Source of the DNA: an uncultured archaeon
Lineage (GTDB): Archaea > Iainarchaeota > Iainarchaeia > Iainarchaeales > JAAZKV01
Direction: 5' to 3'
DNA: 64,000 nt
Assembly: GCA_964619405.1 (NCBI GenBank)
Contig: CAZUCF010000001.1
Span: 33,633 to 97,632 of the forward strand
Of this stretch, positions 1 to 64,000 are shown in pieces (positions within the stretch are counted from its first letter, which is position 1; each line of letters starts with the position of its first letter). The translations under genes were made by a program, and so were the position numbers. Below the pieces are notes generated by a model. It made no database searches. It saw only the letters and a list, made by a program, of their open reading frames with translations, and was not told the DNA's origin.

Positions 1-1866
1 TTTGGGTGGTTGAATACCCATTTCTTGAAAAGCAAGAGGATTTTTTAAAGGCCATTCAATTGCTTGTTTTAAAGTTTCTTTTATATCATCTAACGCACCA
101 ATATTATCCCATTTAACATTTGGTATTTCTATTGCTATTTCTCTTAGTGCTGAAGGCTGAACATCCTTTAACCCCTCAAAAAAATCTTTTCGAGTTATTT
201 TTAATGATTCAATTATTTCAAAAGGAATTGGTTGACTTTCATCAACTTTTTCTATTTCAGGCAAGTATCTTCGCAATGCTTTCATTGCAGCTTCTTTTGT
301 TAAAGCTTGTAAATCAGCACCAACAAAACCATGCGTCATTTCTGCAAAATAATCTAAATCAAATTCAATTGTTCGCAAAATATTTTTATTGGCCATTATT
401 CTTAACTCATCAATTATTTGTTTTAAAGATAATTTATCAAATTTTTTTTCATAAATTATTTGAATGTCTATTGCATCAATAACTTTTTCAGAACTAATTA
501 TTGAAAAAATATTTTTTTGAATATTAGATAATTCTCCTTTAAAATTTTTAATTGAAATTAAGTCTTTTGCAACCATTTTTTTTATTTCATCATAAAATAA
601 ATTGAAATCAATTTTATTATATAACTCTGAATACTTGTTAAACAAATTATTCAAACTAATATCCAAATTTTCTTCAATCAAATCAAATATTTTTTTTTGT
701 TGAACACTCAACTTTGCTTTCTTTTCTTTAACAAAATAAAATTCTTCTAAAGAATATGTTTTTGCAAGAGGCATTCCCCTTGTATGAATCCCAAGAATTT
801 GTTTTCTTGCTTTTTTATCAGGAATACCAAATTCTATTTCCCTGTCAAATCGCCCTGGCCTTCTTAATGCTTCATCAATAGAATTTACTCTGTTTGTTGC
901 AGCCATTACTATTACTTCTCCTCTTGATGATAAACCATCCATTAGAGACAATAATTGTGCAACAACACGTCTTTCTACTTCCCCAACAGCCTCATCTCTT
1001 TTTGAAGCAATAGCATCAATCTCGTCAATAAAAATTATTGAAGGCGCATTTTCTTCAGCATCCTTAAATATTTTTCTAACTCTTTCCTCTGCTTCCCCAA
1101 CAAATTTCCCCATTACTTCAGGAGCCGAAACAGAAATGAAGTGAACTTGTGCTTCATTCGCAACTGCTTTCGCAAGCAAAGTTTTTCCAGTACCAGGCGG
1201 CCCATGCATCAAAATTCCTTTTGGGGGAACAACACCCAATTTTTGAAATAATTCTGGACGCTTCATTGGTAATTCAACCATTTCCCTAACCTTTCTTACT
1301 TGTTCACTCAAACCACCAATGTCCTCGTAAGCAACTCTTGAAATTCCTTCAAGAGAATCAGTAACGGGCTTTTCTTTTAAAAAAAATTGTGTAGAATCAG
1401 TAACTTTTATTATTGCTCTTGGTTGAGTATCAATAACACGGTAAATAAAACCAGAACCAAAAACACTAACCCAAACATTATCACCAACAGTTAATGGCCT
1501 ACCCAAAAAAGATTTTTTTAATATTCGCTCATAACCAGAAGCAATTATCCTAACCTCTTCAATTGGGGCCAAAACAACCCGCTTAGCTTCTTTTGGCAAA
1601 CCCTTTCTAATTTTTACTCGCTCACCCAAACCAACACCAGCGTTGTGCCTGATAAACGAATCCATTCTAATAATTTCTTTACCATCATCTTCTGCTCTAG
1701 CAGGCCAAACTATCGCAGCAGTCTTTTTTGTTCCCTCAATTTCTATTATGTCACCAGAAGTAATATTCAATGTGTTTTTGGTTTGCTTGTCAAGAGTAAC
1801 AATGTTTCTACCAACGTGAGTTGGGTCAGGATCCTGAACCTGTAAAATAATTTCTTTGGATTCCAT
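1..1866 (-). CDS. cdc48: CDC48/VCP-like AAA+ ATPase (runs off window edge; N-terminal domain, D1 and start of D2 present)
   Basis: ATG at 1866..1864 on the minus strand. The translation begins [26 protein letters not shown], a double-psi barrel N-domain. The first AAA domain has the Walker A GPPGTGKT and the Walker B IIFIDEID. The frame continues open to position 1 into a second AAA domain. The gene is not in the ORF track because it is partial. Confidence 0.9.
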
Positions 1867-2176
1867 AAAAACACTCTCTCAAATAAAGAGCACTTAAAAA
1901 GGATTAAAAATGTAATCAATTATTATAAAAACAAGTAAATATAAGCCACTAAAAAGATTAACACGAACAATTAATTGAATTAATTAAAATACAAAATACT
2001 TTCAATATAATTAATTAATCAAATTAACTAATTTATAAAAAAATAAATCCATAAATAAAAAATTAATCAAATTAACTAAAATACAAATAAAAAATTGTTT
2101 GAATTAATTATTTTACAAATTTTACATTGACTTTTGCATTACTTAAAAATAATTAATAATTTTTTAATTAAATAAA

Positions 2177-2971
2177 TTAAACCAAACCAAATTTTCCATT
2201 AGGTAATAAGGATAATATTTCATCGTTAGAAAAAAACAAATTTTTTTCTTCAAATTTTTTTTGTAATTGTTTAGCAAAAACATTTTTTTCTATTTCACCT
2301 TGTTTTAATTCAATTATATGAACACAATTTTTTTTAACTGCACTTAAAGGGCCAGCCATTAACACATTTTCTTTTTGGTTTAAACCAATAGCAATGCTCA
2401 AAGAAGTTTTTTTGAACCAATTTCTTTCACCATAAATCATGAATGCACCAACAGAAAGACTTGTGCCTGTTGGCGCTCTTTTTGAAACTTGCTCTGGTTT
2501 TACTGAATAAGCATCAGCAGTTGATTGCCCTGATTCAAATGCTCTTGAAAAAGTTACCGCAAACTGTGCTGTTTCAACCATGGTTGTTTCTGGAACAAAA
2601 CGAATTTTATTTGTTTTCTCATCTTTTGTTTTTATTATGCAATGGGGTGCACCAAAAACTTCTGCGTGAAAATAAACATCTTCTTTTTTCATATAATTCT
2701 TCACAATTTCTTCATTCATTTTAGCATTTTTTCCACCAACTATCAAGAAATTGTCACTTGAAATAAACCACCTCAATTTTTCAAACCACTTTTTCTTTCT
2801 TTGAATTGATTCTTTTTTTGGAGAAACTTTTTCCAATTTTTTTTTCTGAAATTCAATGGCTTTGTTTATACCAAGAGCTTTTTTACGCATTAACTTTGCT
2901 TTCTCAAAATACATTGTTGCATTTTCTTCCAATGATTTACTTAAATCAATTTCTATTTCCATAAAAAACAC
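2177..2971 (-). CDS. NFACT-R (DUF814) domain protein, short RqcH/Tae2-like
   Basis: A coiled-coil N-terminus is followed by the motif VYFHAEVFGAPHCIIK, which is typical of the NFACT-R/DUF814 RNA-binding domain. The protein is only 264 aa, whereas full-length archaeal NFACT proteins are about 650 aa. Confidence 0.5.
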   Translation of the reverse strand: MFFMEIEIDLSKSLEENATMYFEKAKLMRKKALGINKAIEFQKKKLEKVSPKKESIQRKKKWFEKLRWFISSDNFLIVGGKNAKMNEEIVKNYMKKEDVYFHAEVFGAPHCIIKTKDEKTNKIRFVPETTMVETAQFAVTFSRAFESGQSTADAYSVKPEQVSKRAPTGTSLSVGAFMIYGERNWFKKTSLSIAIGLNQKENVLMAGPLSAVKKNCVHIIELKQGEIEKNVFAKQLQKKFEEKNLFFSNDEILSLLPNGKFGLV

Positions 2972-3076
2972 TTATTCAAAACTTAATAACAAGAAAAACA
3001 ATACATAAAAAACAATTTTAAACAAAATAAAAACTAATTATATTTTTTAAAAAATTATTTGTTTAAAAAATTCAAA

Positions 3077-3628
3077 TTAATCCAATGCTGCTTTCTCTCT
3101 AAGTATTTTTACTATTGAATCTGTTCTTGAACCCCTTTTGAAAGTAGGTTCAGTTAAATAAAAGACTTGCCTATCTTTAACAACATCATAATAATTTGGC
3201 AGTTTTTTTACATATCTTTCTTGCAAATTTTTGTGATAAGACTCAACATCCTTATAAAATTGAGAACTCATAACATTAAAATTACCAGAACCCATTATTG
3301 AACCTAAATGATAAACATGCGGATCACTCTCAACAATTTTTAAATAAGCTTCAATTAAATCCGGTTTAGAAAAATCTAGTTGTAGTAATTCAATTGCTTC
3401 CAACTTGTACTCTAATTTCCAAAAAGCTATTTTTGGCCCGTAACCAACAATAACTTTTTCGTTTTGCAAAAAATCAATTGAACTCTTAATTGTAGCTAAA
3501 TGATATTTGGTTTTTGCCTTTATTCTACGCAAATTTGGTTGTGTAGAACCTTTATCCAAAAGTGCTTTAACAATATTCAAACGAATCTCATCATCAACCC
3601 TCATTTTTTGAGCCAAACCAATCACCAA
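3077..3628 (-). CDS. hypothetical protein
   Basis: 183-aa ORF with coding-like composition. No recognisable motif. Confidence 0.5.
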   Translation of the reverse strand: MVIGLAQKMRVDDEIRLNIVKALLDKGSTQPNLRRIKAKTKYHLATIKSSIDFLQNEKVIVGYGPKIAFWKLEYKLEAIELLQLDFSKPDLIEAYLKIVESDPHVYHLGSIMGSGNFNVMSSQFYKDVESYHKNLQERYVKKLPNYYDVVKDRQVFYLTEPTFKRGSRTDSIVKILREKAALD

Positions 3629-4008
3629 ACACCGAATATAGCCAAAATGACTACTTACTAACTCAAAGTAATATCAAAAGGATTTTAAATGTTATTTTTG
3701 TTACATGAACAAAGTATTAATCCTTATTAATGCGAGAACACTATATTAGAATATTGTAATTGTAGGAGGGGATAACTAAGGGGATTGAAAAAATTTTTGA
3801 GATATTGAATGGGAATTGTGGGCTGGCTCACCAGGCTAACTAATTTTAAGCTCACAGTTTTTATTCAAGGTAAACTAATTTTATTTTAAGAAAAAACTAT
3901 TTAACAATTATTTCTTTCCAGAATTTTTTTGTGGCAATTTATTTTTTGGTTTCAAATTAATTATTAATTATAAAAAATTTCGTTCTTGTTTTTAAAAAGT
4001 ATTCAAAA

Positions 4009-6063
4009 TTATTCTTTGTTTTTTTCAAGTGGTTCTTTTTTCTTAAAATTTTTCCAAGATTCTTTTGTCTTACAAACCATGTTAAGACACATCTTGTATT
4101 CAAATCTACCATTCTTTACTTTTATAACTGGTTCATTACATTCAACACACAATTCATTAGTTGTTGTTATAACACCTTTCTGTGGCAGTGGATAAGAATT
4201 ATTACAATTAGGATAATTAGAACAACCAACAAACCTTTTACCTGTTTTACCTTTTCTTATTACCAAATTTCCTTCCTTGCATTTATTACAAGGACCAATA
4301 ATGTTTGTTGAGTGAATTGCTTTTCTTATATCTAATCGAATATTTTCTTTTTGTTTTTGCAAAGTTTCCAGAATTTGCTTTAATCTGTTTGAAGAATCAC
4401 TAACAACTTCTCTCATATCTTTTTTTCCAGCCGCAATCTCATCCATTTCTTTTTCTAGTTGAGAAGTCATCTCTGGTTTTGTAACAATACTACAATTATT
4501 TTCTAGTGAATCAATAACCGCAAAAGCAATATCACTAGCTTCAATACTTTTATTGCCAATAATGTATTTCCTCGAATAAAGTTTTTGAATTATGTTTGGC
4601 CGCGTTGATTTTGTGCCAAGATTATGCGTTTCCATTAATTTTATTAAAGATGCTTGACTATAATGAGCAGGAGGCTGTGTTTCTTTTGCGAACAAATCAA
4701 TTTTCAAAACATTTATTTTATCATTAACACGCATCAATGGTAAAATAACTTCATTTAATTTACTATAAAAATAAATTGCTTTCCAACCAGGCTCAATAAT
4801 TGTTTGACCACGAGCAACAAATTCCTCATCCTTTCCTTCCATCAAAACCGAGACATTTGAAGTTACAGCATCTTTGTACAAAGTTGCAAGAAACCGCCTA
4901 CAAATCAATTCATAAATCTTCCAATCATCTTTATTCAACGAAGATTTTTTAACTGCTTGAACAGGATAAATTGGGGGATGATCTTTTGTTTCTTTCCCCT
5001 TACTGGGAACAATTTTTTCTTGTGACAAAACTTTTTGAACATCGTCAACAAATTCACTAATAGAAGCAAGCTTGTTAACAATTTCTTTAAGATTTAAAGA
5101 AGCAGGGTACGCTTTATTATCTGTTCTTGGATAAGAAGTAAAACCTCTTTGGTATAATGATTCAGCAATATCCATTGCTTTCCCAGCAGAAAAACCAGTA
5201 TTAGCAGCAGCCCTCAAAAATTCTGTTGTATTAAAAGGAACCGGCCTCTTTAATGTTGTTTGTTTTTCATCAATTTTTTTTACAATTAATTCACTAATAT
5301 TTTTGGAAATAATTTTATCTGCTTTTTCTTTTTCCCAAAATTTTCCTTCCTTGTGAGAAGCAGAAAACTTTTCTCCTTTTTCACATTCAACAATAATCTC
5401 CCAATATTTTTTTGATTGAAAAGCCTTTCTTTCTTTTTCCCTATCCACAATTAACGCTAGTGTAGGTGTTTGTACTCTACCAACACTCAAAAAATTTTTT
5501 CCTAATTGCCCAGAAGCAATCGAAAGAAATCTTGTTAGAACAGCACCCCAAATTAAATCAATTTCTCTTCTTGAATCAGCTGAAAAAGCAAAATTGTAAT
5601 CAAATTTTTCTAAATTAGAAAAAGATTTTTCAATATCTTCTTTTGCTATTGCTGAAAAATAAGCTCTTTCGACCTTAATTTTTTTATTTGATTTTTGAGC
5701 ATATTTAATTGCTTCTAACCCTATTGATTCTCCTTCTCTATCAGCATCTGTTGCAATAATTATTTTTTCGCAATCTAAAGCAGAATCAATTATACAATCA
5801 ATTATCCTAAATTCTTTTTTGGAATAAATTATTGGAGCAGAAATTAATTTTTCTAATGGGACTGCCATCCAATTAGAATAGTCTTTTGGAAACTCAACAT
5901 CACTAATGTGCCCGCGTAATGGAAGCACCCTTGTTTCCTTTCCTTGCCATTCAAAATCAAAAACTTTTGTCCCGAGAACATTTTTTTGAGAAACTTTTCC
6001 ATCAGCAAGCAAAGAAGCAATTCTTTCACCAGCAATGGCTTTTTCTGAAATAATTAGCTGCAT
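4009..6063 (-). CDS. topA: DNA topoisomerase, type IA, with C-terminal zinc ribbons
   Basis: The Toprim region reads IIIATDADREGESIG and the active-site region GRVQTPTLALIVDREKER. The C-terminus has C4 zinc ribbons (CNKCKEG...CSNYPNC; CVEC...CLNMVC). Confidence 0.9.
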   Translation of the reverse strand: MQLIISEKAIAGERIASLLADGKVSQKNVLGTKVFDFEWQGKETRVLPLRGHISDVEFPKDYSNWMAVPLEKLISAPIIYSKKEFRIIDCIIDSALDCEKIIIATDADREGESIGLEAIKYAQKSNKKIKVERAYFSAIAKEDIEKSFSNLEKFDYNFAFSADSRREIDLIWGAVLTRFLSIASGQLGKNFLSVGRVQTPTLALIVDREKERKAFQSKKYWEIIVECEKGEKFSASHKEGKFWEKEKADKIISKNISELIVKKIDEKQTTLKRPVPFNTTEFLRAAANTGFSAGKAMDIAESLYQRGFTSYPRTDNKAYPASLNLKEIVNKLASISEFVDDVQKVLSQEKIVPSKGKETKDHPPIYPVQAVKKSSLNKDDWKIYELICRRFLATLYKDAVTSNVSVLMEGKDEEFVARGQTIIEPGWKAIYFYSKLNEVILPLMRVNDKINVLKIDLFAKETQPPAHYSQASLIKLMETHNLGTKSTRPNIIQKLYSRKYIIGNKSIEASDIAFAVIDSLENNCSIVTKPEMTSQLEKEMDEIAAGKKDMREVVSDSSNRLKQILETLQKQKENIRLDIRKAIHSTNIIGPCNKCKEGNLVIRKGKTGKRFVGCSNYPNCNNSYPLPQKGVITTTNELCVECNEPVIKVKNGRFEYKMCLNMVCKTKESWKNFKKKEPLEKNKE

Positions 6064-6147
6064 TAAACTGCTTGAGTTAAAAAAGAATTAAAAACACAAC
6101 CCTAAAATTTAAATTTTGAAAAAAGCGATTATTTACTTTTAAAAAAA

Positions 6148-6645
6148 TTATATTTTATTTTGTAATGTTTTGCTTGGCAAGGTTGATGATTTTTTTATTT
6201 CACTTAAAACAACCATTGTTTTCAAATCAATAACACCATCAATCAAACCTAATTGTGAAATAAATTTTTCAGCAGTCTCTAAACTAGGAACAATTATTTT
6301 TGCAATCAAATTATACTCGCCTAAAACTTGGTATAATTCTAAAATGAAATCCATATTACCTAATTTTTTTATTATATCCTTGTTTTTTGATAATTCACTC
6401 CTTATTTGAACAAAAATAGGATTCTCATAACCTAATGACCTATAATTTAAATCAACACTAATACCTGAAATAATATTTCTACGCTTTAAAGACTCAACTC
6501 TTTTTTTAATAGCAACATCAGTTAGTTTTGTTTCTCGTGCTATTGCTGAAAAACTAGCCCTACCATCAGTCAATAAAGCATCAAGAATAATATAATCAAT
6601 TTTATCTAAAACAATACTCAAACTAAAAACCCCCCACAAGTTCAA
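6148..6645 (-). CDS. Lrp/AsnC family transcriptional regulator
   Basis: The HTH region is IDYIILDALLTDGRASFSAIARETKLTDVAIKKRVESL, followed by a C-terminal RAM domain pattern. The true start is probably internal (TTG/GTG) near IDYIIL. Confidence 0.8.
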   Translation of the reverse strand: MNLWGVFSLSIVLDKIDYIILDALLTDGRASFSAIARETKLTDVAIKKRVESLKRRNIISGISVDLNYRSLGYENPIFVQIRSELSKNKDIIKKLGNMDFILELYQVLGEYNLIAKIIVPSLETAEKFISQLGLIDGVIDLKTMVVLSEIKKSSTLPSKTLQNKI

Positions 6646-6756
6646 AAAACAAAAACATCACTTAGAATATTAAACCGAAAACATTTATAAAATTTGTTTT
6701 TCAAATATTTTTTTTGAAAAGGTTAAGATTTAATTGTTTCGAATAACAATTGAAGT

Positions 6757-8319
6757 ATGGAACTAATTGAAGAAAAAATACAAATAATAGCAAAAGAAAT
6801 GCAGGAATCAAATGCATCCCAATGGACTATTACAAAAATAATAAAAGAATTAGCTGAATTGAATGTAAAAAGCGAGTCCAAATTAAGAAAAATTGCTTTA
6901 GAAAGATTAAAAAAAATGGAGCCCGAAGCAGGGCAAACTTATGAAACATTTAGCAAAATGAAGGTTTATACAACAAAAGAAACAATTGAGCATTTTGATA
7001 GAGGCAATATAATAAAATCCTTATTAAAAGAAACAACTATTTCAAGAACAGTTGCTGAAAAAATTACTATGGAAGTTGAAAACCAGATAAAAGATTCAAA
7101 AATAGAATATATAACCACTGCTTTGATACGAGAATTAGTTAATACGAAACTAATAAGTTATGGATTTGAAAAAATAAGAAATGAATATACTAGATTGGGA
7201 GAACCAGTATATGAAATAAAACAAAAAATAAATATTTTTCCATATGCAAACGAACAAACAAGAGAATATAATTTGATGAATGTAATACCAAAAAAAATTA
7301 GAGAAAAACATTTCAAAGGAGAAATATTTTTAGAAGATATAAAAGGATTTTCTACAAGAGCATACGCATATTCATTTATAAGCGAAAAAAAAGATACTAT
7401 TGAAAAAACAATCATTGGTAATATAAAAAATTTAATACAAAATAGACAATATTTTTATTGCCCACCAAATCTTTTCGGATTAACTTTTGTTACCGCGCCA
7501 TTCCTAAAAAAAGATTTCCAAACAAAAAAAGCATCTAAATTAATAAAAGAATTATTAAGCATTCCTGAAAAAGGGTTTGTAAATTCTTTAGAATTTTTTA
7601 CACCAACCATATTCGATGAATTTTCAGAATATAAATTAAAAGCTGTTGAATTATCAAATCTTTTATTAGAACAACAAAATAATATTAATCAAAATAATGT
7701 TATTCAAATTGATTCAAAATATTGTTTGAAATTAATTGAGCAAAAAGAAAAAAGCTTTTTAATACTGAATAATTTAAATGAAGAATATTTTGCTTTAAAC
7801 AATAATCTTTTCTCAACGAGCCAAGGCATTGATTTTTTTGTAAATATTAATTTAGATAAAATTGATTATGATGATGAAGACAGTTTTTTAACAGAATTAG
7901 AAAACTTGCTCGACGAAATAAAAAAGTTAAAAGAAATAAAACAAAAAGAGCTTTGCTCAAAACAATATTTAAAAAATTTTAAAATCAGTGAAATGAAAAC
8001 AGGAATAGGTTTAACAAATCTTTTCACTACTGCAGAAAAAATTACTGACAAAAAAAGCAAAGAATTTACTAATAAAATATATAAGAGTTTTACAAAAGAT
8101 GAAGACTTGCTGCTTTTTGGATTAGCAAGCAAAGAAGCAAAAGAAAGATTTAGTTATGTTTCAGGAAAAGAAATTTTTTCACACGAACCATTGGGTTTTG
8201 AAGAATGCTTGAATTCAAAAAAATGTTGTTTTACAGGAAAAGCAACAACAATAAAAGAATTAAATGAATTAATTGATAAAAAAGTTAAACAAATTTATTT
8301 TCAAGGAGAATTAAAATAA
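6757..8319 (+). CDS. ATP-cone domain-containing protein, function unknown
   Basis: The N-terminal region VYTTKETIEHFDRGNIIKSLLKETTISRTVAEKITMEVENQIKD...YGFEKIRNEY fits the ATP-cone consensus. The remaining ~350 aa have no recognised motif. Confidence 0.5.
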   Translation: MELIEEKIQIIAKEMQESNASQWTITKIIKELAELNVKSESKLRKIALERLKKMEPEAGQTYETFSKMKVYTTKETIEHFDRGNIIKSLLKETTISRTVAEKITMEVENQIKDSKIEYITTALIRELVNTKLISYGFEKIRNEYTRLGEPVYEIKQKINIFPYANEQTREYNLMNVIPKKIREKHFKGEIFLEDIKGFSTRAYAYSFISEKKDTIEKTIIGNIKNLIQNRQYFYCPPNLFGLTFVTAPFLKKDFQTKKASKLIKELLSIPEKGFVNSLEFFTPTIFDEFSEYKLKAVELSNLLLEQQNNINQNNVIQIDSKYCLKLIEQKEKSFLILNNLNEEYFALNNNLFSTSQGIDFFVNINLDKIDYDDEDSFLTELENLLDEIKKLKEIKQKELCSKQYLKNFKISEMKTGIGLTNLFTTAEKITDKKSKEFTNKIYKSFTKDEDLLLFGLASKEAKERFSYVSGKEIFSHEPLGFEECLNSKKCCFTGKATTIKELNELIDKKVKQIYFQGELK

Positions 8320-8326
8320 ATAATAA

Positions 8327-9133
8327 TTAGATTTTACCTTCTTTTGATTTTTCTCTCAAACGAGTAGCATTTATTTTAATAACTTTTTTTGGTTTCATTT
8401 GAGCACTAAGAACTTCTGATTGCTTAATCAAATTAGCTCTTAACATAAAAGAATAAGATTTTAATTGTTCAATGAAAGGAACAAGAAAAATTAAAACAAA
8501 AAAGAAAGAAATAATTGTACCTGGCAACAAAAAAAATTCAAACAAAAATTCAATTAATATTATTAAAAAAATAAAAACTGTACCAATAAAAATAATCGTT
8601 AAACCAATAACAAAATTGTTTCTCCAAAAAGAAATGCTTTCAAAAATAGATGAAATAATTGAAGCTTCATCTAAAACAATGCTTTGTGGAACATACATTA
8701 ACAAAGAAGAAAGTATTAAAGCTATTAAAGCCATTAAAAGTACCATATTGAAATATAAGCCAAGCAACAATAAAATATAAATAATAAGTGAAAGAAAAAA
8801 ATAAAACACAAATATTTGAACTGAAGCTTTTTTCAAAAGAATATTCCAATAAATATCAAAACTAACTTTTTGAACATCTCTCTTGGTTGAATAAACTGTT
8901 AGAGAAACAAAAAAAGACAAAAAATATAAAAATATTAGACCTAATAATAAACTAAAAATAGTTAAAATTGATTCATTATAAATTAAATGAACTGTTCCCG
9001 AAACAAAAAAAAACTGTTTAAAAAAAAGAAATAATATAATAAAAATAAACAAGACACCGTAACTAAACATTACTTTTAGATTATTACGATATTCTTCAAT
9101 AGATTTACTTAAAATCAATCTAATCATACACAC
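8327..9133 (-). CDS. integral membrane protein, hypothetical
   Basis: Multiple hydrophobic helices with an F/I/L-rich composition. Confidence 0.5.
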   Translation of the reverse strand: MCMIRLILSKSIEEYRNNLKVMFSYGVLFIFIILFLFFKQFFFVSGTVHLIYNESILTIFSLLLGLIFLYFLSFFVSLTVYSTKRDVQKVSFDIYWNILLKKASVQIFVFYFFLSLIIYILLLLGLYFNMVLLMALIALILSSLLMYVPQSIVLDEASIISSIFESISFWRNNFVIGLTIIFIGTVFIFLIILIEFLFEFFLLPGTIISFFFVLIFLVPFIEQLKSYSFMLRANLIKQSEVLSAQMKPKKVIKINATRLREKSKEGKI

Positions 9134-9161
9134 ATTTAAATAAAAAAGGTTTAAAAAAAGG

Positions 9162-10409
9162 TTATCTTTGGTTTTTCAAAATTTTCCCTTTAAAAAAATT
9201 GGGAAAAGAATCTGTTATTAAAACTCTTGCGAACTTACCAAAATCTTTTTTAACTAAAACTGGAGAATAATTATCAGTTCTTGCAACAAAACCATTTCTT
9301 TTAGCAATATCAGAAACTAATACATCAAATTCTTTACCAACAAGTTTTTTATTTTCTTCAGCAAAAATTTTTTGAACTGTTTCAGTTAGAATTTTGCTCC
9401 TAAATTTTTTTTCTTCTTCTGATAATTGTAAAGGCATTTTAAAAGCAATTGTTCCAAATCTTTTCCCAAACCTTGAAATGTTCACAGTATTAGGTTTTAT
9501 TTTTTTAATTAAATTTAATGTTTCATCAAAATCTTTTTTGTTTTCACCAGGAAAACCAACAATAATATCAGTTGAAATTCGCATATTGTGTATTTTTCTT
9601 GAATATTTTACAGCATCAACAAAATCTTTTACTAAATATTGCCTATTCATTTTCTTTAAAATTTTATTAGAACCACTTTGAACAGGCAAATGCAAAAACT
9701 TGTATAACCTTTTATCATTAAATAATGGAATAAGATCTTTTCTTATTTTTTTAAAATGCCTTGGATTCATCATCCCCAACCTAATTCTAAAATCGCCTTT
9801 GTTTTTCAATAATTCTTTTAACAAATCTGGCAAAGTAACACCAATATCAAAACCATAACAACCCAAATCTTGTGAAGTAATCCAAATTTCTTTTGATGAT
9901 TTCAACGCTTTTTTGAAAGAAGAATTTATTTCTTTAATAGAATATGATTTTAACGCGCCCCTCGCAATTCTAGTAGCACAATAAGCACAATTACCAACAC
10001 AACCAATACTAATAGGAATAATTGATATTAACTTGTGCGATTTTTCAGGAATAATTTTTGGAGAAAAAGATTCTTGCTTCAAGTTTAATGCTTTTGAAAT
10101 AGATTCTAACTTAGTATCAAGGACAATTAGTTCTTTAGAAATTTTTTTTATTTGAGAATTATTTGTTTTTGCCAAGCAACCACAAACAATAATTTTTGAA
10201 GCACTTTTTTTATTTTCCAAGAAAAAATTTATTCTTGAAAACATTCTTTGCTCAGTAACCATTTTAACAGAACAAGTGTTAATAATAATAAAATCCGCAT
10301 TTTTAATATTTTTTGTTTCAACAAAATTATTTTTTTTTAAAAAACCAGCTATTTGCTCGGTTTCACTCATATTCAAAGAACAGCCATACCCCTCAATAAA
10401 ATATTTCAT
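9162..10409 (-). CDS. MiaB/RimO-family radical-SAM methylthiotransferase (tRNA t6A/i6A methylthiotransferase-like)
   Basis: An N-terminal MTTase domain with three Cys (YGCSLN, NTCSV, CGCLA) is followed by a radical SAM CxxxCxxC (CVGNCAYC) and a C-terminal TRAM-like region. Confidence 0.85.
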   Translation of the reverse strand: MKYFIEGYGCSLNMSETEQIAGFLKKNNFVETKNIKNADFIIINTCSVKMVTEQRMFSRINFFLENKKSASKIIVCGCLAKTNNSQIKKISKELIVLDTKLESISKALNLKQESFSPKIIPEKSHKLISIIPISIGCVGNCAYCATRIARGALKSYSIKEINSSFKKALKSSKEIWITSQDLGCYGFDIGVTLPDLLKELLKNKGDFRIRLGMMNPRHFKKIRKDLIPLFNDKRLYKFLHLPVQSGSNKILKKMNRQYLVKDFVDAVKYSRKIHNMRISTDIIVGFPGENKKDFDETLNLIKKIKPNTVNISRFGKRFGTIAFKMPLQLSEEEKKFRSKILTETVQKIFAEENKKLVGKEFDVLVSDIAKRNGFVARTDNYSPVLVKKDFGKFARVLITDSFPNFFKGKILKNQR

Positions 10410-10460
10410 ATAAAATTGGACTATAAAAAATAAATATAAATTAACGCTTTTAACAAAAAA

Positions 10461-11120
10461 TTACTTTGATTTTTTGTCCAAAACATTTTTTACAAAAAAA
10501 GGAATCCAACCAGCAATAGCACCAAAAATAAAAGTTAGGAAAATGTTTTTTCTTAACATTGACCAATAATCAATTGAAATTAATTGTTTTACTGTATTAC
10601 CACCTGTTGTTTGAAATTGCGCTATGTACTCTTCATTCAATTTTTGAGCGGTTTCATTACAACTTTGAGAACTATTATCAAAACAAAAATATAACCCGTA
10701 TTGAACGCCTTGCCTTGGTTGTGAAACAGCATCAGCATAATACCAAGAAATAGTTAAATAATTTCCTAAAAGCAAAAACACAATTAATATTATTGGAAAA
10801 AAAATACTAAAAGCTTCTTTTGTTTCAAAATAATTGTTCCACCATTTTATTGCAAAAAAAGCAAAAAAGAAACCTGCTATTGGGGCAAACCAATAGAACA
10901 AAGAAACCCAATTATTAAAAGGAATAAACAAACCTATTATTGGGACACCAACTAAACTACTTAAAGTGTTACTAGAAATACAAGTTGAACTAACTTGACT
11001 CGGAGCAACAAAAATACTCAAACAAGCCCCACCAAGAAACCACATTAAAAAATAAGCTATAAAAAACCAAATAATAGTCATTAACAAAAATTGTTTATTA
11101 TCTAATTTCTTCATCATCAC
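10461..11120 (-). CDS. integral membrane protein, hypothetical
   Basis: Polytopic hydrophobic protein with no recognised motif. Confidence 0.45.
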   Translation of the reverse strand: MMMKKLDNKQFLLMTIIWFFIAYFLMWFLGGACLSIFVAPSQVSSTCISSNTLSSLVGVPIIGLFIPFNNWVSLFYWFAPIAGFFFAFFAIKWWNNYFETKEAFSIFFPIILIVFLLLGNYLTISWYYADAVSQPRQGVQYGLYFCFDNSSQSCNETAQKLNEEYIAQFQTTGGNTVKQLISIDYWSMLRKNIFLTFIFGAIAGWIPFFVKNVLDKKSK

Positions 11121-11236
11121 ACCTTTAAAAAAAATAAGGATAAAAGGCTTTTAAGCATTGCTAATAAAACCAAATTGAACCTAATTTAACTTACTTAACA
11201 AATCCTATTTTAACCTTTACTCGCAAAAAAATATTT

Positions 11237-12199
11237 ATGGATGACAATAATTTACCATGGGTTGAAAAATACCGTCCAAAAAAAATAAAAGATATTGTGG
11301 GACATGATGATTTAACTAAAAGATTCGCTAGCTATATTATAAAAAAAAGTATTCCTAACCTACTATTTTCTGGTCCAGCAGGAACAGGAAAAACTTCTTC
11401 AAGCATTGCTCTAGCAAAAGAATTATTCAATGATAGTTTTGAACAAAATTTTTTAGAATTAAATGCGAGTGACGACAGAGGAATTGATGTTGTTAGAAAC
11501 ACTATAAAAGATTTTGCTAGAACACTTGCTTTTGACTCGGGATTCAAAATAATTTTTTTAGATGAGTGTGATGCTCTGACAAGTGATGCCCAACAAGCAT
11601 TAAGAAGAACAATGGAAAAATATACTAAAACGTGTAGATTTATTTTGTCATGTAATTATTCTTCAAAAATAATTGAACCATTACAAAGCAGGTGTGTTGT
11701 TTACAGATTTAAACCATTAAATGGAGAAGAAATCAAAAAACAAATAAAAAATATTTCTAATATTGAAAAACTAAAGATAAGTGATGAAGCTTTAGAAGCA
11801 ATAAATTATGTTGCCCAAGGCGATTTGAGAAAAGCTATTAATGTTCTACAAGCAAGCTCAAGCATAAAAGATAGTATTGATGAAGAAACAGTTTATAGTG
11901 TTTCATCGAGAGCAAGACCAGAACAAATACAAGAAATGATTTTGTTTGCATTAGACGGAAAATTTTTGGATGCGAGAAAAAAATTGGATCAATTAATGTA
12001 CGAGCATGGCATGAGTGGTGAAGACATAATAAAACAATTATACAGGGAAACAATGAGTCTTAGTGAAGACAAAATTTCAAATAAAACAAAAATTGAATTA
12101 GTTAATATTATTGGAGAATATGATTTTAGAATGGTTGAAGGGGCAAATGAAAGAATACAATTAGAAGCTTTAATTGCACAGTACTTAAAATTTAAGTGA
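11237..12199 (+). CDS. rfcS: replication factor C small subunit
   Basis: Carries the RFC box II WVEKYRP, the Walker A GPAGTGKTSS, the DEAD-like motif LDECDALT and the sensor SRC motif. It is about 320 aa and intein-free. Confidence 0.9.
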   Translation: MDDNNLPWVEKYRPKKIKDIVGHDDLTKRFASYIIKKSIPNLLFSGPAGTGKTSSSIALAKELFNDSFEQNFLELNASDDRGIDVVRNTIKDFARTLAFDSGFKIIFLDECDALTSDAQQALRRTMEKYTKTCRFILSCNYSSKIIEPLQSRCVVYRFKPLNGEEIKKQIKNISNIEKLKISDEALEAINYVAQGDLRKAINVLQASSSIKDSIDEETVYSVSSRARPEQIQEMILFALDGKFLDARKKLDQLMYEHGMSGEDIIKQLYRETMSLSEDKISNKTKIELVNIIGEYDFRMVEGANERIQLEALIAQYLKFK

Positions 12200-12203
12200 T
12201 TTA

Positions 12204-12572
12204 ATGAGAATTCAAAATCTTTTTTTGACTCAAACAAAAGCAAAAACAATTGCTCAAAGAACGAGTTCAAAACAAATTGAAAGAACAATTAAATTAGAAA
12301 ACAAAGCAAGAAATTTGAATGCAAGATTCAAAAGAAAATCATATTACCGAATAAGAAGAATAGCACAGGGTCTTGAAAATGCTGAACAAAAAAATTCTTT
12401 TATAAAAACTTCAAGGGAAAGTGCCAAACTTATAATGATTGAATGTGAAATTCCAAGAAAACATTGGAGAATTATTCTTGATAAAGTTGAACTTTGGGCA
12501 AAATATAATTTTGCAGGAAATAAAACAAAATTAAAAGAAATTGAGAGAACAATATCTAATAGTATAGGTTAG
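12204..12572 (+). CDS. hypothetical basic protein
   Basis: 122-aa ORF that starts 5 nt after the rfcS stop. No recognisable motif. Confidence 0.35.
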   Translation: MRIQNLFLTQTKAKTIAQRTSSKQIERTIKLENKARNLNARFKRKSYYRIRRIAQGLENAEQKNSFIKTSRESAKLIMIECEIPRKHWRIILDKVELWAKYNFAGNKTKLKEIERTISNSIG

Positions 12573-12926
12573 TTTCTGGCCAAGAAAGAATGGGAAGAAC
12601 TTTCGTAAGTTATTTATCATGGGCTACTGAATCTAATTGGAACAATGTTAGAAAAAATATGAATTAAAACCATTGACTCAATCTTGTTTGATTTTTGAAA
12701 TGATTTATTAGAAAAGATTTTTCATAGATGCAACATAAATAGTTGATGAAATTCAACTTCCAAAAAAGGAAGAAAATATTTCAGTAATAAAAGAGCCAAA
12801 ATAGCGCCCAAAGTTCTTGGACGAAAAGAATTTGTGGATTCTTAAAAATTTTATTAGTAGTCTACAATGGGACCACCGGCATGATACTTCCAAAGTGATT
12901 ATAAAGCTTCGAAAAACAGTTTTATT

Positions 12927-14096
12927 ATGAGTAAATATACTGAAATTCATTTAATTAATTTTCCAAAAAACACTACTATTATGCTTGAAAATAAATTCCG
13001 ACAACAATTTATCAAAAACTTTATTGATTCTTGCAACACATGGAAAAAAGCTGTCGAATATTTGAATAACAAGAGTGGCTTTTATAATGTAAAAACGAAA
13101 ATTGGTGTTGGTTCATTATCACACTGGTTTTATGGAATTGAAAAAACAAGTAAAAAAACCAGAAGAATGTCTTTATGGGCAATCATTGAAATAGCTAAAA
13201 AAAACAACATAAACTTGAAAAAAATAGAACAAAATGTATTAGATATTTGTTCAATCGGAAGAGGAACTTCTGTGAAAGCAAAATTTCCACTTTATTTAAC
13301 CCCTGAGCTTGTATCAATTGCCTTTCATCTTTTCGGAGACGGCTATCTTGCGAAAAAAGGACAACAATCACATTACCGACAAGTAAATCAAGAAGGACTA
13401 AATAATTTCAAACAAAAATTGCTTAACTGTTTTGGCAAATTTAATATTGTTATTTCTGAAAAATCAAAAATTGCTATCCCAAAAGTTCTTAGCGAATTTC
13501 TAAAAGAATATTTAAATCTTGGAAGTTGTTATTGGAACAAGTCAAGAATAAATAAAACCATTAAGAAATTGCCCAAAGAATTCCTGCTTGCTGGTCTAAA
13601 TGCATTCATTGTTGATGAAGGACACATAGGTGAAAGTATTGAAATTTACTCAGGAAACAAATTACTTTTGCAAGATATTAAAGAAATTGCTGAAAAGTTA
13701 GGGTATAATACTTCAAAAATTGATATAAAAATTTACAAAAAAAGCAAGACTTATAGAACAAGAATTTCTACGAAAAATGCTCAACTTTTACTTCAAGATA
13801 TTCAATTGTTATCAAAGAAATTTCCTACTTGTGGACTTGCTCACAAAGAACACTTACTCGAGGAGATTGTAAGACGACAAACTCGAGATTGGAAAACACG
13901 ACCCACTGGAGAAACCAAAGAAAGGATAATAACTTTACTTACCAAGGGCAATATAAATTCTAAGGAACTGCGACTCAAACTAAATATCAGCGGAAGCACA
14001 CTTAGAGAACATCTTATCACATTGGAAGCTCAAAACAAAGTTAAGCGAATTCGACAACCAAATAGTTGTTGTCTTCTTTGGTCAAAAATCAAATAA
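12927..14096 (+). CDS. free-standing LAGLIDADG homing-endonuclease-like protein with C-terminal winged-helix domain
   Basis: Two LAGLIDADG-like motifs (IAFHLFGDGYLA and LAGLNAFIVDEGHIG) sit about 100 aa apart. The C-terminus has an HTH (ELRLKLNISGSTLREHLITLEAQNKVKRI). The upstream 350 bp are compositionally atypical. Confidence 0.55.
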   Translation: MSKYTEIHLINFPKNTTIMLENKFRQQFIKNFIDSCNTWKKAVEYLNNKSGFYNVKTKIGVGSLSHWFYGIEKTSKKTRRMSLWAIIEIAKKNNINLKKIEQNVLDICSIGRGTSVKAKFPLYLTPELVSIAFHLFGDGYLAKKGQQSHYRQVNQEGLNNFKQKLLNCFGKFNIVISEKSKIAIPKVLSEFLKEYLNLGSCYWNKSRINKTIKKLPKEFLLAGLNAFIVDEGHIGESIEIYSGNKLLLQDIKEIAEKLGYNTSKIDIKIYKKSKTYRTRISTKNAQLLLQDIQLLSKKFPTCGLAHKEHLLEEIVRRQTRDWKTRPTGETKERIITLLTKGNINSKELRLKLNISGSTLREHLITLEAQNKVKRIRQPNSCCLLWSKIK

Positions 14097-15323
14097 AGTT
14101 TTTTGTTTGTTATAATAATCCAAAACAACACTTTTTTTCTTCCACTTGTTAATTGGAATTCTGAATTGCTTTCCAATATACTTTAAAGCTAAATCAATTG
14201 TAGAAAATATTTTTGGTTGTTTTTGTAGGGCTGCTTTTGTCGTTTCGCCACACACCCATGAACCAAGTGGCAATTTATACCCTTCTCCAATTTCTCTAAA
14301 AACAATCACCATTGCTTGTTGCTTTTTTGAAAGTAAATATTCTAAAACAGATAATCGCACAGTATAATATGCACCAGTAACTTCATTAGCATAATTTTTT
14401 CGTCCATCAAAGAATTCATAATCATGAAATATTTTAACTTCTTCAAATTTTGAACCAATATTCCAAATACTTCCAGGAACCCATGTCTCCAATTGTTCAA
14501 ATGCCCATGCCTTTGGCAATAAAAGAACAATAAAGTGATTATCAAGATAATTTTCTTCAAAAACCTGTATTGAATCAATCAATGAAAATTCTTTTATTTT
14601 TTCTAAAATATTTTTACCAATATTATCAGTCGTTGCTACTAATGCCCATCTCGTAGGAACAATCTTCCTATCTTTTTTAACACCCAGCGCTCCAGACGAA
14701 AGAATTTTTGCAAGAAAAGAAACAGAAAAACCGTCTTTGAATAAATCAATCAAAGCAGTATTTGATTTTGCATCAACATCAGAAAAAAAGTAATCAACTT
14801 TTTTAGGAATTTTTGTATTCTCATTAAAAGACAATTTATCTAATTCAGCAGATGGCCCCATTGGTGCTGCAAAAGAATCAAATTTTGTTTCATTCTTAGG
14901 AGTTTTTTTTAATGAAACATTTAAATCAATTAATGATTCTGACATAGCAAGTTCTTGAAAATCTAATAATTCATAATTAGGGTTTGAGGCAAGAGACACA
15001 GGCATTGTTTTGTATGAACGAAGTAATGATTCTCTAAAAGAAATTATTTTTTCTTGTGACAAACCAAACCATTCTTCAGGTTTATCAGAAATTGAAGAAA
15101 CCTCTTCAGGCAAAGCGGATAAGGGCGCAACAGCTACTTTGGGATAATTTTGCCATGAAACAAAAAACCCTGGTGGCGTAGCACCAACAAAAGAATTATC
15201 TTTTATTTTAGAAATTATTCGGCTTGAAGAAAAATTTTTTTCTAAAATAGGACATTTTTTTAAACCACAAAGCAACTTACCCTTACACTTAACACATAAC
15301 TCGGGAGAAATCATTTTTACCAA
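14082..15323 (-). CDS. nreA: NreA-like archaeal DNA repair protein (Nre_N/Nre_C, DUF650/651)
   Basis: An N-terminal C4 cluster (CVKCKGKLLCGLKKCP) is typical of the archaeal Nre family. The length of about 410 aa also fits. Confidence 0.5.
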   Translation of the reverse strand: MVKMISPELCVKCKGKLLCGLKKCPILEKNFSSSRIISKIKDNSFVGATPPGFFVSWQNYPKVAVAPLSALPEEVSSISDKPEEWFGLSQEKIISFRESLLRSYKTMPVSLASNPNYELLDFQELAMSESLIDLNVSLKKTPKNETKFDSFAAPMGPSAELDKLSFNENTKIPKKVDYFFSDVDAKSNTALIDLFKDGFSVSFLAKILSSGALGVKKDRKIVPTRWALVATTDNIGKNILEKIKEFSLIDSIQVFEENYLDNHFIVLLLPKAWAFEQLETWVPGSIWNIGSKFEEVKIFHDYEFFDGRKNYANEVTGAYYTVRLSVLEYLLSKKQQAMVIVFREIGEGYKLPLGSWVCGETTKAALQKQPKIFSTIDLALKYIGKQFRIPINKWKKKSVVLDYYNKQKTLFDF

Positions 15324-15364
15324 CTAATGAACAGCTCAATAACGAACTGATTAATAATAAAATA

Positions 15365-16813
15365 TTAGTAAGATGTAGCAATGTAAATTACTTCACTAGC
15401 TTTTTTCCCGCAAACAACACAATTACCACTTGGTTTTTCTTTTACATCAATTCTTGTTCCCCTTATTTCTCCACCAGTTTCTTTTTCAATTATTTCAGCA
15501 CATTTTTCTCCGTCAAAATCACAAGAACAAAAATTTACTCTGGCAATCCCCTTTCCAACAACCTTTTTTATTTCACTAATATTTTTGCAATCACTAACTA
15601 TTTTTTCAAAAGAATTATTAGCCTCTTTCTTCAAATTATTACTTAAATCTAAACCAATTTTTTTAACAGAATTAATTATATCAGAAATTTTCACAAACTC
15701 TTTTTTTGAATTATCTCTTCGGCAAATAGCAACATTTTTTTTAGCAATATCTTTTGGCCCAATTTCTATTCTCAGTGGAACACCTTTCATCTCCCAAAAA
15801 TAAAATTTTTCACCAGGCCTTTTTTCTGAGGAATCTATTTCAACAGAAATATTTTCTTGTTCAAGCAAAGATTTTATTTTTTCGGCTTCTTTCAAAACAA
15901 GGGGTTCTTTTTCAAAAAGAATTGGAATAATTATTACTTGTAATGGTGCAATCTCAAAAGGGAATCTTAAACCCTTGTTGTCACCGTGAGTAAGAATAAC
16001 AGACGCAAATATTCTTGAAACGCAAGGCCCGTAACAAGTAAGAAAAGCAAATTCTTTTTCTCCTTGTTCATTAGTAAAAGTAACATTAAATGGTTTTGAA
16101 AAATTTTGTCCTAGCATGTGAGTACTTGGTTGTTGAATTACTTTGCCAGAAGGAGTTATTGCATCAGCACCAAAAGTATCAACTGCACCAGGAAACTTGT
16201 CCCATTGTGGCCTCTTAAAAACCATTGTTGGGACACCAAAAATGTCAAACACAACATCCTTTGTTGTTTGCATGTCACCTAAAACGTTTTCGTAAGCATC
16301 TTCACTTGTTCTGAAAGCGCAATGCGTTTCTATCCAATGAAATTCTCTACTCCTAAGAAAAGGCCTAGTCATTTTTGTGTCATAACGAAAAATATTTGCT
16401 CTTTGATATGTTTTGAAAGGAAGGTCTTTGTAAGAACGAATCCACATTGAAAACATTGAGTAAAAAGCTGTTTCGCTTGTTGGACGCAAAGCAAGTTTTT
16501 CTTCAAAAACAGTGTTGCCTGCTCTTTCAACCCAAAACACTTCAGGATTAAAACCCTCAACATGATCACTTTCAAGATTAAAATTTTTTTCAGGAATTAA
16601 TGTTGGAAACCAGTACTTCTTGTGCCCCCTTTTTTTCAAATTTTTTTCAAGATAAAAAAACATTTTCTCCATTGATTCAACGCTCCAAGGTTGAAAAACA
16701 AGGCACCCTTTAACACCATACCTTAGATCAGCAAGTTCAGCAGACTTTATTATCTCAGTAAACCACTCACTTGAATTTTTGTTCTTGTCAATATTGAAAG
16801 TCTCATTAACCAT
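15365..16813 (-). CDS. proS: prolyl-tRNA synthetase, archaeal/eukaryotic type
   Basis: Class II motifs (LRPTSETAFYSMF, FRYDTKMTRPFLRSREFHWIE) are present. There is a C-terminal zinc-binding domain ending CVVCGKKA..YIATSY. Confidence 0.9.
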   Translation of the reverse strand: MVNETFNIDKNKNSSEWFTEIIKSAELADLRYGVKGCLVFQPWSVESMEKMFFYLEKNLKKRGHKKYWFPTLIPEKNFNLESDHVEGFNPEVFWVERAGNTVFEEKLALRPTSETAFYSMFSMWIRSYKDLPFKTYQRANIFRYDTKMTRPFLRSREFHWIETHCAFRTSEDAYENVLGDMQTTKDVVFDIFGVPTMVFKRPQWDKFPGAVDTFGADAITPSGKVIQQPSTHMLGQNFSKPFNVTFTNEQGEKEFAFLTCYGPCVSRIFASVILTHGDNKGLRFPFEIAPLQVIIIPILFEKEPLVLKEAEKIKSLLEQENISVEIDSSEKRPGEKFYFWEMKGVPLRIEIGPKDIAKKNVAICRRDNSKKEFVKISDIINSVKKIGLDLSNNLKKEANNSFEKIVSDCKNISEIKKVVGKGIARVNFCSCDFDGEKCAEIIEKETGGEIRGTRIDVKEKPSGNCVVCGKKASEVIYIATSY

Positions 16814-16857
16814 AATTAAAATAAAGGTATTAAACTTTTTAATAGTATTTAAATGAA

Positions 16858-17349
16858 TTGAGGAGTACCTTTTTATTTGTTTTAGTAAACAAGTTAGCTA
16901 TGCCTTTGAAAAGTTTTGTTGATGAAGCAAGAAAAACTAACGCGTTAATGGAAAAAATGAGAAACCAAGAAAATCATTCAAGCGAAAACATTATTGATAT
17001 TAGTGATGGCCAAAACATTCCACAAAAACAATTAGAAAAAATACAAGAACAAAACAAAAGCACTTTTTCTAAACCAATAACACAAAACAAAAATTATAAT
17101 AATTTTGAAAAAAATTATATTAAGAAAAATGAGAATTATAGTTTTCCAAAAACAAATAATGGTTGCACACAAAAAATAGATGAAAGACACAATAATATAA
17201 TAGCAAATATTATACAAAAAAGTAATACCTCAACAGGAAACACTACTTGGGAGAATTGTAAACACAAAAAAGAGTGTAATGGAACAATATATTGCAAAGA
17301 ATTTATGTCATTGTGTGGAAAAGAAAAATGTAATAGGGCAACAAGATAA
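16858..17349 (+). CDS. hypothetical protein with Cys-rich C-terminus
   Basis: The N/K/Q-rich body ends with ENCKHKKECNGTIYCKEFMSLCGKEKC. Confidence 0.4.
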   Translation: MRSTFLFVLVNKLAMPLKSFVDEARKTNALMEKMRNQENHSSENIIDISDGQNIPQKQLEKIQEQNKSTFSKPITQNKNYNNFEKNYIKKNENYSFPKTNNGCTQKIDERHNNIIANIIQKSNTSTGNTTWENCKHKKECNGTIYCKEFMSLCGKEKCNRATR

Positions 17350-17872
17350 AAAAAATAATTCTAATAAAATAAAAAAATAATTCTTTGAAAATTCAAAATT
17401 AAAAAAACTAATTAACACAAATATTATAATAAAATTAAAAAAAAATAAAATTAAAAGTAAAAAGCGTAATAATAAAAATAATTTAATAATTGCAAAAATT
17501 AAAACTGATTAAAAACAAAATAAAAAAACTTAATTATAAAAATCACTTAAAAAAATAAAAAAATTCAAACTAATTAAAATAATTCACAAAAATTAAAATA
17601 AATTAAAAAAATTTAACTAAAAAGATAAAACTACAAATAACTATTCAAATTTAATTTTATGATTATTAAAATTACAAAAAATAGAAAATAATACTATTCA
17701 AAATAATACATCAAAAAACAAGTATTTTTTAAATATATTAAAAACAATAGTTATTTATGAAACACAAAAACAGTGATTTAGCCACTAAGTAGCAAACTAA
17801 TACAACTAATTTTTCATTTTAGTTTTAACAACATTGATTTTAAAGCCTTTTCAAATAATAAAATTCTTGTAA

Positions 17873-19630
17873 TTGGTGGTAATTATGAGTAAAGAAAACC
17901 TTGAAGCATTATGGCATAGCACAGCACACGTTTTTGCAGAAGCAATAACCAATTTGTACCCCAAAACAAAAATAGCTATTGGCCCACCAATAGAACAAGG
18001 ATTCCACTATGATTTTGAATTAGAAAAAGGAGTAAAAGAAGAGGATTTAAAAAAAATTGAAGAAGAAATGCAAAAAATAATTGATAGACAAGATAACCTT
18101 GAACAAAAATTTGTTTCAATAATTGAAGCAAAAAAACTTTTCAAAAACAATTCTTACAAAATAGAAATGATTAATGATTTAGAAAAAGAAGGCGAGAAAA
18201 AAATTAGTGTGTTTAGCAATGGAAAATTTATGGATATGTGCAAGGGCCCGCACATAAAAAATATTGGTGAAATAAAAGCATTCAAACTAATGAAAATTTC
18301 TAGTGCTTATTGGAAGGGCGATGAAAAAAACAAACAACTAATAAGAGTATACGGAATTTCTTTTAAAACAAAAGAAGAATTAGACGAATTTTTAAAAGAC
18401 AAAGAAAAGTCTGAGAACAATGACCACAACAAAATTGGTAGAGAATTAAATCTTTTCATGACACACGAGTTAGTAGGACAAGGATTACCATTATTGATGC
18501 CAAGAGGAGCAAAAATATTTCAAATACTAACAAGATTCATTGAAGACGAAGAAGAAAAAAGAGGATATGTTTATACTAGAACACCATACATGGCTAAATC
18601 AGATTTGTATAAAGTATCTGGGCACTGGGAACATTACAAAGACGGAATGTTCATAATGGGAAACGAAAATGATAAAGAAGTTCTTGCATTACGACCAATG
18701 ACTTGCCCATACCAATTCTTGATTTACAAGAATGGTTTAAAGTCATACAAGGATTTACCAATCAAGTTCGCTGAAACATCAGTATTATTTAGGAATGAGA
18801 GTTCAGGAGAAATGCATGGTTTGACAAGAGTAAGACAATTCACTTTATCAGAAGGACATGTTATTGTTACACCCGAACAATTAGAAAACGAGTTCAAAGA
18901 AGTCATACACTTAATAGATTACGTAATGGAAACACTTGGGATAAAAGAAGACATTACTTATAGGTTTTCAAAATGGGATCCTGAAAACAAAAAAGGAAAA
19001 TATATTGATAACAAAGAAGCTTGGGAACACTCACAAAAAGAAATGAAAAAAATTTTGGATCACTTGAAAATAAATTATGAAGAAGCAGAAGGCGAAGCAG
19101 CATTCTATGGGCCAAAATTAGATTTACAAGCAAAAAATGTTTACGGAAAAGAAGATACTATTATAACAGTACAAATAGACTTTGCTTTACCAGAAAGATT
19201 TGACATGACTTACATTGACAAAGACGGCAAAAAAAAGAGGCCGTATATAATACACAGGTCATCAATAGGTTGTTACGAGAGAACAATGGCAATGATAATA
19301 GAAAAGTGTGGTGGGAGTTTCCCAACTTGGTTAGCACCAGAACAATTAATTATTATTCCAGTGTCAGACAAATTTTCGGAAGAAGCACAAAAAATTAACC
19401 AACAATTATTAGAAGAAGGAATTAGAAGCAAATTAGATAATAGGAATGAATCACTAGGGTATAGAATAAGGGACGCACAAAAAATTAAATGCCCTTACAT
19501 AGGAGTAATCGGGGCAAAAGAAATTGAAAGCCAAAGCATTTCAATAAGAAATAGGAAAGGCGAACAATTCGTTTTAAAAGTAAATGAATTCATAGAAAAA
19601 ATAAAGAAAGAAATTATTGAAAAAAAATAA
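17873..19630 (+). CDS. thrS: threonyl-tRNA synthetase (no N-terminal TGS domain)
   Basis: The second-additional-domain HxxxH (WHSTAHVFAEAI) is followed by a class II core (FRNESSGEMHGLTRVRQFTLSEGH) and an anticodon-binding domain. Confidence 0.9.
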   Translation: MVVIMSKENLEALWHSTAHVFAEAITNLYPKTKIAIGPPIEQGFHYDFELEKGVKEEDLKKIEEEMQKIIDRQDNLEQKFVSIIEAKKLFKNNSYKIEMINDLEKEGEKKISVFSNGKFMDMCKGPHIKNIGEIKAFKLMKISSAYWKGDEKNKQLIRVYGISFKTKEELDEFLKDKEKSENNDHNKIGRELNLFMTHELVGQGLPLLMPRGAKIFQILTRFIEDEEEKRGYVYTRTPYMAKSDLYKVSGHWEHYKDGMFIMGNENDKEVLALRPMTCPYQFLIYKNGLKSYKDLPIKFAETSVLFRNESSGEMHGLTRVRQFTLSEGHVIVTPEQLENEFKEVIHLIDYVMETLGIKEDITYRFSKWDPENKKGKYIDNKEAWEHSQKEMKKILDHLKINYEEAEGEAAFYGPKLDLQAKNVYGKEDTIITVQIDFALPERFDMTYIDKDGKKKRPYIIHRSSIGCYERTMAMIIEKCGGSFPTWLAPEQLIIIPVSDKFSEEAQKINQQLLEEGIRSKLDNRNESLGYRIRDAQKIKCPYIGVIGAKEIESQSISIRNRKGEQFVLKVNEFIEKIKKEIIEKK

Positions 19631-19758
19631 TAACAAGTTAAAAAAAATTATTGAAAAAAAATAATAATAAGTTAAACAAATTATTGAAAGAAACTAATAA
19701 TAATTCAAATAAAAAACATAACAAAACATTAAAATAAACAAAAAACATATTTTTTAAC

Positions 19759-22746
19759 ATGGTTACTGATTACTTGGAAGACTTATTAAACGAGGCAAAA
19801 AAAGATTCTAATAATAAAGAAGTGATTAAGGAAAACACACAAAAAATTAGTGAAGAAGAAGTTGCTAAAGATGTTAAAAAAGAGGATTTAAAAAAATTTG
19901 AGGAAAAACTTTCGCAAAACGAACTAGAACAAAAAATTGAACCAAACGACAAAAAAGAAAAAACAGAAGTAGAAAAAGAGTTAGAATCACAAAAAAAAAT
20001 TGAGTTAAAAAAATATGGAAAAACAACTATTTACGAAGTTCCAGGCAAAGCAATGAAATATTATTTTGTACCAACATTAAGACCAACATCAGCTGAAAGA
20101 AAAATAATTAATACTATAAAAGAAGCAACAACAAGACTAATTAGTATTGCACCATTCAGAATAAGAAATAATGATGAAAGAAGAATAATTTACAAGCAAA
20201 AAGTTCTTGACATAATAAAAAATAACCCATCATTAAACATTCCACCAACAAGAGTATCATTTTATGCTGACGCGGTAGTAAGAGAAATGGTTGGGTACGG
20301 TTTAATTGATGATTTAATAAAAGACGATAATTTAGAAGAAATAATGATTGTTGGCTCCAAAAAACCTGTTTTTGTTTTCCACAGAGAATATGAAATGATG
20401 CAAACTAATATAGAATTTTTTTCAGAACAAGAAATTGAGGATTTAGTAAACAAAATCGCAAGAGAAGTTGGACGAAGAGTAGATGTGTCAGCACCACTAC
20501 TTGACGCGAGATTATCTGATGGTAGCAGAATAAATGCTACAATACCACCAGCAAGTATTAGTGGTGGAACACTAACAATAAGAAAATTTAGGGAAGACCC
20601 TTACTCAATAATAGATTTAGTAAGAATGAATACTTTGAATAGTGAGGCAGCAGCGTTCCTATGGATGTGCGTTGATGGACTAGGAGTAAAACCAGCAAAC
20701 ATGCTGATTAGTGGTGGTACTGGCTCAGGAAAAACAACTCTTTTGAATGTGCTAGCATCATTCATACCAGAAAGAGAAAGAATAGTAACAATAGAAGACA
20801 CGGCAGAATTAAACCTACCCTTAAAACACTGGATTAGATTAGAAGCAAGGCCACCTGGATTAGAAGGAACAGGCGAACTAAAAATGGATATTCTAACAAA
20901 AAATTCTTTGAGAATGCGACCAGACAGAATAATTGTTGGAGAAGTAAGACACGAAGAAGCATTCACATTATTCACTGCTATCAACACGGGGCATGATGGA
21001 GCAATAATTGGTGAAAGCTTAATACAATTATCAAACGGAGAATTAATTGAAGCACAAAAACTATGTGAAAAATATTTTGATAAACCAATAAAAGAAAATG
21101 ATTACGAATTTGTTGAAATTAACGACGAATTATTTGTTCCAAGTTTAAACAAAGAAACATTAAAAATAGAAGACAAAAAAATAAATAGGATTTGGAGAAA
21201 AAAGAATGAAAAAAAATTGTTAAAAATAAAATTGCGTTCTGGAAAAGAATTAATCCTAACTAAAGATCATCCAATTTACAAAATTTGCAATGGAATAAGT
21301 GAAATAAATGCAGAAAATGTTTTAATTGGGGATTATATTGCCACACCAACAACAATAAAAATGAAATCTGAAGAAAGTATTGAGTGCCCATATTATTTAG
21401 GATTAGTTTATGGTGATGGGCACATAGGACAAGAAAGTATTGAATTTACAAACAAAGAAATTTCTCTAATAAATGCTTTTGAAGAAGAAGCAAAACAAAT
21501 AACAAAAAATAAAATTAAAAGAAAATTAAAAAATGCATATTATAGTTCATTTTATGATAAAAAAGCAGTGCGAAACCTAAACATAAATTATGAAATACCA
21601 ATTGGAAATAAAACAAAAACATTTGTACTAGGAAAAGAAATCATGCAAGGAAACGAAAAAGATTTAAGTGAATTAATAAAAGGGTTATTTGATTGCGAAT
21701 CACATGTTAACTTGCATTCAAACAGCATACAATTTTCTACATCAAATTTTGATTTAGCAAAAAAACTACCTTTAATATTACAAAGATTCGGAATACAATC
21801 CTCAACAAACATTCAAGAAAAAGATGGTAAAGGAAATATTGGACCATATTACAGAATATCAATTTATGGAAAAGACAATTTAGAAAAATACTCTCAAAAA
21901 ATTGGTTACAAGCATTCAGCAAAAAAAGAAGCATTAAAAGAATTAATTAAAAAATCAAAAAACTCTTTAGATTTGTTTCCAAACATGCAAAATGTTTTAA
22001 GGGATTTGAGAACAGAAAATAATTTAACACAAAAAGAATTATCTTTTTTAATTGGTAATAATACACCAAGTGTTTCATTATCACACGAAATAGGGACAAG
22101 AGCACCAACAAGAGAAATGTTAGAAAAAATTTGTAAACAAACCAATGGTAAAACAAAAAAACAATTAGAAATATTAACAAAATCAGATATTAGGTTTGAA
22201 AAAATAATTTCAATAAGCGAATATAATTACGATGGTTTTGTTTATGATTTAACTGTTGAAGACAACCATAATTACATTGCTAACGGAGTAATAATAAGTA
22301 ATTGCCTTGGAACAGTACACGCGAATTCTCCAGAAGAAACAATAGTAAGAGTGACTAGCCCGCCAATGAATGTACCAAACATAATGCTCTCAGGATTAGA
22401 CATGATAATAGTTGAACACAGGTACCACGACAGAAAAAAAGGAACTATTAGAAGAATAAGTGAAATAGCAGAAGTATATGGGGGCCTAGAAGGAAAACCA
22501 AAAACACAAACATTGTTTCAAAGAGATGCTGTAAAAGATTATTTGGAAAGAACAATGATTGATAGCATGTACTTAAAACAATTAAGAACTTTTACTGGTT
22601 TGTCAAAAGATAATTTGGATGCTGAGTTAAAACTAAGACAACAATTCATAGAAAATCTTGCTGAAAAAAATTTGAGAGAATTAAAAGATGTTAGTAAGAA
22701 AGCACATGACTTCATTAACAAAAGAAATCTAGGTGAAAAAATATGA
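19759..22746 (+). CDS. KlbA/TadA/FlaI-family secretion ATPase of the type IV pilus system, interrupted by an intein
   Basis: The extein carries the Walker A GGTGSGKTT, IEDTAELNL, the Asp box and His box NTGHDG...CLGTVHANS. A 434-aa insertion lies between TGHDG and CLGTVHANS. The assembled extein is about 562 aa. Confidence 0.85.
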   Translation: MVTDYLEDLLNEAKKDSNNKEVIKENTQKISEEEVAKDVKKEDLKKFEEKLSQNELEQKIEPNDKKEKTEVEKELESQKKIELKKYGKTTIYEVPGKAMKYYFVPTLRPTSAERKIINTIKEATTRLISIAPFRIRNNDERRIIYKQKVLDIIKNNPSLNIPPTRVSFYADAVVREMVGYGLIDDLIKDDNLEEIMIVGSKKPVFVFHREYEMMQTNIEFFSEQEIEDLVNKIAREVGRRVDVSAPLLDARLSDGSRINATIPPASISGGTLTIRKFREDPYSIIDLVRMNTLNSEAAAFLWMCVDGLGVKPANMLISGGTGSGKTTLLNVLASFIPERERIVTIEDTAELNLPLKHWIRLEARPPGLEGTGELKMDILTKNSLRMRPDRIIVGEVRHEEAFTLFTAINTGHDGAIIGESLIQLSNGELIEAQKLCEKYFDKPIKENDYEFVEINDELFVPSLNKETLKIEDKKINRIWRKKNEKKLLKIKLRSGKELILTKDHPIYKICNGISEINAENVLIGDYIATPTTIKMKSEESIECPYYLGLVYGDGHIGQESIEFTNKEISLINAFEEEAKQITKNKIKRKLKNAYYSSFYDKKAVRNLNINYEIPIGNKTKTFVLGKEIMQGNEKDLSELIKGLFDCESHVNLHSNSIQFSTSNFDLAKKLPLILQRFGIQSSTNIQEKDGKGNIGPYYRISIYGKDNLEKYSQKIGYKHSAKKEALKELIKKSKNSLDLFPNMQNVLRDLRTENNLTQKELSFLIGNNTPSVSLSHEIGTRAPTREMLEKICKQTNGKTKKQLEILTKSDIRFEKIISISEYNYDGFVYDLTVEDNHNYIANGVIISNCLGTVHANSPEETIVRVTSPPMNVPNIMLSGLDMIIVEHRYHDRKKGTIRRISEIAEVYGGLEGKPKTQTLFQRDAVKDYLERTMIDSMYLKQLRTFTGLSKDNLDAELKLRQQFIENLAEKNLRELKDVSKKAHDFINKRNLGEKI
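21001..22302 (+). mobile_element. intein (KlbA-type, Ala1...Asn, +1 Cys) with LAGLIDADG homing endonuclease and HTH
   Basis: The intein starts AIIGESLIQLSNGE immediately after the TGHDG extein motif and ends YDLTVEDNHNYIANGVIISN before CLGTVHANS. Internal LAGLIDADG blocks are LGLVYGDGHIG and IKGLFDCESHV. The paralogous ATPase at 43314..44837 has the uninterrupted NNGHSGCLGTIHANN. Confidence 0.8.
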
Positions 22747-23837
22747 GTGACTTAAAAATTAATGAAGAAGAAGTAAACCAAATAGTAGAAACAATGAAAA
22801 AAAAATATAGGCAAGAAGGAATTGAAATTGAAGATGTTGATAACAGTTTAAAAGAATTAAGAGGAATAATTGCTGATAATTCTTACTCAAAAATTGATTT
22901 GGAAAATGAAGAGGACTTAGAACAATTTGGCTCAAATTTGGTAAAACAATTAGGAAACATTTATGTTAAATTAAAAAAAATACTTAAACCAATAAAAAAT
23001 ATTTTGAAAGAATTTCCTTTGAGTGAGGAAATAGGTTACTATCTTTACTCAGCAAACATGCGTTACTCAGCAAACCAATATTTAGCATTAGCTAGCGCAA
23101 GTGGCTTTGTAGTAGCATTACTAACAATAATAATAATTTTTTTTATAGGCGTAATATCACAAGATTTGTTATTCACAATTATTGTTCCAATAAGTGCTGG
23201 TTTTGTAGCATGGTTATTTTCAACAATAATAATATTATATTTACCAAAAAAGTTTGCAAAAACTAGGGGCGCAAAAATTTCTGTTGAACTACCATTTGCT
23301 TTAAGACACATGTCAACAGAACTCAAAGCAGGAATAGGCTTGTACAAAACAATACAAGCAATAGCAATAAATGATTACGGTGTCCTAAGCGAAGAATTTT
23401 CAAGGACAATAAATGAGATAGAAGAAGGCTCTGATACATCAACAGCATTAAAACACACTGCCTTAAGAACACAAAGTTTACCATTAAGAAAAGCTATTAA
23501 CCACATACTAAGAGCAATGCGTATTGGTGGGAACCTTTCAGATACCATGAATGACATAGCAGAAGATGTTTCAACCGAAATGAAAAACAGGATAGGAATT
23601 TTTTCCCAAAAAATGAATTTTTTTTCAGTAATATTTATTTTCATTGGAATTGTTTTACCAGTAGCAATAATGATTCTTGGTTCAATAAGAAATTCCCCGT
23701 TAGCAGCAACAGGAGAAGATTTATTCAAAAACATTCCACTAACACCCGAAATAATGTTTTTGATTTACATAATAGGAATGCCAATAATTTTTTTGTTAAT
23801 GATTTTTATGGTTTACAACATGCAACCAAAAATGTGA
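22743..23837 (+). CDS. pilus assembly platform protein, T2SS-F domain (TadB/FlaJ-like)
   Basis: The T2SSF-like region ELKAGIGLYKTIQAIA...LRAMRIGGNLSDTMNDIAEDV is flanked by TM helices. The ORF overlaps the ATPase stop (ATGA). Confidence 0.75.
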   Translation: MSDLKINEEEVNQIVETMKKKYRQEGIEIEDVDNSLKELRGIIADNSYSKIDLENEEDLEQFGSNLVKQLGNIYVKLKKILKPIKNILKEFPLSEEIGYYLYSANMRYSANQYLALASASGFVVALLTIIIIFFIGVISQDLLFTIIVPISAGFVAWLFSTIIILYLPKKFAKTRGAKISVELPFALRHMSTELKAGIGLYKTIQAIAINDYGVLSEEFSRTINEIEEGSDTSTALKHTALRTQSLPLRKAINHILRAMRIGGNLSDTMNDIAEDVSTEMKNRIGIFSQKMNFFSVIFIFIGIVLPVAIMILGSIRNSPLAATGEDLFKNIPLTPEIMFLIYIIGMPIIFLLMIFMVYNMQPKM

Positions 23838-23841
23838 TTTT

Positions 23842-24750
23842 ATGGATTTGATTACAAAATACAATGATTGGGTAAAATTTTCTAAGTTACCTTATAACGC
23901 AATTGTTTGGGTTAGCCTAGCAATAGGAACAACAATACTAGTAGCAATTGTTTCAATAATACTAAATTTTTTCATACTACAAGAAATGACTTTATTACCC
24001 ATTGCTTTTACAACAGCAACACTAGTACTAATGCTTGGTTACCCTTACATGAAAAAAGAATCAATCATTGATACAATAGAATACAATTTTAGTGACGCTC
24101 TAAAACAAATGGCTGATACTTTAAAAGCAGGAGACACTTACGAAAGCGCTTTAAGAGAAGTAGTTAACTCTGGTTATGGTAGATTATCAGACGAAATGCA
24201 AATCGCTTTAATAAGATTAGAAGAAGGAGAAAACATTGACACATCATTAAGGGGCTTCGCAGAAAGAATTGATTCAAGACTAATAAAAAGAACTATAACA
24301 ATATTATTAGACTCAATAAAAACTGGTGCTAGTCTAGCAAATATTTTAGAGGACATTGCAGACGATGTTAGAGAATCATACAGATTAAAAGAAGAAAGAA
24401 AAGCGAACACAACAATGCAATTCATGTTCATGATTGCTGCAAGCGGTTTTATAACACCGCTAATCTTTGGGGAAATAACAGCAATAATGAATTTGTTTGG
24501 AAGAATAACTGTAACACAATTACTCGCAGGACAAGCAATAACTGGAAACACTGCAACAAACTTTGTTTTCATTCTAATACAAGCTTATCTAATAATAGAG
24601 GTCATTGCTTCAGGAGTAATGATGGCTATAATAAGAGAAGGAAAATTTGGAAAAAGTATTATTTACATTCCCCTCTTACTAATAATAGTTTTCTTAACCT
24701 ATTATCTTACAAGTTATGTAATAAGTTTAATGTTACTAGGTGTATTTTAA
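23842..24750 (+). CDS. second pilus platform protein, T2SS-F domain (TadC-like)
   Basis: The T2SSF region is LKQMADTLKAGDTYESALREVV...LDSIKTGASLANILEDIADDV. There are TM helices at both ends. Confidence 0.75.
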   Translation: MDLITKYNDWVKFSKLPYNAIVWVSLAIGTTILVAIVSIILNFFILQEMTLLPIAFTTATLVLMLGYPYMKKESIIDTIEYNFSDALKQMADTLKAGDTYESALREVVNSGYGRLSDEMQIALIRLEEGENIDTSLRGFAERIDSRLIKRTITILLDSIKTGASLANILEDIADDVRESYRLKEERKANTTMQFMFMIAASGFITPLIFGEITAIMNLFGRITVTQLLAGQAITGNTATNFVFILIQAYLIIEVIASGVMMAIIREGKFGKSIIYIPLLLIIVFLTYYLTSYVISLMLLGVF

Positions 24751-24890
24751 TGGAAGAAAAAGCACAAGTGAGTTTAGAGTACTTGCTAATAATAATTGGG
24801 GCAATAATAGTTGTTACAACAGTCGCAATGTACATTAAGGCAACAGCACAATCAACAACACAAGCAATACAAGAACAAGGAAAAAACTAG
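24750..24890 (+). CDS. Flp-like minor/major pilin, 46 aa, class III signal peptide
   Basis: The ATG overlaps the TAA of the upstream gene. Translation is MEEKAQVSLEYLLIIIGAIIVVTTVAMYIKATAQSTTQAIQEQGKN. The KAQ|VSLEYLLII segment matches the archaeal prepilin signal. The ORF is not in the track because it is shorter than 60 aa. Confidence 0.7.
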   Translation: MEEKAQVSLEYLLIIIGAIIVVTTVAMYIKATAQSTTQAIQEQGKN

Positions 24891-24904
24891 TTCAAAGTGA
24901 ACCT

Positions 24905-25012
24905 CCCCACACTAAAGTGTGGGGCTTCTGCTGGTTTACAGCAGAAGTATTCACTTTTCCGTCAACGGAAAAGAAATCTCAAACTCCAACGTAAACGTTG
25001 AAGATTTCTTTT
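24905..25012 (+). other. GC-rich cluster of four consecutive stem-loops (structured RNA element / 3' UTR)
   Basis: The hairpins are ccccacac-taaa-gtgtgggg (24905..24924), cttctgctg-gttta-cagcagaag (24925..24947) and cttttccg-tcaa-cggaaaag (24954..24973). A fourth, compound hairpin is gaaatct..caacg-taaa-cgttg..agatttc (24973..25008), followed by TTTT. Confidence 0.5.
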
Positions 25013-25110
25013 GGGTTGATTAAAAAAAAACTTTAAAACTATTAAACCAAAAAAAAAACTTGTTAAAGAATAGGTTTAAAAATAATAAAAACTTTAATAG
25101 AATAGGTAAT

Positions 25111-25132
25111 TTTTATTAAATTGAACGGAGGG
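25111..25132 (+). promoter_or_regulatory. A/T-rich TATA-like element plus GGAGG ribosome-binding site upstream of the pilin gene
   Basis: ttttattaaa (25111..25120) is followed by ggaggg at 25127..25132, which lies 8 nt upstream of the ATG at 25140. Confidence 0.35.
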
Positions 25133-25139
25133 AAATGAA

Positions 25140-25424
25140 ATGGATAAAAAAGGACAAGGAGCAATTGAATACTTATTAATCATTGGAGCAGCAATACTTG
25201 TTGTAGCAGTAGTAATAATAGCACTAGTTAGTGTTACAGGAGCAGCAACAGATGATACAACAGGAGAAGAGGCTCAAGCAGCACAACTATTACAAAGTTG
25301 TATTGCATCATGCGGAACAATTGGCGGAGACTGGAATTATAATGATAATTTGTGTTATTCAATAGCACAACCAACTAACTGGCCAATCAAATGTTACGAC
25401 TATAACGCAATAGCAGTTAACTAA
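25140..25424 (+). CDS. archaeal type IV pilin, class III signal peptide, Cys-rich C-domain
   Basis: Begins MDKKGQGAIEYLLIIGAAILVV. The C-terminal domain has six Cys. Confidence 0.8.
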   Translation: MDKKGQGAIEYLLIIGAAILVVAVVIIALVSVTGAATDDTTGEEAQAAQLLQSCIASCGTIGGDWNYNDNLCYSIAQPTNWPIKCYDYNAIAVN

Positions 25425-25444
25425 ACTTAATTAAAGATTTGTTT

Positions 25445-25480
25445 GAAAAGGCCTTAACGCCTTTTCAAAAACTATTTTTT
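25445..25480 (+). terminator. hairpin plus T-tract terminator after the pilin gene
   Basis: An 8-bp stem (gaaaaggc/gccttttc, 25445..25466) with a cttaac loop is followed by T7 at 25474..25480. Confidence 0.45.
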
Positions 25481-25548
25481 TGATACTAAAACAGAGTAAT
25501 TTAAAAATAACAAAAAACACAATAAGTAATATAATTATTGTGATAAAA

Positions 25549-28500
25549 ATGCAAAATGAAGAAAATTTAGCGCAAACAGCAATAGAGTACTTGCTAATAA
25601 TAGCAGGCGTAATTATTATTGTTACAATAATAGCTTTTTTTTCTAAGTCAATAATGCTAACCGCAACACAAACAATTGACGAGACAATAAACCTTGAAGA
25701 AGAAGTAAAAGTAACCGAAAACAAAATTTCGTTATACTATCCCAATAATACAACATATTTAACAGGAAAAATAATTTTTGCTTACGCGCCACAAAGCCCA
25801 ATTGAAATAAACTCGTGCAAATTAATAGTAAATGAAAAAGAAGAAGAAATTAATTTTAGTATTAGCAAAAACAAAATGAATATTTTTGAAAAAGATGCTA
25901 ATGATTTTCCAATAGGAAATCATTCTTGGAATATTGAGTGCGAAGACTCAAACAATGCTTTGTTCCAAGGAACACAAAAATATTTTACAATCCAAGAAGG
26001 AATCGTTGAACCAGAACAACCAATTGAACCACCACCATTACTATTTTCTGGCGGAGACGGAACAATAAACAACCCATACCAAATAACAAAAATAGAACAC
26101 TTAAACACAATAAGATACTACCCAGACAAAAATTTCATTCTAATGAATGATCTTGATTTTGAAAACAATTCTAATTACAATAACCCAATATACAAAAACT
26201 ATTTTATAACAAATGAAGGATGGAAATCAATAGGAATAACAAATTATTGTATTACAAATATTGTAAATCTTTATTGTAAGTATAATAGTAGTAAGACCAC
26301 TTGTGAAAATTCTTGTGATGGAAATTATATTGATGGAAACATATTCACTGGAAACTTTAACGGAAATAATCACACAATAAAAAATTTGTATTCAAACAAA
26401 CCACTGCATAATTACATAGGATTATTTGGAAGCACTAACAATTCACAAATAAAAAATTTGATTATAGAAGACGCAAACATAATTGGAAGAGATTACACAG
26501 GAGGAATAATAGGTTACGCAAACAACTCAATAATTAATAATATTAGTTTTGAAGGAATTATTTCAGGAAAAAATTATGTTGGCGGAATAATTGGAAGCGC
26601 AAACAATTCACAAATAAATATTTTAAAAAATACTAGTAATATAAACGCACAAGAAGTTGTTGGAGGAATAATAGGACAATCAGATCAACACACAATAATA
26701 ACAAACACACAAAACATTGGAAGCATAAATGGAATAACGGATGTTGGAGGAATAGCTGGAAGAGCACCCAATATTCAAAATTCTTTAAATTCAGGAGATA
26801 TCAATGGAACAGAAAACATTGGAGGAATAATGGGCCAATCAAACTCATTATATACTAATAATATAAAAAACACATACAACATTGGAACAATTAATGGCAA
26901 CACTAATGCAGGTGGTTTTGCCGGTAAATTAAATTCAACAATTGGAATAACCAATTCTGGTTGGTGGACGGGAACAACAACACAATCAATCGGAACACAC
27001 CCTGATTATGAACTAACTTATAATGAAATAAATAAAACAAATTTTTACCCAACAGAACATTTAATTTACACCAATGGAAATGAACCATGGGACTTTGATA
27101 ATATTTGGTTAGAAAGAGACAACAATTACCCAATACTAAGAATAATAAATGAATCAGAAACACCAACACCCCCACAACAAGAACTACCACCAGTACAATT
27201 CGCTGGCGGAGACGGAACAATAAACAACCCATACCAAATAACAAAAATAGAACACTTAAACACAATAAGATACTACCCAGACAAAAATTTCATTCTAATG
27301 AATGACCTTGATTTTGAAAATGACAATGATTACAACAACTCAGAAAACAAAAATTATTTTATAACAAACGAAGGATGGAGCTCAATAGGAAAAAAAACTT
27401 ATTGTGAAACAAGCAGCACCAACACAATTTGTAAAAATAATCAAACAACTTGTGAATTCACATGCAATGGAATATGGTTTGAAGAAAATTTATTCACAGG
27501 AAATTTTAACGGAAATTACAAAAAAATAAATAATTTGTATTCAAACAAACCATTACACGATTACACAGGATTATTTGGAAGCATTAAAAATTCTGAAATA
27601 AAAAATTTGATTATAGAAGACGCAAACATAATTGGAAGAGATAACACAGGTGGAATAATAGGCGATGCAAACCTCGCAAAAATCAATAATGTAAGTTTTA
27701 AAGGAATTATTTCAGGAAAAAATAATGTGGGCGGAATAACAGGAAATATAAGTAGCTCAAATATTGATAATACAAAAAATTTTGGAAAAATAAATGCACA
27801 AGAAAATGTAGGAGGAATAACCGGGAATGTAAAAAACACTTCAATAAACAATGCATTTAATACTCAAGAAATAAACGGAACAACAAATGTCGGAGGAATA
27901 ACCGGGAACCATTCTGGTGGATTAATTACCAATGTAATAAATATTGGCCAAATTAATGGAACAATAAATGTTGGAGGAATAGCTGGAAGAGCACCCAATA
28001 TTCAAAATTCTTTAAATTCAGGAGATATCAATGGAACAGAAAACATTGGAGGAATAATGGGCCAATCAAACTCATTATATACTAATAATATAAAAAACAC
28101 ATACAACATTGGAACAATTAATGGCAACACTAATGCAGGTGGTTTTGCCGGTAAATTAAATTCAACAATTGGAATAACCAATTCTGGTTGGTGGACGGGA
28201 ACAACAACACAATCAATCGGAACACACCCTGATTATGAACTAACTTATAATGAAATAAATAAAACAAATTTTTACCCAAAAGAACACCTAATTTACACAG
28301 CTCAATCACCAATCTGGGATTTTGAAAACACTTGGTTAGAAAGAGACAACAATTACCCAATACTAAAAACAATGAATGAAATAGAACGCTTACCCCAGTT
28401 CCCAAATGGCGATGGAACAATAAACAACCCATACCAAATAACAAAAGTAGAACACTTAAACACAATAAGATACTATTTAAACTCAAATTTTGTTTTAATG

Positions 28501-29598
28501 AATGACCTAGACTTTGAAAACAATAATAATTATATTAATCCTGAAAACAAAAATGATTTTATATTTGGAGAAGGTTGGGATCCTATTGGAAAAACAAATT
28601 ATTGCATAACAAGCAATACTACTACAAATTGTAATGACTGGAAAAGTGTTTGTGAAAATACTTGCAAAGGAATTTGGATTGAAACAAATTTATTCACAGG
28701 AAATTTTAACGGAAATAATAATACAATAAAAAATTTGTATTCAAACAAACCACAACACAATTACACTGGATTATTTGGAAGCATATCTAATTCAGAAATA
28801 AAAAATTTGATTATAGAAGACGCAAACATAATTGGAAAAGAATTTATAGGTGGAATAATTGGTAGCACAAATTATTCAATAATAAATAATGCAAGTTTTG
28901 AAGGAAACATTTCAGGAAAAAATTATGTTGGCGGAATAATTGGTTACGCAAATAACTCTGACATAAATAACACAAAAAATTATGGAAAAATAAATGCACA
29001 AGACAGAGTAGGTGGAATAATAGGATCGGTCGTACGCAGTAAAATAAACAATTCTTTTAATAATAACAAAATATCTGGTGCAAACTCTATTGGCGGAATA
29101 ATAGGCTTTTCACAAGGAGCCACAACAAAATACACAAATGTAATAAATATTGGAAGCATAAATGGGCAAACTAATGTTGGCGGAATAATTGGTTACGATT
29201 ATTATTCAGAAATAAAAAACTCTTTAAATGCAGGAGATATCAATGGAACAAGCCAAATAGGAGGAATAACCGGCCAAACAATTAATCAAACAAACAAAAT
29301 AGATAATTCATATAATATTGGTTTGATTACAGGTACTGAAGATATTGGGGGAATAATAGGAAACATTTATTCAACAACATCATTAACAATAACCAATTCA
29401 GGTTGGTGGACAGGAACAACAACACAAGCAATCGGAAACAACACAACTATTGTGTTCAGTTATAATGAAACAAACAAAACAAATTTTTACCCAAAAGAAC
29501 ATTTAATTTACACCAATGGAAATGAACCATGGGACTTTGATAATATTTGGTTAGAAAGAGACAACAATTACCCAATACTAAGAATAATGAATGAATAA
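25549..29598 (+). CDS. giant (~1350 aa) pilin-fused surface adhesin with three tandem ~400-aa beta-helix/GLUG-like repeat modules
   Basis: The likely true start is M24 of the track ORF (MQNEENLAQTAIEYLLIIAGVIIIV), a class III signal peptide. Three modules follow, each starting GGDGTINNPYQITKIEHLNTIRYY and containing many (N)xVGGI(I/T)G repeats about 19 aa apart. Confidence 0.8.
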   Translation: MQNEENLAQTAIEYLLIIAGVIIIVTIIAFFSKSIMLTATQTIDETINLEEEVKVTENKISLYYPNNTTYLTGKIIFAYAPQSPIEINSCKLIVNEKEEEINFSISKNKMNIFEKDANDFPIGNHSWNIECEDSNNALFQGTQKYFTIQEGIVEPEQPIEPPPLLFSGGDGTINNPYQITKIEHLNTIRYYPDKNFILMNDLDFENNSNYNNPIYKNYFITNEGWKSIGITNYCITNIVNLYCKYNSSKTTCENSCDGNYIDGNIFTGNFNGNNHTIKNLYSNKPLHNYIGLFGSTNNSQIKNLIIEDANIIGRDYTGGIIGYANNSIINNISFEGIISGKNYVGGIIGSANNSQINILKNTSNINAQEVVGGIIGQSDQHTIITNTQNIGSINGITDVGGIAGRAPNIQNSLNSGDINGTENIGGIMGQSNSLYTNNIKNTYNIGTINGNTNAGGFAGKLNSTIGITNSGWWTGTTTQSIGTHPDYELTYNEINKTNFYPTEHLIYTNGNEPWDFDNIWLERDNNYPILRIINESETPTPPQQELPPVQFAGGDGTINNPYQITKIEHLNTIRYYPDKNFILMNDLDFENDNDYNNSENKNYFITNEGWSSIGKKTYCETSSTNTICKNNQTTCEFTCNGIWFEENLFTGNFNGNYKKINNLYSNKPLHDYTGLFGSIKNSEIKNLIIEDANIIGRDNTGGIIGDANLAKINNVSFKGIISGKNNVGGITGNISSSNIDNTKNFGKINAQENVGGITGNVKNTSINNAFNTQEINGTTNVGGITGNHSGGLITNVINIGQINGTINVGGIAGRAPNIQNSLNSGDINGTENIGGIMGQSNSLYTNNIKNTYNIGTINGNTNAGGFAGKLNSTIGITNSGWWTGTTTQSIGTHPDYELTYNEINKTNFYPKEHLIYTAQSPIWDFENTWLERDNNYPILKTMNEIERLPQFPNGDGTINNPYQITKVEHLNTIRYYLNSNFVLMNDLDFENNNNYINPENKNDFIFGEGWDPIGKTNYCITSNTTTNCNDWKSVCENTCKGIWIETNLFTGNFNGNNNTIKNLYSNKPQHNYTGLFGSISNSEIKNLIIEDANIIGKEFIGGIIGSTNYSIINNASFEGNISGKNYVGGIIGYANNSDINNTKNYGKINAQDRVGGIIGSVVRSKINNSFNNNKISGANSIGGIIGFSQGATTKYTNVINIGSINGQTNVGGIIGYDYYSEIKNSLNAGDINGTSQIGGITGQTINQTNKIDNSYNIGLITGTEDIGGIIGNIYSTTSLTITNSGWWTGTTTQAIGNNTTIVFSYNETNKTNFYPKEHLIYTNGNEPWDFDNIWLERDNNYPILRIMNE
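26050..29595 (+). repeat. three tandem intragenic repeat units (26050..27204, 27205..28404, 28405..29595) with perfectly identical sub-segments
   Basis: Perfect DNA identities are 26741..27052 = 27968..28279 (312 bp), 26048..26150 = 27203..27305 (103 bp) and 27054..27146 = 29496..29588 (93 bp). Confidence 0.85.
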
Positions 29599-29633
29599 TA
29601 GAAAAGAATAATAAGTTTAAAATAATTAATTAA

Positions 29634-29921
29634 ATGATTAAAATGACAAAAAAATATTTTTCAGAAAAAAAAGCACAAGGTGCAATAGAATACTTATTGA
29701 TTATTGGAGCAGCAATACTAGTAGTAGCAATAGTATCAATATCAATGGTAGGCGTAACAACAGGGGGCCTAGAAAAAACAGATGCTGATACAATAAGAGA
29801 CACAACACTAATACTAGAATGTCAAAAAGAATGCATTCAACAAGGTTACAGTTGGAACGGAATTAATTGTGAAGTAGAAACCAGTGAAAAATGCAATGAA
29901 TTTGGACCTAACCCAAATTAA
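29634..29921 (+). CDS. archaeal type IV pilin, class III signal peptide
   Basis: Contains EKKAQGAIEYLLIIGAAILVV and a C-terminal Cys-containing domain. The start is 29634 or the ATG at 29643. Confidence 0.75.
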   Translation: MIKMTKKYFSEKKAQGAIEYLLIIGAAILVVAIVSISMVGVTTGGLEKTDADTIRDTTLILECQKECIQQGYSWNGINCEVETSEKCNEFGPNPN

Positions 29922-29970
29922 ATCTAATTTTCAGCAACAATTAAATATCACTTAATTAATACTATTTCTT

Positions 29971-30261
29971 ATGAATAATAACAAGAGCAATAATAGAGGA
30001 CAAACCGCAATAGAATACTTATTGATTATTGGAGCAGCAGTACTACTAGTAGCAATAGTAATAATTTTTATTTCACAAGCAATTGCAACTGGTTCAGACA
30101 CTGGTGGGGAAAACACTTACCAATATTTGTGCGTAACACTTGATTCAAACACATTGGATTGCGGTTGTTATTTAGGAGAAACCAATAGAGGCGGAGCAAC
30201 TAATGACTTATGTTGTGCAAAACCCCAAAGTATTTTACGCTCAAAATGGACTTGTGGTTAA
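29971..30261 (+). CDS. archaeal type IV pilin, class III signal peptide
   Basis: Begins MNNNKSNNRGQTAIEYLLIIGAAVLLV. The C-terminus is Cys-rich. Confidence 0.75.
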   Translation: MNNNKSNNRGQTAIEYLLIIGAAVLLVAIVIIFISQAIATGSDTGGENTYQYLCVTLDSNTLDCGCYLGETNRGGATNDLCCAKPQSILRSKWTCG

Positions 30262-30262
30262 A

Positions 30263-30454
30263 TTGAATAAAAAAAATCTTTTTGAAGAAGAAAAAGCACA
30301 AGTTGCTTTCGAGTATTTGTTAACAGCAGTATTTGGAATAATATTAACAATAGGAACAGCCTTAATATTAGAAACATTAAGACAACTAGCATTAAAAGCG
30401 CAAACCGATTTTTTGAATGAACGAACAAGAGTAATAGAAAATCTTTTACAATAA
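30263..30454 (+). CDS. Flp-like short pilin, class III signal peptide
   Basis: A probable TTG start at 30263 lies right after the upstream stop. The N-terminus reads NKKNLFEEEKAQVAFEYLLTAVFGIIL. The longer track ORF (from 30203) overlaps the previous gene. Confidence 0.6.
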   Translation: MNKKNLFEEEKAQVAFEYLLTAVFGIILTIGTALILETLRQLALKAQTDFLNERTRVIENLLQ

Positions 30455-30672
30455 AAAAGCAATCAAAATAAAAATCACAAAAAAGCAAAACTAAAAAAAT
30501 ATCAAACAAATAATAAAAATTAAAAACTACAAAACAAACAACAAAAATTAAAAACTATCAAACAAATAATACGACTTCATATTATTAAAAAGATTAATTA
30601 ATTTTTTTATATTGGTTCAAAATCAAATAAGATATTTTTTTAAATTGGAAAAACCTTATTTAATAGATAAAG

Positions 30673-31767
30673 ATGTTTTTTCTCACAGCAATAATAATTT
30701 CTTTGATTGGTTTGCTTGGCGCAACATACACTGATTTAACAGAAAGAATTGTTCCAAACAAACTAAATTTTGGTTTAATTATAACAGGACTATTAATATA
30801 TTCAATTCAATCAATATACATGCAAAATATTTTCCCCATAATTTATTCTATTTTTGGGTTGTGTTTTGGATTCTTTTTTGGTTGGACACTATGGAAACTA
30901 GGTGTTTTTGCTGGAGGAGATGTAAAATTATTCATGGCATTAGGCACATTAAATCCTTTCACCCCAGCATTAATCAAAGTTGGTTTTTTAACAAATATTA
31001 GTTACCCAATAATGCCAATAAGTTTATTCATTTATTCTTTACTTGCTTTTCTACCATACGGAATAATAGTAATAATACACAAATTATTGAAAAACAAAAA
31101 AGAAAGAAAAAAAATATTTTTGGAATTAAAACAAAAAACAATACTCGCGACACACACCTCAATATTTATTTCAGGAGCATATGTTATTACAACAATAATT
31201 ACAACAAACAATTTTTTGAATTTGATAATTATTTTTACAGCACTAATAATATGGAATTTTTTAAAACAAAGAAAAAAATATTTAACTATTATTTTTGCAT
31301 TAATTGGATTAATAATAAATTATTTGACAATGATTGAATACTTGATAATACTAATAATACTTTTTGTTGGATTATATGGTTTGATAAGAATATTATTTTT
31401 AATGAAACCATTACTCTCAAAAAAAATATTTATTAATGATTTAGAAGAAGGCATGATTCCAAGCAAAACATTGATGTGGAAAGGCAAAAAAGTTATTGAA
31501 AAAAAACAATTAAGTCTTAAAGAACTAATACGAAAAATGAAAAACAAAGAAATAGTTTCAAGCGAAAAAGAAATTATTTCTTCGATGAAAGCAAGGGGCC
31601 TGACAATTGAAGAAATTAATACATTAAAAAAGTTATCCAAAAAAGGATTAATATCAAAAACACTTCTTGTAAAAGATTCAATCCCTTTTGTCCCAACAAT
31701 ATTATTAGGATATATTTTGTGCTTGATTTTAGGAGATTTTATAATCCAGATAGTGTTATTCATATAA
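30673..31767 (+). CDS. prepilin/preflagellin peptidase (PibD/FlaK, A24 family) with C-terminal extension
   Basis: The first catalytic Asp is in GATYTDLTERIVPNKL and the second in AGGDVKLFMALG. The protein is polytopic. Confidence 0.8.
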   Translation: MFFLTAIIISLIGLLGATYTDLTERIVPNKLNFGLIITGLLIYSIQSIYMQNIFPIIYSIFGLCFGFFFGWTLWKLGVFAGGDVKLFMALGTLNPFTPALIKVGFLTNISYPIMPISLFIYSLLAFLPYGIIVIIHKLLKNKKERKKIFLELKQKTILATHTSIFISGAYVITTIITTNNFLNLIIIFTALIIWNFLKQRKKYLTIIFALIGLIINYLTMIEYLIILIILFVGLYGLIRILFLMKPLLSKKIFINDLEEGMIPSKTLMWKGKKVIEKKQLSLKELIRKMKNKEIVSSEKEIISSMKARGLTIEEINTLKKLSKKGLISKTLLVKDSIPFVPTILLGYILCLILGDFIIQIVLFI

Positions 31768-31776
31768 GGTGAAAAA

Positions 31777-32229
31777 ATGCGAGGACAAGCAACCATAGAA
31801 TTTATTTTTATAATATTAATAGTAATTGTTTACATTTTTAGTGTAACAAAACCATTAATAGAAAACGCGCAAGGAGTAATTGAAGATATTGAAAACATTT
31901 CTAAAACAAATTACGCAACACAACAAATAGTTAACACAACAAATAAAATAGCTTTACTAGGAACAAATTCAAAAGAAACTATTACATTATTTATTCCAAA
32001 CAATTCTAAAATAATTTGTCAAGAAAATGGTTTTAGTTACCAAATTGAAATAAACAAAACAGGAAACAACCCAACTATCTTACTTTGCCCACAAAATATT
32101 TGTGAAAAACGTTTTGAAATACTTGAAGGATTTACAATTAACTGTGAAGAAGACCTATTTGGATACGGAATAAAAAAAATAGCAATAGAAAAAATTGAAA
32201 AAAATAAAATAAAAATAAATAATGGGTGA
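31777..32229 (+). CDS. pilin-like protein, class III signal peptide
   Basis: Begins MRGQATIEFIFIILIVIV. Confidence 0.65.
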   Translation: MRGQATIEFIFIILIVIVYIFSVTKPLIENAQGVIEDIENISKTNYATQQIVNTTNKIALLGTNSKETITLFIPNNSKIICQENGFSYQIEINKTGNNPTILLCPQNICEKRFEILEGFTINCEEDLFGYGIKKIAIEKIEKNKIKINNG

Positions 32230-32563
32230 ATTTTTGAGAGGCCAAGTATCTTTTGAAGTATTATTACTTATTCTACTAGTTGTCATAATAGCAATAACCA
32301 TGACTAATTTATTCATACAAACAAATGACACTACTAATGCTTACTTGTTAATAAGAAACGAGTTCTTGTTACAAACAAATGTAAAAAATGAAGAAATAAT
32401 ATTAGAACAAATTTATTTCGTACAAGAAGATACACCCACTTTTTACATAAAAACAATTCCAATTATAATAAATTCTAACGACATAAATCTTACATTAATT
32501 GAAGACAAGGTTAACAAAATGACAAATTTCAAAAACACTAAAATAAAAATTAATGCAGAATAA
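32222..32563 (+). CDS. pilin-like protein, class III signal peptide
   Basis: Begins MGEFLRGQVSFEVLLLILLVVII. Confidence 0.65.
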   Translation: MGEFLRGQVSFEVLLLILLVVIIAITMTNLFIQTNDTTNAYLLIRNEFLLQTNVKNEEIILEQIYFVQEDTPTFYIKTIPIIINSNDINLTLIEDKVNKMTNFKNTKIKINAE

Positions 32564-32742
32564 AAATTAATACAGAATAAAAAAATAAGTAATATACTAT
32601 AAAAAAACAAATCTAATACATTTAAATTTAATCAAAAACTAACTATATAATTTAATTTATTTAACAAAACTTCAATATAAAAAAGACGACAATTAACGAA
32701 AAAGTGCTTTGGTTTTTTTAAACTTAATTATATAAAAAAATT

Positions 32743-33069
32743 ATGAATGAAAGAAATATTACCCAAATTTGTATCATCATATCAATAATTGGTTTAATTT
32801 TTTTTGTTTTTTGTTACGAAGAAGAATTCCCAGAAAAAACAATAAGTGAAATGATTTCAAATATTGGAACAAAAGGAAAACTAATTGGAAAAGTAGAATA
32901 CATAATAAATAATGAGCCATTAATTTTTATTCTCCAAAACGAAGAAAAAATAAAAGTTTTTTACCCAAAAAAAATTGAGTTAAAAAAAAATGATATTGTA
33001 GAAGTATTCGGAGAAACCACTATTTACAATAACGAAATTGAGATTTTTGCTCAAAGGGTAACAAAATGA
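32743..33069 (+). CDS. small membrane-anchored protein, possible OB-fold
   Basis: An N-terminal TM anchor is followed by a beta-rich ~80-aa domain. No motif is recognised. Confidence 0.4.
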   Translation: MNERNITQICIIISIIGLIFFVFCYEEEFPEKTISEMISNIGTKGKLIGKVEYIINNEPLIFILQNEEKIKVFYPKKIELKKNDIVEVFGETTIYNNEIEIFAQRVTK

Positions 33070-34244
33070 TTACTTACTTGTTACTTGGAATAATAGCTGG
33101 CACAACCGCAGGATTAATTCCTGGCATACACACAAACAATATAACACTAATAGTTTTCCTAACACCACTCTTTGGAAACAATGCAACAGTTTTTGTTTTG
33201 AGCATGATAACAACACAAAGCTTTGTTGACTTCATACCAACAATATTTATTGGAGCGGCAAGCGAAAACTCTTTTGAAGGAATATTGCCTGGACACAAAA
33301 TGTTCATGCAAGGAAAAGCACACGAAGCAATAATGCTAACTGTTTTTGGAGGAATAATAGCAACAATAATTTCAATACTTGTGTTTCCGTTTTTCATCAA
33401 AAGCATTGAATTTTATTCCACAAATTTTGAAATAATAATTCCAATGATATTAATTTTTTCAATAATAACACTAATACTCACTGAAAACACTAAACAAAAA
33501 AAATTAATTGCTATTTTTGTAATAATTGTTGCTACAACACAAGGAATATTATTCAAAGACCAAATTTTCCCATTAATAAGTGGTTATTTTGGTATTTCAA
33601 CATTAATTAATTCCACAATAAAAAAACAAATTTCACAAAAACAGGAAACTGAATTTGAAATACACAACGATAAAATAAAAGACGCTTTAACAGGAATTAT
33701 CGGAGGAGCAATAGTTGCTTTTGTGCCAGGAATAGGAAATAATTTAGCTGCCGCCATAATTAGATTGTTCAGACAAAAAATAAGAACGAAAAATTATTTG
33801 GTTTTATTAGGAAGTATAAACACTAGTAATTTTATTTTTTCTTTCCCAGTATTATTATTTTTATCAAAAACAAGGAACGGTGCAATGATTTTTTTAAAAG
33901 AAAGAATTCTTATTACAGAACAAACTATTTTGATTGGTTGCGCTACCATACTAATTTCTTCAGGAATAGCAGGAATCATAACAATAATTATTTCAAAAAA
34001 AATGTCCAAAAACAGTAATAATTCAAAATTTATAAAACTACAACAAAACAAAATCATCGAAAAAATAATTATTATACTTATTACAATACTTGTTTTATTC
34101 TTTAACGGGTTAATTGGTTTAATAGCATTAATTTTTTCAACAGCATTAGGATTAATAACAATAAACACTAAAACAAAAAGAAGTAATTGCCTAGCATTTT
34201 TGATAATACCAGTCCTATTTTTCTACCTTTACCAATTAATATAA
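33066..34244 (+). CDS. TctA-family (DUF112) polytopic membrane protein
   Basis: The N-terminal GIIAGTTAGLIPGIHTNN and the ENSFEGILPGHKMFMQGKAHEAIMLTVFGGIIA region resemble the TctA GxxPG / PGE...DG..mar.G..g.AL motifs. Confidence 0.5.
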   Translation: MITYLLLGIIAGTTAGLIPGIHTNNITLIVFLTPLFGNNATVFVLSMITTQSFVDFIPTIFIGAASENSFEGILPGHKMFMQGKAHEAIMLTVFGGIIATIISILVFPFFIKSIEFYSTNFEIIIPMILIFSIITLILTENTKQKKLIAIFVIIVATTQGILFKDQIFPLISGYFGISTLINSTIKKQISQKQETEFEIHNDKIKDALTGIIGGAIVAFVPGIGNNLAAAIIRLFRQKIRTKNYLVLLGSINTSNFIFSFPVLLFLSKTRNGAMIFLKERILITEQTILIGCATILISSGIAGIITIIISKKMSKNSNNSKFIKLQQNKIIEKIIIILITILVLFFNGLIGLIALIFSTALGLITINTKTKRSNCLAFLIIPVLFFYLYQLI

Positions 34245-34246
34245 TT

Positions 34247-34612
34247 ATGTGGCACATAAAAAAAAGTTTGTTAGAAGATATAATCCAATCATCAAAAAAT
34301 TATTTACCTGATGAATTCCTATGCTTTTTAGGAAGCAATACACAAAAACAAGAAATAATAGAAATAATTTTTTTACCCAATCAAAGTGATGAATCATCAA
34401 CCAGCATAAACATGAATGCTTTCCCAAGCGATGCAACAATAATAGGTAGCGCTCACTCACACCCAAATAGCAGTATTTTGCCAAGCAATGCAGACAAAAA
34501 ATTCTTTAAAAGATTCAAAATTAATATAATAATAGGGTTAAATAAATTTGAAACCAGAATAGGGTTTTATAATGAAAAAACCAACAAGATAGAAGTGAAA
34601 ATAATTGATTAG
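34247..34612 (+). CDS. JAMM/MPN+ metalloprotease domain protein
   Basis: The JAMM motif HSHPNSSILPSNADKK (H-x-H-x7-S-x2-D) is present. The start is taken at the internal ATG (MWHIKK). Confidence 0.6.
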   Translation: MWHIKKSLLEDIIQSSKNYLPDEFLCFLGSNTQKQEIIEIIFLPNQSDESSTSINMNAFPSDATIIGSAHSHPNSSILPSNADKKFFKRFKINIIIGLNKFETRIGFYNEKTNKIEVKIID

Positions 34613-34636
34613 ACAAAGTTAAAAAGAAAAAAAGAG

Positions 34637-35029
34637 TTGAATTATTACATGAAAGGACAAGTAAGTTTAGATTTGTTACTAACAATACTAGCATTAGTAA
34701 TATTTATTAGCACAACAACAATGATAATTAACGAAATAAAACAAAACAATGAACTAATCATATTAGATAATAAATTAAAAATAATTGCAAATGATTACTC
34801 GTCATTAATAACAACAAGTGAATTATTAATTGATTTTAATTATGAAATAAGAAAAAATTTAGATGTTGTTATTTTTAAAGGGAAAAAAACTATTCCAGAG
34901 TTAACAACCAATAATGAAAAACTTATTTTAAATATTAGTGAATACAAACGAACAATTGAAACAAATATTCCAACAAACAATAAAACAATTAAACAAGAAG
35001 AACAATTTTTGGTGATCACAAATGAATAA
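34637..35029 (+). CDS. pilin-like protein, class III signal peptide
   Basis: Begins MKGQVSLDLLLTILALVIFI. Confidence 0.65.
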   Translation: MNYYMKGQVSLDLLLTILALVIFISTTTMIINEIKQNNELIILDNKLKIIANDYSSLITTSELLIDFNYEIRKNLDVVIFKGKKTIPELTTNNEKLILNISEYKRTIETNIPTNNKTIKQEEQFLVITNE

Positions 35030-35498
35030 AGGTCAAATTTTTTCACTTGATTTTTTGCTAGCAACAATAATTATGATAATATTTATTGGAACAACAATAA
35101 ATGCTTTTGAAACTAGAACATATTTAATAAAAGAAGAAATTAATTCAGATATTCTAATACAAAACAGCAATTCAGCTTTTATCGCACTAACTAATGGAAT
35201 TTATTCTTGTAAAACTGAAAATTATATTAGTTTACCATTTACAATAAATGAAACCGTTTTAAATTCAAAAAATATTGGTGAATTGAAAGCAAGCATTGGT
35301 TTGCAAGACAAAAACATCTCATTAGAAATAAATGGAACAAAAGTGTTTGATGAAATTAATCAAAAAGAAACAATTATTGCAATTGAAAACGAAGTTCTTT
35401 TTTGTAATAATATAATAGAACTTAAAGATTTAGAAGATTGCTTAAATGGAAATTGTATTTTTGAAAAGAAAAAAATTATTTTAATGGTGGAAAAATGA
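35022..35498 (+). CDS. pilin-like protein, class III signal peptide
   Basis: Begins MNKGQIFSLDFLLATIIMIIFI. Confidence 0.65.
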   Translation: MNKGQIFSLDFLLATIIMIIFIGTTINAFETRTYLIKEEINSDILIQNSNSAFIALTNGIYSCKTENYISLPFTINETVLNSKNIGELKASIGLQDKNISLEINGTKVFDEINQKETIIAIENEVLFCNNIIELKDLEDCLNGNCIFEKKKIILMVEK

Positions 35499-35770
35499 AA
35501 GGCTTTCTTTTTTCTATTGAAGCATTAATAACAATAATATTATTGATTTCAACTATTACCATCATATGGACTTATTTTGATTATAATTATAATACAAACT
35601 TTTTAACAACAAACTCAAAAATTAATACAATCAACGCATTTTATTTTAATGATTATTCTAAATCAACCGCGAATGATTCAAATTTGAATATTAATTTTTG
35701 TTCCAAAATAATAATTTATAATAATCAAAAAGAATTTGAGGAAAAAACTTTTTGCGAGGGAATAAAATGA
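35495..35770 (+). CDS. pilin-like protein, class III signal peptide
   Basis: Begins MKGFLFSIEALITIILLIS. Confidence 0.55.
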   Translation: MKGFLFSIEALITIILLISTITIIWTYFDYNYNTNFLTTNSKINTINAFYFNDYSKSTANDSNLNINFCSKIIIYNNQKEFEEKTFCEGIK

Positions 35771-36174
35771 ATAAAAAAGGTTTTGCAACAGTGCTTGTCG
35801 GGATAAGCATTTTTTTTGTAACAATAATAATGCTTAGTAGCAATTATTACCAAGAAGAAAGAATAGATTACTCGCAAATAATAATTGACTCTAAAATAAA
35901 AATAACTAATTATGAAATTGTTTTGAATCAAGCAATACAAGATTGTAATTGGCAAAAACCTAATAATGAAATACAAAATTGTGTTAATTTAAAAGCAAAT
36001 AATTTAAAACAAGAAATTTTTGATGAAATGAATAAGTGTGAACAAGAAGATTTTATTTTTAATGACATAAATTCACTAATTGGGAAAATAAATTGTCACA
36101 ATGACATAAATATTAACAAAACATTTTTTTCAATAGATTTAAACAAAAATATTATTCTCAAAAGGTACAAGTGA
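35752..36174 (+). CDS. pilin-like protein, class III signal peptide
   Basis: Begins MNKKGFATVLVGISIFFVTIIML. The start is probably the ATG at 35767. Confidence 0.55.
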   Translation: MRGNKMNKKGFATVLVGISIFFVTIIMLSSNYYQEERIDYSQIIIDSKIKITNYEIVLNQAIQDCNWQKPNNEIQNCVNLKANNLKQEIFDEMNKCEQEDFIFNDINSLIGKINCHNDININKTFFSIDLNKNIILKRYK

Positions 36175-36207
36175 GGTTATTTATACCTTTTCTTGGAAAA
36201 CTAATTT

Positions 36208-37959
36208 ATGGAAACAAAAAAAAGAATTGCTGTTATTGACTACGAAAAATGCAATTTTGAGAAATGCGGGATGTACTTGTGCCAAAAAGTTTGCCCATTA
36301 AATAGGAATGGTAAAGAATGTATTACCTTTGAAAAAAATGAGAAACCGCAAATATCAGAAGAACTATGCATTGGTTGCGAGATTTGTCAAAACAGGTGTC
36401 CTTTCAAAGCAATAAGTATTCTAAACATAGCATTTAATCTTGACAACCCAATACACTCTTACGGAAAAAACATGTTCAGATTACATGGCTTACCCATTCC
36501 AAAAGAAGAAAACACTATTGGTTTAATAGGAAGAAATGGTATTGGAAAAACAACAATTCTAAAAATACTTTCAGGAAATCTTATACCAAATTTAAACGAA
36601 GAAAATAATAACCAAGAAAAAGTTCTTGAATATTTTAAAGGCAAAGAAGCCCAATCTTTTTTTGAAAAAGTTTATTCAGGAAAAAACAGGATTGCATTAA
36701 AACCACAAAATATTGAAGTAATAAATGCAAAAGGAAAAGTAATTGACTTATTAAAAAAAGTTGATGAAACAAATAATTTAGAAGAAGTAATAAATGATTT
36801 AGATTTAAAACAAATACTAAATAGAAACGCTGAAGATTTATCAGGAGGAGAATTCCAAAAAATAGCTATTGCTGCAACAGGACTAAAAGATGCCGAACTA
36901 TATTTTTTTGATGAGCCAACATCCTTCCTTGATATTAGAGAAAGACTAAGAGTAGCAAAATTCATCAGAAAAATTTCTGAAAAAAAATCAGTAATGGTAG
37001 TAGAACACGACTTAATATTATTAGATTATTTAAGTGATTTTGTACATTTAATCTATGGAAAACCAAGAGTATACGGATTGGTTTCACAAATCAAAACAAC
37101 TAGAGAAGGAATAAATGATTACCTTGAAGGTTACTCAAAAGAAGAGAATTTTAGGTTCAGAGAATACAAAATAGATTTCTTTTCAAATTTTAAAAACGAG
37201 AACTCACAAAAAAAAGAAAAGATGATTGAATGGCCGACACTAGAAAAAACACTTGGTTCATTCAAATTAAATGTAGAAGCAAAATCAATTAATGAGAACG
37301 ATGTTGTTGGAATAGTTGGGCCTAATGGAATAGGAAAAACAACTTTTATGAAAATACTCGCTCAAGAAATAAAACCAGATAATACAAATTTAGAGAAAAA
37401 AGTAAAAATTTCTTACAAACCCCAATATGTTTCGTACACTGGTGAAAAAACTGTTCGAGAATTATTTGATGATAATGAATTAGAAAAAATAAAAAACACT
37501 TTAATAAAAAATCTTGAGATTGAAGAATTATTTGAAAAACAAGCTAAATTGTTATCGGGTGGAGAACTACAAAGAGTGTCTGTTGCATTGTGTTTATCAA
37601 AAAAAGCTGACTTGTACTTGTTAGACGAACCGTCTGCTTACTTAGATATAGAACAAAGATTAAACATTGGAAAAGTTATTAGAAATCATATTGCACTAAA
37701 CAAGTGCTCTGCAATAATAATTGACCATGATCTCACATTTATTGATTATGTGAGTGACAAAATAATGGTTTTTGAAGGAGAGCCAACAAGAAAAGGTATT
37801 GCAATGGGTCCTTTTGGGGTTGAAGACGGGATGAACAAACTATTAGAATACCTTGATATTACTGTGCGAAGAGACAACCAAACAAAGCGGCCAAGAATAA
37901 ATAAATTTGATTCAGTATTAGACAATGAACAAAAAAAATCAAAAAAATATTATAACTAA
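36208..37959 (+). CDS. abce1: ABCE1 / RNase L inhibitor, ribosome recycling ATPase
   Basis: An N-terminal 4Fe-4S ferredoxin domain (CQKVCP...CIGCEICQNRCP) is followed by two ABC cassettes (GRNGIGKTT; GPNGIGKTT; LSGGELQR). Confidence 0.95.
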   Translation: METKKRIAVIDYEKCNFEKCGMYLCQKVCPLNRNGKECITFEKNEKPQISEELCIGCEICQNRCPFKAISILNIAFNLDNPIHSYGKNMFRLHGLPIPKEENTIGLIGRNGIGKTTILKILSGNLIPNLNEENNNQEKVLEYFKGKEAQSFFEKVYSGKNRIALKPQNIEVINAKGKVIDLLKKVDETNNLEEVINDLDLKQILNRNAEDLSGGEFQKIAIAATGLKDAELYFFDEPTSFLDIRERLRVAKFIRKISEKKSVMVVEHDLILLDYLSDFVHLIYGKPRVYGLVSQIKTTREGINDYLEGYSKEENFRFREYKIDFFSNFKNENSQKKEKMIEWPTLEKTLGSFKLNVEAKSINENDVVGIVGPNGIGKTTFMKILAQEIKPDNTNLEKKVKISYKPQYVSYTGEKTVRELFDDNELEKIKNTLIKNLEIEELFEKQAKLLSGGELQRVSVALCLSKKADLYLLDEPSAYLDIEQRLNIGKVIRNHIALNKCSAIIIDHDLTFIDYVSDKIMVFEGEPTRKGIAMGPFGVEDGMNKLLEYLDITVRRDNQTKRPRINKFDSVLDNEQKKSKKYYN

Positions 37960-37960
37960 C

Positions 37961-38362
37961 TTAACCAAAAATAGCTTTTTTTGATATTGGTGTTAAATCC
38001 ATTTTTTTTATTTCATCAATTGAAAAAAAACCGTGTTTTGAATGATCAACAGATGTTTTCAAAGAACCTTTTATCTCACAATTAAAAACCATTAAAAAAA
38101 GTGTTCCCTTAAAACCATTAAATTCTTCATAAAAAGAAAAAACTTTTTCTAAATTTGATTTAACACAATTACAACCAGTTTCCTCAAAAATCTCTCTATT
38201 CACAGCAACATCAATATTTTCACCAAACTCAACTTTGCCACCAGCTAACTGCCACTTACCCTTAAAAAAAGTGTTTTTATTACTTCTTTTGAGCAACAAA
38301 ATATTATTATTTGAATCTTTTATTATGGCTTCAACAATTGAAACACTTTCATTGCTTGTCAT
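37961..38362 (-). CDS. NUDIX hydrolase
   Basis: Nudix box GGKVEFGENIDVAVNREIFEETG. Confidence 0.8.
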   Translation of the reverse strand: MTSNESVSIVEAIIKDSNNNILLLKRSNKNTFFKGKWQLAGGKVEFGENIDVAVNREIFEETGCNCVKSNLEKVFSFYEEFNGFKGTLFLMVFNCEIKGSLKTSVDHSKHGFFSIDEIKKMDLTPISKKAIFG

Positions 38363-38417
38363 TCAAACTAATTCCCATTACGAATTTATTTAAAACCCTT
38401 CTCAAAACAATACTTTT

Positions 38418-39437
38418 ATGAAAATCATTAAAATTGATAAAAAGTTTAATCAAATCATAGTTGTTCCTGAAATAATTGATGATTTATGGCACTTAGAAAA
38501 AATAATTGAGAAAAACGATATTATCATTGGAAAAACAGATAGAAAAATAAAACCAAGCAAAGAAGGAGAAAAAACAATTAGACAAAACATTTTTGTAGAA
38601 TTAGAAGTACAAGACGCACATTTTCAAGAATTTAGCGAAAACTTAAAAATAAGCGGGGTGATACTTTCAGGAAGCCCAAAAGAATTCATTGAAATACATG
38701 CTCACCAAAGCCTCGACATAAAAACAAACGAAAAATTAAAAATTATTAAAAAACAAATAAAAAAATGGCATATAGAAAGATTAAAGAAAGCAGAGGAAAC
38801 AACTACAACAGAAATACTAACCATAATATTAGATGATGAAATAGCTGAATTAGCATTTATAAACCAATTTTCAATAAAGAAAAAAGCATTAATAAAATCA
38901 AACAAACAAGGAAAAATGTTTGAAGAACAAAAAAACACTTTCTTTGAAGAAATACTTGAAAAAATTATTTCAATAAAACCAAAAAAATTGTTTTTGGTTG
39001 GGCCTGGATTCACAAAAGATAATTTGAAAAAATTTATTGAAGAAAAAAAAGTTTTTTTAGGAACAATAATAATAGAAACAATTAATTCTATCGGAGAAAC
39101 TGGTTTAAGAGAATTAATTAGTTCTGGAAAACTATCAAATATTGAAAAAGAATTACAATTAACAAAAGAAAGCAAGATAATAGAAGAATTTTTAACAAAA
39201 TTATCAAAAAACAAGGCGGAATATGGAATAGAAAAAATTAATGAAGAAATAAAAAACGGTAGAATAGAAAAATTAATTGTTAGTGAGAGTTATTTAATGC
39301 AAAAAAGAGAAGAAACAGAAAAAATAATGGATTTAGCAGAAAAATTTGGAAGCGAAATAAATATCATTTCATCAAAAAACCCTCAAGAAAAAACAATTTA
39401 CAATATGGGCGGGATAGTCGCAACACTACGATACTAA
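38418..39437 (+). CDS. pelA: Pelota/Dom34 mRNA surveillance factor
   Basis: The N-terminal region MKIIKIDKKFNQIIVVPEIIDDLWHLEKII fits the Pelota N-domain. The protein has the eRF1-like three-domain length (339 aa). Confidence 0.8.
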   Translation: MKIIKIDKKFNQIIVVPEIIDDLWHLEKIIEKNDIIIGKTDRKIKPSKEGEKTIRQNIFVELEVQDAHFQEFSENLKISGVILSGSPKEFIEIHAHQSLDIKTNEKLKIIKKQIKKWHIERLKKAEETTTTEILTIILDDEIAELAFINQFSIKKKALIKSNKQGKMFEEQKNTFFEEILEKIISIKPKKLFLVGPGFTKDNLKKFIEEKKVFLGTIIIETINSIGETGLRELISSGKLSNIEKELQLTKESKIIEEFLTKLSKNKAEYGIEKINEEIKNGRIEKLIVSESYLMQKREETEKIMDLAEKFGSEINIISSKNPQEKTIYNMGGIVATLRY

Positions 39438-39593
39438 ATAACAATCAATTAAATAATGAAACAACTTTCAATTAACTAATAAATAATTAAAAAAGTAAAA
39501 AAATAATTAAGCAACAAAAAAAACTAAACAACAAATAAAAAAATAAAAAGCAAAAATAATTAAACAATAATTAAAAAATAAATTTTTAATTAA

Positions 39594-39953
39594 CTAATCA
39601 GCTTTCAGTTCAAACCACTCAATTTTTTTTTCTTCAACTAGTTTTTTAATCTTTTTTTGAATCTCGCTTAATTGCGACTTGTTTGACTTGAATTCAATAA
39701 AAACAATTTTGTCATTTTCAAAAGAAACCCCGTCAATTGGTTTCCCAATAAAACGAAAATTTTGTGAATCATACGGATATTTATTAGAAAAAGGTATCCA
39801 TTGTTCGGTTAATTGACCATACTTAACACTTTGAGAACGCTTCAAGTATTGGATTGAAGCCACTTCCTCTTTTAAAGAAAAAACTTTTAAAAAAAGCAAG
39901 AAAATAATTATTACTAAAATTATTATTAAAAAAAATAGAAAAAATTCAAACAT
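39594..39953 (-). CDS. membrane-anchored hypothetical protein (possible nuclease-like fold)
   Basis: An N-terminal TM helix precedes a domain ending IVFIEFKS, which loosely resembles restriction-endonuclease-like folds. This is not conclusive. Confidence 0.35.
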   Translation of the reverse strand: MFEFFLFFLIIILVIIIFLLFLKVFSLKEEVASIQYLKRSQSVKYGQLTEQWIPFSNKYPYDSQNFRFIGKPIDGVSFENDKIVFIEFKSNKSQLSEIQKKIKKLVEEKKIEWFELKAD

Positions 39954-40094
39954 AAATGATTAATGCTTTCCAAATTATTAAACATTTCTCAATTAAAATA
40001 AAACAAATTTTAATCTCTTTTTGTTTTTGTTGGTTTAAATTGAATTTGATAATTATTTTTTGTTATTTATAATTAATGAATAATTTAATTATTT

Positions 40095-41693
40095 TTAATT
40101 CACTAATTTTTTTGAAACATATGTTCCATCATTCTCATAACAAAAGTTTTTTCTATAATACTCTTTTACTCCTAACCCAGAAATAATAACCATTTTTTTT
40201 GAATCAAACTCTTCTTTCGCTATTCGCTCTGCTTCTTCAATAAGAGTTTTGCCATAACCAAGGTGTTGTGTTGAATCAACATCTTTCTCACCAACACCAA
40301 GTGTTTTCCCATAAACATGCAATTCTCTTATTATAGCAGTATTATCATTTATTTGTTTTACAAATGGTTCAAAAGGTTTTCTTAAACGAGCAAAACCATA
40401 CAAACATTCTTTTGACTCCATAGAAATAAAAACTTCTTTACCTTTAGAAGAATTATAAAAAATAGTTTTTAGTTTAGGATTTTTATCAACTATTTTGTTT
40501 TGCCTTGAAAATAATCCTATTTCCCTACACCTAATACAATTACACTTTTTTCCTTCTTTAACTAATTGTTTTTCAATTAATTGTCTTAAATTAGTCTTTT
40601 TTATCCCCCCACTAATAATATTACTTGGAATATCCCTATTAACACGCATTACCCTTACCCAAGGAGGCAACTCTGATTTTAGTTTTGTTAACAATTTAAT
40701 TGTTTTTTCTTCACTCATTGGAACAAAATTTCCTTTCTCCCAATCACTAAAAAGTTTTGTTCCTTTAATGACAAGACAAGGATAAAATTTTACCATATCA
40801 GGTTTAAAATCAGAATTAGAAAAAATTTTTCTAAAATTTTTTAAATCAATAGAATAATTGCTCCCAGGCAAACCAGGCATTAAATGATAAAGAACCTTAA
40901 AACCAGAGTCCTTCAATAATCTTGTTGAATTAATAACAGAATTAACATCATGCCCCCGATTAATTTTTTTATAAATTTTGTTATCAGGATTTTGAACACC
41001 CAATTCAACCCTTGTGCCACCAAGAAAAAGCATTTGTTCAACATCTTTTTTAGAACACAAATCAGGCCTTGTTTCAAAAGTTATTCCAACTATTCGTCTT
41101 GAAGAAATCTCAGCAAATTTTTTTGACAACAAAAAAGAACTTGAATCTTTTTTGGTAACCGCATCAATGCTTGATTTAACAATTTTTTCCTGACTCTTTT
41201 TTGGGAGAGCAGTAAAAGAACTACCTTGAAAAATTAATTCTATTTTCTTAGCATTATTACCAGTAGCATCTAATTGATTAATTCTATTTGAAACAATTTT
41301 GTAAGAATCATAATCAAATCTTTGTGCTCTAAGAGTTGAAGGCTCAAAACCAGTGTATGATTGAGGCGCTTTTTTATTTTCAAAAGAAGACGGACAATAA
41401 ACACACTTTCCAGGGCATTTAAAAGGAGGGAGCATTACAGCTATTACTTGAACACCCGAAAGACTTCTCGTAGGTTTTATTGAAAGTAATCCCAAAATTT
41501 TTTTAGAAGGTTTTTTTACAAAAGAAAGAATGAATGGCCTTGTTGGAACTTCGGTCAAAGAAAATTTTTTACAATAATCAAACTGCACTAACTCAATATC
41601 GCGCAAAGAATTTATTTTATTATTTTCAATGTCAAATATTATTTGTTTTGCAAAAGCAACTCTATTTTTAAAAGAATCCATAAAAATAATCAA
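40095..41693 (-). CDS. elp3: Elp3-family radical SAM / GNAT tRNA modification enzyme
   Basis: The radical SAM cluster CPGKCVYCP is followed by a C-terminal GNAT domain. The length of about 530 aa also fits. Confidence 0.9.
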   Translation of the reverse strand: MIIFMDSFKNRVAFAKQIIFDIENNKINSLRDIELVQFDYCKKFSLTEVPTRPFILSFVKKPSKKILGLLSIKPTRSLSGVQVIAVMLPPFKCPGKCVYCPSSFENKKAPQSYTGFEPSTLRAQRFDYDSYKIVSNRINQLDATGNNAKKIELIFQGSSFTALPKKSQEKIVKSSIDAVTKKDSSSFLLSKKFAEISSRRIVGITFETRPDLCSKKDVEQMLFLGGTRVELGVQNPDNKIYKKINRGHDVNSVINSTRLLKDSGFKVLYHLMPGLPGSNYSIDLKNFRKIFSNSDFKPDMVKFYPCLVIKGTKLFSDWEKGNFVPMSEEKTIKLLTKLKSELPPWVRVMRVNRDIPSNIISGGIKKTNLRQLIEKQLVKEGKKCNCIRCREIGLFSRQNKIVDKNPKLKTIFYNSSKGKEVFISMESKECLYGFARLRKPFEPFVKQINDNTAIIRELHVYGKTLGVGEKDVDSTQHLGYGKTLIEEAERIAKEEFDSKKMVIISGLGVKEYYRKNFCYENDGTYVSKKLVN

Positions 41694-41696
41694 AAA

Positions 41697-42491
41697 TTAA
41701 TTAAAAATTGATGTTAAAACACCAGTTAGAAAATAACTTGGAAGAATAGATATTGAGAAAAACGGAAAACCATTCAAAGATGATTCCAATTTATAAGTTA
41801 TTGTTTGAGATGTTTTTGAAGAAAGCGTAAAACTCTTTGAATAATAATCACTTTGCATTATTATTTTAGTTAAAAAATGATGTTCACCGTGAATTCTTGG
41901 AAAAACAATTATTTTTTCAATAATCTTACTTTGCTTAGGAACTATTATTTCTTTATAATATTTTTTCCCAAAATAATTTTCACCAAGCCAATACCAAGGT
42001 AATCCAACTTCAATTTTAAAAACAGCATCCGCATCAGAATTATTTATTAAGAGAAAACTATACTCTGCAGAATCGTTAACAAAAACATTTGATGAATAAT
42101 TAAGTAATGTTGAATCAAGCAAAGAATCCTCAACTGAGAAAAAAACATTTACTGATTCTGAAGAAGATATTCCTTGCAACGTAAAAGAAAAATTATAATT
42201 TGTTTTTGGTGTTCGTTCATTAGAAACAATTATTATTTTGAATGACTCTAAATAATCCTTTACCGATACTGAAAAAAAATCTGGTAATTCAGAAGTTATC
42301 TTCAAAGAATCAAAAAATCCAAGTTCTTTTGAAACAATTAATTCGAGGGTTTGACCAGGAACAATTGAACCAACGAAAGAATTATCAATTAAATCTTTAG
42401 AAATTGGCTCAACAAGCCTTATTGCAAAAGCATTACTAATCAAGAATAAAAATAATATTAAAAATAAAGCCTTTTTAAACATTATAACCAA
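41697..42491 (-). CDS. secreted hypothetical protein
   Basis: Has an N-terminal signal peptide (MFKKALFLILFLFLISNAFA). Confidence 0.5.
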   Translation of the reverse strand: MVIMFKKALFLILFLFLISNAFAIRLVEPISKDLIDNSFVGSIVPGQTLELIVSKELGFFDSLKITSELPDFFSVSVKDYLESFKIIIVSNERTPKTNYNFSFTLQGISSSESVNVFFSVEDSLLDSTLLNYSSNVFVNDSAEYSFLLINNSDADAVFKIEVGLPWYWLGENYFGKKYYKEIIVPKQSKIIEKIIVFPRIHGEHHFLTKIIMQSDYYSKSFTLSSKTSQTITYKLESSLNGFPFFSISILPSYFLTGVLTSIFN

Positions 42492-42528
42492 AAAATTGTT
42501 GAAAGGAACAAAATAAAAAGGTTATTTT

Positions 42529-43116
42529 ATGGATAAAAAAGAAACTATTTTTCAAATGATAAAAGAACATCATAAAAAAACATTTGAAAAAGCAATAAAA
42601 GAAGGAAAAATGGATCTCGAATTTATTCCATTGTGCAAACACATAGCAAAAACAAAAAACTTTTTTACTAGTAGTTGTTGCGCGGGAAGAATAGTTTTAG
42701 TAAGTTTGGATCAAAAAGAAAGAAAAAAAGAAAGCGCTTTTCACAGAAAATGGCATAGAAAAGTAAATTACAACGAAGTAAAAAAAGGAGTTGATCTTTT
42801 CAACGGAGAAGTATTATGGTTAAAACAAGAACCAATAATATTACATATTGGAGCAAAAGATTTGGAAAACTCAAAAAAAATATTAGCAATTTGTGAAAAA
42901 GTTGGTGTTAAACGATTTGGAATCAAAGTTGCCAAAGAAGGGAAATTCTTAATTGAAATAGTTGGAACACATAGTATCAACATACCAATAAAAGAAGGAA
43001 AAATTGTTATTAGCGATGAATATTTGAAATACATTCTAAAAAAATGCAACAAAAAGTTTGAGAAAAACCAAGCAACATTAAAAAATTTTACAAAAGAAAT
43101 AAAAAAAATAAAGTGA
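42529..43116 (+). CDS. taw3: tRNA wyosine-derivative methyltransferase Taw3 (TYW3 family)
   Basis: Carries the TYW3 signature SSCCAGRI (SSCSGRI-type). The length of about 195 aa fits. Confidence 0.7.
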   Translation: MDKKETIFQMIKEHHKKTFEKAIKEGKMDLEFIPLCKHIAKTKNFFTSSCCAGRIVLVSLDQKERKKESAFHRKWHRKVNYNEVKKGVDLFNGEVLWLKQEPIILHIGAKDLENSKKILAICEKVGVKRFGIKVAKEGKFLIEIVGTHSINIPIKEGKIVISDEYLKYILKKCNKKFEKNQATLKNFTKEIKKIK

Positions 43117-43313
43117 TTAAACTAAAAATATGCAAACAATAAAACAAAAAATAGAAAATAAATAAACAATAAACTGAATATTGAAAACAAAAAATTAAAC
43201 TAAACTTGCAAAAAAATAAACAATTTATAGAATATAACAAAAAATTAAACTAAAATAACATTTCAAAAATTAATTTATTTATAAATTAAAAATAATAAAA
43301 AACTAAATTTTAA

Positions 43314-44837
43314 TTAGTTTTTACCTAATATTGTTGACAAAACTTTTTCTGGTGAAAAATAATAACTTTGAATAACTTCAAGAATTTCTTCAGGTTTTGA
43401 AAAATCATTTTCAACCATCCAAGACAAAATCAATTGTCTAGTTTCAATTTCCTTTTTCAAAACATTTTTTTCAATTGAATTTTGCTCGGCAAATTTTTCA
43501 ATAACATGACTTGGAATATTTGTCCTAGTTAAAGAAGAATTATTTAATTCAAAAACATTTGCTAACAAAATCTTATCATCCATTCTTGAGACCTCTGAAA
43601 TTTGCGAAACTTTTCTAATAACCCCTTCTTTAGAAAAATTTTTTTGCAAAACAACAATTAAATCAACCAAAGACAATAATGATTTAGGAACATCAAATGG
43701 TTTTTCACATAACTTATCAACGGTTTCTCTAGCATTGTTAGCATGAATAGTTCCAAGACAACCAGAATGCCCATTATTCATTGCAGTAAAAAGTGTTAAT
43801 GCTTCACTACCCCTTACTTCACCAACAATTATTCTGTCAGGCCTCATTCTCAAAGAATTTTTTAATAAATAATTCATTGAAATTTCATTATCTTTTGAAT
43901 GAATTGCTTCTAAAGCAACCCAGTTCTCCCTATTAAGAAAATTTAGTTCAAGAGTATCTTCTATTGAAATAATCCTTTCATTTAATCTAATAAAATTTGA
44001 TAGAACAGAGAGAAAAGCAGTTTTTCCTGTTGCTGTTCCACCAACAATAAGAATGTTTTTTGGGTTAACCCCAAACCCATCAACCATTACCCACAAGAAA
44101 GCAGCAGCATCAACATTAATAGTATTATTTTTTATCAAATCAATAATTGAAAGCGGATTATGAGAAAACTTTCTAATTGTAAGAGAAACCCCTTTTGGAG
44201 AAATATTATTCATTGTTGCATTTATCCTGCTACCATCAGGCAAATGAGCATCAAGCAAAGGATTATTATAATTAAATTCTTTCCCAACACTAAAAGCTAT
44301 TTTTTGAACCAAATTATTAAAACTTTTTTCATCAAGAACAAGATTAGTCTTACACACGCCAAATTCTTTATGAAAAACAAAAACCTCGTTTAAAGCATTA
44401 ATCATTAATTCTTCAAAACCTTTTTCAATAAAAAAAAAAGATAATTGTTTCAAACCAATCGCATTATGAAAAACAGTTTCAGCAAAAATAGATTTGTTTG
44501 AAATAAAATCAATATCTTTAATCAAATAAATTAATGATTCCACAAGCGAAACAAATAATTTCAAAGAAGAAATCTTTTCCAACAAACCATTTAAATCAAT
44601 AACCGAAATAATATTTTCCCTAAAATTAGACAAAAAATCTTCTGAAACACCAAAATCATTTATTTCAGAAAAAGATGCCTTCCTTTTAATAATATCTTCT
44701 AAAAAAAAAGCAAATTTTTGCTCTTTTTCAGAAAAATACACTTCTTTTAAATCATAATAATTATGCGCAAGACCCTTGTAGAATACGCCAAGTTCAGATT
44801 CATGCATTTTACCCAAACGAATCTCATTAAACTTCAT
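43314..44837 (-). CDS. second FlaI/TadA/GspE-family secretion ATPase, intein-free
   Basis: Contains LLDAHLPDGSRINAT, the Walker A GGTATGKTA, IEDTLELN and the His box NNGHSGCLGTIHANN. Confidence 0.85.
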   Translation of the reverse strand: MKFNEIRLGKMHESELGVFYKGLAHNYYDLKEVYFSEKEQKFAFFLEDIIKRKASFSEINDFGVSEDFLSNFRENIISVIDLNGLLEKISSLKLFVSLVESLIYLIKDIDFISNKSIFAETVFHNAIGLKQLSFFFIEKGFEELMINALNEVFVFHKEFGVCKTNLVLDEKSFNNLVQKIAFSVGKEFNYNNPLLDAHLPDGSRINATMNNISPKGVSLTIRKFSHNPLSIIDLIKNNTINVDAAAFLWVMVDGFGVNPKNILIVGGTATGKTAFLSVLSNFIRLNERIISIEDTLELNFLNRENWVALEAIHSKDNEISMNYLLKNSLRMRPDRIIVGEVRGSEALTLFTAMNNGHSGCLGTIHANNARETVDKLCEKPFDVPKSLLSLVDLIVVLQKNFSKEGVIRKVSQISEVSRMDDKILLANVFELNNSSLTRTNIPSHVIEKFAEQNSIEKNVLKKEIETRQLILSWMVENDFSKPEEILEVIQSYYFSPEKVLSTILGKN

Positions 44838-44876
44838 GCAAATGATTTATATAAAAAGTAGTATAATAAGCTTATT

Positions 44877-46262
44877 ATGAACAACAATAAAAAAAATATT
44901 AATAAAAACAAAAACAAGGAAATTATTACAAAAATTTGTAAAAAAATATTAAAAAAAATTACTCCAACCAAAGAAGAATTAATCGAAGAAAAAAAAATTT
45001 TTGAGGAAATAAAACAAAAAGTTTCTAAAATTAACGGAAAACAATCATATTTGGAATGGTGCGGAAGTAGTGCGAGAAACACTCACTTGAGAAATGACAG
45101 AGATTTAGATTTATTTATAATGTTTGATAAACAATTAAGTGACCAAGAATTAGAAAAAGAAGGATTAAAAATAGGAAAAAAAGTTTTTAAAGGAAACAAA
45201 TGGGAAAAAGCGTACTCACAACACCCATACATAAGAGGAATAATAAAAGGGTTTGACATTGAAATAGTCCCAGGATACATTGTTAAAAGTGGTTCCGAAA
45301 AAAAAAGTGCTGTTGACAGAACGCCATTCCATAACAAATACTTATTAGAAAGATTTTCTAAAAAACAAAAAAATGAAGTAAGATTACTCAAACAATTCCT
45401 AAAAGGAATTGATGCTTATGGCGCAGATTTAAAGAATTGTGCTTTGCCAGGATACGGAATAGAATTAATAATACTAAAATATGGTAGTTTTCAAAAAGCT
45501 TTGAAAGAAATTTCAAAATGGCAAAAAGGAATAATAATAAAATTTAATAGCGAAGAAGAAAAATTTGATACACCATTAACAATAATTGATCCTGTTGACC
45601 CAAAAAGAAATGTTGCATCAGCATTAACAACAGAACAATTTGAGAAAATGATTTATGCGAGCAAATTGTTTTTGCAAAAACCTAACAAAAAATTTTTTTT
45701 CCGAAAAAAAGTAAGGGCTTGGCCAAAACAAAAAGTAAAAAAAATGTTGGAGAAAAAAGAGTTGATTGCATTAAAAACAATTTTTCCTCAAAAAGGATTA
45801 AAGGATTTGATTTGGGGGCAATTAAGAAGAACCCTAAAAAAAATATCAAACACATTACAAGAAAATGATTTTGTTGTTTTAAGACAAAGATTATGGAGTA
45901 ATGAAAAAGAAGTGTGGTTCATATTTGAATTAGAATCATTAGAATTGCAAAAATCAAAAAAAATAATTGGACCAAAAGCAAGTGACGAAGAAAATGTTAA
46001 AAAGTTTTTAGAAAAGAAAAAGATTCTTAGCGGACCAAGGATTGAGAATGAACGCATTATAATAGAAATTGAGAGAAAACAAAACAAGGCAAGTGAAATA
46101 CTTAAAGAATTTGTGAAAAAATATAGTAAAGACGAAAAAAAAGATGTGAAAAAAATGTTGAAAACAGGGAAAGTTGTTTTCGAAAAAGAAATGCTTAAAG
46201 AATACAAGGGAGAATTTGCAAAGTTTTTTACAAAATACTTGAAAGGAAAAGAAATATTCTAA
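44877..46262 (+). CDS. cca: CCA-adding tRNA nucleotidyltransferase, archaeal class I
   Basis: The nucleotidyltransferase motif GSSARNTHLRNDRDLDLF is present. The protein is about 460 aa. Confidence 0.85.
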   Translation: MNNNKKNINKNKNKEIITKICKKILKKITPTKEELIEEKKIFEEIKQKVSKINGKQSYLEWCGSSARNTHLRNDRDLDLFIMFDKQLSDQELEKEGLKIGKKVFKGNKWEKAYSQHPYIRGIIKGFDIEIVPGYIVKSGSEKKSAVDRTPFHNKYLLERFSKKQKNEVRLLKQFLKGIDAYGADLKNCALPGYGIELIILKYGSFQKALKEISKWQKGIIIKFNSEEEKFDTPLTIIDPVDPKRNVASALTTEQFEKMIYASKLFLQKPNKKFFFRKKVRAWPKQKVKKMLEKKELIALKTIFPQKGLKDLIWGQLRRTLKKISNTLQENDFVVLRQRLWSNEKEVWFIFELESLELQKSKKIIGPKASDEENVKKFLEKKKILSGPRIENERIIIEIERKQNKASEILKEFVKKYSKDEKKDVKKMLKTGKVVFEKEMLKEYKGEFAKFFTKYLKGKEIF

Positions 46263-46321
46263 TAAAAGTTTTCAAACAAAACATTAATAAATAAAAAAAA
46301 ATAAATTATTTCGGTGATTTA

Positions 46322-46573
46322 ATGCCAAGATATGCTGGACAAGGAAGTGCTATAAGTAAAAGAAAAAAACAAATTTCAAGAGTCACAAAAATCCCAAAAA
46401 GGAAAGTAAAATTTAACATGGCTATTAAAAAAACAGGTTTAAGAATTCCAAAAATGGGACTGGCAAGGCCCGGCGCGGTAATAAGAGTACCAGCTAACAC
46501 TAATGTTAACAAAGCACTAAAAAAAATGAAGAGACTTAACCCAAGAACATTGCAAAAAGAAAGAAGAAGATAA
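46322..46573 (+). CDS. small highly basic protein (possible ribosomal or nucleic-acid-binding protein)
   Basis: 83 aa, K/R-rich. The antisense ORF is hydrophobic and probably spurious. No family could be assigned. Confidence 0.35.
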   Translation: MPRYAGQGSAISKRKKQISRVTKIPKRKVKFNMAIKKTGLRIPKMGLARPGAVIRVPANTNVNKALKKMKRLNPRTLQKERRR

Positions 46574-46660
46574 AATAAAAACTATTTAATTTAACAAATA
46601 TAAGTATACAATTAAATACAAAAACTAAATCAAAAAATTAAGTAATTCACTTTGATAAAA

Positions 46661-46745
46661 CGGGCCCGGAGGGAATCGAACCCCCATCTCAAGATCGCTA
46701 CAATAATGCCGAAGTCTTGCCGGTTATCCATTGCCACACGAGCCC
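46661..46745 (-). tRNA. tRNA-Arg(UCG) with a 13-nt intron at the canonical 37/38 position
   Basis: The reverse complement GGGCTCG-TG-...TTCGATT...CGGGCCC-G folds into an acceptor stem (7 bp, one G.U), U8, a D-loop with A14 and GG, the anticodon stem CAAGA/TCTTG and a TPsiC arm GGGGG-TTCGATT-CCCTC. The anticodon loop CUUCGG[13 nt]A gives the anticodon UCG. CCA is not encoded. Confidence 0.65.
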
Positions 46746-46891
46746 ATAATATAATTGTGTTAAAGAAGTTTTTAATATTAATTAAAACAACCATTAAAGA
46801 TTTCTTTTATAAAGGTTATCAATTAAAAAATAAATTATCAGAGAACTTAAAATTAACAAAAAATAAGATATTGATTAAAAAAGGTGAATTT

Positions 46892-47047
46892 ATGAAAAAA
46901 TGTACTAGTTGTAACAAAATAGTTACAGATGACAAAACAGAGTTCAAATGCCCGAGTTGTGGAAAAGAAACAATAATTAGGTGTAACTCTTGTAAAATGA
47001 CATCAAAAGAATATACTTGTAAAGAATGCGGTTTTGTGGGGCCTTAG
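46892..47047 (+). CDS. Zn-ribbon RNA-binding protein (COG2888 family) typically encoded upstream of aEF-1beta
   Basis: The 51-aa protein MKKCTSCNKIVTDDKTEFKCPSCGKETIIRCNSCKMTSKEYTCKECGFVGP has four CxxC pairs. The longer track ORF (46652..) overlaps the tRNA and its N-terminal part is spurious. Confidence 0.75.
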   Translation: MKKCTSCNKIVTDDKTEFKCPSCGKETIIRCNSCKMTSKEYTCKECGFVGP

Positions 47048-47049
47048 AA

Positions 47050-47316
47050 ATGGGAAAAGCAATGGTCATTTTCAAGGTTTTTTCGGACCCTGAAAAAATG
47101 GATGCTGTTACAGTAGCTTTAAAAAGTATTGAAATAGACCAAGTAAAATTTCAAGATTTGAAAAGAGAACCAATTGGTTTTGGAATCGAAGTTATAAGAG
47201 TCGGATATATTGTACCAGATAAAACTGATGGATTAATGCCCAAACTCGAAGAAGAAATATCAAAAATTGATGGGATTAATCAATTAGAAGTAGATGGTGT
47301 AACACTAATTTCTTAA
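47050..47316 (+). CDS. ef1b: translation elongation factor aEF-1 beta
   Basis: The protein MGKAMVIFKVFSDPEKMDAVTVALKSIEI...FGIEVIRVGYIVPDKTDGLMPKLEEEISKIDGINQLEV is the typical 88-aa aEF-1beta. Confidence 0.85.
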   Translation: MGKAMVIFKVFSDPEKMDAVTVALKSIEIDQVKFQDLKREPIGFGIEVIRVGYIVPDKTDGLMPKLEEEISKIDGINQLEVDGVTLIS

Positions 47317-47450
47317 AAACTAAACATTAACAAAATATTAAAATAATAAAACTTTACATGAATTGTTAACCAAATAATTCATAAAAATAATACTTAATAA
47401 AAAGCGAATTTTGGCATTGCCTTTTATTCTTTTTTAAGTTAAAATTATTT

Positions 47451-49502
47451 ATGATAAAAACACTGGAATTAAAAAATTGGCGAACACACAAACAATCCAT
47501 TTTTGAGTTTGGAAAAGGAACAAACGTAATAATAGGTGTGATGGGTTCAGGAAAAAGTTCAATAATGAATGCGCTAAGTTATTCTTTATTTGGAAACTTT
47601 CCATCATTAAAAAGCAAACAAGTATCACTCAACGAAATAATAATGAACAAACCAAACCCTTGTATTGAAACTGAAACAAAATTAACTTTTACAAATAATG
47701 AAAAAGAATATACTGTTCAAAGAATAATAAAAAACAACGGAACAAACGAAGCAAAATTATTTGAAGGAAATATGTTAATTGCCGGCCCAAAACAAAAAGA
47801 TGTTAACGAAAAAATTGAGAAACTTCTTGGATTAAATTATGAATTATTTAGTAGAGCCGCATATTCAGAACAAAATGAAATCGATTTTTTTCTCAAATTG
47901 ACTCCGAGTGAAAGAAAAAGAAAATTTGATGAATTATTAGAATTAGAAAAATATGAAATTGCAAGAAAAAACGCAATTAGCTTGAAAAATCAATTTACAA
48001 GAGAAAACAAACAACAAAAAGAATTTATTGAACAACAAAAAGAAATTGTAAAAAATTATGAAGAAAATAAAATACTTGAACGAATACAAAAAGAAAAAAA
48101 TGATATTAATGATTTGAAACAACAAAAAGAAGTTCTTGCAAAAAAAACAATTGAAGGAAAAGCAAAAATAGGAGAACTTGAAAAAAAAGAAATTGTTTTT
48201 AATCAAACAAGAGATGAAATAACAAAGAATTCTTCAAAGTTAGAAACACTAATTGAAAAATTAGAGGAAAAAGAAAAAATTGATTTAATAAAAATTAATA
48301 TTGAATTAGAATGCCAAAAAAAATCATTTTCTGAATTAGAAAAAGCCATAAAAGAAAACGAAAATCAAAAAAGCATTTTTGAAGAAAAACAAAAAAAACA
48401 AAACGAAGAATTAAAAGTATTAAATTATAGATTGAAACAGTTTGAAAACGAAGAAAATGAAATAAAAAAAATAAGCGGAAAATGCCCCAAATGTTTACGA
48501 GAATTAACTGAAGAACAAAAAGAAAAAATTATTTTTAATGGAAGAAACTCATTAAAAGAAATTGAAAAAAATATTAATGATATTAAAAAAGAAGAACAAA
48601 TAAATATTGAAATAATAAACAAACACAAAAAAGAAATAGAACAAAATAAAACAAAATTTGATAAAACAAAAGAAAAAATTTTTTTGTTAGAACGAAGCAA
48701 AAAAGAAGCTCAAGAAATTGAACAGTATAAAAAAGAAATTGAATTATTAAAAAAACAGATTCCAGAAAAACAAAAAAAAATTGAAGAACTAAAATTTAAT
48801 AAAAACGATTTTGAAAAAGCAAAAAAAAATTATTTTGAAGAAAAATCATTATTAAACAATGTTGATGAAAAGATTTTAGGCATTGACAAGCTAATAAAAA
48901 GTTTGGAAGAAAATATTGAAAGAATAACAAAAATAAAGTTAAATATAGATTTAATTGAAAAAAAATACGGAAAATTTGATGAAACAACAAAAAAACTAAG
49001 TATTTTTGAAAATTGTTTAATTGCAACACAAAATGAATTAAGAGAAACTTTGTTAGAAACAATTAATGAAGCAATGACACAAATTTGGGGTGTTTTATAC
49101 CCATATAAAGATTTTGTTGACGCCAAACTTTGTGTTGTTGAAAATGGTTATGATTTACAAGTAATGACTAGAAATGGTAATTGGACTAGAGTAGAAGGAA
49201 TACTAAGTGGGGGAGAACGAAGTGCTGCGGCAATTTGCATTAGAATTGCTTTCGCATTAGTACTCACAAAACAATTAAGTATATTTATTTTGGATGAACC
49301 AACACACAATCTTGATAAAAATGCTATAACACGATTAAGTGAAATGTTAAATAATTCTCTTCCAGAATTAGTTGAACAAATATTTGTTATTACACATGAA
49401 AAAGAAATGGAGAAAGCAGCAACAAGCACCCTTTATGAATTACAAAGAAACAAAGATCTAGATGAAGCAACAAAAATAGAAGTGTTGCCATTAAATTATT
49501 AG
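47451..49502 (+). CDS. rad50: Rad50 DSB repair ATPase
   Basis: The Walker A GVMGSGKSS is followed by a long coiled coil with the zinc hook CPKC. The signature LSGGERSAAAICIRIAFAL and the D-loop/Walker B FILDEPTHNLD lie at the C-terminus. Confidence 0.9.
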   Translation: MIKTLELKNWRTHKQSIFEFGKGTNVIIGVMGSGKSSIMNALSYSLFGNFPSLKSKQVSLNEIIMNKPNPCIETETKLTFTNNEKEYTVQRIIKNNGTNEAKLFEGNMLIAGPKQKDVNEKIEKLLGLNYELFSRAAYSEQNEIDFFLKLTPSERKRKFDELLELEKYEIARKNAISLKNQFTRENKQQKEFIEQQKEIVKNYEENKILERIQKEKNDINDLKQQKEVLAKKTIEGKAKIGELEKKEIVFNQTRDEITKNSSKLETLIEKLEEKEKIDLIKINIELECQKKSFSELEKAIKENENQKSIFEEKQKKQNEELKVLNYRLKQFENEENEIKKISGKCPKCLRELTEEQKEKIIFNGRNSLKEIEKNINDIKKEEQINIEIINKHKKEIEQNKTKFDKTKEKIFLLERSKKEAQEIEQYKKEIELLKKQIPEKQKKIEELKFNKNDFEKAKKNYFEEKSLLNNVDEKILGIDKLIKSLEENIERITKIKLNIDLIEKKYGKFDETTKKLSIFENCLIATQNELRETLLETINEAMTQIWGVLYPYKDFVDAKLCVVENGYDLQVMTRNGNWTRVEGILSGGERSAAAICIRIAFALVLTKQLSIFILDEPTHNLDKNAITRLSEMLNNSLPELVEQIFVITHEKEMEKAATSTLYELQRNKDLDEATKIEVLPLNY

Positions 49503-49525
49503 TTTTTTAAAAAAGAATTAAAAAA

Positions 49526-49714
49526 TCACTCTTTCTTAGAAGATAATCTTATAATGTAACCAGATAACACATTTCGATTAGTTTTTGAAAGACCTAATTC
49601 CAATTGTTTTAACTCACTTTTATTTTTATCAAAATCACTACCAAATTTATCAGGCATTTCTTTCAATAGAACTTCGCCTTTGTACTTTAAACCCTTTGAA
49701 ACTGATTTACCCAT
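49526..49714 (-). CDS. rps17e: 30S ribosomal protein S17e
   Basis: MGKSVSKG...PDKFGSDFDKNKSELKQLELGLSKTNRNVLSGYIIRL matches the archaeal S17e pattern (PDxFxxDFexNK...SKxxRNxIAGYIxRL). Confidence 0.7.
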   Translation of the reverse strand: MGKSVSKGLKYKGEVLLKEMPDKFGSDFDKNKSELKQLELGLSKTNRNVLSGYIIRLSSKKE

Positions 49715-49722
49715 AAAAACAC

Positions 49723-49959
49723 CTAAAATAACTCAACTCTTTTTATCAAACCATTTGGATACTTTCTAAGAACACTCATTGGCAAAATATTTTCACCAAG
49801 CTCTTTTTCAGCCACTTCAAGCATTGAAAGTTCTTTTGTTCCTTTAACTAAAGGAGGTGCCCCTAATGACAATTGCAAAGATCTTGCACTAAGAACCCTT
49901 GTTAATTCAAATCTTGTTAACCTAACCATTGACTCACCAATATAACTAATTCTCAACAA
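49723..49959 (-). CDS. rpoK: DNA-directed RNA polymerase subunit Rpo6/RpoK
   Basis: LTRFELTRVLSARSLQLSLGAPPLV matches the Rpb6/RpoK core (TRYExARiiGaRAlQ...GAP). The start is probably the internal ATG (MVRLTRFEL). Confidence 0.7.
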   Translation of the reverse strand: MLRISYIGESMVRLTRFELTRVLSARSLQLSLGAPPLVKGTKELSMLEVAEKELGENILPMSVLRKYPNGLIKRVELF

Positions 49960-49992
49960 GAAGCTTTAAAAAAGTAGCTTTTTTTATTAATT

Positions 49993-51471
49993 TTATCGAA
50001 AACAATGCTTTTTTGAAAACCCTGAAACAACGGGCTGAGGTAATTTAAGTTTTTTTGCAAAATTTCTTGTTAAAGAAAGCGAGTACTTGCTTCTCAAAAA
50101 AACATTTTTGTTAGTAGAATAAATAATTCTAGCACCCTCTTGCTCAGAAAACTCTTTAAATTTAAACAAAACACTTTCCTGCACAGCAACAATTGTTTGA
50201 GCTAAATCTATTGAAGAGAATTTTGAAAACGGTTTTGTTAAATGAAACGGAATATTCAAAAAAATATTTTTTGAAAAAGAAAGTAAACTCGAAGCAAAAA
50301 AATAATCAAAACTATTTTCAAATAAAAGATTTGAAGAATATTTTTTTAATTCATTTTCAATAGAAAAAATAAACTCGTTTAACTTTTTAATTTCACTTGA
50401 AAAAAAAGATTCTTTTTTTGTACAAGACCAAAGTAAAGAATGATTTTTTGACAAAACTACTTTTTTTTCATCCAGCAATTTTATTGCATCAACCAAAGGA
50501 ACTAAATATTTGTTATTTGAATTCAGTGGACCAACAGGAAAATTTTTTAAGCCAAATTCATTTTTTTTCAAACGCCTTATTTTTTTATTAGGATTATTAA
50601 TATTAAATAAATTTGAAAAAGAACCCGAAGTTGAAATATAAAAAAAATCTTTTTCTAAAGGAATTATTTCTATTAATGAACTCGGCAAAATATTTTTATC
50701 ATCTATTTTAACAGGCTTACAACAATCACAATTTATAACATCTTTACCAATATTAAAAAAATTGTTTGTCATTGTTTGTAACCAAACAAAAGAAAAATCA
50801 ATTTCTGAAAAATCTTCAAATAAACCATAAGGCGCAAAATCAATATGTGAAAAAACCTTGTTTTCTTTTTTCCAAGTAATTGGAACACCATTTGAAAAAT
50901 AAATATTTTCTAATAATGATTCTGTTTGCTCATCAATGTTTTCGGGCAACTCGCCAATAGGTAATTTTAACAAATTAGAAAGAGCGCTTTGTGAAATCAA
51001 ACTAATTAAATTCTTTTTATTAATATTTAATGCTTCAGCAAAATCTATATTTGGAATTAAAAAAAAAGAAAAATCTTTTTCAACAAAAACTTTTTGTGGA
51101 ATATTATACTCAAAACAAAATGAATCAAAATAAGACCAATCTTTTTCAATTAAGAAAACTCTTTCGGGCTCTAAAACCAAATATTTTTTACCAGAACAAA
51201 ATGCAATAACTTGACTAATTTTTTTTAAATTATTAAAAGAATTTGAAGACACAATTTTATTGGAACCATAATCACAAATGTTAAAATTCTTAAAATCAAA
51301 AAAAACAAGTAATTTTTTTATATCTTCAATATTAATTGAATTATCTAAAATAAAATATGGTTTGAAAGAAAATCTTTTGGCTATTTGAGAAGAAGAATCT
51401 TTAAAATAACAAATAATCTCGCATTTTTCTTCAACATACTCTACTTTAAACAAGTACTTGTGTGGGCGCAT
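49993..51471 (-). CDS. hypothetical protein; N-terminus resembles family-B DNA polymerase N-terminal domain, catalytic motifs absent
   Basis: The N-terminal pattern YLFKVEYVEEKCEIICYFKD...KRFSFKPYFIL resembles the PolB N-domain. A C-terminal ARIIYSTNKNVFL resembles a degenerate motif C (YxDTDS). No intact polymerase or exonuclease motifs are present. Confidence 0.4.
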   Translation of the reverse strand: MRPHKYLFKVEYVEEKCEIICYFKDSSSQIAKRFSFKPYFILDNSINIEDIKKLLVFFDFKNFNICDYGSNKIVSSNSFNNLKKISQVIAFCSGKKYLVLEPERVFLIEKDWSYFDSFCFEYNIPQKVFVEKDFSFFLIPNIDFAEALNINKKNLISLISQSALSNLLKLPIGELPENIDEQTESLLENIYFSNGVPITWKKENKVFSHIDFAPYGLFEDFSEIDFSFVWLQTMTNNFFNIGKDVINCDCCKPVKIDDKNILPSSLIEIIPLEKDFFYISTSGSFSNLFNINNPNKKIRRLKKNEFGLKNFPVGPLNSNNKYLVPLVDAIKLLDEKKVVLSKNHSLLWSCTKKESFFSSEIKKLNEFIFSIENELKKYSSNLLFENSFDYFFASSLLSFSKNIFLNIPFHLTKPFSKFSSIDLAQTIVAVQESVLFKFKEFSEQEGARIIYSTNKNVFLRSKYSLSLTRNFAKKLKLPQPVVSGFSKKHCFR

Positions 51472-51612
51472 GAAAAGATGGTTTTTTGTTTATTTAAAAA
51501 CAAATTGGGTGTTTCATGCCGACCTATCAAAGTAAAAAATAAAAAAAATAATATGATTAAAACAATCAATTATTGCAACTAATAATTACAAACAACTAAT
51601 ACAAAAAAAGAA

Positions 51613-53142
51613 TTACAAAAAATTACTTATTTCATCAACATTTTTTTTGTCATCAGCACAAAACATTTTTGCTGCTTCTTCCAAAGACATCTCATGCTTG
51701 CTTGGAGCTGACTCTCTTAATCTCACTTTAAAAAAAGTAGGAGCAGAAACTGCTTCCCCAACAATAATAGCTTCTCCAACCCTCAAAGAAGAAATCATTG
51801 AAATACTATTAGAATCCAAACCCTCACTTGATTGTTTAATATGATCTAAATCATAAGGATTAGATATCCTCAAAATTATGTTAGTATTACAATTTGCGAG
51901 AGTAGTTGTATCAAGTCTTTTTGGCCTTTGCGAAACAACAATAAGCGATGCACCAAATTTTCTACCTTCTCTTGCAATAGTTCTCAAAATTGGTTTTGCT
52001 AGAGCATGTTCAGCAGAGGTTGACTCTGGAATGAAATTATGGGCTTCTTCAACAAGAATTGCAAAAGGACAAATTTTTTTTGTTCTCCGCAAATTAAATA
52101 ATTTTTGAGAAAAATAAGAAACAATTAACTGTTTTTTTCTCTCTGAAATAATTCCATTCAAATCAATAATTGTTAATTGACCCGTTTTCGCAAAATCAAA
52201 TACTGATGGCTCATCAATTTTTCCAAAAATGTTTAAAGATAATAATTCATCAACCATAAAAGTTAATGGCACAGATGTTTTTGAATCTAATTTAGAAAAT
52301 TCGGCTTTAATATTGTTTAAATCAAAAGGCCCTACTCCTGACTTCATTTCATCTCTTAGTTTTGAAATTATTCTTGACAATTCTCTCTTTTGAACAGGAG
52401 TAATTGAAGGAACTAGTGAAGAAAGCATTTGATGAGAAATATTTGAAGTAGCAATTTTTATTTGAGAAGCATTAATCACCCTAGTACTAGAAGAAAAATC
52501 CTTATAATTAGAATTTGAAACAGGTTCACCAAAAGAAGTGTATTCACCATGAGTATCAAAAACAATAACCGCAATTTTTCCTTGCTCATCAGAACGCTTT
52601 TGAAGTTCTTCTAATATTACTGACATCAAAAAAGATTTTCCAGCACCCGACATTGCTAACACAGCCAAGTGTTTTTGCAATAATTTTGACATATTTAGTT
52701 TTAATAAAACATCATGGAATTGTATTTTGCCTAAATACAAACCATTTTCTTCTAAACCAAGAAATTGTTTTATGTGATCATTAGTTGCAACAAAAACTTT
52801 TGTTCCAGGAGAAGGAGGAAAAGTTGAGCGTTGCATAAAAGAATCATTAAAAACACCAAGTGGCTTTGCTTTCGCAATCAAAAACTCCCAATCCGCAACA
52901 GGAAAATTTTTTTCTAGTTCAGAACCCATTGTTTTAACTGAATCAGGCCGCTCAAAATAACGATTTGTTTTAATCAATTCCTCAACCATACAAATCATTG
53001 TACCCTCAGAATAATTTAGTTCAACAAACATTCCCTTGTGAACAACCCCATTATTCACTACAAAATCAATTCTATTTGGCGAGGGCCCTTCAATTGTTGA
53101 AACAATTGTTCCTAATTGAACATTATCTAAATGCACACTCAT
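51613..53142 (-). CDS. herA: HerA-family (DUF87, FtsK/HerA) hexameric DNA helicase/translocase
   Basis: An N-terminal HAS-barrel region is followed by the Walker A HLAVLAMSGAGKS, the Walker B IAVIVFDTHGE and arginine-finger regions. Confidence 0.85.
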   Translation of the reverse strand: MSVHLDNVQLGTIVSTIEGPSPNRIDFVVNNGVVHKGMFVELNYSEGTMICMVEELIKTNRYFERPDSVKTMGSELEKNFPVADWEFLIAKAKPLGVFNDSFMQRSTFPPSPGTKVFVATNDHIKQFLGLEENGLYLGKIQFHDVLLKLNMSKLLQKHLAVLAMSGAGKSFLMSVILEELQKRSDEQGKIAVIVFDTHGEYTSFGEPVSNSNYKDFSSSTRVINASQIKIATSNISHQMLSSLVPSITPVQKRELSRIISKLRDEMKSGVGPFDLNNIKAEFSKLDSKTSVPLTFMVDELLSLNIFGKIDEPSVFDFAKTGQLTIIDLNGIISERKKQLIVSYFSQKLFNLRRTKKICPFAILVEEAHNFIPESTSAEHALAKPILRTIAREGRKFGASLIVVSQRPKRLDTTTLANCNTNIILRISNPYDLDHIKQSSEGLDSNSISMISSLRVGEAIIVGEAVSAPTFFKVRLRESAPSKHEMSLEEAAKMFCADDKKNVDEISNFL

Positions 53143-53351
53143 TTTTTTCCACCATTTTTATTTAACAACATTTTTTGGCGAAAAGCAAGAATTGCTTTTT
53201 TTCTTTTCAAATATTCTCCAATGTGAGCAGTCTTCTTCAAAACCCTTGCAGAATCAGCACGAGCTTTTTTTTCTCGCGCAATTTTTCTTGCTAACTGCAA
53301 ACTCTCTTTTTCTACACCATTAACATCCCTAATATTAATTCTTTTTCTCAT
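53139..53351 (-). CDS. small basic protein, hypothetical
   Basis: 70 aa, K/R-rich. It overlaps herA and the upstream HAD gene by 4 nt each (operonic). Confidence 0.4.
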   Translation of the reverse strand: MRKRINIRDVNGVEKESLQLARKIAREKKARADSARVLKKTAHIGEYLKRKKAILAFRQKMLLNKNGGKK

Positions 53352-54028
53352 TTTAATTCCCCCAAAACTTTTTCTAACTCATTAAAAGATTTTATTTCAA
53401 AATCTGGTTTCTCATTAGCATTATCAAGAATAATATTATCACGATTTATTAAAATGGTGTGAATACCAACATTTTTTGCTCCAAGAATATCTGCTCTTAA
53501 AGAATCGCCAACCATTACTGTTTCACTAGGATTAACCTTGAATTTTTTCAAAACAAATTCAAAAGCCTCTTTTTCAGGTTTCAAGTGTTTTAATTCAAAA
53601 CTATAACCCAAAAAATCAAAATAATTTTTCAAATTTAATTGTTTCTCAATATTTTTTGCAGGCAAACTCTCAGTATTACTAAGGAGCGCTAAAAAATAAT
53701 CTTTTTTTAATTTAACCAAATTTTTTTCAACATCAGGAAAAAAATTTATTTTATCAATTCTATTAAGATAAATCTCGTAAAAATTTTTTTCAAGAATATC
53801 TTTGTCAATACCATTAAAAGCAATAAAAAAATCTTTTTTTAATTTACTAATTGAAGAATACTTTTTTACTTGAACTGATTGTTCATATTTTTCAATGAAT
53901 TCCTCTCTTGAAAAATCACTTTTATTAATCAAAGAAAATAAGTGAGAAAAATCAATTGTCGCAGGAATTAATGTTCTCCACAAATCAAAAATAATTAATT
54001 TAATCATAAACACACCAATCAAAATCAA
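53348..54028 (-). CDS. HAD-superfamily hydrolase
   Basis: HAD motif I is IIFDLWRTL and motif IV is VMVGDSLRADILGAKNVGI. The start is likely the internal ATG (MIKLIIFD). Confidence 0.75.
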   Translation of the reverse strand: MILIGVFMIKLIIFDLWRTLIPATIDFSHLFSLINKSDFSREEFIEKYEQSVQVKKYSSISKLKKDFFIAFNGIDKDILEKNFYEIYLNRIDKINFFPDVEKNLVKLKKDYFLALLSNTESLPAKNIEKQLNLKNYFDFLGYSFELKHLKPEKEAFEFVLKKFKVNPSETVMVGDSLRADILGAKNVGIHTILINRDNIILDNANEKPDFEIKSFNELEKVLGELK

Positions 54029-55117
54029 TTACTTAAATGGCCGAGAATTTCTCCTTAATTTTATTTTGGGGCCTAATTTGTCAATCATTTTATTATAGAT
54101 TATTGAAATATCATCATCTTTTAAACGCGCTCTTAAATCAGCTTCTATTAATATTGAGGGATAAGAATATTCTTTGTGGATTGATGAAAGCATGTAAACA
54201 ATTGAAGCAATTTTGTTTGCTTTGTCAACAATATTTTTTTTTGAAATAAATTCAATTCTTAGTGGAAAATCAAATTCGCTTGCCTTCATATAAAAAACAA
54301 ATATTTTTTCAGCCCACTCTTTTTTATAATCTTTTAGAATAGGGTGCAAATTTGAATCATTAGTATAAGGAAAACAAAAAGTCCTTTCTTTTTTAAACAA
54401 AAAATAATCTAATAATAATGAATCAGACATATTTTTCAAAGAATTATTGTCAACAAATTTCTGTGATTCAACACACTCTTCCAATATTTGAATAAATCTT
54501 TTTCCCCTAGAATCCTCAATTGTTGAAATCAAAATACAATCATTTTTTTCTGCAACCAAATATAATTCTTGAAACAAATCAATTATTGATAAATAATCTG
54601 AATTTAAAACAGAATCATTTCTCGGTTTATCTTGGTATTGTGGAACAATAGAGCCATCAATGAACAAATAATTTGGTTTAAACTTAATAATAATATCAAT
54701 TGAAAGTCTAACTTCTTTTCTTAATCTTTCAAGTGAAACACTTTGGGATTCCTCATCTTTTTCCAAAAAGCTTTTCAATAATAATGGCTCAGGCAACAAA
54801 ACAGGCGAAGGAAAATAATCAGCTTGCTCAAGAATTGAATCTTTGTAAGAAAAAATTACTCCACCCATTTTTATTAAAATCAAATTAGCAAAATTAATTC
54901 TTTTTGAAACAAATCCAGAATCAACACCAGCAATTTTTCCAGAAAACTTTTTTTCATCAATATTTACAACAAAATTTTCTAAAAAATTCGGAGAAACTAT
55001 TTTTTTTAAATTAATTAATTTAGAAACAACTTGTTCGTTATTCAACTGGTTTTTGTTAATAGTCGAACAAGCATCATCAAGAAAAGCGTTAAAATACATA
55101 AAGAGATTAGAATTCAT
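54029..55117 (-). CDS. nurA: NurA 5'-3' nuclease
   Basis: NurA-type catalytic motifs are GKIAGVDSGF and LFIDGSIVPQ. The length is about 360 aa and the gene is in an operon with herA. Confidence 0.75.
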   Translation of the reverse strand: MNSNLFMYFNAFLDDACSTINKNQLNNEQVVSKLINLKKIVSPNFLENFVVNIDEKKFSGKIAGVDSGFVSKRINFANLILIKMGGVIFSYKDSILEQADYFPSPVLLPEPLLLKSFLEKDEESQSVSLERLRKEVRLSIDIIIKFKPNYLFIDGSIVPQYQDKPRNDSVLNSDYLSIIDLFQELYLVAEKNDCILISTIEDSRGKRFIQILEECVESQKFVDNNSLKNMSDSLLLDYFLFKKERTFCFPYTNDSNLHPILKDYKKEWAEKIFVFYMKASEFDFPLRIEFISKKNIVDKANKIASIVYMLSSIHKEYSYPSILIEADLRARLKDDDISIIYNKMIDKLGPKIKLRRNSRPFK

Positions 55118-55143
55118 TCATTTAAAATTCTTTACTAAGAATT

Positions 55144-55596
55144 GTGCCGGGCATGCGACAAATTTTTAAACAAAACAGGCTTTCTTATTTTAGTGATAGC
55201 ATGAAAGCAAGATTTGATATTAAAAGCATAAAAGCACAATGGAAACCCCCATTTAAAAAAGAAATAACTGAAGAAGTGTTTGATGTTGAAGAAAACGAGA
55301 AATTCGATAAAATAATAGGCAATGGAAACAACGAATATGTTTTCAAACTAATAAGATTCAATAATGATTTTGCTGAAATAGAGTATTCAAAGCTTTTCAC
55401 ATTAAAAACAGGAAACCCTAACAAATATATTATAACAATTAATAGAGATCAAACAGTTGATATGGCATACTTATGGGGTGAAGACGGGGTAACAAAAAAG
55501 ATAACATACAAAGGAATAATAATGCCTAGTGAAACAAAAACAAATGACATAAAAGACGAGAATACAACAGAAAATGAAGTAACAGGCGAAGAATAA
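55144..55596 (+). CDS. hypothetical protein
   Basis: 150-aa ORF with an acidic C-terminus. Confidence 0.4.
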   Translation: MPGMRQIFKQNRLSYFSDSMKARFDIKSIKAQWKPPFKKEITEEVFDVEENEKFDKIIGNGNNEYVFKLIRFNNDFAEIEYSKLFTLKTGNPNKYIITINRDQTVDMAYLWGEDGVTKKITYKGIIMPSETKTNDIKDENTTENEVTGEE

Positions 55597-55700
55597 AAAA
55601 ATTAATTAAAAAAAGTAAAACTAATTTTCAAATTGACTTAATGAATTTAATTATTTCAAAATTGAAAACATTTAAAAACATTACATGAAATTATATTCAT

Positions 55701-56009
55701 ATGTCTTTGAGTTATCCACACAAATGCTTAAACATTCTTGGAAACGAAATAAGAATAAATATAATAAAATCTCTAAGAGAAAAACCAAAAACGGTTTTAG
55801 AATTATGCGAAGAACAAGGAAAAGAACAAAGCACAATAAGCCACGCATTACAACAACTAAGAAAATGTAATTTTGTAGGATTTGAAAAAAAAGGAAAAGA
55901 AAGATACTATTTTATTAAAAGCAAAATATTTACTAAAAATTCAAACAAAAACATTTTAGAATTAATAGAAGAACACGTTAAAGAATACTGTGGTGAGAAA
56001 AATGAGTAA
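55701..56009 (+). CDS. ArsR/SmtB-family winged-helix transcriptional regulator
   Basis: The HTH reads NEIRINIIKSLREKPKTVLELCEEQGKEQSTISHALQQLRKCNFV. Confidence 0.75.
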   Translation: MSLSYPHKCLNILGNEIRINIIKSLREKPKTVLELCEEQGKEQSTISHALQQLRKCNFVGFEKKGKERYYFIKSKIFTKNSNKNILELIEEHVKEYCGEKNE

Positions 56010-57183
56010 AAAAATAATTTACCTTGACAATAGTGCGACAACACAAACAAGAAAAGAAGTGTTAAAAGAAACACAAAAATATTTTTTAAAAGAATTTGGA
56101 AATCCAAGTTCATTTCATTCAAAAGGATTTGAAGCAAAAAAAGCAATAAATAAATCAAGAGAAACAATTGCAAGAATATTGGGTTGTGAAAAAGAAGAAA
56201 TAATATTTACTGGATCAGGAACAGAAAGCATTAATTTAGCAATAAAAGGAATTGCTTTCAGAGAATTGTTAAAAGGAAGAAAAGGACATTTTATAACACA
56301 AAAAACAGAACATGACGCTGTACTAGAAAGCATGCACTGGTTAGAAAAACTTGGTTTTGAAGTAACTTACATTAATGTTGATGAAAACGGTTTAATAAAA
56401 TTAGGTGAATTAGAAAAAAAAATTAGGAATGATACTTTATTAGTTAGCATAATGTATGCTAACAATGAAATAGGAACAATACAACCAATAAAAAAAATAT
56501 CAGAAATATGCAAAAATAAAAATATTTTATTTCACACTGATGCCTGTCAAGGAGCAGAATACTTGAACCTAAATGTAAAAGAATTAGGAATAGATTTAAT
56601 GACAATAAATGGAAGCAAATTATATGGTTTCAAAGGAACAGGTTTATTATACAAGAAAAAAAAAGTTGAAATAGAACCAATAATTCATGGTGGAAAACAC
56701 GAGTTTGGTTTAAGAGCAGGAACGGAAAATGTAACAGGAATAATTGCTATAGCAAAAGCACTAGAAATAGCAGAAAAAGAAAAAAAAAATGAAACAAAAA
56801 GACTTGAAAAACTAAGAGATTATATGATTAAACGAATACTAAAAGAAATAAATAAAACAAAATTAAATGGTTCAAAAAAAAGGTTACCAAACAATGTAAA
56901 CATTTCATTTTATGGCGTAGAAGGAGAATCAATATTATTAATGTTGAACGAGAAAAGAATAATGGTTTCAACAGGATCAGCGTGCTCATCACAATCACTA
57001 GAACCAAGCCACGTGCTAATGGCAATAGGCCTCCCACACGAATTAAGTCACGGGAGTATAAGATTTAGTTTAGGAAAAACCACTACAAAAAAAGATGTTG
57101 ATTACACAATAACAGAATTAAAAAAAATAATAAAAAAACTGAGAAAAATGAGTCCTGTTTGGGAAAAGGAGTTGAACAAATGA
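55990..57183 (+). CDS. iscS: cysteine desulfurase (IscS/NifS family)
   Basis: Begins IYLDNSATT, continues with the PLP-lysine region INGSKLYGFKGTGLLY and ends with SCSSQSLEPSHVLMAIGL. The start is likely the ATG at 56002. Confidence 0.9.
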   Translation: MVRKMSKKIIYLDNSATTQTRKEVLKETQKYFLKEFGNPSSFHSKGFEAKKAINKSRETIARILGCEKEEIIFTGSGTESINLAIKGIAFRELLKGRKGHFITQKTEHDAVLESMHWLEKLGFEVTYINVDENGLIKLGELEKKIRNDTLLVSIMYANNEIGTIQPIKKISEICKNKNILFHTDACQGAEYLNLNVKELGIDLMTINGSKLYGFKGTGLLYKKKKVEIEPIIHGGKHEFGLRAGTENVTGIIAIAKALEIAEKEKKNETKRLEKLRDYMIKRILKEINKTKLNGSKKRLPNNVNISFYGVEGESILLMLNEKRIMVSTGSACSSQSLEPSHVLMAIGLPHELSHGSIRFSLGKTTTKKDVDYTITELKKIIKKLRKMSPVWEKELNK

Positions 57184-58685
57184 AATTTGAAGGACAAGAC
57201 TGGTTTTATTCAGCAACAGTAAAAGAGCATTTCTTGAAACCAAAAAATGTTTTAAAAAATGAAGGAGAAATAAAAAATTATAATGGTTATGGTAAAGTAG
57301 GGAACATGAAATGTGGAGACATAATGGAATTATGGATAAAAATAGAAAAAGGAATAATAAAAAAATGTAAATGGAGAACATTTGGTTCTATTCACCCACA
57401 AGAAAAAGTTTTAATGAGTGATTATACATATAAAGCAGCAAAAAATATAAAACCCGGAAATGTTATCATAGATGGCAATGGGAAAAAAAACCTTGTTGAA
57501 ACAAAAAAAGAAAAAGACTATTCTGGAAAATTAATAACTATTTTTTTGTCAACATCCAAATTTTATAATTTTACAGTTACCCCTAATCATCCAATTCAAA
57601 TAATAAAAAGAAATCAAGTTTCAATGATAAATAGATTAAAAGGAACCCATTGGTCAGAAGTATCTCAAAAAAAAATTGATTTTGCAGAATCTCAAATTTA
57701 TTCAGCAAGTGAATTAAGAAAAAGCGATTTTGTTTTATTTGGAATTTCAAAATTCACAAAAGATTCAAACGAATTAACTAAAGAATTATGCACTCTCTTA
57801 GGATATTATGTGTCAGATGGTGGAATACCTTCAAAAAACAGAGTAATATTTTATTTTGGTTTAGGCGAACAAAAATACATTAAAGAAATTGAAACAATAT
57901 GTAAAAAAAACAAATGGAAAACAATAACTTATAAAAGAAATACTGAAAATGTTTATTGCATACAAATAAATGAACCAAAAATAGCAGCAATACTTAGAAA
58001 ACACGGTGGTGAATCTGGAAACAAAAAATTTTCAGAAACCGTTCTCGTGTTACCAAAACAAAAACAACTAAAAATAATTAATTCATATGTAAATGGAGAT
58101 GGTTGGACAACACAACAAAATAAAAATTGGGAACCCCAATTTTTCATATCAACTTCAAACGAAATCATAGCAAATCAACTCCAAATGATGTTGGCCAGAA
58201 ACAAAATTTTTGCACCATTACATTATAGAGAACCACGAAAATTTGTAATAAAAGGAAAAACTTACAAAAATAAAGGCGAAATAAATTTGGTTTTCAGAAA
58301 AAATACAAAATATTCAAGAATAAAATTTAGTAAAAAAGAAAATGCTTTTTTAATACCAATATCAAAAATAATTGAAACTGATTATAATGGAAAAATAGTG
58401 GATTTGAGTCTTATTGAAACCCCAAACACATACAAAATAAAAGGAATATCAATTCATAATTGCGCAAGCGCAATAGCATCAACAAGCATGCTATCATTAA
58501 TGATTACAGAAAATGGTGGAATGAAAATAAAAGATGCTTTAAAAATAACTGGAAAAGATATTACAGAAAGATTGAAGGGCTTGCCCCAAATAAAAATTCA
58601 TTGCTCGGTTTTGGGCGACGAAGCACTAAGAGAAGCAATAAAAGATTATGAAAAAAAGCAAGAAATTAAAAACTCTGAAAAATAA
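57159..58685 (+). CDS. iscU: Fe-S cluster scaffold IscU/NifU, interrupted by an intein
   Basis: The extein is FYSATVKEHFLKPKNV...GNMKCGDIMELWIKI...KWRTFG | CASAIASTSMLSLMITENGGMKIKDALKIT...LPQIKIHCSVLGDEALREAI. It is 150 aa when joined. A likely start at 57180 overlaps the iscS stop (ATGA). Confidence 0.85.
   Translation: MGKGVEQMKFEGQDWFYSATVKEHFLKPKNVLKNEGEIKNYNGYGKVGNMKCGDIMELWIKIEKGIIKKCKWRTFGSIHPQEKVLMSDYTYKAAKNIKPGNVIIDGNGKKNLVETKKEKDYSGKLITIFLSTSKFYNFTVTPNHPIQIIKRNQVSMINRLKGTHWSEVSQKKIDFAESQIYSASELRKSDFVLFGISKFTKDSNELTKELCTLLGYYVSDGGIPSKNRVIFYFGLGEQKYIKEIETICKKNKWKTITYKRNTENVYCIQINEPKIAAILRKHGGESGNKKFSETVLVLPKQKQLKIINSYVNGDGWTTQQNKNWEPQFFISTSNEIIANQLQMMLARNKIFAPLHYREPRKFVIKGKTYKNKGEINLVFRKNTKYSRIKFSKKENAFLIPISKIIETDYNGKIVDLSLIETPNTYKIKGISIHNCASAIASTSMLSLMITENGGMKIKDALKITGKDITERLKGLPQIKIHCSVLGDEALREAIKDYEKKQEIKNSEK
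57387..58460 (+). mobile_element. intein (Ser1...His-Asn, +1 Cys) with LAGLIDADG homing endonuclease domain inside iscU
   Basis: The intein begins SIHPQEKVLMSDYTY right after TFG and ends KIKGISIHN before CASAIAS. The LAGLIDADG blocks are LLGYYVSDGGIP and INSYVNGDGWTT. It is 358 aa. Confidence 0.8.
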
Positions 58686-58693
58686 GTATTATT

Positions 58694-59407
58694 ATGCCTT
58701 TACCAAACAAAAAAGCAAAATCAATAAGAATAAGTGAGAAAAAACCTTTTGTAATAAGTGCTTCGCCAAAAGGACTAGTTATTGGAAAATATATGTCAGC
58801 TTATTTAAACCCAAAACCAACTAACACTAAAAAAATGTTTCTTGAAGTTGAAGCAAAGCTAAACATACTTGGAAAACAAATGAGAAATATAAAAAGAAAT
58901 CAAACAGAAGAAAACCCTTATGGGAGAAGAGTAATGATACAATTTTTCAAAGAAGCAGCAAATTATACTGAGTTAAAATGGAAAATGCTACAAGAAAAAA
59001 TTAATAAAGAAGGAGCAAACAAAGAAAAAATAATGGAAGAAATTAAACAAGCAGAATCAGATTTTAATTATTTTTGGAGTAAACACAGATTATTAATGCC
59101 CAAAAAAGAACAAAAAAAACCACAAGAAATTAAAGTAAAAAAAGCCGAGCAAAAACTTGACGAAAGTAGAGAAAAATTAAAAAGAATTCAAAAAGAATAT
59201 GGTGCACAAAGTTGGCAAGCACAAAAAGCCCTCTTAGAACACTTAGAAAATTTTAAAACATTTTTATACAAAGAAGCAGATTATTTAAATTTGCTAATAG
59301 CAGAAAATCCAAAATTATCTAGAGACATAAAAACAAGTTTAAATACAATAGAAACTAATTTTAAGAAAATAGCAAAAAGAATAGCATTTTTACGAGAAAG
59401 ATTATAA
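58694..59407 (+). CDS. hypothetical coiled-coil protein
   Basis: 237 aa, K/E-rich, with heptad-like periodicity. Confidence 0.45.
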   Translation: MPLPNKKAKSIRISEKKPFVISASPKGLVIGKYMSAYLNPKPTNTKKMFLEVEAKLNILGKQMRNIKRNQTEENPYGRRVMIQFFKEAANYTELKWKMLQEKINKEGANKEKIMEEIKQAESDFNYFWSKHRLLMPKKEQKKPQEIKVKKAEQKLDESREKLKRIQKEYGAQSWQAQKALLEHLENFKTFLYKEADYLNLLIAENPKLSRDIKTSLNTIETNFKKIAKRIAFLRERL

Positions 59408-59445
59408 CGAATTGGTTTAAAAGGAAAAAGGACCAAACATAAATT

Positions 59446-59787
59446 ATGGAACTCGCACAATATATAATAATAAATAATTCTTTAGGAATGGGCAAAGGCA
59501 AAATGATTGCACAAGGATGCCATGCAGCCATAGCAGTATTAGAAAAAGTAAAACCAGAAACAATCCAAGAATGGAAAAACCAAGGAATGAAAAAAATTGT
59601 TTTAAAAGTAAATTCAACAGAAGAACTATTAAACTTATTTCAAAAAACAAAAAAAGAATTGCCTTGCGCATTAATAACTGACGCAGGAAAAACCCAAATA
59701 GAAAGTGGAAGCAAAACTGCTTTTGCTTGCGGGCCAACAGAGGAATCAAAAAGTAGCAAATATTTCTCTCATTTAAAATTATTATAA
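59446..59787 (+). CDS. pth2: peptidyl-tRNA hydrolase, archaeal Pth2
   Basis: Contains GMGKGKMIAQGCHAA...KIVLKVNSTEEL...ITDAGKTQIESGSKTAFACGP. Confidence 0.85.
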   Translation: MELAQYIIINNSLGMGKGKMIAQGCHAAIAVLEKVKPETIQEWKNQGMKKIVLKVNSTEELLNLFQKTKKELPCALITDAGKTQIESGSKTAFACGPTEESKSSKYFSHLKLL

Positions 59788-59814
59788 TACAAAAAAATAT
59801 TAAATGGTGAAAAA

Positions 59815-60570
59815 ATGTTCAAAGGATTTCTCAAACATGTTAATAATATAATTGATGCAAGCAATCTAATATTCGAAATAATTGATGCACGGTATCCTGA
59901 AAAAACACGAAATTTTGAACTCGAAAAAAAAATTCTAAAAAAAGGAAAAAAATTAATAATTATAATAAACAAATCTGATTTAGTAGAAAAAGAAAAAATA
60001 GAGAATGATAAAGAAAAATTATTTAACAAAACAAGATTTAGAACCATATTTGTTTCAGCAAAAAATAAAACAGGAATAAACTTAATAAGAAAAGAAATAG
60101 GCATGGCAAAAAAAGGCAACTCATTAACAATAGGAATTATTGGTTACCCTAACACTGGCAAAAGCACTTTAATAAATTCAATTGCTGGAAAAGGAAAGGG
60201 CAGGGTCGCAACATCAAAAAAAGCTGGTTTAACAAGAGGCTTGCAAAGAATAAAAATAAGTGATGGAATTTATTTGCTTGATAGCCCAGGAATAATACCA
60301 AGAAAAAAAGAAGAAACAGATTTGTTTTTAGTTAACTCAAAAAATATTAACCAGTTAAAAGACCTTGAAGGAACCGCTTACAAAATAATACAAGAAATCG
60401 GTTTAGACAAAATGATACAATATTTTAGAATAAAAAAAGTTAGTGACGAAGAAGAATTTTTGGAAGAACTAGCAATAAAACAAAACTTATTAAAAAAAGG
60501 AGCTTTACCAGACACAATCAAATCAGCAAGATTCTTGCTTGAAAGATACCAAAAAAACGAATTAGTTTAA
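59815..60570 (+). CDS. circularly permuted ribosome-biogenesis GTPase (YlqF/RbgA/MMR-HSR1 family)
   Basis: The G4 motif NKSDL precedes the G1 motif GYPNTGKST and the G3 motif DSPG. Confidence 0.8.
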   Translation: MFKGFLKHVNNIIDASNLIFEIIDARYPEKTRNFELEKKILKKGKKLIIIINKSDLVEKEKIENDKEKLFNKTRFRTIFVSAKNKTGINLIRKEIGMAKKGNSLTIGIIGYPNTGKSTLINSIAGKGKGRVATSKKAGLTRGLQRIKISDGIYLLDSPGIIPRKKEETDLFLVNSKNINQLKDLEGTAYKIIQEIGLDKMIQYFRIKKVSDEEEFLEELAIKQNLLKKGALPDTIKSARFLLERYQKNELV

Positions 60571-60652
60571 AAACAAAAATAATACAAAAAAATAACTAAT
60601 TTGGCATAAAAATAATAAATAAAATATTAAAATTAATATATTTTATAAAAAA

Positions 60653-60760
60653 ATAAATTAACACTAAATAAAAAAATAAATTAACACTAAATAAAAAAAT
60701 AAATTAACACTAAATAAAAAAATTAATTAACATAAAATAAAATTAACATACTAAATAAAA
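60653..60760. repeat. 23-bp tandem direct repeat array (3 perfect + 2 degenerate copies)
   Basis: ataaattaacactaaataaaaaa occurs at 60653, 60676 and 60699. Degenerate copies (attaattaacataaaat...) follow. Confidence 0.7.
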
Positions 60761-60992
60761 TGTTATAATCAAATAAAAAATTAGAATTGCCTTACTTAAC
60801 AAAAAAATTAGTTCAAGGATTCTATTAACTCAATAATTTTTCTAATATTAATCTTGTTTTTCAAAGACTTTTCTTTCTCTAAACGCAAATTGAATTCCAT
60901 TAATAATTCTTCATTGTTAAAACGCATAATAATAATAAGAAAAAAAGGATTATAAAACAAACGAATTTGATAAAAATGATATTAAATAGAGT

Positions 60993-61415
60993 TCAAAGAA
61001 TTGATTGTTGACCAATAATAACATTCAAATCAATTGAATGCTTTTTGGCTTCATCTAATGAGAGCATATAATTTTTTCCAGCAAGGTGAAAAACATCATG
61101 TTTAAGGAAAAGCCAGCCCTTATTTGGAATCTTCCAAGCGACAACGAATTCAGCACCAGCTTTCTCAGCCCAACCAATTTCTTCATCTAACTGTTCTTTA
61201 ACAATTGGTAAATAATTGCCTTTTCTTGCCTTACACTCAAAAGCCAGTATTTTGCCGTTTAAAAGAGCAACAATATCAGGACAAGGCAAAGGGTTAACAC
61301 CAGAACCTGCAACACGCAAAACAGCAAACCCCTTTGAATCAAGAATTTTTATTAACTCTCGCTCAGCATTTGCACCTTTATTATAATGAGCCATAAATGA
61401 AATAATACAAAACAA
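60993..61415 (-). CDS. hjc: Holliday junction resolvase Hjc
   Basis: The protein contains GANAERELIKILDSKGFAVLRVAGSG...PDIVALLNGKILAFECKARK, the canonical Hjc pattern. The start is probably the internal ATG (MAHYNKG). Confidence 0.85.
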   Translation of the reverse strand: MFCIISFMAHYNKGANAERELIKILDSKGFAVLRVAGSGVNPLPCPDIVALLNGKILAFECKARKGNYLPIVKEQLDEEIGWAEKAGAEFVVAWKIPNKGWLFLKHDVFHLAGKNYMLSLDEAKKHSIDLNVIIGQQSIL

Positions 61416-61526
61416 GTTTAATAATAATATGATAACCTTATTTCTTCAAAAAGACAATTTTGTTCTCAAAAAGGTAAGTTTAAAATCCCTACATAACAAG
61501 AAAATCTTTAAGAATTAGGAATTTAA

Positions 61527-61781
61527 ATGAAAACGGTTGTAAAATTAAAGGTTTTTACCGGAAAACCAGTTACCAGAATTTATCTTGGTAATGACGGAGA
61601 AACATTATTAATTGATGTTAAAAACAAACCTGAAAAAAATAAAGCGAATAAGGAAATTATAAAAATATTAAAAAAGTTTTTTAAAAGCGAAGTCAAAATA
61701 GTTTCAGGGTTAAAACAAAAAAACAAAATTATTGAAATTTATTCTAAAAAAGAAGAAATATTCAAGAAATTTAAAGCCTAA
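61527..61781 (+). CDS. DUF167 (YggU/UPF0235) family protein
   Basis: 84 aa with the pattern VKLKVFTGKPVTRIY...LLIDVKNKPEKNKANKEIIKILKKFF. Confidence 0.6.
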   Translation: MKTVVKLKVFTGKPVTRIYLGNDGETLLIDVKNKPEKNKANKEIIKILKKFFKSEVKIVSGLKQKNKIIEIYSKKEEIFKKFKA

Positions 61782-61813
61782 TTCTAAAAAAATTAAAAAT
61801 AGGGAGTGAAAAA

Positions 61814-63247
61814 ATGGCAAAAACATATTTAAGTGCTATAAAATACGAAATAAAAGCAGTTTATGAAGTCGATGGAATAGTTGAGAAACCAGACATCATA
61901 GGAGCAATATTCGGCCAAAGCGAAGGCTTACTAGGCGAAGACATGGATCTAAAAGAATTACAACAAGCTGGAAAATTAGGAAGAATAGAAATAACTGTAA
62001 ACAAGCAAAAAGGAAAAACTACTGGAGAAATAATAATTCCTAGTTCATTAGACCAAGTAAAAACAAGTATTCTTGCGGCAACAATAGAAACAGTTGAAAA
62101 AGTTGGGCCTTGTAATACAACAGTAAAAATATTAAAAATAAATGATACAAGAAAAGAAAAAAGAGATATTATTACTGACAGAGCAAAACAATTGCTAACA
62201 AGAATGCAAAAATTTGAGGGAATAGAAACAACAGAAATCGCTGACAATATAAAAAGTCAAATAAGAACAGCAAAAATAATTAGTTTGAATGGCTTACCAG
62301 CAGGACCAGAAGCACAAACAAGCGAAGAAATAATAATTGTTGAAGGGAGAGCAGACGTTTTGAAACTATTAAGCTATGGAATAAAAAATGCTGTAGCAAT
62401 GAACGGAAGCAATATTGAAAAATCCTTAATAGATTTGTGCAAACAAAAAACAACAACAATGCTTGTTGATGGTGACAGGGGCGGAGAACTAAACGCAAAA
62501 AAATTAGCATCCCTAACAGACATTAATTTTGTTGCAAGAGCACCTGATGGAAAAGAAGTTGAAGAACTAACACAAAAAGAAATACTACAATCATTAAAAA
62601 GAAAACTAACAATCAATGATTTTTTAAAAGGAAAAACAAGTAATTATCCAAATCAAAAAAGTTATGAACCAAGACCATACAATTCATACCAAAACAATAA
62701 CTACAACAATAGAAATAATTACTCAAACTATAATAATAACACAAATAATAGAAACCCACGATTTGATAATAGGCGAAACGGATTCAACTCTTGGAAACCA
62801 AGAACACAAGAATATTTTGATCCATTCAAAGGAAATTATAGATCAAAACCACAAACAATAACAGCAAAAATTGATAATATAATAAAACCAATGCAATCTA
62901 TAACACAAAAACCAGCAACAATGCAAAATATAATACAAGAAAAACCAGTTACAATAAAACAAATAAATCCAAAAGAATTCGAATCAATAAAAAAAGATTT
63001 TGCAAAAATAAAGGGTAAATCAACCGCAAGATTCTATGATGAAAAAAACAAAAAAATCAAAGATGTTGCAGTAAAAGAACTTATTCACGCATTAGAAAAA
63101 CAAAAAAAGAAAATAAAGACAATACTAATTGATGGAATAATAACAAAAAGACTTATTGATTCTGCAGAAAAAATGAACGTAGAAAATATTATTGGCGCAA
63201 GAAAAAGCATAGCAAAATCAGAAAAAATAAATATAATAACAATTTAA
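61814..63247 (+). CDS. dnaG: archaeal DnaG-type primase (Toprim; exosome-associated) with N/Y/Q-rich C-terminal extension
   Basis: Begins MAKTYLSAIKYEIKAVYEVDGIVEKPDIIGAIFGQSEGLLGEDMDLKELQQAGKLGRIEI and has the Toprim region IIIVEGRADVLKL...LVDGDRGGE. A low-complexity tail (NYPNQKSYEPRPYNSYQNNNYNNRNNYSNYNNNTNNRNPRFDNRRNGF) follows. Confidence 0.85.
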   Translation: MAKTYLSAIKYEIKAVYEVDGIVEKPDIIGAIFGQSEGLLGEDMDLKELQQAGKLGRIEITVNKQKGKTTGEIIIPSSLDQVKTSILAATIETVEKVGPCNTTVKILKINDTRKEKRDIITDRAKQLLTRMQKFEGIETTEIADNIKSQIRTAKIISLNGLPAGPEAQTSEEIIIVEGRADVLKLLSYGIKNAVAMNGSNIEKSLIDLCKQKTTTMLVDGDRGGELNAKKLASLTDINFVARAPDGKEVEELTQKEILQSLKRKLTINDFLKGKTSNYPNQKSYEPRPYNSYQNNNYNNRNNYSNYNNNTNNRNPRFDNRRNGFNSWKPRTQEYFDPFKGNYRSKPQTITAKIDNIIKPMQSITQKPATMQNIIQEKPVTIKQINPKEFESIKKDFAKIKGKSTARFYDEKNKKIKDVAVKELIHALEKQKKKIKTILIDGIITKRLIDSAEKMNVENIIGARKSIAKSEKINIITI

Positions 63248-63273
63248 AAAAAATAGGAATTTTTTATTCCTAT

Positions 63274-63834
63274 TTATTTTTTCTTTTTAAGAATTTTTTT
63301 ATTAGAATCCTTATTTAATTCAATTTCTACTTGTTCAACTGGAACAATTATTGAGGACGAATTAAATAAAAACAATGCAAACAGGAAAATTATTGCCCAA
63401 ACAAAGAAAACACTTACTGGAGTAGCAAAAGCAGTCCAAAATTGTCTTGATGTTAAATATGTTTTACCACCAACTACTTGCGCACCAGTTATCTGGTACA
63501 ACGAGTTCTTACAATCCTGATACTTTAACTCTGACAAAATAGCATCCAACCCTTGAACATCCCCCTCAACACTATATGCTTTATCAACACAATAATTGAA
63601 TTCTTTTACTGCTGACCACGAATCAAACATTACTGCCCCCGATTGAATAAGCATTAACACCGAAATGACTATTAGAAAAGCTCCAATCATTTTTGGCAAC
63701 TGAGCATTCTTTGAACCAATTTTAAACAAAACAATTTTTTTCAAAATACCACCTAACAAATAAAAGAAAAACTTATATTTAAAGCTTCTTAAAAAAAGGT
63801 TTTTTAAAAAAAGTAAAATTGTTGTAAAAAACAA
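63274..63834 (-). CDS. membrane protein, hypothetical
   Basis: Has N-terminal TM helices. Confidence 0.4.
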   Translation of the reverse strand: MFFTTILLFLKNLFLRSFKYKFFFYLLGGILKKIVLFKIGSKNAQLPKMIGAFLIVISVLMLIQSGAVMFDSWSAVKEFNYCVDKAYSVEGDVQGLDAILSELKYQDCKNSLYQITGAQVVGGKTYLTSRQFWTAFATPVSVFFVWAIIFLFALFLFNSSSIIVPVEQVEIELNKDSNKKILKKKK

Positions 63835-63973
63835 GGAAAAACTTAAGGTTTAAAAAGAAACTGCTAAACAATCTTTTTAGTTAAAATATGTTAATAAAAA
63901 CATATTATCAAAATAAACAAGTTGAACTCGCTCAAAGAACGAGCAATTTTGATCAAACTTTTTTCAAAAGTTT

Positions 63974-64000
63974 GGGCCGGTGGTCTAGCGGCTATGACAT
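63974..64000 (+). tRNA. 5' part of a tRNA gene truncated by the window end
   Basis: GGGCCGG-T-G-GTCT-AGCGGCTA-TGAC... has a 7-nt acceptor strand, U8 and a D-arm with A14 and GG. This GC-rich island lies in an AT-rich spacer. Confidence 0.5.

Follow-up and report, generated by a model that had tools for sequence, protein, structure and literature searches.

The window analysed here, a stretch of 64,000 nucleotides from a tiny, low-GC, DPANN-type archaeon, contains a regulator gene, a cysteine desulfurase gene and an iscU gene on the forward strand, the last of which carries an in-frame insert. The features of the locus are given below, with residues of the insert numbered from its first amino acid.

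55701-56009, + strand: gene for an ArsR-family HTH regulator (Pfam HTH_5, E = 1.2e-11), upstream of the iscS-iscU pair
55990-57183, + strand: cysteine desulfurase (IscS/NifS-like) gene (Pfam Aminotran_5, E = 1.3e-83, full model)
57180-58685, + strand: iscU precursor, 501 aa, in an intact open reading frame spanning 57159-58685
57180-57386, + strand: IscU N-extein, residues 1-69, with the first ligand Cys in GNMKCGD and RTFG as its last residues
57387-58460, + strand: intein of 358 aa, from Ser1 to His357-Asn358, inserted in frame within iscU
57387-57389, + strand: codon TCT for Ser1, the N-terminal splicing nucleophile
57579-57590, + strand: block B, T65-P-N-H68, aligned with 'TSGH' of PI-PkoII
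57795-57824, + strand: first LAGLIDADG motif, LLGYYVSDGG, with catalytic D144, aligned with 'lGyliaDGt' of the TliVMA intein
58077-58106, + strand: second LAGLIDADG motif, INSYVNGDGW, with catalytic D238 (Pfam LAGLIDADG_3, 25.1 bits, cutoff 22.5)
58383-58460, + strand: blocks F and G, DYNGKIVDLSL (D339) to YKIKGISIHN (H357, N358), block F aligned with PI-PkoII
58461-58463, + strand: codon TGC for Cys+1, the C-extein nucleophile, which becomes the second Fe-S ligand Cys upon ligation
58461-58685, + strand: IscU C-extein, mature residues 70-143 and stop codon, with the third ligand in IHCS

As read from the sequence, the likely start of iscU is the ATG at 57180, which forms an ATGA overlap with the stop codon of the cysteine desulfurase gene preceding it. 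The pairing of the two genes is also present in related loci, and the regulator gene occupies the same position in L001, L004, L014 and L015. On a contig labelled 'Sungiibacteriota' (L012), the neighbouring genes encode IscS and an Fe/Mn SOD. When the insert of the window was excised in silico, the remaining 143 residues matched Pfam NifU_N (E = 3.2e-35, positions 2-125 of 127) and aligned with solved IscU structures gaplessly across the junction, for example with 'frtfgCgaaia' of 7c8m. The spliced protein has all three ligand-cysteine motifs (CGD, GC.SAIA and HCS); in the precursor these cysteines are C45, C428 and C475, none of which varies across the family alignment described below, and the exteins, which retain all three together with the Asp, are under IscU-like constraint. 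The insertion point lies between Gly69 and the second cluster-ligand Cys, which is equivalent to E. coli Cys63 and which aligns with the conserved Cys of GC(G/A)(A/S)AIA in solved IscU proteins. In a structural model of the precursor (pLDDT 84.5), the intein is visible together with the elements of IscU.

The junctions of the precursor read ...KCKWRTFG / SIHPQEKV...(358 aa)...KGISIHN / CASAIASTS..., and since no residues are repeated at either junction, the boundaries of the insert are unambiguous. The N-terminal splicing region occupies approximately residues 1-120, the endonuclease 121-299 and the C-terminal splicing region 300-358. The insert has the makings of a class 1 intein: a nucleophile at position 1, block B, the block F Asp, the block G His-Asn, Cys+1 and a Hint fold; moreover, its excision restores a conserved host protein, of which intein-free alleles exist. 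The class 2 mechanism (KlbA-type, Ala1) is ruled out by Ser1, and the class 3 mechanism (WCT) by a block F, GKIVDLSL, that contains no Cys. The sole conserved Cys of the intein, C135, lies inside the endonuclease domain. Much of this anatomy had been proposed in the initial annotation. A 358-residue insert between RTFG and CASAIAS is exact at 57387-58460, the terminal His-Asn and two LAGLIDADG blocks are where they were said to be, and the assignment of the second ligand Cys as the +1 residue agrees with the gapless alignment to solved IscU and with the conserved motif TFG-C-[AG]-S-A-I-A.

The predicted structure of the intein (AlphaFold2, pLDDT 93.5, pTM 0.91) consists of a Hint splicing domain and a double-motif LAGLIDADG endonuclease. 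In a Foldseek search, its top PDB matches were PI-SceI, TliVMA, PhoVMA, PI-PkoII and PI-PfuI, in alignments longer than 400 columns (E from 1e-18 to 2e-11, probability 1.00). Over the full length the best matches were exclusively intein-endonucleases; these were followed by the free LAGLIDADG enzymes I-DmoI and I-Tsp061I (about 185 columns, probability 1.00), with which the model shares the alpha-beta-beta-alpha-beta-beta-alpha double-domain fold. The solved intein-endonucleases, which also gave the strongest sequence-profile matches, likewise have a Hint domain split by a double-motif LAGLIDADG endonuclease, but the IscU intein is only 10-16% identical to them, is compact, without their large extra DNA-recognition region, and resides in IscU rather than in a V-ATPase, DNA polymerase or RNR. 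Sequence-profile matches were to the TliVMA, PI-PkoII and Mja KlbA inteins. With the intein or its halves as query, the curated Hint models remained below threshold (Pfam Intein_splicing, 15.9 bits against a cutoff of 35.8), as did NCBIfam TIGR01445 with the intein (11.1 against 24.5). More distant IscU, SufB and 2-oxoacid:ferredoxin oxidoreductase beta (OFOR-beta) relatives of the same intein clade pass Pfam Intein_splicing. We read the low scores as a limit of model sensitivity and not as a missing domain, because the structure, the motifs and the conservation in the family contradict its absence; the Hint assignment is accordingly based on motifs, profile search and predicted structure.

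Inteins at the same site of IscU were found in at least 49 protein clusters (90% identity) from metagenomes and metagenome-assembled genomes of DPANN-type archaea. A wider search with the intein returned 1286 relatives at E<=0.001, and those examined sit within larger host proteins. Conservation was assessed over 40 full-length family members with 45-72% identity. Position 1 is Ser in 38 of them, Cys in one and Tyr in one, and the Ser1 codon is TCN in all fetched alleles. T65 and H68 are invariant (40/40), as are H357, N358 and the catalytic D238; D339 is present in 39/40, the catalytic D144 is Asp in 39 and Glu in one, and Cys+1 was found in 39/39 homologues. The motifs are not a chance pattern, because these residues are conserved across homologues and AlphaFold predicts a full intein-endonuclease fold. 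The length of the Ser1 family is nearly constant (356-361 aa). More divergent inteins occupy the same IscU site: P0048, P0184, P0186 and P0197 share the insertion motif (KTFG/C...HN/C[AGT][AS]A) and the architecture at 28-31% identity, but use Cys1, and some of them reside in methanogen-like rather than DPANN-type IscU. The IscU of P0186 is interrupted twice: in addition to the intein preceding the second ligand Cys, a mini-intein of about 150 aa precedes the first (GNPV/C...LHN/CGD).

With these residues in place, we infer that the intein would follow the standard class 1 pathway. Translation would yield the 501-residue precursor, in which Ser1 would undergo an N-O acyl shift aided by Thr65 and His68 of block B. 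The thiol of Cys+1 would then attack the Ser1 oxoester, a transesterification that, like that of the GOS-TerL intein, would run uphill thermodynamically. Cyclisation of Asn358, aided by His357 and the block F Asp339, would be followed by an S-N shift ligating ...RTFG to CASAIA..., and the products would be a 143-residue IscU and a free 358-residue intein. The ligand Cys of IscU would thus become available only once splicing is complete. It is reasonable to expect that splicing would be obligatory for Fe-S biogenesis, provided that no other scaffold is encoded beyond these 64 kb, because Cys+1, while bonded to the intein, cannot enter the cluster site of the precursor.

The initial annotation called Ser1 canonical. 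The serine is present, but the word undersells it, for the combination of Ser1 with Cys+1 is rare, and the split GOS-TerL intein is described as the only known case (PMC10189870, PMC11766414). According to the same papers, splicing with this pair was shown experimentally in GOS-TerL (PMC11766414, PMC10189870), whereas the pair inactivates AceL-TerL, its closest homologue (PMC11766414). Efficient splicing of the IscU intein should therefore not be assumed: the second step is unfavourable, and the same pair inactivates AceL-TerL. GOS-TerL has the Ser1/Cys+1 pair in common with the IscU intein, which implies an oxoester-to-thioester transesterification, and neither protein has the conserved His of the 'NX-motif' that precedes block B. 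In the IscU intein family alignment, no invariant or nearly invariant His was seen at positions 1-64. The likeness noted here is one of residues. GOS-TerL is described as a naturally split mini-intein without endonuclease, from a phage-type terminase (Bachmann and Mootz 2015, as summarised in PMC11766414 and PMC10189870), whereas the IscU intein is contiguous, endonuclease-bearing and archaeal, and its family keeps the pair in 38/40 members.

The initial annotation had suggested a check of related genomes for intein-less iscU, and precise empty sites were indeed found. Intein-free orthologues, with up to 86-99% extein identity, lie in a shared gene order (NurA..HTH-IscS-IscU..PTH2-GTPase). The reconstructed empty site of the window reads AAATGGAGAACATTTGGT/TGCGCAAGCGCAATAGCATCA (the slash marks the insertion point), and natural intein-free sites read AAATGGAAAACGTGGGGTTGTGCATCAGCAATAGCA in L004 and AAATGGAGAACCTTTGGGTGCGCATCAGCAATAGCA in L015. 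Once its intein is removed, the intein-bearing L014 matches the intein-free L015 at 91% identity along 3.4 kb, and the empty site is clean. The distribution is patchy on a fine scale: in the subclade of the window, each intein-bearing extein is nearer to an intein-free neighbour than to any intein-bearing one. A search with the spliced IscU returned only intein-free proteins among the best 120 matches listed, in which the window's own precursor does not appear, and this listing gives no estimate of the fraction of iscU genes that carry the intein. The family is also discordant with its hosts, since P0019 and P0021 share 91% identity in the intein but 66% in the exteins. Finally, substitutions within 12 nt of the junction were compared in two independent pairs of intein-bearing and intein-free alleles, and they were enriched in both (5/24 against 12/373, p=0.002, and 8/24 against 52/378, p=0.016), the width of the interval having been chosen post hoc and the comparison covering these two pairs only. 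The intein-bearing junction flanks, inspected for shared donor sequence as a sign of co-conversion, were highly diverged. In sequence, family conservation, predicted fold and precise intein-free alleles, the evidence supports the claim of a homing-endonuclease intein within IscU, and we consider it very probable that this is a splicing-competent intein with an endonuclease domain.

Because of the precise empty sites, the fine-scale patchiness and the 91% identical inteins in 66% identical exteins, the sequence comparisons also point to ongoing homing. The free intein would most likely still act as a site-specific DNA endonuclease on intein-free iscU alleles, cutting at AAATGG-NNN-ACN-TTY-GGN/TGY-GCN-WSN-GCN-ATH-GC (slash as above), and repair would then copy the intein in. 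Indirect support for site-specific cleavage comes from the patchy distribution, the intein/extein discordance and the junction-clustered substitutions, and on these sequence patterns we lean towards an endonuclease that is still active. The main alternative is that the intein splices while its endonuclease is dead: it would be inherited vertically, imprecise loss would destroy the essential ligand site, and the patchiness would reflect precise deletions or recombination with intein-free alleles. Decayed endonucleases are common among natural inteins in the course of the homing cycle, which favours this alternative. Divergence of intein and extein is correlated overall (Spearman 0.66), so that much of the distribution could be due to vertical inheritance and loss, and in P0001, a near-identical environmental variant of the window's intein, the first LAGLIDADG motif has D144N, which shows that loss of endonuclease activity can be under way within the lineage itself. 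Yet the catalytic Asp pair is retained in 39-40 of 40 members down to 45% identity, and the endonuclease domain, with a mean pairwise identity of 0.59, is as well conserved as the IscU core (0.61) and better than the splicing domain (0.51). Nor were mini-inteins observed in the Ser1 family, whose lengths all fall within the range given above, and the P0019/P0021 discordance is hard to explain without recent transfer. We therefore regard a dead endonuclease as unlikely.

Outside the IscU family, the nearest relatives of the intein are Cys1 inteins at Cys254 of SufB and Cys46 of OFOR-beta. Metagenomic SufB inteins were among the best non-IscU matches (E from 1e-35 to 1e-23, 24-30% identity, full length), and their +1 Cys aligns to Cys254 of E. 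coli SufB. The SufB (Pps1) inteins of M. tuberculosis and of archaea such as Ferroplasma are likewise situated in an Fe-S assembly scaffold, after a Gly and before a functional Cys (EG/C in SufB, FG/C in IscU), and they share with the IscU intein a full-length architecture that includes a LAGLIDADG domain. With 359 aa and a block B His67, the one from M. tuberculosis (PMC8891592) is nearly equal in size to the IscU intein with its 358 aa and His68. The hosts differ, SufB being a beta-helix non-homologous to the alpha/beta fold of IscU, and so does position 1, which is Cys in the SufB inteins and Ser here. With Ser at that position, the IscU intein cannot form the Cys1-Cys+1 disulfide through which regulation has been proposed for SufB.

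These relatives bear on a second alternative, in which the intein would be more than selfish, having been domesticated as a conditional switch. IscU would be spliced, and thereby matured, or held back according to whether Cys+1 or the ligand Cys of the N-extein is oxidised, carries a persulfide from IscS or binds Zn or Fe, so that Fe-S biogenesis would follow redox or metal status, much as has been suggested for the SufB intein of M. tuberculosis; the wider intein clade would be specialised on Fe-S-handling cysteines (IscU ligands 1 and 2, SufB Cys254, OFOR-beta Cys46). If this is true, Fe-S biogenesis in genome-reduced archaea would be subject to a checkpoint after translation. Such a role is suggested by the +1 nucleophile itself, a redox- and metal-active ligand Cys, by the position of the nearest non-IscU relatives at functional cysteines, and by the discussion of the SufB intein as a stress sensor (a work in the reference list of PMC4760082; PMC8891592); in addition, the uphill step from Ser1 to Cys+1 would presumably need a free, activated thiol. 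Against it, Ser1 abolishes the Cys1-Cys+1 disulfide trap of known redox-sensitive inteins, closely related organisms lack the intein, which is therefore not needed for IscU function, and insertion at a conserved catalytic residue is already predicted by selfish homing alone. We find gated maturation improbable, and a clade-wide specialisation on Fe-S cysteines equally so. That the insert is a non-splicing disruption, with iscU a pseudogene or fused gene and the motifs mere relics, is barely credible, for despite the sub-threshold Hint models and a Tyr at position 1 in P0029 that could not start class 1 splicing, the 501-codon frame is unbroken and its translational coupling to iscS kept, the catalytic residues persist through dozens of diverged homologues, the exteins keep their constraint and the fold is confidently predicted; the missing Hint blocks or frameshifts that the initial annotation named as grounds for refutation are not found, and the intact frame and conserved catalytic residues lead us to reject a pseudogene.

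On the reading we prefer, a splicing-competent intein with an endonuclease domain, the intein is of an ordinary kind, its catalytic pair is rare, and IscU as host gene is undescribed in the searchable literature. The initial annotation knew of no described inteins in IscU or NifU; this stands insofar as no description was found in literature on inteins with IscU, NifU, DPANN, Pacearchaeota or iron-sulfur assembly, and IscU and NifU are absent from the text of the principal intein census paper. It does not stand for databases, where automatic JGI annotation labels some members of the family of at least 49 clusters as 'NifU-like protein.../intein/homing endonuclease', so that the IscU intein was already known there. 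General understanding of inteins is unchanged by it. IscU would nevertheless join the intein host proteins, and together with SufB, both major Fe-S scaffold families would have been invaded at a functional Cys by related inteins. The IscU inteins offer a natural, contiguous Ser1/Cys+1 example conserved across dozens of sequences, where the literature consulted knows the pair from the single split intein GOS-TerL. They could be used to study how inteins drive the uphill oxoester-to-thioester step, and possibly as a scaffold for protein engineering. With a redox- and metal-active ligand as the substrate thiol and natural intein-free controls in the same gene order, they also form a compact test case for conditional splicing, and the occurrence of intein-bearing and intein-free alleles in sibling metagenomes makes uncultivated DPANN archaea a suitable setting for work on the homing cycle.

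The iscU intein is one of two endonuclease-containing inteins in the window, as the initial annotation had noted, and the other was confirmed at the following position.

21001-22302: intein, Ala1...SN/C with a LAGLIDADG domain, in a T2SSE/KlbA-type ATPase

The intein-bearing iscU gene lies in a region of about 26% G+C and has the following surroundings:

57159-58685, + strand: intact ORF with intein (ORF reading)
57387-58460, + strand: intein insert, 358 codons (precursor reading)
upstream of iscU: IscS/NifS-type class-V aminotransferase gene (Pfam, E 1.3e-83)
upstream of iscU: ArsR-type HTH regulator gene (Pfam)
downstream of iscU: genes for a 237-aa protein without domains, an archaeal-type PTH2 and a GTPase (Pfam)

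The likely start of iscU is the ATG at 57180, with GGAG ahead of it. This codon shares the sequence ATGA (57180-57183) with the TGA that ends the upstream iscS, an overlap suggesting that desulfurase and intein-bearing scaffold are translationally coupled. The precursor is laid out as MKFEGQDWFYS...GNMKCGDIMELWIKIEKGIIKKCKWRTFG / SIHPQEKVLM...YKIKGISIHN / CASAIASTSML...IKIHCSVLGDEAL..., which matches exactly the 358-codon insert between RTFG and CASAIAS proposed in the initial annotation; the frameshift disruption that it had considered is not seen in the ORF. NifU_N is split into two Pfam matches on the precursor, and on the spliced product it is a single uninterrupted match (E 3.2e-35, model positions 2-125 of 127). 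In alignments of this product with IscU proteins of known structure, among them those of Methanothrix (7c8m, frtfgCgaaia), A. aeolicus and E. coli as well as human ISCU, no gap falls at the junction, which puts the Cys of the conserved G-C-x-S/A-A-I-A motif directly behind the insert. We take this Cys to be the second of three cluster ligands (E. coli Cys63), and its assignment as the +1 residue stands.

The splicing motifs of the insert are Ser1, T65-P-N-H68 in block B, D339 in block F and H357-N358 in block G, followed by Cys+1, and its two LAGLIDADG motifs read LLGYYVSD144GG and INSYVNGD238GW; Ser1, the terminal His-Asn and the paired LAGLIDADG blocks had all been correctly recognised from the sequence. 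On the insert, the curated Hint HMMs remained below threshold (Pfam Intein_splicing, 15.9 bits vs 35.8; TIGR01445, 11.1 vs 24.5) and LAGLIDADG_3 was the only curated model above cutoff, so independent evidence from profiles, a structural model and relatives was used for the intein assignment. Among PDB sequences, phmmer matched PI-PkoII in three collinear pieces, corresponding to block B, the endonuclease domain and block F, and the family profile matches the TliVMA, PI-PkoII and Mja KlbA inteins. For the AlphaFold2 model, built on 40 homologues (pLDDT 93.5, pTM 0.91), the best full-length PDB matches in Foldseek were intein-endonucleases only (PI-SceI, TliVMA, PhoVMA, PI-PkoII and PI-PfuI, E 1e-18 to 2e-11), with free LAGLIDADG enzymes ranking after them. 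When 1.84 billion representative proteins were scanned exhaustively with HMMER, 1286 relatives came up at E<=0.001; many of them are full-length matches inside much larger proteins, an embedding that is the signature of an intein. Motifs, profile matches, fold and embedded relatives together identify the insert as an intein with a homing-endonuclease domain, and the element is of a standard kind, a class-1 intein with a LAGLIDADG endonuclease.

With the intein alone as query against 5.8 billion proteins, at least 49 clusters were retrieved, all NifU_N proteins; the window's own protein is among the collected sequences (P0050; NCBI and Logan). The inteins are 356-361 aa long, and the junctions in all full-length members read ...TFG/S...HN/C[AG]SAI.... 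Conservation was counted over 40 sequences that are 29-71% identical to the window intein (46-71% when the Cys1 member P0048 is set aside): T65, H68, D238, H357, N358 and Cys+1 are invariant, D144 and D339 are each kept in 39/40, and Ser1 in 38/40. Named sources are DPANN-type archaea (Pacearchaeota MBS3065522.1; Woesearchaeota, Nanobdellati and Nanoarchaeia MAGs), and the adjoining genes are archaeal (NurA, HerA-type DUF87, Hjc, PTH2). A full-text search of 8 million open papers and preprints turned up no account of an IscU or NifU intein. The claim that such inteins are undescribed thus holds for that literature and fails for databases, where automatic annotation already recognises some members (the JGI pipeline labels them 'NifU-like protein.../intein/homing endonuclease'). 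The host gene and site are new to the searched literature, the nucleophile pair is rare, and the relatives are informative. In P0029 (592 aa, 6 member sequences), Tyr takes the place of the Ser that the others have at intein position 1 (WSTFG/YLLPGAK); such a residue should be unable to initiate class-1 splicing and would point to a dead intein, a sequencing error (TAT vs TCT) or something unusual. An 11 kb contig of about 46% G+C (JACPMG010000008.1) encodes an intein-bearing IscU (intein at 3001-4071, 46% identical) beside a 489-aa IscS and an Fe/Mn superoxide dismutase; it is binned as 'Candidatus Sungiibacteriota bacterium' (CPR), and is either a mis-binned archaeal contig or evidence of a bacterial host.

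Ser1 is common only in the company of Ser+1 or Thr+1; when it is paired with Cys+1, transesterification goes from oxoester to thioester and is thermodynamically uphill. The rarity of this pair had not been noticed in the initial annotation. Two reports (PMC11766414, PMC10189870) describe GOS-TerL, a naturally split intein of a phage-type terminase, as the only known case of the pair. The IscU family resembles GOS-TerL also in having no conserved 'NX motif' type His between block A and block B. Ser1/Cys+1 is kept in 38 of the 40 contiguous, endonuclease-bearing members. Other IscU inteins at the same site (P0048, P0184, P0186, P0197) have Cys1, and Ser1 occurs in none of the 28 more distant relatives with extrapolatable ends, most of which read Cys1 directly; in most of the remainder a Cys falls one position away from the extrapolated terminus. 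This distribution makes Ser1 look derived within the DPANN IscU lineage. All fetched Ser1 alleles use a TCN codon, and TGY to TCY is one step.

The best-supported splicing route would start with translation of the 501-aa precursor, followed by an N-O shift at Ser1, attack by Cys+1, cyclisation of Asn358 and an S-N shift that would yield mature IscU and free intein. In the precursor model (pLDDT 84.5) the IscU secondary structure lies beside the intein and the first ligand loop is poorly defined. We can soundly infer that scaffold activity requires splicing, because a Cys+1 bonded to Asn358 cannot ligate in the normal cluster site.

Beyond the Cys1 IscU inteins, the best-scoring relatives, also absent from the initial annotation, sit in two hosts:

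SufB inteins (P0187, P0189-P0192, P0194, P0195, P0199, P0201): junction YxEG/C...HN/CTAP
intein in one 2-oxoacid:ferredoxin oxidoreductase (OFOR/PFOR) beta subunit (P0185): junction SGIG/C...HN/CGSK

Alignment to solved structures equates the +1 Cys of SufB with Cys254 of the E. coli protein, which we take to be the essential sulfur-acceptor Cys, and that of OFOR-beta with Cys46 of its Sulfolobus counterpart (5b48_B), after Cys12 and Cys15; Cys12/15/46/197 presumably ligate the [4Fe-4S] cluster. Two inteins interrupt a metagenomic IscU of 638 aa (P0186): a mini-intein of about 150 aa immediately precedes the first ligand Cys (GNVGNPV/CVVEGT...CATLHN/CGDIM), and an intein with an endonuclease precedes the second. 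Inteins thus enter IscU at two or more sites, and both of those seen are at ligand cysteines. With 359 aa and a block B His67 (PMC8891592), the SufB intein of M. tuberculosis nearly equals the window intein in length and in the placement of block B. These sequences point to a related set of inteins at Gly-Cys sites where the Cys is functional in an Fe-S protein, although the pattern may reflect merely the need of Cys+1 inteins for an invariant Cys together with the many SufB inteins in databases.

Intein-less iscU, for which the initial annotation had proposed a search, is present in related genomes. In a word-indexed search with spliced IscU, all 120 matches listed were intein-free, many of them orthologues of 132-160 aa with up to 86% identity; the window's own precursor was absent despite 100% identical extein segments, so the tool seems to rank down or lose split extein matches. 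The best intein-free orthologue listed (P0063, GCA_028690725.1) keeps the window gene order (NurA - x - HTH - IscS - IscU - 233-aa protein - x - PTH2 - GTPase), and its DNA is colinear with the window exteins after intein removal. Two loci from sibling JGI samples, L014 with its intein removed and the intein-free L015, are 91% identical over 3.4 kb and about 96% within iscU, and the empty site is clean. In the window subclade, each intein-bearing extein is nearer to an intein-free neighbour (84-99%) than to an intein-bearing one (75-88%). Intein and extein divergence are correlated overall (Spearman 0.66), with sharp exceptions such as P0019 and P0021, whose inteins are 91% and exteins 66% identical. 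Mean pairwise identity of the endonuclease domain is 0.59, on a par with the IscU core (0.61) and above the splicing domain (0.51). In both intein-bearing/intein-free DNA pairs, substitutions crowd into the 12 nt on either side of the insertion point (5/24 vs 12/373, p=0.002; 8/24 vs 52/378, p=0.016), those near the junction in the close pair being all synonymous. Since the 12-nt window was picked after inspection and only two pairs were available, we treat this clustering as suggestive; flanks co-converted during homing could account for it, and so could cleavage-resistant targets in surviving empty alleles.

Taken together, the data favour a homing cycle that is still running, in which the free intein would most likely be an active LAGLIDADG endonuclease aimed at empty iscU sites. 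That the intein now only splices and its endonuclease is dead is rather unlikely given the conservation of both LAGLIDADG aspartates, though inactivation also happens: a near-identical environmental variant (P0001, an ENA contig), differing from the product of 57180-58685 by G29R and D144N, has the latter (precursor residue 213) in the first LAGLIDADG motif and may mean that an allele with a dead endonuclease is segregating in the population. A domesticated redox or metal switch, compatible with the other readings, would suit an insert at a cluster-ligand Cys; set beside the clean empty sites, we consider it less probable still. A non-splicing disruption, the reading closest to the sub-threshold Hint scores, is very improbable beside an intact frame and conserved splicing residues.

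Elsewhere in the window, the second endonuclease-containing intein, of KlbA type, was found as announced:

19759-22746, + strand: T2SSE/VirB11-type (KlbA-like) ATPase gene, carrying the second intein
21001-22302, + strand: second intein, 434 aa (NTGHDG/AIIGES...VIISN/CLGTVHA)

It has Ala1, ends in Ser-Asn (class 2, KlbA-type), and contains a LAGLIDADG domain with YYLGLVYGDGH and IKGLFDCESH (Pfam Intein_splicing, E 5.5e-27; LAGLIDADG_3, E 1.9e-13). Downstream of the GTPase gene, 60400-61000 is very AT-rich (15-17% G+C vs about 26% around), holds no ORF of 110 aa or more, and coincides with a switch in the sign of the GC skew. The sole tRNA found in the 64 kb, a tRNA-Pro (CGG) at 46660-46746 (- strand), is 85-87 nt long; because this exceeds the standard length, it may hold an archaeal intron.
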